In this document: piece by piece, positions 1-32,000 of the stretch | Layout: the number at the start of each line of letters is the position of its first letter | Numbering within the stretch: position 1 is the stretch's first letter | Assembly: GCA_048886185.1 (NCBI GenBank) | Contig: JBHLKY010000001.1 | Span: forward strand, 120,001 to 152,000 | Direction: 5' to 3' | DNA: 32,000 nucleotides | Source of the DNA: Candidatus Hermodarchaeota archaeon | Lineage (GTDB): Archaea > Asgardarchaeota > Heimdallarchaeia > Hodarchaeales > Hodarchaeaceae | Program-made: the position numbers and the translations under genes | The notes under the pieces: model-generated | Seen by the model: the letters and a program-made list of their open reading frames with translations, nothing else | What the model was told of the DNA's origin: nothing | The model's database searches: none

Positions 1-2
1 AA

Positions 3-716
3 GAATTCAATTCTGTTTATTCTCACCTTGAGGAAATAAAGATCGCAAAAAGAAAGAAAGACCTCCTTTCCGCACGCTGGGCTATATGGCAACTTACTAA
101 TAAATTAACCATAAACCTTTCTCTGATGAATAATTCCTATTTAACAAAAAATTGGGGATCAAATCTTCATGAAATATTTCAATTCCCAATAATACCACCC
201 AACTTTAGAGAATTAGTTACAATTCTTTGTACCACGAATAATTATGATGAAATGATCAGAGTTGGTCGAGTGTTGATTCAAAATGTTAGAAAATTAATCC
301 TAAAAAAACAACAAAACATCATAATGAGTCCAATTTATGAAAAAAAGGCATTTACCCGTTATGTTAGTATGAAGGCATATATCAATAAGATCATATCAGC
401 TTGTCATAAAGGAGATATCCTCACAGCGAGTTATGCTGTAACTGAACTACAAATATGGATTGCTGAGGAACTTAATCATATTGAGGGAAATTTCCTTGTT
501 GATGTAGACAATTTTAATTCTTTTGATGAAATCAAAGTATTTTATAATCGATTAAAGCTTCCCGATCTTATGGATGGAATATCCCAATCAGATTTCCAAG
601 AAATTGAGAAAAGGGTTAATCAGCTTGATTTGCAACTGCTAGAATTCTGTAAGAATCAAAATTCAAAGATTCCGAGGTTTAATAACAAAGAAGAAATTAA
701 AAAGTATCTTAGCTAA
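3..716 (+). CDS. 5'-truncated protein, possibly the C-terminal helical part of a kanamycin-nucleotidyltransferase-like protein
   Basis: The frame is open from position 3 (EFNSVYSHLEEIKIAKRKKDLLSARWAIWQL...) into the tracked ORF 126..716. It has two similar helical segments (KKDLLSARWAIWQL / KGDILTASYAVTELQ) and NSYLTKNWG, reminiscent of KNTase C-terminal bundles. The catalytic domain would lie outside the window. Confidence 0.4.
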   Translation, partial: EFNSVYSHLEEIKIAKRKKDLLSARWAIWQLTNKLTINLSLMNNSYLTKNWGSNLHEIFQFPIIPPNFRELVTILCTTNNYDEMIRVGRVLIQNVRKLILKKQQNIIMSPIYEKKAFTRYVSMKAYINKIISACHKGDILTASYAVTELQIWIAEELNHIEGNFLVDVDNFNSFDEIKVFYNRLKLPDLMDGISQSDFQEIEKRVNQLDLQLLEFCKNQNSKIPRFNNKEEIKKYLS

Positions 717-717
717 G

Positions 718-1698
718 GTGATTATGTTGAATTCACGTCCACGTGTTTTATGTACTCATAGAATTCCAGAAGCAGGGTTGAAAATCCTTGAGAAATCGAT
801 GCAAGTGACAATTTTAGATGAAAATCTTCCCATTAAAGCTCAGTTGCAGGAATTGCTCCCTTTGACTAATTTTCTTATAACACTTCTTTCTGTGGAGATA
901 TCAGAAAGCTTGATGTGTTTAGCTCCATCGCTTAAAGGAATTGCGAATTATGCAGTTGGATATAATAATATTGATATCGTTGCAGCTAGAAAAAGAAACA
1001 TTTTGGTTACAAACACCCCAGATGTGTTAACAAACGCGACTGCTGATCTTGTATGGGGATTAATCCTTGCAGTAACACGTAGAATTATTGAGGGGGATAA
1101 AATATGTCGTGACAATATTTTTCCTGGCTGGTTACCAAAGTTTTTACTTGGATTTGAAATCACTGGAAAAACTCTAGGAGTAATTGGTTTGGGACGGATA
1201 GGAGCTGCAGTAGCAAAACGAGCTGTTGGGTTTGATATGCAGATTCTCTACCATTCACGAACACGGAAACGTGATATTGAGCAAAAATATGGATTAATCT
1301 TCAGAAAATCGTTAGAAGAAGTACTTAAAGAATCTGATATAATCAGCCTCAATATTCCATACACACAAGAAACCCATCATTTGATTTCAAAAAGAGAATT
1401 ATCATTAATGAAATCTTCTGCATATCTTATCAACACTGCCCGTGGTAGAGTTGTTAATGAAAAAGATCTTATAGATGCATTAAAAACCAAGGTTATTGCG
1501 GGAGCTGGACTTGATGTATTTTATAATGAGCCTTCAATACCCTCAGAATTGAGTGAATTACAGAATGTTGTACTAACTCCTCATATTGGATCTGCGACAA
1601 CTCAAACCCGTGATGCTATGGCACGAATGGTAGCAGATAATATTCTAGCCATGAATGAAGGAAATCAACCGCCCAATCTTATCCCTGAAATGTTATAA
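718..1698 (+). CDS. gyaR: D-isomer-specific 2-hydroxyacid dehydrogenase (glyoxylate reductase-like)
   Basis: ANYAVGYNNID, TNTPDVLT, Rossmann GVIGLGRIG, INTARG, GLDVFYNEP and TPHIGSAT motifs. Confidence 0.85.
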   Translation: MIMLNSRPRVLCTHRIPEAGLKILEKSMQVTILDENLPIKAQLQELLPLTNFLITLLSVEISESLMCLAPSLKGIANYAVGYNNIDIVAARKRNILVTNTPDVLTNATADLVWGLILAVTRRIIEGDKICRDNIFPGWLPKFLLGFEITGKTLGVIGLGRIGAAVAKRAVGFDMQILYHSRTRKRDIEQKYGLIFRKSLEEVLKESDIISLNIPYTQETHHLISKRELSLMKSSAYLINTARGRVVNEKDLIDALKTKVIAGAGLDVFYNEPSIPSELSELQNVVLTPHIGSATTQTRDAMARMVADNILAMNEGNQPPNLIPEML

Positions 1699-1707
1699 AG
1701 TTTTTTC

Positions 1708-2535
1708 TTATCCAGGTCGATCAATACTTTCTTTTTTTCGTAATTTATTATAAATCTCATTCCAATCTACAAGAATAAATACTGTAATTATTAGTATTGT
1801 AAGGATCCACATCATTGTGCTAGTTACTATCTCCCCAATTGTGGTTTGTTGGATCACTCCTGATCTGACTTGATTTAAATTAATCCCATAGAGCTGTAAG
1901 AATAATTGACCAATGGTTGTTTCGCTAGCAACTGAAGCCATGAACGCAGCTGAACACGTTAATGTCACTTTTCCCAAAAAACAGAAAAATAGAGTTTTCC
2001 ATAATGAATAATTAGCTAACCCTAAAACCACCATAAAAGTATCATCAGGAATAGGTGTTGCAGCGAAAATAAATATTATAAAGGGAGCATAGCCTTTTTC
2101 TACCCATTCGTTCATTTTCTCTAGTTGAGATGATTTTTTCAATGAATTTTTTCCTATTCTACCTAAAATCCACGCTGATAATTCCCCTACCGATGCTCCA
2201 AAACCCGCGGAGAATCCTAATACGAGGAGCATGACTGGATTTCCATGAATATCAGGGAGTAGGGTGACAAGAACGAGTGTAAAAAGATAGGGAACAGGGA
2301 GTATAATTGTGAAATTTCCTATAATACTAATAAAAAATACACCAATATTGATTCCAAGAACTCCAAATTCCTCATAAAAACTATGAACAAATCTGTATAA
2401 TTCCATTCCAATGTTAATTTGGAAATAAAGCACGGCAAGAGTTGCTCCTAGCGTGAATACGATGAAAAAGATAACAATCAGAATTCCTAAAAACATGAAA
2501 TGTTTGTTATCAACATCATTTGGCAGAATGTCCAC
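1708..2535 (-). CDS. VTT-domain (DedA superfamily) membrane protein
   Basis: Multi-TM protein with GFGASVGELSAWILGR, FAATPIPDD and LWKTLFFCFLGK, typical of the VTT/SNARE_assoc core. Confidence 0.8.
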   Translation of the reverse strand: MDILPNDVDNKHFMFLGILIVIFFIVFTLGATLAVLYFQINIGMELYRFVHSFYEEFGVLGINIGVFFISIIGNFTIILPVPYLFTLVLVTLLPDIHGNPVMLLVLGFSAGFGASVGELSAWILGRIGKNSLKKSSQLEKMNEWVEKGYAPFIIFIFAATPIPDDTFMVVLGLANYSLWKTLFFCFLGKVTLTCSAAFMASVASETTIGQLFLQLYGINLNQVRSGVIQQTTIGEIVTSTMMWILTILIITVFILVDWNEIYNKLRKKESIDRPG

Positions 2536-2604
2536 CCAATTCTTCTTTCAAATCAGAAACAAGTGAATCAGAAATTAAGGGAATTAAAAAAAGGGAGAAC
2601 AGAT

Positions 2605-4278
2605 TTATTGTACCTTAATCAATTCTCCTTTGCAATAAGGGCATCTACTTACGCCAGTTCTAGTGATGTTGTCGTAGCAGTCTCCACAAATCTTTCGGGA
2701 GCATTGTTCACACTCATATGCTGAGTCAGTTGAAGGATGTTTTGCATTATCTAGTTGACAAAAAAAAGCTTCTCTTTCATCTGGAAAATATTTGTGTGAT
2801 TTGTCCTCTTGCTCTATTTTTGCACCACAATGTTTACAGAAGCGACTTGTCGGAATTATAGGATTTCCACAGCTTTGACAATTTTTAGCTGTCGATGGTG
2901 TGGTAATTGTAGAAACACCATAATCTCTACCAATTAATTTTGCACCACAATTAACACAAAAAACATCCCCAGGTTTGGAAGCTGTCTTACAGCGATGACA
3001 TTCTTTCGCTTTCTCAACTTGAATCGTCTGTGTTGTTGAGGGAGGGATGGAAACAGCAGAAGAGGGTGTACTTGTAGGAGCGGCTTCTTTTGATTTTCTT
3101 CTTTGAATTATAGCAACTATCAATAGAATTACAACTATAGAGCCGATAATCAGTAAGATGGGTGTGAAATTGTTCCATTTATGTTCATAGGTCACTTCAG
3201 TGTTATAAGAGATATCAAATGTAATATCAACTGATTCAGCTGGATTGACAAAAGGATCAAAGTAGATGAAGAAATACCAATCACCACTCGATGGTACAGA
3301 TAAAGAACCAGATATTGGATCTACAACATCTCTTTCAACAAGTTCAGCCTGATTGAATTCAAAAAATTTACGTGCCGTATAATCAACGTTTAGGTCAATC
3401 TCAACAGGACTAGTTCCACTGTTATACCAAACAAGGTACCAGTCTTGAGCGTAGGGAATAGTAAAATCACCAGTCACAGTAGGATCTTCTGAAGATGCTA
3501 TGAAAGATACATCAGGATAAATAGTTTCCCAGTTATTCCAACGATTTAATTCATCCGCATCAGCAATGAAAAATTCAATAGGTCCGCCTGAAGTTACAGT
3601 GAATTGAAAAGCTAAATTTGAACCCTGTTTTAGAAAATAACCCAGATATTGATAATCATGATTTCCGTAAACAGTTACACTTTCGTTATAATTTCCAGTT
3701 CGAGTCACAGTTTCTGGGAAATTTTCAAATGGTTGGTTCCAGATGAGAAACGTGACTTCGCTTTGAGCTTCTACCCGATAATCTATTGTTTGCCCTGAAG
3801 ACAGATATTCCTTCTCATACCAATATTCATTATAGTATAATGTCTGAGTGTCCGAATATGTAACGATACCATCTGCTGAAGCGTTTGTAAAGGGGAACCA
3901 GAATGCTACTCCCATGAGAGGAAGAATAACGAGTAAAGCGATGATTGCAAGTACTAATCCCCCACCCCAATAGACAGGAGCATAGTACCAAGGTCTCCAT
4001 GGATAACCCCACCACCAATACCAATGCCATGGTCTTCGCCACCATGGTCTCCAGTATCCCCCCCAGTAATGTCGATGATGAGGACGATGATAGCTTCCAC
4101 CTCTAGGAGCACGTGATACAGTTCGACGAGATCCTGTTCGGCCAAATGGCCGACCTGATGATCGAACGCTTCCTACTCTGAAACTTCGTCCCCCGCCTCG
4201 GAAACCTCCACCGCGAAAACCACCACCACCAAGACCTCCGCCACGAAAACCGCCGCCACCACGAGGCAAGAGATTCAT
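2605..4278 (-). CDS. Two-TM protein: Gly/Arg-rich N-terminus, beta-rich extracytoplasmic region, two double zinc ribbons, C-terminal RING-like finger
   Basis: FRGG repeats; TM1 LVLAIIALLVILPLMGVAFWF; TM2 FTPILLIIGSIVVILLIVAII; CHRC..CVNC and CQSC..CKHC; terminal CQLD..H..CEQC-x4-CGDC-x11-CPYC. The start is ATG 4278 (ATGA overlap with the upstream stop) or TTG 4269 (10 nt after GGAGG). Confidence 0.8.
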   Translation of the reverse strand: MNLLPRGGGGFRGGGLGGGGFRGGGFRGGGRSFRVGSVRSSGRPFGRTGSRRTVSRAPRGGSYHRPHHRHYWGGYWRPWWRRPWHWYWWWGYPWRPWYYAPVYWGGGLVLAIIALLVILPLMGVAFWFPFTNASADGIVTYSDTQTLYYNEYWYEKEYLSSGQTIDYRVEAQSEVTFLIWNQPFENFPETVTRTGNYNESVTVYGNHDYQYLGYFLKQGSNLAFQFTVTSGGPIEFFIADADELNRWNNWETIYPDVSFIASSEDPTVTGDFTIPYAQDWYLVWYNSGTSPVEIDLNVDYTARKFFEFNQAELVERDVVDPISGSLSVPSSGDWYFFIYFDPFVNPAESVDITFDISYNTEVTYEHKWNNFTPILLIIGSIVVILLIVAIIQRRKSKEAAPTSTPSSAVSIPPSTTQTIQVEKAKECHRCKTASKPGDVFCVNCGAKLIGRDYGVSTITTPSTAKNCQSCGNPIIPTSRFCKHCGAKIEQEDKSHKYFPDEREAFFCQLDNAKHPSTDSAYECEQCSRKICGDCYDNITRTGVSRCPYCKGELIKVQ

Positions 4279-5315
4279 TCCTCCTTGATTTGGGCTTGAG
4301 CGTTTTCACGGAAGAAAACATCTCTGGAAACTGCAGCAATTAGGAAAATAATTGCTAGTACACAGAGGACAAGACCAGTTATATCCAAAGTGATGGTGCC
4401 TGAAACCCGTAGAGCTCCTACTGTTGAGATCACAATGAACAGAATCCAAATCAATAGTAGATTTACCAACCCTACGACAAAACCGATTCCTTGCCAATTT
4501 CTCGTTAATTTTACATTATTATAATCTGCATTAGCCCAATGGAAAATTGCAAAAGCACTGAAAATTCCAAGAATTAAAAATATTAAGCCATAAATGAACA
4601 CTCCAATCCATAATAGGCTATATTCACCTTGGATGTTGAAATATCGTAACCAAAATCCCCCACCTCCACGAGCTTCAAAAAGATAATAGGTTGCTGTTTC
4701 ATCAGTATAGCCCATCACTGGTGCTTTGAGAAATCCTGAAATCCCAGCCAAAGGTCCTATAATGCCCAGGCAGAAGTACAAAAAAGTCATCAAAAGTGTG
4801 AAACCATAGTTGAAAAATCGAGGATTATTTACTGCAATTAATCCCTTTTGGTCCTCATATTTCTCTGGTAAGAACCCCCAGCAATCCGTTATGGTTGCTA
4901 CACCAATTAATTCATCTTTTTCAATAACTGGAATAACAGATACGTCTAGATCGCGCATTCGAGTGAAGGCAGTAGAGACAGGAGTGTCTTTTGTAACTGG
5001 ATCTATAGTGTACATTATTTCAGTCACTTTTGCTGTTTCTGCTGATAATCCTTCAGCAACAAGCCCTGTTACAATATCAAAATCAGCAATTACTCCTAAA
5101 ACTTTTTTGTTGTCCTTTTCATCAACTACAACTAAATCAGGAATTCCTTGCTCCTTCATCTTTAAAGCTGCATCTTTAATCGATTTCTCTGCTGTGATAG
5201 TATCGTATTCATCATCAATTGTTAAATCGCGAATATAAAATTCTTTATTTTGTGACAATTGAAATTGAAACCTCCAATTTTTGCAAGCTATTTCAGTGGG
5301 GAATCTCAAAAACAA
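4275..5315 (-). CDS. CBS-pair domain fused to a 4-TM C-terminal domain
   Basis: Tandem CBS motifs (IPDLVVVD..VLGVIADFDI; VSVIPVIE..LIGVATITD) followed by four hydrophobic segments. The likely true start is TTG 5258, 11 nt after GGAGGT. Confidence 0.8.
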   Translation of the reverse strand: MFLRFPTEIACKNWRFQFQLSQNKEFYIRDLTIDDEYDTITAEKSIKDAALKMKEQGIPDLVVVDEKDNKKVLGVIADFDIVTGLVAEGLSAETAKVTEIMYTIDPVTKDTPVSTAFTRMRDLDVSVIPVIEKDELIGVATITDCWGFLPEKYEDQKGLIAVNNPRFFNYGFTLLMTFLYFCLGIIGPLAGISGFLKAPVMGYTDETATYYLFEARGGGGFWLRYFNIQGEYSLLWIGVFIYGLIFLILGIFSAFAIFHWANADYNNVKLTRNWQGIGFVVGLVNLLLIWILFIVISTVGALRVSGTITLDITGLVLCVLAIIFLIAAVSRDVFFRENAQAQIKEE

Positions 5316-5637
5316 AGGATTTAAACTTTAACCTTACAGAACCCGAAAACTAGAAAAGAGATGACCTATTACTTATTTGTAGTTTTATTAATCTTTGTAT
5401 TATTCTTAATTGATTTTAAAAATTCCAGCCAAGAACTTAAGAAATTTAAAAATGTATACGTAAAAGTAGTATCAAAAACTTCAAGAGTGTTAGTCAAGCA
5501 AAAATTAATCATTTCTGATTTAGGAAACATAATAAATAGATAATTCTAACCTTAAATCTTCAAATCCTATTAGGAATACGAAATAGTCTTCAATCCAAAA
5601 TTAAGGCTTCTTCTTAATGAATTTATTCTTGTGATCA

Positions 5638-6906
5638 TCACTTTTCGATTAAATGACATAGACATGAAATTATTTCCTCAGTTGGAATATCTCGGACTTG
5701 TATTGTAGTGATTCTCCCACGTGATTTTCCATTTTTATGACGGTTTTCTACCTGAAGTTGAATGAGGCCTAGTCTTTCTAAATCCTTCAAATAGGCCCAT
5801 ATTTGTGTTTGGCGGCGAGGTCGAGCTCCTGCTTCTTCACAAATACTTAAATAGGAATTTTTTACTTCAGGTGTCGTTACAGATGTTCTATTAATAGAAA
5901 GAAGCTTAGCTATGCTTAGTAAGAGTAATTTTTGATGTGTATTCAGATCCTCAACCACTGATTTTTCAATGGGAAGTACAGAAATAACTGCTTTACGTAC
6001 ATGTTCAGTTGTGATCTGTTCACTCTTATTTCGATCTGCAAGTTTCGCAGCTCTCCATAATAGTTCAATAGCAAATCGGGCATCTCCATATTCTTCTGCA
6101 AGTCCCGCTATTATGTCGAGTAGTTCATCATCATAACATTCCTTGCGAAGTCCTAATTCTGCTCGTGAATTTATAATATCAAAAAGGTGATTCCTAGTGT
6201 AAGGGGGGAAGTTGATAAAGTTTCTGCCGAGAGAAGAAGCCGTAGATGAGTCGAGGTGATGTCTAAAATGCTTGTCACGAGTACAACACAGTAAGTTGAA
6301 TCGGGATTCATCGTTATTGTTGGGAAAATTAGAAAAATGATCCTCTCGAATTTTAGCGTCACCCTCTTCAATACGTGATAAGGCATAAAGAAAATCGCTT
6401 CGTTCATCTGAAATTAAATAATCAATCTCGTCTAAAACGAGTAAAGTTACAAGATTCTGCTCATATAATAACAGAGAAAACATTCGAAGAAGCTCATCAA
6501 AGCTAAATCCCCGTAAAGGAAAACCTGGTACTAGTTGTCGTAAAACAGATGTTAAAATAAGATGAGGAGTCTTTGTCTTGCGACAGTTTACATGAAAGAA
6601 CCGAAAACTGGGTTCTCCTGGTTTGTGTTCAGCTTTCAGGTATTTGGTAAGATCAGCTCCAAATGCTCTTGACACTACTGTCTTTCCAGTACCTACAGGA
6701 CCGTATAAAACAACTTTGCGGGAAGAAGAAGCAGGTTCGGTTATAATTGATCTAAAATAATTGACTAGACTCTTCATCTCTTCCTCTCGATGCCAAAGGT
6801 GATTGGGAATATAATTAGATGCAAACACCTTTTCTGCGCGAAAAACTGTTTTAGAGTCTGAAAATAACGCAGAAAAATTGTTGCTCGTATTAGACATAAA
6901 GTTCAC
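5638..6906 (-). CDS. cdc6: Orc1/Cdc6 family replication initiator (AAA+ ATPase with C-terminal winged helix)
   Basis: Walker A GPVGTGKT, HVNC, Walker B LVLDEIDYL, FPPYTRNHLFDIINSRA, GDARFAIELL, and wHTH YLKDLERLGLI. Confidence 0.92.
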   Translation of the reverse strand: MNFMSNTSNNFSALFSDSKTVFRAEKVFASNYIPNHLWHREEEMKSLVNYFRSIITEPASSSRKVVLYGPVGTGKTVVSRAFGADLTKYLKAEHKPGEPSFRFFHVNCRKTKTPHLILTSVLRQLVPGFPLRGFSFDELLRMFSLLLYEQNLVTLLVLDEIDYLISDERSDFLYALSRIEEGDAKIREDHFSNFPNNNDESRFNLLCCTRDKHFRHHLDSSTASSLGRNFINFPPYTRNHLFDIINSRAELGLRKECYDDELLDIIAGLAEEYGDARFAIELLWRAAKLADRNKSEQITTEHVRKAVISVLPIEKSVVEDLNTHQKLLLLSIAKLLSINRTSVTTPEVKNSYLSICEEAGARPRRQTQIWAYLKDLERLGLIQLQVENRHKNGKSRGRITTIQVRDIPTEEIISCLCHLIEK

Positions 6907-7282
6907 GTTTTAGTCGGATTAATTATTTCACATTCACTCGACTACTTCCTATGATCTAGAAGTAGATTGGGATACTTTAAACGTTAAGGAGACTAATTTC
7001 CAAATAATAATAGATGTTCTTGATCTTGGTTAAACCTCTTTTCCTTTCCTTTTCCCACTATTATAAATATTCTAGGAGGAGAAGAGATTAATATAAAAGT
7101 TTAGATTCTTTTTTTAGTTTACCATGTGATAATATCGTTTTATCAATACAACTGTGAATTGGGAGGAGTAAAAATCTCAATATAATATTAAAAAGAATTT
7201 TAATGATTAATCACGTTAAATACAAGTGAGGGAGTGTTCATTGAAAACGAATTTCAGAAGAATTCTAGAATGTCTCTTTTTT

Positions 7283-7555
7283 CTATTCACCTTTTTTCCT
7301 CAAAAGTTCGATGAGAAAGCTTACTCCGTAACCTAACCTTTACTTTGAGCATGTATTTTTCCCCTATGAATCTCTACAATCCTCTGAGATAAGTAAAAGC
7401 CTATTTCAGTCTCTTTTGCGGCATATTCAGATTGAAAGCTAATGAATTGATCAAAAATCCTTTCTAAATGTTCTTGTGTGATTCCTGCACCATTATCAGT
7501 TATATAAATCCGTATTTTCCTACTTTTTTTCTACTTTGACTCTGATCTTCTCTCT
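7283..7555 (-). pseudogene. Remnant of a sensor histidine kinase HATPase_c domain
   Basis: Manual translation: (REKIRVKVEK)/SRKIRIYITDNGAGITQEHLERIFDQFISFQSEYAAKETEIGFYLSQRIVEIHRGKIHAQSKG/(GYGVSFLIELLRKKGE*). G1 (DNGAG) and F (RIFDQF) boxes are present and G2 is eroded. There are two frameshifts (A7 run at 7524-7530; near 7333-7336) and no recognisable N box or start. Confidence 0.85.
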
Positions 7556-7773
7556 TTAAAAGCCAATGAAGAGTCATCTTTTACACTAGAAAAATTAACG
7601 ATATAGTATGATTTAAATATTGAGTTTTTTGGCATTAGTAATCTAGATAATCGTTTCAAATTATTTCCGATCTTAAATGAACAAAAAACGAGATTATTTA
7701 AGTTTGAGAAAAAAACATTTAAAAATTAGAGAATGATTGCTATTATATTGTTCATTGGAGTGTTAAATCCCAA

Positions 7774-8604
7774 ATGATTGAGATATTACCAGAATTATGT
7801 AGTAAATGTGGTTTTTGTGTTGAATGTTGTCCATCTATGATTTTCTCAATGGATCAAAATATAATAAGGGTTGAGTTTGAAGATTATTGTATCCTCTGCG
7901 GACACTGTATCGCTATTTGCCCCGAAGATGCAATTCGACATGGTAAACTCGATTATACTCAGTTTAGAGACATCCAAAAAACCCAAATTGACTCCCAAGA
8001 CCTTTATACGCTATTCGAAACTAGAAGATCAGTTCGTAACTTCAAAAAAAGGGCTATTTCTCGAGAATTAATTGATCATCTTTTGTCTGAAACTAGATAT
8101 GCTCCTACTGCAAGTAACCTTCAAAATGTTAAATATCTTGTACTTCAAAATCAAGCTAAAGATTTGTTCGTTGCGCATGTACGAAGTTTTTATGCCAACA
8201 TTCTAGAAATTTTTCAATCATCTCAAACTGAAGATAATACTATGTTACGCCGTATCCGAAAATGGAAACATTGGTTGTTTGAGGCCGAGAAAGGGAGGGA
8301 TGCCCTTTTTTACAATCCACCTGCAATTATCATTGCCTATGCTCCTAGTTCCAACTCATTAACTTCATTAAATGTAGGTTTTGCTATAGCTTACCTGATG
8401 CTTGCAGCTCACGCAATTGGACTAGGAACTATTAATATTGGATATGCAGTTGAAGCAATACGCCGAAATCCGAAAATTGTGGAAGATCTAGGGATCTCTA
8501 CAGAAGAATATTGGGTATATGCTGTTGTATCAATAGGATATCCTGCTTTTGATTATTTAAAAATACCTGTACGCAATCCAGCCCATATCACGTGGCAAAG
8601 ATGA
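7774..8604 (+). CDS. Nitroreductase with N-terminal 2x[4Fe-4S] ferredoxin domain
   Basis: CSKCGFCVECCP and CILCGHCIAICP; RRSVRNF, APTASNLQN and AAHAIGLGT nitroreductase motifs. Confidence 0.9.
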   Translation: MIEILPELCSKCGFCVECCPSMIFSMDQNIIRVEFEDYCILCGHCIAICPEDAIRHGKLDYTQFRDIQKTQIDSQDLYTLFETRRSVRNFKKRAISRELIDHLLSETRYAPTASNLQNVKYLVLQNQAKDLFVAHVRSFYANILEIFQSSQTEDNTMLRRIRKWKHWLFEAEKGRDALFYNPPAIIIAYAPSSNSLTSLNVGFAIAYLMLAAHAIGLGTINIGYAVEAIRRNPKIVEDLGISTEEYWVYAVVSIGYPAFDYLKIPVRNPAHITWQR

Positions 8605-8986
8605 ATTGAATACCTAAAATGAAGTGTCCTTTGATTGAATGTTTAGAGAGTATAAGCATCTTGAAATAATAATTCAAAACAAATATGATCCATAGACTGA
8701 GTTAAGTGAAAATGACGAAAATGGATAGAATTACCTATTCCACCTTCAATGATTGATACATCTAATATAACGTTAAGAATCCGTCTTAATTATCCATTAA
8801 CTTCATACCCCCTCCTTGTTTATTCTTTCTCATAACATATAATCCCTCAAAGAGGGACATTTTACTTTGTACACCCCTTATTTTGTAAAGTAAGACAATA
8901 TCATCTTGAATCTACACTCTGTTGAGTTAAAAGCGTCCTTGTTATTGGAATAATCATCCTAAAACATATTCAAGGTTTGATGAATA

Positions 8987-10096
8987 TTGCCACCTCGTAA
9001 AAAGAAGACCTCTTCGGGTGATAAGAAGAGTGAAAAGAACGCTATTTCTGAAAAATCGGAGGTAGTACCACCATCTTTAGAGAATAATAGGGAAACCTCA
9101 TCTACACCAGTATCCCTAAGTAAAAAACCTGGAATAAATGATATCGGAGAACTTCCTGGCATCGGACCTGCCACAGCCAAGAAGCTTCAGGATTCTGGTT
9201 TTGGGACATTGGAGTCCCTTGCAACGGTTAGTATTGGAGAATTAGTCGCAGTAGGTAACCTAGGTGAGGCAACATCTCGGAAAATCATCCAAGCTGCTAG
9301 AGATGCTTTGGATTTTGGCTTTACTACGGCTGAAGAGGTCTTAGAACGTCGACGTAACATGTTAAAGATTGCTACAGGATCTGCTTCATTAGATGATTTG
9401 TTTGGGGGTGGTGTGGAAACTGGTTCAATGACTGAATTTTATGGAGAATACCGAACTGGTAAGACCCAGATAGCTCATCAATTATGTATCACAGCCCAGC
9501 TTCCTCGTGAGATGGGTGGTTTGAATATTGATGACAAAGATCCTATTAAAGTGGTTTATATTGATACTGAGGGAACTTTCCGTCCTGAAAGAATCCTCGA
9601 CATGAGTAAACGCTGGGAAGGGGATCTAGATATTAAACGAGTTCTGAAAAACATTATGCATGGCAGAGCTTACAATAGTGACCATCAGATGGTCTTAGCT
9701 GAGAAGGTTGCGAAGGATAGTCAAACACAAAGAATTGGACTTCTCATAGTAGATTCTCTTATTTCTCATTTTCGTGCTGAATATGTTGGACGTGGCACAC
9801 TTGCAGGGCGACAACAAAAGCTTAACCAGCATATCCATACTCTTCTTAAAATAGCTGAAGTTGGTAATTTAGCTGTGATTGTTACTAATCAGGTTCATTC
9901 AAAACCTGACATGTTTTTTGGTGATCCCACGGCGCCTGTTGGAGGAAATATTGTTGCGCATGCAAGTCATACTCGTGTATATCTTCGAAAGTCTAAAGGT
10001 GAAAGACGAATAGCCAGAATCGCAGATTCTCCCTTACTTCCTGAAAATGAAACTGTTTTTGCGATAACTGGGGACGGAGTAACTGATATAGGATGA
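8987..10096 (+). CDS. radA: DNA repair and recombination protein RadA with N-terminal low-complexity extension
   Basis: HhH LPGIGPATAKKL, FTTA polymerisation motif, Walker A GEYRTGKTQ, YIDTEGTFRPER, IVDS, RAEYVGRGTLAGRQQKL, GGNIVAHAS. Confidence 0.96.
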   Translation: MPPRKKKTSSGDKKSEKNAISEKSEVVPPSLENNRETSSTPVSLSKKPGINDIGELPGIGPATAKKLQDSGFGTLESLATVSIGELVAVGNLGEATSRKIIQAARDALDFGFTTAEEVLERRRNMLKIATGSASLDDLFGGGVETGSMTEFYGEYRTGKTQIAHQLCITAQLPREMGGLNIDDKDPIKVVYIDTEGTFRPERILDMSKRWEGDLDIKRVLKNIMHGRAYNSDHQMVLAEKVAKDSQTQRIGLLIVDSLISHFRAEYVGRGTLAGRQQKLNQHIHTLLKIAEVGNLAVIVTNQVHSKPDMFFGDPTAPVGGNIVAHASHTRVYLRKSKGERRIARIADSPLLPENETVFAITGDGVTDIG

Positions 10097-10106
10097 ATAA
10101 TGCTTA

Positions 10107-10130
10107 TTTCTTTTCCTTTTCTCTTTTTTT
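10107..10130 (+). terminator. Archaeal oligo-T terminator candidate downstream of radA
   Basis: TTTCTTTTCCTTTTCTCTTTTTTT begins about 10 nt after the radA stop. Confidence 0.5.
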
Positions 10131-10254
10131 AAACTGATCTGATTATGCCTCAAGGATCCTTTGAAGGGGGGTTTTAACTTTTTACAGGAAATTTTTGATT
10201 TTTGGTCAGTTTTTTCATTCTAACAATTTGGTTTGTTGTTATAAAGTCTCTATA

Positions 10255-10268
10255 GATTTATATAAATC
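10255..10268 (+). promoter_or_regulatory. TATA-box candidate (palindromic GATTTATATAAATC)
   Basis: TTTATATA lies about 27-34 nt upstream of ATG 10291, a spacing consistent with an archaeal short-leader promoter. Confidence 0.45.
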
Positions 10269-10284
10269 AATTTAAGATAGTTTT

Positions 10285-10824
10285 TTGATCATGCAGGGGT
10301 ATTCATTCATAATTACAGGCAGAAAAGATGCAGGAAAATCTACTTTATGTTGGCAGATCCTAGAATATCTGAATCAACAACCAGTTTCCATAGGTGGGGT
10401 AATTACCCTTCAGAATGATAAGAAGTGGTTCTATTTGGTTGCTGAAAAATCAAAGATTCCGTTTGAAGCTAGTGAAATAGACGAATACATACCAATAGGT
10501 GATTATCACGTTCATAAAATCAATCTTAAATACGCAATTAATAGTATCAAGAAAGGCTTAGATAGTGATTTTCTATTCATTGATGAAATTGGACCCTTGG
10601 AGCTTCAGGGGAGTGGTTATTTTCCTATACTTGATTCAGTACTGTCACGTGAACAAGGAAATATTCTAGTAATCAGAGAAACGATTCTGAATGAATTTTT
10701 ATCTATGTACCCTCTTATAAAAAAGTACAGACTTATCAAAGTTGAAAGTCATGAAACTTTATCTCCCCTTAATTTTTTCAAAAACATGATTACACAAACA
10801 TCAAATGATTCTCAAAAAATATAA
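10285..10824 (+). CDS. THEP1/NTPase_1-like nucleoside triphosphatase
   Basis: ITGRKDAGKST Walker A, IGGVIT and FIDEIGPLEL. The start may be ATG 10291. Confidence 0.8.
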   Translation: MIMQGYSFIITGRKDAGKSTLCWQILEYLNQQPVSIGGVITLQNDKKWFYLVAEKSKIPFEASEIDEYIPIGDYHVHKINLKYAINSIKKGLDSDFLFIDEIGPLELQGSGYFPILDSVLSREQGNILVIRETILNEFLSMYPLIKKYRLIKVESHETLSPLNFFKNMITQTSNDSQKI

Positions 10825-10890
10825 TTTAGAAGTACGATATGTTATTACTAATTCAGAGTCTTGAAATTCCTTAGTCTAGGAGAAAAATGA

Positions 10891-12402
10891 ATGGCCACAG
10901 AAGAATATATTGGTGCACTCGATCAAGGAACGACTGGTACGCGATTTATGATATTCGATAAGAATTGTGGTCTTATTGGTTCGAATTACAAGGAACATGA
11001 ACAGATTTTCCCTTACCCTGGATGGGTGGAACATGATCCTTTAGTTATTTGGAAAAATACTCAAGCTGTAATTAAAGAAGCTCTCAAAAATACAGAGCTT
11101 ACTCTTAAAGATCTAGCTGCAATCGGTGTGACTAATCAACGAGAAACCACAATTGTTTGGGATCGAACAACGGGATTACCTATTCATAATGCAGTTGTCT
11201 GGCAATGTATACGGACGGCTGAAATCTGTGAAAAATTAAAAACCAATGGTCTAGAATCGATTGTTAAAAAACGAACTGGCTTAGTCATAGCCACTTATTT
11301 CTCAGGTCCAAAGATTAAATGGTTATTGGACAATGTTTCAGGAGCTCGATTAAAAGCTGAAAAGGGAGAACTTCTTTTTGGGAATGTTGACACTTGGTTA
11401 ATTTGGAATTTAACAGGGGGAATTAATGGAGGAGTGCATATAACAGATGTTTCAAATGCTTCCAGAACTATGTTGATGAATTTAAAAACATTAGATTGGG
11501 ATGAGGAATTAATAGAACAGTTATCAATTCCTAAGTCCATACTTCCAGATATTCGACCCTCAAGTGATCCCGAATTATATGGATATGTGATTCTAAAAGG
11601 GATGGGTGAGGGTCCACCAATCTCAGGAGATCTTGGGGATCAACAAGCAGCTTTATTTGGCCAAACATGTTTTGATCCTGGAAATGCAAAAAATACCTAT
11701 GGAACTGGAAACTTCCTCCTGTTAAACACTGGAAAAAAAATCATTCAATCTGATTCTGGACTTCTTACAACTGTGGGCTATGGAATCGGAAGAGAGACAA
11801 CTTATGCCCTAGAAGGTAGTGTGGCAATCAGTGGTGCCGCAATTCAGTGGTTAAGAGATAAATTACAATTTTTCTCCGTTGCTTCCGAATCAGAGGAGCT
11901 TGCTGCTTCTGTAGCTGACAATGGAGGAGTATATTTTGTACCAGCATTTGTGGGCCTTTTTGCCCCACATTGGGATTCAACTGCTCGTGGAACATTAATA
12001 GGTCTTACAAGAGGAAGTAATAGAGCTCATATTACTCGGGCTGTAATAGAATCAATAGCTTTCCAATCTTTTGACGTTTTCCATGCAATGGAAATAGATA
12101 GTGATATTAAACTCCAAAGCTTACGTGTTGATGGAGGAGCTTCCAAGAATAATCTTTTAATGCAATTTCAGGCGGATTTGTTGGATATTGAATGTATTCG
12201 GCCAAAAATAGAAGAAACTACAGCTCTTGGAGCTGCTTTTTCTGCTGGAATTGCTGTGGATTTTTGGGATCTAAATGATTTACGTGAGAAATGGTTAATT
12301 GACCGTATCTTTCAACCAAAAATGAATTCTGAACGAAGAGATGAATTGATTTATTTTTGGAAAAAAGCAGTATCAAAGGCTAAAGGATGGATTGAGGTTT
12401 AA
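10891..12402 (+). CDS. glpK: Glycerol kinase
   Basis: ALDQGTTGTR, GVTNQRETT, YFSGPK, TDVSNASRTML, GDQQAALFGQ, KNTYGTGNF, YALEGS, RVDGGA, ETTALGAA. Confidence 0.96.
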   Translation: MATEEYIGALDQGTTGTRFMIFDKNCGLIGSNYKEHEQIFPYPGWVEHDPLVIWKNTQAVIKEALKNTELTLKDLAAIGVTNQRETTIVWDRTTGLPIHNAVVWQCIRTAEICEKLKTNGLESIVKKRTGLVIATYFSGPKIKWLLDNVSGARLKAEKGELLFGNVDTWLIWNLTGGINGGVHITDVSNASRTMLMNLKTLDWDEELIEQLSIPKSILPDIRPSSDPELYGYVILKGMGEGPPISGDLGDQQAALFGQTCFDPGNAKNTYGTGNFLLLNTGKKIIQSDSGLLTTVGYGIGRETTYALEGSVAISGAAIQWLRDKLQFFSVASESEELAASVADNGGVYFVPAFVGLFAPHWDSTARGTLIGLTRGSNRAHITRAVIESIAFQSFDVFHAMEIDSDIKLQSLRVDGGASKNNLLMQFQADLLDIECIRPKIEETTALGAAFSAGIAVDFWDLNDLREKWLIDRIFQPKMNSERRDELIYFWKKAVSKAKGWIEV

Positions 12403-12429
12403 AAGAATGAGATATCACTTGATACAAGA

Positions 12430-13170
12430 TTAATTTTCTTCAATTAGAAATAGATGAACAGATTTCTCCATTTCAAGTAAAGTCTCAAAACTTGCGTCCG
12501 GATTATTCTCTTGTAACGTCTTAGGATTCGAATATCCACTTGTAAAAGCAAATGTTGTAATTCCTACGGTTTTTCCAGCTAAAATATCTTCTCCTAGGTC
12601 TCCAATCATTGCACAACATCTTGGTGTATTCGTTAAATGAAATTTACGGAGGAAATGGACATATCCCTCTTCTTTATGTTTTCCAAACTCTCCTGATGCT
12701 AATATTCTATCTGTTGGGAAATAATTTGTGTCTTTAAGATACTTCTTAACAAATTGCATGATCTTTTTTCGGGGAGAATCGCTTACAATTGCTAATTTTA
12801 TACCCGAAGCATGTAACCGCTTCAATGCTAATAGTGCATCTTTAGTGGGTTGAGCAGATGAAAATCGTTTTGATTGATTTCTCCCAACATAAATCATTGC
12901 TCTCAAGGACTTTATATAACCATATCCTAAAGCCCGAGGAACTTGATAGAGAGTCCAAATTATTTTCCATTTCACATTTCTTTCTCGAGAGGAAAGTTTC
13001 GAAAAAGTAATTTCATCCGCTTTCTCGATAACCAGAGTAGGATCAATCTGGAGGTATTGTGCTAACATTCCAAAATAATATTGCTTAGTATCAATAAGTG
13101 TGCCATCAAAATCGAATATTATCGCTTTAATTGGGATGTACACTAATTGGGGCATGAACTGACTGTCCAA
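12430..13170 (-). CDS. HAD-superfamily hydrolase (phosphoglycolate phosphatase-like)
   Basis: Motif I FDFDGTLIDT, motif II IVSD, and motif IV IGDLGEDILAG. Confidence 0.85.
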   Translation of the reverse strand: MDSQFMPQLVYIPIKAIIFDFDGTLIDTKQYYFGMLAQYLQIDPTLVIEKADEITFSKLSSRERNVKWKIIWTLYQVPRALGYGYIKSLRAMIYVGRNQSKRFSSAQPTKDALLALKRLHASGIKLAIVSDSPRKKIMQFVKKYLKDTNYFPTDRILASGEFGKHKEEGYVHFLRKFHLTNTPRCCAMIGDLGEDILAGKTVGITTFAFTSGYSNPKTLQENNPDASFETLLEMEKSVHLFLIEEN

Positions 13171-13327
13171 AAGATTAGAATAATCACAAACTTATCTTTC
13201 TTCCTTAAATAAAAACACTTTGGCTAATTTCTCTTTCCTTTTCACAAAAAATTTCTTATTATCTTTTTAATTCTCCGAATCTACACTGATCAATACCCAC
13301 TTCACTGGAAATTATGGATGTAATTCC

Positions 13328-14284
13328 ATGAAATTTAGTCTTAATGACCCTTTAGCTGGATTATCTTTTCCAAAGACTAATATTTGCGATTCACACACTC
13401 ATATTTGGAGTGCTGATGCATTCGATGAACTAGAGAAGTGGGGACATCAATATGGGGTCAAACGTTTTATGGGTATTGCTCAACCTGATATAAAGAAAAC
13501 TCTAGAGCAAAATGGCAAAGGTCATGATATCATTTTTGCTTTTTATCTCCCAATGGGTGCTTTTGCTGACCATGATGCAAATAAGCTTATAGAAGCGGTT
13601 GATGAAGCCCATGCGCTAGAGTATTCAATGGTTAAAATGTGGTTTGGACCCCGATTCCTTGATTATTTTAAACCATCAAACAAAATAAAATTCACTATAT
13701 CGAATCCAGAATTTGAGCCAGTATTTACACGTATTGAGGATTATGACATTCCTATTGATGTTCATGTTGCTGACCCAGATATCTGGTATCAAACTAAATA
13801 TCTTGATCATAACCTCTATAGAACAAAAGATGATGCCATTTCTGAATTTAATGCGGTCTTAGAAAGGCACCCTTCCCTCAGAACGATTAGTGTTCATTTC
13901 GGGTCATTACCAGAATCTCTTGAGCAATTAGAAACCATTCTAAAGAGATTTCCAAATTTTCACATTGATACTGCTTCAACTAAATGGATTATACGTGAAC
14001 TAGGGAAATACCGTAAAAAGTCTCGTGATTTTTTTATTCGTTACAAAAAGCGAATCCTTTTTGCTACTGATATATCAGCAGGATGGGATGATCGCCCAAA
14101 GGATTACATTGCGACTCGTTACTGGGCGCAGCGATTATTTTGGGAGACTAATGTCCAAAATGTTGAACTACCCTTTTCAGATGCAGATAATCCTACCCCC
14201 CCTACTTTTATCAATGGTTTAAATCTTCCTCAGTCTGTTCTTGATCGTTTTTACTGGCAAAATGCAAATGAATTTTTCAAGTGA
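13328..14284 (+). CDS. Amidohydrolase-family metal-dependent hydrolase
   Basis: DSHTH metal motif, DVHVAD, SVHFG, HIDTAS and RILFATD. Confidence 0.8.
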   Translation: MKFSLNDPLAGLSFPKTNICDSHTHIWSADAFDELEKWGHQYGVKRFMGIAQPDIKKTLEQNGKGHDIIFAFYLPMGAFADHDANKLIEAVDEAHALEYSMVKMWFGPRFLDYFKPSNKIKFTISNPEFEPVFTRIEDYDIPIDVHVADPDIWYQTKYLDHNLYRTKDDAISEFNAVLERHPSLRTISVHFGSLPESLEQLETILKRFPNFHIDTASTKWIIRELGKYRKKSRDFFIRYKKRILFATDISAGWDDRPKDYIATRYWAQRLFWETNVQNVELPFSDADNPTPPTFINGLNLPQSVLDRFYWQNANEFFK

Positions 14285-14345
14285 CTAAAAAATTATATGA
14301 AGTGAGCTAAATCTAAAATACCCTAAAAATTAGAGGTTTAAAACC

Positions 14346-15377
14346 ATGAAAACTAAATTCAATGTGGTTCAAGTGGGACTCGGAGCAATGGGACGACGAA
14401 TATCACAGGCATTGATAGAACGGGAGAATATAGATTTGATAGGGGTGGTCGATATTGATCCAAGTCTGGAAAATAAGGTCTTGAGTGAGATTTTAGAACA
14501 AACAAATATCCCTGAAATAAGAATTGAAAAAAACCTCGAACAACTTCTGAATAAAAAAAAGGTCGATGTAGTGATAATTTTAACATCTTCTTCTTTAGAG
14601 AAGGTTGCTCCACTCATAATGATTGCAGTAAAAGCTGGTTGCAATGTAATCTCCATTTGTGAAGAATTATCATACCCCTTTGAATATCATCCCCAGCTTT
14701 CTAGAGACATTGATGAGCTAGCTAAAGACAATAACGTATCTGTAGTTGGGACAGGTATTAATCCAGGTTATTTAATGGATTTATTGCCCATTGTATTGAC
14801 CGCTCCATGTTTAACTGTTCAGAAAATTACTATAACTCGAATGATGAATTCAGCAAAAAGAAGGTTACCTTTTCAAGAAAAGATTGGAACTGGTTTATCA
14901 GTTGATGAATTCAAACAAAAAATCAACAATAAAGAAATAACTGGCCATGTTGGACTAACACAATCTATTCAGATGATAATGTCCGCTTTGGGTTTGATGA
15001 GTGATGAAATTATTGAATTTCCTCCTGAAGCAATTATTGCAGAAAAGGAAATCACAACTTCTTATTGTACCACACCACCAGGGTTTGTATGTGGACTTCA
15101 AAGTAAAGCAGTGGCCAGAAAAGATGGAAATGATCTAATTGTATTGAATTTCACTGCTTTTGCAGGAGATCAAGAAGAATTTGATAGTGTTATTATTGAG
15201 GGAAATCCTCAAATTTCACAAAAAATCGAGGGAGGAGTTCATGGAGACATAGGTACTGTTGCTATGGTAATTAATCTAGTACCAAAGGTTTATGATGCCA
15301 AGTCTGGTTTACTCACAATGAAAGATATATCAGTACCTTGTAATACTGAGGGTATTTGGAAAAATCAGGAAAAATAG
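14346..15377 (+). CDS. 2,4-diaminopentanoate dehydrogenase-like / native amine dehydrogenase family
   Basis: Rossmann GLGAMG, NVISICEEL, GTGINPG, GHVG and GGVHGDIGT. Confidence 0.75.
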   Translation: MKTKFNVVQVGLGAMGRRISQALIERENIDLIGVVDIDPSLENKVLSEILEQTNIPEIRIEKNLEQLLNKKKVDVVIILTSSSLEKVAPLIMIAVKAGCNVISICEELSYPFEYHPQLSRDIDELAKDNNVSVVGTGINPGYLMDLLPIVLTAPCLTVQKITITRMMNSAKRRLPFQEKIGTGLSVDEFKQKINNKEITGHVGLTQSIQMIMSALGLMSDEIIEFPPEAIIAEKEITTSYCTTPPGFVCGLQSKAVARKDGNDLIVLNFTAFAGDQEEFDSVIIEGNPQISQKIEGGVHGDIGTVAMVINLVPKVYDAKSGLLTMKDISVPCNTEGIWKNQEK

Positions 15378-15393
15378 GGTTTGGTCGTTACAT

Positions 15394-15699
15394 ATGAGAA
15401 CTAAAATTATTGCAGAAATTACGACATATCCAATCGGAGAAGGCTCCAGTTTGAGTAAATTTGTTAAAGAAGCCGTCAAAGAGATAAACAACTATAAAGG
15501 AATCCGTGTTATTCATCATCCAATGGGCACAGTAATCGAGACCGATTCTCTTGATCAAGTATTTGATGTAACAAAGTTGGCTCATGAAGCCATATTACGA
15601 ACTGGTGCGAAACGCGTCGTTACTCAACTTAGAATCGACGATCGCAGAGATAAACCAAGGAAAATGGAAGATAAAGTAGCTGCGATCTTAAAAGACTAA
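15394..15699 (+). CDS. MTH1187/YkoF-family thiamine-binding protein
   Basis: AEITTYPIG..SLSKFV, PMGTVIE and RIDDRRDK pattern in about 100 aa. Confidence 0.85.
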   Translation: MRTKIIAEITTYPIGEGSSLSKFVKEAVKEINNYKGIRVIHHPMGTVIETDSLDQVFDVTKLAHEAILRTGAKRVVTQLRIDDRRDKPRKMEDKVAAILKD

Positions 15700-15725
15700 A
15701 AAAGGGGTTGTTAATCTCAACTGAA

Positions 15726-16103
15726 TTATTCAGGTGCTTTTTGATCTACTGGGCTTTTCTTAGTGGTTCCACGTTCTATCCCTACTAGAACTATTTTTAG
15801 CGATTTAGTATATTTTTTCAATGCTTTTCTCCCTTCACTAGTTATGTGGACAACAGTTCTGGGACGGACATTCACAAAAGTCTTTTCCTGTTCCACAAAA
15901 CCTACAGAAACAAGTTTAGTTAAGTGACTATTTAAATTTCCTGATGTTACACCTAGTCCTTTTTGTAATACACTAAAGGTGAGTGATGAATTGAGATGTA
16001 GTAATGTTAATATTCCTAATCGCACTGGTTCATGAATGGTAGAATCCAGTCCTCCGAGTAGGTTTTCCAGATAAGCTGGATTCTCTTCCATTTCAATACT
16101 CAT
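15726..16103 (-). CDS. Winged-helix transcriptional regulator (ArsR/MarR-like, HTH_34 type)
   Basis: IHEPVRLGILTLL...GVTSGNLNSHLTKL..G..EQEK...RPRT...IT.EGR. Confidence 0.85.
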   Translation of the reverse strand: MSIEMEENPAYLENLLGGLDSTIHEPVRLGILTLLHLNSSLTFSVLQKGLGVTSGNLNSHLTKLVSVGFVEQEKTFVNVRPRTVVHITSEGRKALKKYTKSLKIVLVGIERGTTKKSPVDQKAPE

Positions 16104-16108
16104 CTCTA

Positions 16109-16813
16109 CTATTCTGCAGTTTCTACTAGGGCAATACCTTCTCTACCAGAATACCAGTATGTAAGCATACTAATTCCAATTAAAACAAAGCCAAATATAT
16201 TACAGAAAAGAAACATTGCTGAATTGGGGTCTAACTCATAGAATATTAAAGATGAGACAAATCCAAGGCATAAAGCGAATAATCCAAATGATAACAAGCC
16301 TAATCGTACTTTCACATTTCTCGTTTCTGCAAAGAGAATTCTACTTGCAAGTAAAAATCCAATCCCTGTGGTGGTACCCCATACAATAGGAATAAACTGG
16401 GAATTCATTGAATCTACAACACCAAGCACCAAAACAAGAAAATGAGTAATAATGAACAATCCAACAATGATTGCTCCAATGGTTCGATAAGCTTTGTTCC
16501 AATTTATGAATCCTGGGGAGAAACCTGTTGTAAAAATAATGACACCAATCAGAGGAATAAGATAAATAAACCACAAGCCAAAAAATAGAACTGGTTCGAG
16601 ATTTGGAGCTAATCCAAGAATGAGGAATGTTGAATCAACAGCTAAGAAGTAGTAACAAACATATTCAATCCAGCCACCAATGATAGCTACGAAACCAGTA
16701 AGACTTATGAAAAGTAAAAGGCGATTTGATTCCATTTTTTCTTCAAAAGCAACAATTTTATCTAAAATTTCAAGAGTTGGCTGTAAATCTGATAGTAACT
16801 CCATTTCTATCAT
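16109..16813 (-). CDS. Uncharacterised multi-pass (about 6-7 TM) membrane protein, co-operonic with the wHTH regulator
   Basis: Successive hydrophobic segments; 5-nt gap to the downstream regulator. Confidence 0.7.
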   Translation of the reverse strand: MIEMELLSDLQPTLEILDKIVAFEEKMESNRLLLFISLTGFVAIIGGWIEYVCYYFLAVDSTFLILGLAPNLEPVLFFGLWFIYLIPLIGVIIFTTGFSPGFINWNKAYRTIGAIIVGLFIITHFLVLVLGVVDSMNSQFIPIVWGTTTGIGFLLASRILFAETRNVKVRLGLLSFGLFALCLGFVSSLIFYELDPNSAMFLFCNIFGFVLIGISMLTYWYSGREGIALVETAE

Positions 16814-17044
16814 CCATTTCCACTTTTTTCTTCTCCAAAATTTACTGTAAAATACTTTTTCTTATTGGTTTGTGTGACAAATCATTCTCTCAGAGAAAAT
16901 TGTATTGGGTTTAATAAAGGCTTAGAATGATGATTCATCCATGTGCCTCAAACAATTCATGAATAAGGTGTTTCAACATTTTGAGAGTAAAAAAGTTTAC
17001 CTTCATAATCGTAACAGGGACTTTGAGGCTAGGAGGTTAATAGA

Positions 17045-17656
17045 TTGAATGGTGTAATTGTTTTGATAATTGATTCTATTATTTTTATCTTCCCAGCATT
17101 CGTTGCAAATGCTGCACCTACGATATTAGGTAAAGGTAAGCGCTTCAATGGACCTATTGATGGTGGAAGATTGTGGAAAGACAACAAAAGAATTTTAGGA
17201 GATGGTAAAACGATCCGAGGATTTGTTTCTGGAGTTTTCTGCGGAATGTTGACATGTGTTGCGATCATTATTCTTGGAAACTATACTGGTTATCCTTTGG
17301 TTTTTATGACCTACATGAAAGGAGGCCTTCTTTACAATGTTTTAAAGCCATTAGATACTGCTATTTTGGACAATATGATACTCTTAGGATCATTAATTGG
17401 TTTTCTTCTTGGTTGTGGCGCTCTCATTGGTGACATAATTGGAAGTTTTATAAAAAGACGTAGTGGACTCAAAAGAGGAGAATCCTATCCTTTAATGGAT
17501 CAATTAGGTTTTTTAGTTACAGCACTGATCCTTGTATATTTAGTAATCCCTTGGCCTGTCATTTGGCTTATATTTCTGGTGCCTATCAGTCTTGGTCTTC
17601 ATATCAGTCTAAATTTGCTAAGTTATGTAGCTGGTGTCCAAGAAGTCCCACTCTAA
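17045..17656 (+). CDS. carS: CDP-archaeol synthase (CDP-2,3-bis-O-geranylgeranyl-sn-glycerol synthase)
   Basis: PAFVANAAP, PIDGG..RILGDGKTIRG, GDIIGSFIKRR and DQLGF. AGGAGGT RBS precedes the TTG start. Confidence 0.9.
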   Translation: MNGVIVLIIDSIIFIFPAFVANAAPTILGKGKRFNGPIDGGRLWKDNKRILGDGKTIRGFVSGVFCGMLTCVAIIILGNYTGYPLVFMTYMKGGLLYNVLKPLDTAILDNMILLGSLIGFLLGCGALIGDIIGSFIKRRSGLKRGESYPLMDQLGFLVTALILVYLVIPWPVIWLIFLVPISLGLHISLNLLSYVAGVQEVPL

Positions 17657-17879
17657 TTAATTCTCTTGGATTAGTATAATTCAGGTTTTAAAAGCAGTAG
17701 GGAGGATGAAACTTTCTCAAGTTGTTTAAAGCAATACTAAATCACTCATACTATTTTTTATAATTTATATAGCTAATATAATATTTTGGTTAGTTTCTAC
17801 CACAAAGTAATTTCTTGTAGAAAGGTTCATCGGGTTTTTTAAACTCATAGATTCAAATTCACCTATAATTTTCTCAAAA

Positions 17880-18317
17880 GTGGGTGAAAAGAAGATGAAC
17901 TTTTTGGCACATCTGATAGTGACATTAGTCTTTGTGAAAATAGCTGATTTATCGGGAATGAATATCTTTTGGGCTTTAATGTTCGGGGTGTTTATTGATT
18001 TTGATCATTTAATTAAACTACCTCTTTATATCAAGCAGAATGGTTTTAAAATAGTTAGGTACTGGAATTGGCGAACAGGGTTCCAGGAACCTGTCTCATT
18101 GTTATGGATTATACCTTTGAATATTTACATTCATACATGGGTACCTGTATTCTTTTTCATAACTCATATTGTCTTAGATTATTTGATGAGTTATGAAAAG
18201 CAACCATTTTACCCTTTCTCTAGTTTTACTATCAAACAACGGAAAATAAAGCTTGATGATTCTCTTGGAATAGTAACAGTGGTGATAGCAATATGCATAT
18301 ACGTATTCCTGGTTTAA
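17880..18317 (+). CDS. Membrane-bound putative metal-dependent hydrolase (YdjM-like)
   Basis: N-terminal His (AHL), IDFDH and THIVLD putative metal motifs within hydrophobic helices. Confidence 0.6.
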   Translation: MGEKKMNFLAHLIVTLVFVKIADLSGMNIFWALMFGVFIDFDHLIKLPLYIKQNGFKIVRYWNWRTGFQEPVSLLWIIPLNIYIHTWVPVFFFITHIVLDYLMSYEKQPFYPFSSFTIKQRKIKLDDSLGIVTVVIAICIYVFLV

Positions 18318-18844
18318 AGAAACGATATGACCAAATAATGATGCCAATAAGCGATTTCTTTCATATGACTTTGAAGTTACAGCCAAATCACGTATCTTGT
18401 ATTGGATTTTTGATTGGACTTTTTTCTGTGATTTTAGTCCTCGGCGGTTATTGGCAAGCTGGATTAATAATAATGGCAGTTTCCCTCCTTTTTGACGGAA
18501 TCGATGGAAATATTGCACGATTATATAGTTTAGAAAGTGAAACAGGAGAAAAACTTGAACTTCTATTTGATCGTTCTCTAGAAACGCTCTTGTTTTTAGC
18601 CTTTGCAATAGTTAATGGCATTAATTTTGGATTAGTCTTCTTAGTTATTTATTCCATCTTGCTTATGACATCATTGAGAGATAAGGCGAAATTTGATCCT
18701 GGATTAAAGAGAATTGCATTATTTCTGGGATTTATCATTAGTTTTGAGATGATTTTCAATATTGTCTTTCTTGTACACATCGGTTCTTTCATGCTTCAAA
18801 TCATAATCTTAGATTATGCAAATCAGAGAGGAGTAGGGGTTTAA
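18293..18844 (+). CDS. CDP-alcohol phosphatidyltransferase family protein
   Basis: PNHVS and DGIDGNIAR-x8-G-x3-E-x3-D signature (third Asp replaced by Glu). Confidence 0.85.
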   Translation: MHIRIPGLKKRYDQIMMPISDFFHMTLKLQPNHVSCIGFLIGLFSVILVLGGYWQAGLIIMAVSLLFDGIDGNIARLYSLESETGEKLELLFDRSLETLLFLAFAIVNGINFGLVFLVIYSILLMTSLRDKAKFDPGLKRIALFLGFIISFEMIFNIVFLVHIGSFMLQIIILDYANQRGVGV

Positions 18845-19047
18845 TCCCCTCATAAAATTTTTAGAAATAAGATTATTAGAGGTGAAAGTGATATTTCTCG
18901 TTCTTAGTATTGATGAAGAAAAATGTTCATGGAATTATATGAATGGAAATTATTTCCAAATTGTGAACTGTAATTATCTTTATAAGTTAAAGTTCCCAAA
19001 TATGGTATATTTTTCTGTCCTAAGTTTTTACTCTCTTCAATCATTGA

Positions 19048-20364
19048 ATGAAAGATGAAATACTTGAGAATAAAGGGATTATTTTGAAAAATATTTCATT
19101 TAAGCACAAATTTTGCATATTTTTGATCGGCTTATTGATTATTTGTATATTGAGTAGAATAAAAGAGAATCAGGGATTATTAAATTCGATAAGTTACTCT
19201 GATGGGGATTCTATATTTTGTAAATCATTAAATCCTAAAGTGACCGAACAAAATATCCCTGAAAGAGGATTTAACGATCATACTTATGAATTGATCCCGA
19301 TTAGACGAAGTTGGTCAGCTGCTAGAGATGATTGTGAATCCCGGAGAGGACATTTAGTGACTATTACAAGCCAAGGAGAGAATAATATGGTAAGACACTT
19401 GATTGAATATGAAAGTGTTTGGATTGGTTTTACTGATGAAGGAATTGAAGGGAGTTGGCGATGGATTACTGGGGAGTCTGTTACCTATATTAACTGGGCT
19501 GACGGCGAACCCAACGACAGTGGTGGTGAGGATTACGTTGAACTTTACGAGAGTGGTGAATGGAATGATTTGTCTGGTTTAGAGGAGTTGTACTATATAT
19601 GCGAATGGGATTCTACACACAATATAACAACTCCCACAGTAATTTTCCCAAATGGGGGAGAAACTCTTGAAGGCATCATCAATGTTCTCTGGTCAGCATC
19701 AACCGATTCGTATGATCATCATGATGTCACCTATAAAGTTTCTTATTCCATCGATAATGGAGTTAATTGGAATCTAATAACTAAAGAAGTAGTTGCCACT
19801 AATTACGAATGGGATACCAGTACGATTCCTGAAGGAACTTCATTTCTGATCAAAGTAGTTGCAAAGTGTTCTCAAGGAAAAAATGTAGAGGATATCTCCG
19901 ATGGTTCGTTTTTTGTGCATTATCTCACAAGGCTAACGCTTCTGTCTCCTCATCAAGGTGATCGACTGAGAGGTATCAGTATTCTTAAATGGTCAGAATC
20001 AACTGATTCCTTAGGATATGCAGTCACATACTCAGTATTCTTTTCTATAGACAACGGGATGACCTGGGATTCATTAGTTACAGGGTTGATGACAAATAAT
20101 TACAATTGGAATACATCAAAATTTGCTGATGGAAGATATAAGATAAAAATTAGGACAATTAGTTCAGAGGGTCTAACTACTGAATACATTACTGAAGGGA
20201 CATTTCTAATTGATAATATTCTAACAGATATTACACTTATTGTACTTGGATTAGCACTCCTCATGATTTTTCCAGAATTGTTCTTCAGTAGAAAACTCAG
20301 CAACGTTCTTAGTCGTAAAAGAATAGAGATTGTTGAGAGAGAAGAAGGAGTGGGACAACCATGA
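19048..20364 (+). CDS. Surface protein: C-type lectin domain, two Ig/FN3-like repeats, C-terminal TM
   Basis: WSAARDDC..GHLVTITS.GEN, WIGFTD, WADGEPND, WND and ICEW. Two ~95-aa repeats (PNGGETL/PHQGDRL..YSIDNG.W..Y.W.TS). Hydrophobic N- and C-terminal segments. Confidence 0.88.
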   Translation: MKDEILENKGIILKNISFKHKFCIFLIGLLIICILSRIKENQGLLNSISYSDGDSIFCKSLNPKVTEQNIPERGFNDHTYELIPIRRSWSAARDDCESRRGHLVTITSQGENNMVRHLIEYESVWIGFTDEGIEGSWRWITGESVTYINWADGEPNDSGGEDYVELYESGEWNDLSGLEELYYICEWDSTHNITTPTVIFPNGGETLEGIINVLWSASTDSYDHHDVTYKVSYSIDNGVNWNLITKEVVATNYEWDTSTIPEGTSFLIKVVAKCSQGKNVEDISDGSFFVHYLTRLTLLSPHQGDRLRGISILKWSESTDSLGYAVTYSVFFSIDNGMTWDSLVTGLMTNNYNWNTSKFADGRYKIKIRTISSEGLTTEYITEGTFLIDNILTDITLIVLGLALLMIFPELFFSRKLSNVLSRKRIEIVEREEGVGQP

Positions 20365-23300
20365 TTGAATCTGAAAAAAGAGCTAAGGAACTTGAAGAAT
20401 TCACACCTATTGAACCAATATATCATGAAAATTTAATTCGGAATTTGGTTCGATTTGCATCTTTGATAGTAATTGGACTTCTAGTAGGACAACCTGCACA
20501 AAACTATCTTCCAGAAATTTATCCAACCATATTACATCAGATGTTGGTCTTTACTCTTTTGATAGTTTTTCTCGTTGGGCTATTCTTTACATTTTCGCAG
20601 TTACGTTGGTTTAATGAAAAAAGAAACAAGTCAACCAATTTAGGAGGGACTATGGGTTTATTTGGACTATTTCTAACACTCATTTGTAGTGTACTTTCAT
20701 TGCTTACTGTTTCATCAGCAGTTCTTATCCCTCTACTTGGTATAGGACTGTTTTTAACATTCTTAGGGTTCTTTATAGAGACAACTCGCATAGATGAACC
20801 ATTGGTATATTGGTTCAGAATGAATCTGGAGGTTATTATACGCTATTCGATAACGGGAACTGGAGCCTTTTTGATCAACTGGAGTGTATTAATGACAATT
20901 TTGCTCTTCTTGGGATATTCGGGTATATTACCACCTTTCTATGTCTGGCCTGGAGATTCAATTGGAGGATTATTATTAGGGAGTATTGGTTTGGTTCTTG
21001 TCTGGGGTTCTTGGTATCATAGAATCACTCAAACACTCTGGAAATATCGGATTGAAATCATTAGAACAATCGAGTTAAGTATCAGTCAGGGTCTAATCCT
21101 CATAGCACTAATAGGTCCATTCTTAAATCCGGACTTTCTTCTATACAGCTCCATTTTAGGCATCGCAGGATTAGCAGTAATATATCTAGACCTATACATA
21201 TTTAAAAAGAAGGTTTTTAGTAATTTTTCCAGCGGATTTATATCCTCTAGTCAGGTTTATGCCTCTATCATTGGTCTAATCTTCATTCTTTATGGACTAA
21301 TCTTGATTCAGCAGCCTAATTGGCGATATTTCACGATCTATCTTTATGTAATGGGATGCTTGCTGCTCTACAGAGTCTGGTTTGATAAAACCAATTACAC
21401 AATAAATCGTTCTGCTCAAATCTTCGTTTGGTTTTTCCGAACTCATTATAGAGAGGTTATTACCTCTTTTTGCTTTGTCTCTATGGCTTTAGGATCTTTT
21501 TTATTTGGATTCACAAGATTGTTTTTAAGAATTAATGATTTTTTTGATCCTGTACCTTTAGGGTTATTTCTAGTTGGTTACGCAATTGGACTAGTGGTTT
21601 GGTATATTCCAAGTCGTCATACATACTATCGAGGTATGACAACGTCGTTAAATTTCTATTTGTTGTTATGGGGAATTTTCCTTTTTATTTTCCTCTTGCA
21701 GATAGATTCTAATGATATGATACCTTATGTGATTTCAACTACAATGTTTGTTATGGGGATGAGTGTAAACGTATGGCTTTGGAAAAGAGAAATATACAAT
21801 TCAACTAAAAATACACTTATCACAATAAAAAACACAATTTTTCAAACAATTCATGTTGTTGCCCAGTTCTTCAAAACATATTACCGTGAATTATTAACTA
21901 TTGGAATTCTAAGCCTTATAACATATGGACTTGTTGTAACGTGGAGTACAGTCATTCACCCTCCCTATTGGCCATTCTTGTTTTTGATAACTGGTTATGC
22001 TATGCTTTTAGCCATCTGGCGCTTTCCTAACCGTCATGACTATTTTCGTGGAGTGACAACAACTCTTAGTACCGTAATGATCCTTTTTGGCTTAGTATTA
22101 GTATTTTTCCAGGATTATCAATCTATCATTTGGCTTTCTGGTGGAATAATCATTATTGGTGTTGTAGTCAATGGAGCAGCGTGGCAAACGGAACTTAAAC
22201 TGCTATTAATTCAAACTGCTACTGCTATCAAGAACGTAATTGTCCGAACTGGCGTAACATTGAGAAATTTCTTTATCACTGTTAAAAATGCATTTATCCA
22301 AACTATTCATGCTCTTATTCACTTTATCGATAAATCCCTCCATACTATCTGGGACTATCGCGTTCCTCTCATGAGGTCGATCATGACAACTATTGGTGCA
22401 ATTCTAGCCATCACAGGTTTTTTATCATGGATTTTAAATTACGTATTCGACATAACTTGGATCTCTGGTCTTGAACCTTCGTTCTTGATATCTGGTATGA
22501 TCCTTCTTTATATAGCTTGGTTCTATCAAGTTAACCAGATTGTTAAGCAATCCGCTATTGCTATTCGTAATGGACTTGTCCACGTTTTTCATATTATCGC
22601 GGACTTCCTTGTGGCCGCTAAGAATACTGTCATAGTTGTTTCTCACTATATCTGGGATCACCGTGTTGACATTTTAAGAGCTCTCGTAACAATGATTGGT
22701 ATTGTTTTGATCTCTACTGGGATTATTCCAGCAGATCTAATTGATATTGACTCAAATATGAAATTAGTATTAGTAATTGGAGGTATAATTGTATTGTATT
22801 TATCCTGGCTCCAACCAGTAAACCATTTCCTCATAAAAACCTTGATTGCAATTAAAAACTTCTTTGTTGCTGTTAAGGACGCCACTATCCAGTTTATTCA
22901 AACAGCTATCCAATTTCCTGTAAATACATATCGAAAAATAGTTAATTTTCTCCAAAAATACTATATTGAAATAATTCGCTATTCTGCTACAACTATTGGG
23001 GGCTTCTCCATTTTCTTTGGGTTTTGGGGAACATTGAGGCAGGAACCGTTTGGGCTACTCATTCTTATTGCAGGATTGGCTATCCTTTATGCTGCTTGGT
23101 TCCATCATGTCAATCAATTTATTATTAGAACAATCCAGTCCATAAAGGATGCCATAATCCACGCTGCTCACGCTATTGCTAATTTTCTCCAGAATGTCAA
23201 AAATGCAATTATGCGAACTTTTTCCGCAATTGGATCTTTCATGCAAAAAATAGCAATCCAACTGAACCAATTACTCCGTTCTATTGTAGATTTAATTATC

Positions 23301-23687
23301 CCAATATTTCTTCTGATTTTGTCAATCTCGGCGCTTTTCTATGGTATCATTCTAATTTTGTCTGGAGTATTTGATCCGACTGGAGCTCTTTTTAGTGATC
23401 TTCTTCTTCCAATTCCTCTTTTTGGAGATCTTTTGGATTTTCTTGCTCGATTGCTTCAGGGAGAAATCTATGAAGGGAATATCCTAGGTGTTTTTGCTAA
23501 TCAAGACCCCATATTTCAAATTCTGGTTGGTATAGGCATTATTATATTCGGTGGTGTTGTATTTTTATTTGTGGCGCTAAAGAAGGAGAAAATGAGAATT
23601 AGATCCCTTTTGAAGGCTGATGAAACGTATTCTCAAGCAACACTTGATAAAGAAGAGGTTAATGACCTTGATGGTGGTAAAAAGTGA
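20361..23687 (+). CDS. Large multi-pass membrane protein with internal TM-hairpin/amphipathic-helix repeats
   Basis: 1108 aa with many hydrophobic segments and recurring [YF]R.[ED][IL][IL]R...G and L.Y..W motifs. ATGA overlap with the upstream gene. Confidence 0.8.
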   Translation: MIESEKRAKELEEFTPIEPIYHENLIRNLVRFASLIVIGLLVGQPAQNYLPEIYPTILHQMLVFTLLIVFLVGLFFTFSQLRWFNEKRNKSTNLGGTMGLFGLFLTLICSVLSLLTVSSAVLIPLLGIGLFLTFLGFFIETTRIDEPLVYWFRMNLEVIIRYSITGTGAFLINWSVLMTILLFLGYSGILPPFYVWPGDSIGGLLLGSIGLVLVWGSWYHRITQTLWKYRIEIIRTIELSISQGLILIALIGPFLNPDFLLYSSILGIAGLAVIYLDLYIFKKKVFSNFSSGFISSSQVYASIIGLIFILYGLILIQQPNWRYFTIYLYVMGCLLLYRVWFDKTNYTINRSAQIFVWFFRTHYREVITSFCFVSMALGSFLFGFTRLFLRINDFFDPVPLGLFLVGYAIGLVVWYIPSRHTYYRGMTTSLNFYLLLWGIFLFIFLLQIDSNDMIPYVISTTMFVMGMSVNVWLWKREIYNSTKNTLITIKNTIFQTIHVVAQFFKTYYRELLTIGILSLITYGLVVTWSTVIHPPYWPFLFLITGYAMLLAIWRFPNRHDYFRGVTTTLSTVMILFGLVLVFFQDYQSIIWLSGGIIIIGVVVNGAAWQTELKLLLIQTATAIKNVIVRTGVTLRNFFITVKNAFIQTIHALIHFIDKSLHTIWDYRVPLMRSIMTTIGAILAITGFLSWILNYVFDITWISGLEPSFLISGMILLYIAWFYQVNQIVKQSAIAIRNGLVHVFHIIADFLVAAKNTVIVVSHYIWDHRVDILRALVTMIGIVLISTGIIPADLIDIDSNMKLVLVIGGIIVLYLSWLQPVNHFLIKTLIAIKNFFVAVKDATIQFIQTAIQFPVNTYRKIVNFLQKYYIEIIRYSATTIGGFSIFFGFWGTLRQEPFGLLILIAGLAILYAAWFHHVNQFIIRTIQSIKDAIIHAAHAIANFLQNVKNAIMRTFSAIGSFMQKIAIQLNQLLRSIVDLIIPIFLLILSISALFYGIILILSGVFDPTGALFSDLLLPIPLFGDLLDFLARLLQGEIYEGNILGVFANQDPIFQILVGIGIIIFGGVVFLFVALKKEKMRIRSLLKADETYSQATLDKEEVNDLDGGKK

Positions 23688-24868
23688 CAGTTAATAGAAA
23701 GAGATCGAAAGAAAAATCAGATGATATAGCTAAAATCCCAAACATCTCTCTCGATCAGGAGAAAGAAGCAAGGGGTAAACGTCTCCAGGAAGCATCATTT
23801 TCGGAACTTGTCTCATTTTCAAGATTTACACTAATAGCAATCTGCATATTTATACTAGCTTTAATAATTTCAATTATTCTCCAATATAGCCCACTTGAAA
23901 ACCCTGGACGATACGTAACTGGAATTATAGGGATTTCAATTCTTATCCTGCTCCTTAGTTTAATCGTTGATATTCTACGTTGGAGAGATTATACCGAATG
24001 GGGAGCTTTGGGAGCTTTAATCTCCTATGGTGGAATTCTCCTAATTTTCATGCCACTTTCTCTCAATATGGTGATCCTGATCGAAGATGTTACTTTCCTG
24101 GTTCCATTCTTTGGAGAATTTAGCTTATATCTAATAATCATTATTTTAGGTGTCGTCATTTTTACTATTGGATTCACTTCTAGAGCCACTGAACTTGACC
24201 ACAAAATTGAAAACCTTCTCTTTATAATGAAGCAATGGATAACTACATTTGCTTTTCGACAATTCTTTCGAACCCTTGGAGAGTTTATTCTAACATTTAT
24301 TAGTGGATTTTTCAGGTATATTGGGAGGGGAATCCGAGAATTGAGAACTCGTATAGCAAGGCTTCTTAGATGGACAACACGATCTTTCATTTTCTTTTTA
24401 ACCTCCATCAAGGATTTCTTTTACCATACCTTCCCCCAGATACTAAAACGATCATTGATCGGATTTTGGAACAATTTTCATTGGCTGGGATTAATTGCTG
24501 TTATCGTCTATGTTATTCTGACTGATATTCCTATTCCAAATATTGATCCTTTTCTTATCAAAGCAGAGCTACTTATTGTTATTGGTTTTTTCTTTTGTCT
24601 TGGGATCCTTTACCCTCAGAAAGACCGTTTTGCACTAATTGCTAAGGGTATGAGGAGCTCTGTTCTTAGTAGAGTGATAAGTGCTTATAGTATGCTCTCA
24701 GGAACCAAAATAGAAATGGACAAAGCTATTTTCTGCTCTAGATGTCTTAGAGGGGTTGAAGTTAGAGAATTTGAATCCCTCATGGAAATTAAAGGGATGA
24801 TAGATCCACCCTGCCCGTTTTGTGGATTTAATAGTTGGATTGGATCTGAAAAAGTGTCTATCCCTTAA
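23684..24868 (+). CDS. Membrane protein with amphipathic segment and C-terminal Zn ribbon (possibly the 5' part of a longer interrupted gene)
   Basis: About 6 TM segments and CSRC-x22-CPFC. GTGA overlap with the upstream gene. The frame continues without frameshift after TAA 24866-24868. Confidence 0.7.
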   Translation: MTVNRKRSKEKSDDIAKIPNISLDQEKEARGKRLQEASFSELVSFSRFTLIAICIFILALIISIILQYSPLENPGRYVTGIIGISILILLLSLIVDILRWRDYTEWGALGALISYGGILLIFMPLSLNMVILIEDVTFLVPFFGEFSLYLIIIILGVVIFTIGFTSRATELDHKIENLLFIMKQWITTFAFRQFFRTLGEFILTFISGFFRYIGRGIRELRTRIARLLRWTTRSFIFFLTSIKDFFYHTFPQILKRSLIGFWNNFHWLGLIAVIVYVILTDIPIPNIDPFLIKAELLIVIGFFFCLGILYPQKDRFALIAKGMRSSVLSRVISAYSMLSGTKIEMDKAIFCSRCLRGVEVREFESLMEIKGMIDPPCPFCGFNSWIGSEKVSIP

Positions 24869-26383
24869 GACAAGCTTTTGCAAAAGGAGAAACTCGAAGT
24901 TCCCACTATTCCAAAACCTCATCCAAAAGAATCTATTTCTCCTTCTGAAATAGTAATGACTGATGAATAGAAGAAAGCTATTAAAAAAGGTCACTTTCCT
25001 GATTATCAATCATATCAGCGGGCACAGAACCTCGGAGCACAGACTCACTCTGAAGTGGAGTTCATCGATCGCCTTGGGGCCCCGAATTTAGCTATAGCTG
25101 AAAAAATCAAAGCAGGGGGATTTTCTCATTTTGAAACATACCAAAAAGCTCAGGCTGTTGGTGCTTCTACTGCCTCGGAATTATCTTTGATAACAGAATT
25201 GCAAGCTCCTGATTTAGCTACTATGAAAGAAATTCAGAAAGGTAAATTTCCTGATTTTCCATCTTATCAACGAACGTAGAATCTCGGAGCTTCAACCTAT
25301 TACGAACTAGAAGTTATTGATCACCTTGGAGCCCCTAATTTTAAAACTGTTGAGAAAATTAAAAATGGAGGATTTCGTGATTATAAAAATTATGAGAAAG
25401 CTTTGGCGGTTGGAGCTTCCAATATATCTGAATTGCGTATAGTAAAAAAATTCAATGCTCCAGATCTGAGTACTGCGAGAAAAATTCAGAAAAGGAGATT
25501 TCCAGACTATCAAACGTTTAAACGAGCTCAGGATCTGGGAGTGCAAAAGTATTCTGATTTAAGAATCATTGATCGTTTTAAAGCTCCAGACCTTGAGACA
25601 GCGAAGAAAATCATTGATAGCGGTTTCTCTACTCTTGAAACTTATCAAAAAGCTCAAACTATTGGTGCTTCCACTTTCTCAGAATTAAAATTAATTGAAA
25701 AATTACAAGCTCCTGATTTAGCTACCACGAGAGAAATTCAGAGCGGAAATTTCCCTGATTATCAAACCTATCGACAGGCACGAAGCCTTGGAGCACGAAC
25801 TTACTCTGAACTACAGTTAATGACTAAACGACCAACTATCAGTGCTGATGTTGAAGTACAATCTGCACAAGAAAAAATAAGCTCCAAGAGAGTGATAGAA
25901 GAGATTAGTGCGGAAGTAGGAACCCAGACATTGATCACAAAGAAACTGCAAGACGAAAGATTATTCCCAATTGATGAAGAGGCAATCGAAGTTTCATCAA
26001 AGATTGAAGAGCCACAAAAAGAAGTACAGGTTTCTGTCCCTGACATAAGAGATGAATCACTTATCAGGAAAAGAGATGCTCCTGCTGAAGAAATACCAAG
26101 TACAGAACGAAAAATTTCGAAAAAAGAAGTTCCTGTAAAACAAGTAATCGAGATAATTGACGTATTCTTTGCTTCTGATTTGTTAGTAACATCAGAAACC
26201 CAAGATAAATGGGACATGCATAAAAAGGAGTATTATCGTCAACGAACGTTATTCCTTGACTTTGGAGAGCTCAGTGAATCCTCCTTTAGGTCTTATCTTC
26301 AGAAATTGAGAATGTTTTTCACTCAGGAAATGGGTATTCAACACGACAAATTATTCAAACTAGACGTAGAAGACACTGAATAA
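24869..26383 (+). pseudogene. 42-aa-repeat protein interrupted by in-frame TAG codons (tracked ORFs 25055..25279 and 25403..26383 are fragments)
   Basis: One frame throughout, with TAG at 24968-24970 and 25277-25279. The second TAG sits at the repeat position that is CAG (Gln) in units 1, 2 and 5. Confidence 0.75.
24989..25829 (+). repeat. Degenerate coding tandem repeat, 126-bp (42-aa) unit, about 6.7 copies, with 252-bp A/B alternation
   Basis: Units begin at 24989, 25115, 25241, 25367, 25493, 25619 and 25745; consensus G.F.DY.TYQ.AQ.LGA.T.SEL..I..L.APDL.T...I.. . The stretch CAAGCTCCTGATTTAGCTAC recurs 504 bp apart. Confidence 0.9.
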
Positions 26384-26465
26384 ACATTGGAGATAAGAGA
26401 AGCGCGACAAAAACTAGAAAAACCGAGTTACAATCAAATAATAATTATCTGAGAGATGATTCAAA

Positions 26466-27275
26466 GTGCAATCAGGACTTTATGGTGAGCATGTATTAAT
26501 AACTGGAGCTAGTGGGGGTATTGGCCAAGCTACTGCAAAGCTTTTTAATGAAGAGGGCTGTTGTCTTTCTCTTCATTATAATAAAAATGCAGACCAACTT
26601 CAGAAATTCTCTTCGGAGTTAGAAGGTGACCATTGTATAGTTCAGGCGGAATTATCTTCTGAAGAAGAAACTCAACAGATGTTCAACGATTCTATTGCCA
26701 CTTTTGGGAGGATAGACCGACTCGTGGTAAGTCACGGTATTTGGCCAGAAGAAAATATCCCTGCCAATGAAATGACTATCGATCAATGGGATAGAACTAT
26801 CTCGATTAATCTTCGTGCTGCATTTCTGTGTAGTAAACTTTTTTTGCAGAACTTGGTGAAATTCCCTAAGGATAACGCGAGTATTGTCTATATTGGGAGT
26901 ACAGCAGGAGTTTTCGGGGAAGCAGGTCATGTAGACTATGCTGTTTCAAAAGCAGGGCTTAATGGGCTCATGCTTTCTTTAAAAAATGAAATTGTAAAAA
27001 TCGCTTCACGAGGTAGAGTGAATATTGTCGCTCCAGGATGGACTATAACTCCTATGACCAAGAAGTTTCTGGAAGATCACAAAGGGGTCCGTACAGTTTT
27101 ACAGACAATGCCTTTACGTAAAATAGCTCGTTCCATGGATATTGCGCAGTGTATTGTTTTCCTTTCATCAGATAATCTTGCTGGTCACATCTCTGGTCAA
27201 TTAATTACTGTAGCAGGGGGCATGGAGGGAAGACGACTCTTCGAACCTCATGAAATAGATATAGAGCGGATTTAG
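26466..27275 (+). CDS. Short-chain dehydrogenase/reductase
   Basis: ITGASGGIG, catalytic YAVSK, NIVAPGW and ISGQLITVAGG. Confidence 0.92.
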   Translation: MQSGLYGEHVLITGASGGIGQATAKLFNEEGCCLSLHYNKNADQLQKFSSELEGDHCIVQAELSSEEETQQMFNDSIATFGRIDRLVVSHGIWPEENIPANEMTIDQWDRTISINLRAAFLCSKLFLQNLVKFPKDNASIVYIGSTAGVFGEAGHVDYAVSKAGLNGLMLSLKNEIVKIASRGRVNIVAPGWTITPMTKKFLEDHKGVRTVLQTMPLRKIARSMDIAQCIVFLSSDNLAGHISGQLITVAGGMEGRRLFEPHEIDIERI

Positions 27276-27304
27276 AGTAATTTAATAAAATCTTTATTTG
27301 GTTT

Positions 27305-29989
27305 TCATGATGACAATTCTTTGGTTACGACAGTTAAGTCAAGTTTAACTCCTTTATAGAATGCGGGGATTTGGGAGAGTAGTACAACACCAAGGATTCC
27401 TCCCCAAATGAATATCCAAGTAATCGAATTAATTATGATTTCAAAATAGAATAATCGCAAAATATTATCTAAAATCCAGCTTGCGATCCAAAGACCGATT
27501 GGAATTCCTAGGAAAATACCTAGAATTGCTTGACTTAGATTTTCAAGAGTCATAATAAACAGAAATTCCCCATCAGATAATCCAAGGGTCAACATTGTTG
27601 CAATCTCGCGTTTTCTCTCCTGAAAATTCACGTAAATTGTCGTGAATATCGACGCTCCTGCTAATAAGCACGAAAAGATCAAAAACACCGCAATAACAGC
27701 ATTGAAGGCCGCCATTAATACATTAACCGACTGACGAAAATCAACGCTGAGTTCGATAGATCTAACATCTTCCAACAGAGAGATAGATCTTTTTATTTCT
27801 TCTAGCAACGTTATATTCGATGGTTGGCTTATTTTAAGGATTAATTGTGATGTAGGAGTTAGGTCGATGTCTAATTCTGTTTTAAATTTATCGATCCACA
27901 ACTCTTCTGCAATAGTTTGAAGGGTAGTATATACCATACTTCCCCAAATTTCTTTGCTTACTCCTGAAACTGTGATATAGGGACTACTGAAATCTATATT
28001 TCTTACATTTTCAGAAAAAGAGATACTTTCCGTGTTTTGTTTTATAAGTTCTTTTAGGTACATCAACGTTTCATTTCGTCCATGGGTTTGAAGTGTATCA
28101 TTAGCCATTTTCCATACTATCCTCACCTGATTATCAATAAATGGGAGCGTATACTTTATTAAACTTCCAGCTCTGATGCTTAACTTATTTGCAAGAGCAG
28201 AACAGACAACCATACTTCCAGTTGTCCAAAGTGTATCCTCATTAGTAGACCAACGAAAATTATGAGTAGCAGGATTTGAGAAGTTCCATGCAGTGATTAA
28301 AACTTCTTGTGATTTCCCATTACTTTCTATTTTCGAGGGTATTTGAAGTACTGGGTCTATGGATACGACTCCTGGTAGATTCTGGATAAATTCTACATCT
28401 TCTTTCACTCCTAGATCAAAATAATTTACACCTTGGTATTTGATAATCATATCATATTGAGAAATTTCAAAGAACTGACTATTAACTCCAGCAGTCACCG
28501 AATCAATAAATGCGAATGACACGATGATGATCATCACAGCTGCAGCTATAGCTGTAATTGTTGCTAATGTGTGAATTCTTTTCCGAAAAAGATTTCTAAT
28601 TGGCAGTGTTATACGTAATCCCAGAAGTTTCACCAAGGGAATTTTCTCTAAAAGGGCATGTGAGCCCTTTTCAATGATAAACATTGTTTGAAGAGCTTTA
28701 CGAGGGGTCAATCGGCTAGCATTCCAAGCAGGGACAGCTCCACCAAGAAAACTCACTCCTAGACCCGTTATTAAGGCTATGAGCACTAGATGTAATTGAA
28801 TATTTATCTCAATTATCTGAGGGAACCTCATGAAATATGAATAGACCCATGTAACCAGACCTGAGGTAATAATTCCAAATCCAATCCCTAATATACTTCC
28901 TAAACCTCCAATTACCAAAACAAAGCAGATATAATGTAAAAAAATATCATTCGGGAAATAACCTATACAAGAAGCAATACCAATATTACGTCTTTGACTC
29001 TGGACTGTTCTACCTAAAGTAATATAAATTGAAACTGCAGCAACTCCTAAAACAATAATTGGAAGAGCTAAAGCTATTTCCTCAAATGTCTCTAAGTCTA
29101 ATCGAAGTGCAAGGTTTGAAACTTGGTTTTCTTGCATCACAGGAGGATTGAAAGGTACATCAATAGAAGCCTCAAGGACTTCAGCGAATTCTTCAATTAT
29201 CCGATTTCGGGTCACAATGTCTACATTCGATGCCATTTTGATAATGACATTGTTCGCCAATCCAGTAAGGTTTGTGTAAGATTGTAATCTCTCTATGGGT
29301 AAAAATATTATTCCAAAAACGCTCGTGGGAAGAAAATCATGTTTTGAGGGGATGATGACAAGAAATTCGGGACTAAAAACAACACCTTGGACAGTAAAAT
29401 TAAATTTCTGGTCTAATATTGTTGTAGAAAGGATGTCTCCCTTTGAAATTTTAAATTTTTGAGCAAAGTGAGATTCTAATAAAATTGACTTGTCTTGAGA
29501 AAAAGAATCTGAGTATGAACCACTCGTAAAAATCAAATCATTAATGCGATTGGCTTCCACTTCGGGCCATTTAATACCAATTGCACGACCCCTTGCTAAG
29601 AATTGACGAATAGAGGAGTCACTAGAGCTCGTGATGTTATAACTAGTACCAGTCACAAGACGGAAATTAATTGCTTGGATCTCTTCTGCATACTTAGATG
29701 ATACGAAATCGGTCACAATAGCCTCCATTTCTGTAGTATTAAAGCAGGTGTCACTATATGTGGAAAATTCAGCATCTGCGAAATTTGTTTGCTTATAAAT
29801 GTGGTTATATGAAGTATAAAGATTCTCGTAGCCCATTGCTAATGCAAGAAATGAGCCAGTACCGAAAAAACATAGTATAATCAATGCAAATGTTAAGAGT
29901 TTACTTCGAACAAGATCTCTACCAAGCTTCTTGAACCAAATTCGTGTTAGAAATTTCATATTCGACGTTCTTAAGTGTATCTTTACCAT
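27305..29989 (-). CDS. MacB/FtsX-type ABC transporter permease (duplicated)
   Basis: Two halves, each with TM + large extracytoplasmic domain + FtsX block (QRRNIGIASCIGY; ERKREIATMLTLG). The start is probably the internal ATG (MKFLTR). Confidence 0.88.
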   Translation of the reverse strand: MVKIHLRTSNMKFLTRIWFKKLGRDLVRSKLLTFALIILCFFGTGSFLALAMGYENLYTSYNHIYKQTNFADAEFSTYSDTCFNTTEMEAIVTDFVSSKYAEEIQAINFRLVTGTSYNITSSSDSSIRQFLARGRAIGIKWPEVEANRINDLIFTSGSYSDSFSQDKSILLESHFAQKFKISKGDILSTTILDQKFNFTVQGVVFSPEFLVIIPSKHDFLPTSVFGIIFLPIERLQSYTNLTGLANNVIIKMASNVDIVTRNRIIEEFAEVLEASIDVPFNPPVMQENQVSNLALRLDLETFEEIALALPIIVLGVAAVSIYITLGRTVQSQRRNIGIASCIGYFPNDIFLHYICFVLVIGGLGSILGIGFGIITSGLVTWVYSYFMRFPQIIEINIQLHLVLIALITGLGVSFLGGAVPAWNASRLTPRKALQTMFIIEKGSHALLEKIPLVKLLGLRITLPIRNLFRKRIHTLATITAIAAAVMIIIVSFAFIDSVTAGVNSQFFEISQYDMIIKYQGVNYFDLGVKEDVEFIQNLPGVVSIDPVLQIPSKIESNGKSQEVLITAWNFSNPATHNFRWSTNEDTLWTTGSMVVCSALANKLSIRAGSLIKYTLPFIDNQVRIVWKMANDTLQTHGRNETLMYLKELIKQNTESISFSENVRNIDFSSPYITVSGVSKEIWGSMVYTTLQTIAEELWIDKFKTELDIDLTPTSQLILKISQPSNITLLEEIKRSISLLEDVRSIELSVDFRQSVNVLMAAFNAVIAVFLIFSCLLAGASIFTTIYVNFQERKREIATMLTLGLSDGEFLFIMTLENLSQAILGIFLGIPIGLWIASWILDNILRLFYFEIIINSITWIFIWGGILGVVLLSQIPAFYKGVKLDLTVVTKELSS

Positions 29990-30723
29990 ATTAGATTACT
30001 CACTTCCACTGGTTCTCGCTGCTCAAAGTGGATCATTTGCCCCATTTGCATTGTTAAGACCATATCTGCTATTTTAGCGATTTGTTGGTTGTGGGTTGCA
30101 AGAATAAATGTTTTTTTGGTTTGTTTGTTCAGTTCTTTCATCAACTTAAGAACAGAGATTCCAGCACGATAATCAAGATTACCAGTGGGTTCATCAGCTA
30201 CAACAATTGGTGGATCTTTAGCCAGAGCTCGTGCGATGGCAACCCGTTGTTGTTCCCCCCCACTTAATTGTGAGGGAAAATGATTAGCTCGTTCTTTTAG
30301 TCCAACTTTGTCTAACCATATCAAAGCTTTTTCGTGAATATTCTTTTTCTTAAAAGTTCTAGCCCCATTTGTGGTTGGTACCCCAACCAAATCCAAAGCA
30401 AATTCAATGTTTTCTGAAGCAGTAAGAGTTGGTAATAGATTGAAAAATTGAAAAATAAATCCTATTTTTTGTCGACGAAATTGGGCTCTCTGTTTTCGAT
30501 TAAGAAAGGTGATGTCGACCCCTTCAATATGAATTCTACCTGAAGTAGGAAAGTCAATAGCTGAAACTAAGTTTAAAAGGGTTGTTTTTCCAGAACCAGA
30601 TGGCCCAAGTAAAACTACAAACAATCCAGGTTCAATGTCAAGTGTTATTCCATGTAGGGCGTTGACCGTCACCTCACCCATTTTGTAGTTTTTTGTTACC
30701 TCTTGAAGAGAAATTTGAGTCAA
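29983..30723 (-). CDS. ABC transporter ATP-binding protein (LolD/MacB type)
   Basis: [43 protein letters not shown] and ATH. Confidence 0.95.
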
Positions 30724-30821
30724 ATATTACAAATCCTAAATTCATTGAAGCTTGTAAGACCGAATTATTACTAAGATATTTAAAAACTATACTATTCTCA
30801 TCCTCGTCCGAGGTGAGATAC

Positions 30822-30992
30822 TTGTTAAAAATTAAATCATTTCGATTATTAGTAAATGAGGAGAAGATAGTAGCAAAAAGATTTGTACAACAATTCATTG
30901 GAAATTCTTTAGTTGGAATGGTAGAAAGTCTTCGTTTAAAGGATCCATCTATTCGTAAAATTGATCTTGTGATAGAATTTAATGATAGTTAA
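30822..30992 (+). CDS. Small (56-aa) protein resembling the C-terminal domain of archaeal MobB-like proteins
   Basis: GAGGTGA RBS (30810-30816) precedes in-frame TTG 30822. LLVNEEKI...FVQQFIGNSLVGMVESLR...I..IDLVI matches a recalled V.G..I....FV......GMV..L pattern. This start avoids overlap with the ABC gene. Confidence 0.55.
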   Translation: MLKIKSFRLLVNEEKIVAKRFVQQFIGNSLVGMVESLRLKDPSIRKIDLVIEFNDS

Positions 30993-31054
30993 TCCCTCAT
31001 AATCATGAATAAGATCCAAATTTCTTGTACTTTTGATACATTTGTCTTATAATA

Positions 31055-31417
31055 TTATTTACATTTCTGATTTGAATTTTTTTTAACAACTATTACCAAT
31101 ACAATATATAGAATTATTTTAATCCCATAAAATGGAAAAATAATAAAAATTATCCTAATTAGAATAGGATCAATATTGAAATATTCTCCTAAACCACCAC
31201 AAACACCAACTAGCTATTTATCTTCTCTGCTTCAAAAAAATTTTTTAAATTGGGATAGTCTATGAGTCCGTTGGTAAGACAATAGGGGTCTTTCGGGGAG
31301 TCTCTCACTTTTCTTCTCTATCCATTTTTGAGAACTGTGTAATTCCAACCCACAATTACTGCAGGGCATATTGACTGTATTTATCATCATTCCACATTTA
31401 TCACAATAATGTGCCAT
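31055..31417 (-). pseudogene. pspC: Zn-ribbon-PspC fusion interrupted by in-frame TGA and TAG
   Basis: Single frame: MAHYCDKC..CSNC...KKFF*SREDK*LVGVCGGLGEYFNIDPILIRIIFIIFPFYGIKIILYIVLVIVVKK...*. TGA at 31232-31234 and TAG at 31214-31216 fall within the PspC signature (L/F)YRS..D+..GVCGG..EYF.ID. Confidence 0.88.
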
Positions 31418-31625
31418 GTTTAAGATTTCCTTAATACATATAGATGACAGAATATGGTTATTTTTAATCTATGGCTAATATTTATACCTTTACTTCCCCT
31501 TGGTCATTTTAGCGAGCTAATAGTATTCCTCTAGTAAATCTCAAAAGTAATTAGTTTAAATTCTTATTATGACAAGTAAAAAACTAGAATTATCTGTTTA
31601 TTTCCAAAAGGAGTTAAATTAGGGG

Positions 31626-32000
31626 ATGAAATCCTCATTCAATAATAAAATGGATCTCAATGATGAAACCAAGGCATTTTTTAACTTTATTACGCATCCA
31701 ACTAAATTAGAATCATTAATCATGTTAGAACAGCTTATTAAAGACACTAAGGATGAAAATCTAAGATGTTTCTGGAAAATACTTTCAGATAAAAATCTAG
31801 AATGTTTTAGACTTACATGTAAAGAAAATAATACATCTAAGGAAGTATATTATATTGATCTTGAAACTCCGATATTATTTTATCCTGTATTCCAGAATCA
31901 CATCTCTTTAAATATTGCCTCGAATTTTTTTTCTCTAGCGAGTAAAATTAAGTCAAATTTATTGAATTTCTATAGTCAAGAAGTCGAAAGTTCTTTTATT
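31626..32000 (+). CDS. Hypothetical protein, 3'-truncated by the window edge
   Basis: Open frame of 125 codons from ATG 31626 to the window end (MKSSFNNKMDLNDETKAFFNFITHPTKLE...); not in the ORF track; no family recognised. Confidence 0.55.
   Translation, partial: MKSSFNNKMDLNDETKAFFNFITHPTKLESLIMLEQLIKDTKDENLRCFWKILSDKNLECFRLTCKENNTSKEVYYIDLETPILFYPVFQNHISLNIASNFFSLASKIKSNLLNFYSQEVESSFI

Follow-up and report, generated by a model that had tools for sequence, protein, structure and literature searches.

The closest described systems are the eukaryotic APD1–4 membrane ubiquitin ligases (PF16040 and PF16041), which pass the membrane twice and hold a nested β domain on the luminal or external side; they have been called orphan E3s, with no known substrate (review, PMC13210498), and the plant members end in a C3HC4 RING (PF13920). 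No link of APD, PF16040 or PF16041 to archaea or prokaryotes was found in the literature searched, and APD is absent from the main text of two recent Asgard structure-mining papers. This study describes an APD-like protein, P0001, encoded in a 32 000-nucleotide stretch of a Candidatus Hermodarchaeota genome (the window). P0001 has the same two-pass topology as APD1–4 and a homologous nested β domain, and shares with the plant APDs a RING-class zinc finger at the C-terminus and with the non-plant members a Gly-rich N-terminus, whereas the identity between the ectodomains is only about 20%, the finger is of a C4C4/Asp type without specific likeness to the plant RING, and an RGG/aromatic N-terminal region, a double zinc ribbon and an operon partner containing a CBS pair and four transmembrane (TM) segments (CBS-4TM) are additional to the APD1–4 plan. 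The features of the locus, in window coordinates, are as follows.

2605–4278, minus strand: P0001, APD-like two-pass membrane protein (intact ORF, 557 residues plus stop)
3967–4278, minus strand: cytoplasmic N-terminal region, residues 1–104 (family conservation, composition)
3898–3966, minus strand: TM1, about residues 105–127 (hydropathy)
3166–3897, minus strand: acidic all-β ectodomain, residues 128–371, homologous to APD1-4_N plus APD1-4_M (AF2, HMM, hhalign)
3361–3714, minus strand: GOLD-like jelly-roll in the outer sandwich, residues about 189–306, model residues 62–179 (structure superposition, Foldseek)
3103–3165, minus strand: TM2, about residues 372–392, followed by QRRKSK (hydropathy)
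2824–3000, minus strand: double zinc ribbon, residues 427–485, two C-x2-C-x10-C-x2-C ribbons (Pfam DZR)
2608–2781, minus strand: C-terminal RING-like C4C4 finger, residues 500–557 (ligand pattern, profile and fold searches)
4275–5315, minus strand: upstream partner gene, CBS pair plus four TM segments (ORF, domain and hydropathy)

A homology search with P0001 returned 124 homologues with E values down to 1e-249, and the ORF is therefore not a chance frame. The first 104 residues contain 19 Lys and Arg residues and no Asp or Glu (net charge +19), the loop of about 243 residues between the TM segments contains nine Lys and Arg versus 37 Asp and Glu and is free of Cys, and all 15 Cys residues of the protein are located in the C-terminal tail past TM2. 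Because of this charge bias, the positive-inside rule together with hydropathy predicts an N-in/C-in topology, with both ends in the cytoplasm and the loop outside the cell. The TM1–ectodomain–TM2 layout proposed by an earlier reading of the DNA from its letters alone (hereafter the sequence-only reading) is borne out by hydropathy and charge bias, and the loop, which that reading had described as a β-rich extracytoplasmic region of ~240 residues, is all-β in an AlphaFold model with a pLDDT of 92.8. The same reading had counted two double zinc ribbons in the tail, where there is only one, made of two ribbons with four CxxC pairs and recognized by Pfam as DZR (PF12773; 35.2 bits versus a cut-off of 27.3, E = 1.4e-8); its eight Cys residues are all invariant in 31 homologues of the family, and Pfam finds the double ribbon in 31 of 31 orthologues. 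Ahead of TM1 lies a conserved RGG/Trp–Tyr–Arg region of ~100 residues that had been overlooked, consisting of (G)nFRGG repeats, an invariant GRPFGRTG and then a stretch rich in Trp, Tyr, Arg and Pro. The N-terminal MPRGGGGFRGGG repeat is kept throughout the 31-sequence family alignment, and GRPFGRTG, the Trp/Tyr/Arg stretch, both TM helices and the ectodomain are common to all of its members.

The relationship of the ectodomain to APD1–4 was approached along four independent lines: Pfam, an exhaustive HMM search, profile–profile alignment and structure. The Pfam family APD1-4_N matches 20 of the 31 family members (best E = 5.3e-6), and P0001 by itself reaches 15.7 bits over residues 206–230 (E = 0.013; cut-off 27), so that membership of APD1-4_N holds at the superfamily level and below Pfam's curated threshold; Pfam APD1-4_M gave no match to P0001. 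When the ectodomain profile was searched exhaustively against 1.84 billion proteins, its matches included P0183 from the amoebozoan Pellita catalonica (E = 2.3e-9), which lies above the Pfam cut-offs for both APD1-4_N and APD1-4_M, the Brassica APD1-like P0217 (1.6e-6), which carries both families in its precomputed annotation and has among its neighbours Arabidopsis and APD2-like proteins with PF13920, PF16040 and PF16041, and P0264 (2.5e-5), encoded on ENA metagenome contigs that reach 2.1 Mb, which exceeds the Pfam cut-off for APD1-4_N. Alignment of the family ectodomain with 19 eukaryote-like APD sequences using hhalign gave a probability of 98.9% (E = 2.3e-17, 194 columns), a value biased by the fact that the 19 sequences were drawn from matches of the same ectodomain profile; the Pfam results are free of this bias, as is a comparison with six plant APDs only, which gave 84% and an E value of 7e-6. 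The 19-sequence alignment passes through residues 230–312 of P0183, the stretch assigned by Pfam to APD1-4_M, and it is this alignment, together with a structure match over model residues 3–245, that extends the homology to APD1-4_M. The arrangement of two TM segments around the luminal domain with a cytoplasmic C-terminal tail is likewise the same in the plant APD alignment.

After its own family, the best structural match of the ectodomain model is a cluster of eukaryotic APD proteins (81% annotated as APD1-4_M and 65% as APD1-4_N), with a TM-score of 0.63 over 211 residues between model residues 3 and 245, whereas the remaining structure-atlas matches cover only the GOLD-like insert (model residues about 62–183). 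The resemblance to the luminal N and M domains of APD1–4, which the sequence-only reading had proposed, has thus been computed by Pfam, HMM search, hhalign and structure. Single-domain sandwiches match model residues 62–183 only, as fits a nested insert, in agreement with the earlier suggestion that one domain is inserted into a second, split β-sandwich. The insert superposes on the GOLD domain of p24β1 with a Z-score of 12.8 and an r.m.s.d. of 1.6 Å (89 of 93 residues aligned), a likeness of fold only, and Foldseek matches it to the GOLD domains of p24, SEC14L and ACBD3. The GOLD-like unit of P0001 is, however, nested in a second sandwich between two TM helices, and its identity to p24/TMED proteins is 10–16%; Pfam EMP24_GP25L gave no match in P0001, and a language-model-feature atlas search returned only leads under 0.9, of the GOLD/EMP24 type. 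No solved structure matching the whole nested ectodomain was found by Foldseek against the PDB or by fold search. Birnavirus VP2, a Foldseek PDB match of the ectodomain, was rejected, with a TM-score of 0.15–0.31 and an r.m.s.d. of about 15 Å; it shows nested jelly rolls and nothing further in common.

A likeness confined to a common GOLD-like or jelly-roll fold, without homology, would be conceivable in view of how widespread GOLD-like sandwiches are, of the many archaeal and bacterial proteins that match the insert alone and of the position of P0001 under the Pfam APD1-4_N cut-off, but the profiles match at E = 2e-17 across both subdomains, the full nested arrangement is common to APD proteins only, and the topology and a Gly-rich M-P/G-R/K-x-GGG N-terminus are shared as well. 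This explanation is already largely refuted and we give it hardly any credence: the ectodomain of P0001 and the domain that eukaryotic APD membrane ubiquitin ligases hold on the luminal side are genuine relatives.

The homologues carry the source names Heimdallarchaeota, Hodarchaeales, Lokiarchaeota, Thorarchaeota, Hermodarchaeota, Promethearchaeum syntrophicum and Lokiarchaeum ossiferum. When 301 genomes of the phylum, with 30 families sampled, were surveyed by means of the ectodomain profile, the APD-like gene was found in 18 of the 20 genomes of the window's genus (f1), where the frames have 554–594 residues and bear the finger, and, in a finger-less form of 476–548 residues, in 50 of 68 genomes of one family (f14) and six of seven of another (f27). 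One genome of a further family (f3) has an additional full-length match, two families (f9 and f11) have partial matches to the GOLD-like insert only, and no full-length APD-like gene was found with this profile in the other sampled families. The TM part of the CBS protein is distributed over the same families (f1 18 of 20, f14 49 of 68, f27 six of seven, and the same lone f3 genome), and the CBS gene lies immediately 5' of the APD-like gene on the same strand in all 30 genomes compared by coordinates. At the locus studied here, the TGA of the CBS-4TM gene overlaps the ATG of P0001 (ATGA), with GGAGG just 5'; in L. ossiferum, P. syntrophicum and a Hermodarchaeota MAG the two genes are 1–3 nucleotides apart, and the other neighbours differ. 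The CBS-4TM gene was seen in Asgard archaea only. CBS pairs are sensors of adenosine nucleotides. P0001 would be co-produced with the CBS-4TM protein encoded by the overlapping gene, and the two probably work together, perhaps as a complex.

The finger, which occupies the last ~60 residues of P0001, is limited to its 34 closest homologues (at least 54% identity). The ligands C505-x2-D508-x12-C521-x2-C524-x4-C529-x2-C532-x11-C544-x2-C547 are invariant in these 34 sequences, as are L507, H512, P545 and K548. With a profile of the family, paralogues of the finger were found in the same genome, and seven copies in four proteins were examined; the carriers are PCI/winged-helix, UFL1-like winged-helix or TPR proteins, and one of the paralogous fingers is encoded on contig 8, with an E1/E2 pair at a distance of ~2.5 kb. 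On alignment of the P0001 finger with its paralogues the seven Cys positions are invariant and the second position is Asp, Cys or His, and Lys once. Because Asp, Cys and His prevail at this position in the paralogues, D508 is regarded as the second ligand of a C4C4-type finger, with RING spacing and eight zinc ligands. Pfam zf-RING_4 matches residues 519–551, under its cut-off (E = 0.0025). Among PDB entries, a widened finger profile best matched the RING of cellulose synthase (CesA; E = 1.1e-4) with all ligands in register, followed by TRIM32 (0.002), the archaeal ribosomal zinc protein aS34, p44 (0.004), TRIM56, TRAF3 and MAT1. The narrow profile matched aS34 best (0.008), RINGs coming next with E values of 0.06 or weaker. 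The sequence-only reading had likened the spacing to the C4C4 finger of p44, and the invariant ligands and the CesA and p44 matches uphold this. The N-terminal RING of CesA (1WEO) and the RINGs of TFIIH p44, CNOT4 and MAT1 have eight ligands at nearly the same spacing as P0001, although the second ligand is Asp in P0001 and the similarity is weak.

The AlphaFold model of the finger (pLDDT 76.5, core about 87) shows hairpins and one helix from the fifth ligand. Its nearest structural neighbours are aS34 (Z = 6.0) and the ZZ domain of Nbr1 (Z = 5.2), then RNF4, RNF146, LTN1 and RNF213 at Z values of about 5, and many further RING and U-box domains at Z values of 4–5, with Foldseek E values of at least 0.02; ZZ domains score level with RINGs. 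From the model and the profile matches, with their modest scores, we conclude that the finger is probably a member of the RING/ZZ cross-brace class, with the C4C4 RINGs as its closest counterparts. Its C-D-C6 ligand order and C4C4 spacing set it apart from the C3HC4 RING (PF13920) of the plant APDs, and an hhalign comparison with the plant APD alignment gave a probability of 3.9%, which is not significant. Fold class is insufficient by itself to indicate ligase activity; among the RINGs of CesA, p44, CNOT4 and MAT1, CNOT4 is to our knowledge the only established E3, and CesA, as far as we know, is not one.

The ubiquitin machinery to which such a finger could connect is present in the genome, where Pfam finds, above cut-off, four E2 proteins (UQ_con), two ubiquitins and five ThiF-type E1 proteins, so that all three components for which the sequence-only reading had suggested looking are encoded; the genes are partly clustered, on contigs 14, 1 and 8. 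In the finger, the residue at C1+2 is aliphatic, C7 is followed by Pro (CPxC) and C8 by Lys; these are the usual E2 contact positions, as in the c-Cbl and RNF4 interfaces. Judged from these residues, the most likely use of the finger would be the recruitment of an E2, with E3 activity, and the preservation of contact positions of catalytic RINGs, the paralogous finger close to the E1/E2 pair and the need of the four E2s for E3 partners all argue in this direction rather than for a finger that serves as a structural or protein-binding zinc module. Such a module could mediate oligomerization, the docking of a wH/PCI-type partner or contact with nucleic acid or the ribosome, and P0001, its APD homology kept, would then be a ubiquitin-independent receptor or a CBS-4TM regulatory subunit. 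The RING of CesA, the best match in sequence, is a dimerization module, the RINGs of p44 and MAT1, which rank high, are scaffolds, aS34 is the top structural match, the paralogous fingers reside in PCI/winged-helix, UFL1-like and TPR proteins, and most orthologues do without the finger; we therefore consider a zinc module of this kind a serious possibility, though one with less than an even chance of being correct.

The distribution of the finger also bears on the age of the RING in this family. Seventy-three ectodomains were placed in a quick maximum-likelihood tree with SH-aLRT support, which is short, unrooted and has long branches. The window's family is a single, long-branched clade in it (99), within which the finger-bearing forms and two finger-less sequences form one clade (99). 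Of 17 eukaryote-like APDs, 16 group apart from the window's family and together with a second set of proteins, and the long-branched P0264 is unplaced. Two of three members of this second set that were checked, P0270 (from the cluster of P0232) and P0201, lie on gene-dense contigs of prokaryote type, and such prokaryote-context proteins nest within the eukaryotic APD cluster with a support of 89–90. They belong to a second Asgard lineage of APD-like proteins (P0232, P0206, P0189, P0186, P0201 and P0213; alignment A6), which have the same topology as P0001, an RGG-type N-terminus and an APD-like ectodomain but are shorter (about 370–450 residues), have a single zinc ribbon and no RING and group with the eukaryotic APDs. 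A profile search of the genomes located full-length members of this lineage in f4 (best E = 1.8e-84), a different family within the same class, as well as in f27, and in one case a CBS gene lies immediately 5' of its gene. A locus search with alignment A7 returned mainly matches to zinc-ribbon tails in cyanobacteria, an Altiarchaeota MAG and an Aegiribacteria MAG. In a few relatives of P0001 the tail is swapped for WD40 repeats or TPRs are added at the N-terminus. Many eukaryotic APD members have no RING, several non-plant members having instead Pro/Tyr-rich tails with PPxY-like motifs, and in non-plant eukaryotic APD-like proteins a similar M-P/G-R/K-x-GGG start is accompanied by a Gly/His-rich region.

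Because the finger is limited to one genus, is unlike the plant APD RING and has paralogues in the same genome, it was most likely acquired independently in the window's genus as a recent add-on. Since the Asgard proteins that group with the APDs carry zinc ribbons only and many eukaryotic members are RING-less, independent gains of RINGs are the simpler reading, and a RING was probably not ancestral to the APD family. The proposal of the sequence-only reading that P0001 represents a prokaryotic precursor of transmembrane RING ligases is not supported in that form, as its finger is confined to one genus-level lineage and differs from the plant RING-HC. Because most members have no finger, the core function of the family must be independent of ubiquitin ligation.

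The nesting of the prokaryote-context proteins in the eukaryotic cluster (SH-aLRT 89–90) and the patchy Asgard distribution, with each lineage in three or four of the 30 sampled families, would also be expected if the archaeal genes had been acquired by horizontal transfer from eukaryotes and were uninformative on the origin of the APD family. There are, however, two deeply diverged Asgard lineages, the window's lineage is a single clade (99) on a long branch within a strictly conserved archaeal CBS-4TM operon, and the tails are zinc ribbons of archaeal type; the tree is unrooted, so that a sister relationship between the second archaeal lineage and the eukaryotes would account for the nesting just as well. 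Transfer from eukaryotes is thus very unlikely in our view. No direction of descent is claimed, because the tree is short, unrooted and long-branched; the APD homology in Asgard archaea nevertheless points to an archaeal origin of the family.

We favour, with about an even chance of its being right, the reading that P0001 is a membrane receptor of the APD superfamily with a CBS partner, whose finger docks E2~ubiquitin for membrane-proximal ubiquitylation. P0001 would span the cell membrane twice, its N- and C-termini facing the cytoplasm and its acidic nested β-sandwich displayed outside the cell, and the outer sandwich with the GOLD-like jelly-roll is the likely ligand-binding or partner-binding part. 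Inside the cell, the RGG/aromatic N-terminal region and the cysteine-rich tail would be available, the tail presumably acting as an output for protein interactions that is swappable across the family: most Asgard members have zinc ribbons and a few have WD40 or TPR, and eukaryotic members have RING-HC or PPxY-like motifs. The C4C4 RING-like finger was probably added to this tail in the window's genus, its source being the set of similar fingers that the genome encodes, and its most probable role would be to bind an E2~ubiquitin conjugate of the genome's own machinery. The ubiquitylated targets would be membrane-proximal proteins, perhaps P0001 itself or its CBS partner. A more far-reaching version, in which the first eukaryotes inherited the APD family from a Heimdallarchaeia-like source and a membrane RING ligase already links the cell surface to the Asgard ubiquitin system, and possibly to ESCRT, under nucleotide-sensing control by the CBS protein, is speculative and rather unlikely as a whole.

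In conclusion, Asgard archaea possess the luminal module of the APD family together with the topology and even the Gly-rich N-terminus, and the list of eukaryotic signature proteins is thereby extended by a membrane protein. Caution is called for before the RING is taken to be ancestral. The eukaryotic APD family gains a tractable archaeal context, with a fixed CBS-4TM partner and with RING-less members in hosts that have been cultured. As a candidate archaeal E3 anchored in the membrane, the form with the RING would be a rarity, and it allows a direct test of whether or not Asgard ubiquitylation takes place at the membrane.

Focusing on the ectodomain of P0001, the APD-like two-pass membrane protein, relatives with an ectodomain of the same type were found to differ in their cytoplasmic parts, with WD40 following TM2 in three of them (P0119, P0120 and P0123) and TPRs preceding TM1 in another (P0122), which suggests that the output domain attached to this ectodomain is swappable. 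The 11-kb metagenomic contig of P0151 carries a tandem of four paralogues of 450-487 aa, every one of which contains a double zinc ribbon.

Another APD-like lineage of Asgard genomes (P0232, P0206, P0189, P0186, P0201 and P0213) consists of shorter proteins that have just one zinc ribbon, and in the ectodomain tree this second lineage clusters with eukaryotic APDs. In one member, a short CBS-only gene lies immediately upstream.
Loci L057-L062, in genomes G166, G036, G015, G094, G247 and G288: second APD-like lineage

The extreme N-terminus, M-P/G-R/K-x-GGG, is common to the Asgard proteins and the non-plant eukaryotic APD-like proteins (P0183, P0207, P0259 and P0264), and in both groups a low-complexity stretch, rich in Gly and in either Arg or His/aromatic residues, lies between this start and TM1.
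Window 3967-4278, - strand: N-terminal region of P0001, low-complexity, resembling non-plant eukaryotic APD-like N-termini

The surroundings of P0001 in the window contain the following genes.
Window 1708-2535, - strand: VTT/DedA-type membrane protein gene (PF09335), downstream of P0001
Window 5638-6906, - strand: Orc1/Cdc6 gene, Pfam-confirmed
Window 8987-10096, + strand: putative RadA-like recombinase ORF, from translation alone
The VTT/DedA-type gene was not a conserved neighbour of the P0001 homologue in the three other genomes inspected. The Orc1/Cdc6 gene is followed by about 870 bases of ORF-poor sequence (window 6907-7773).

The window's own genome, G000, encodes a family of C4C4-type fingers resembling the C-terminal finger of P0001, frequently two in one protein, in cytoplasmic proteins that also have PCI/winged-helix, UFL1-like winged-helix or TPR parts; one such finger lies about 2.5 kb away from an E1/E2 pair.
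G000 C16:53300-53473, C7:36716-37486, C27:35291-35911, C8:15678-15785 and C4:218762-218863 (loci L052-L056): P0001-like C4C4 fingers

The solved structure nearest to the model of the P0001 finger is aS34 (PDB 9fhl chain a; Z 6.0), an archaeal ribosomal zinc protein of the Saccharolobus 30S subunit, which also resembles the finger in sequence (E 0.004-0.008). This likeness hints that P0001-type fingers are an old archaeal module.
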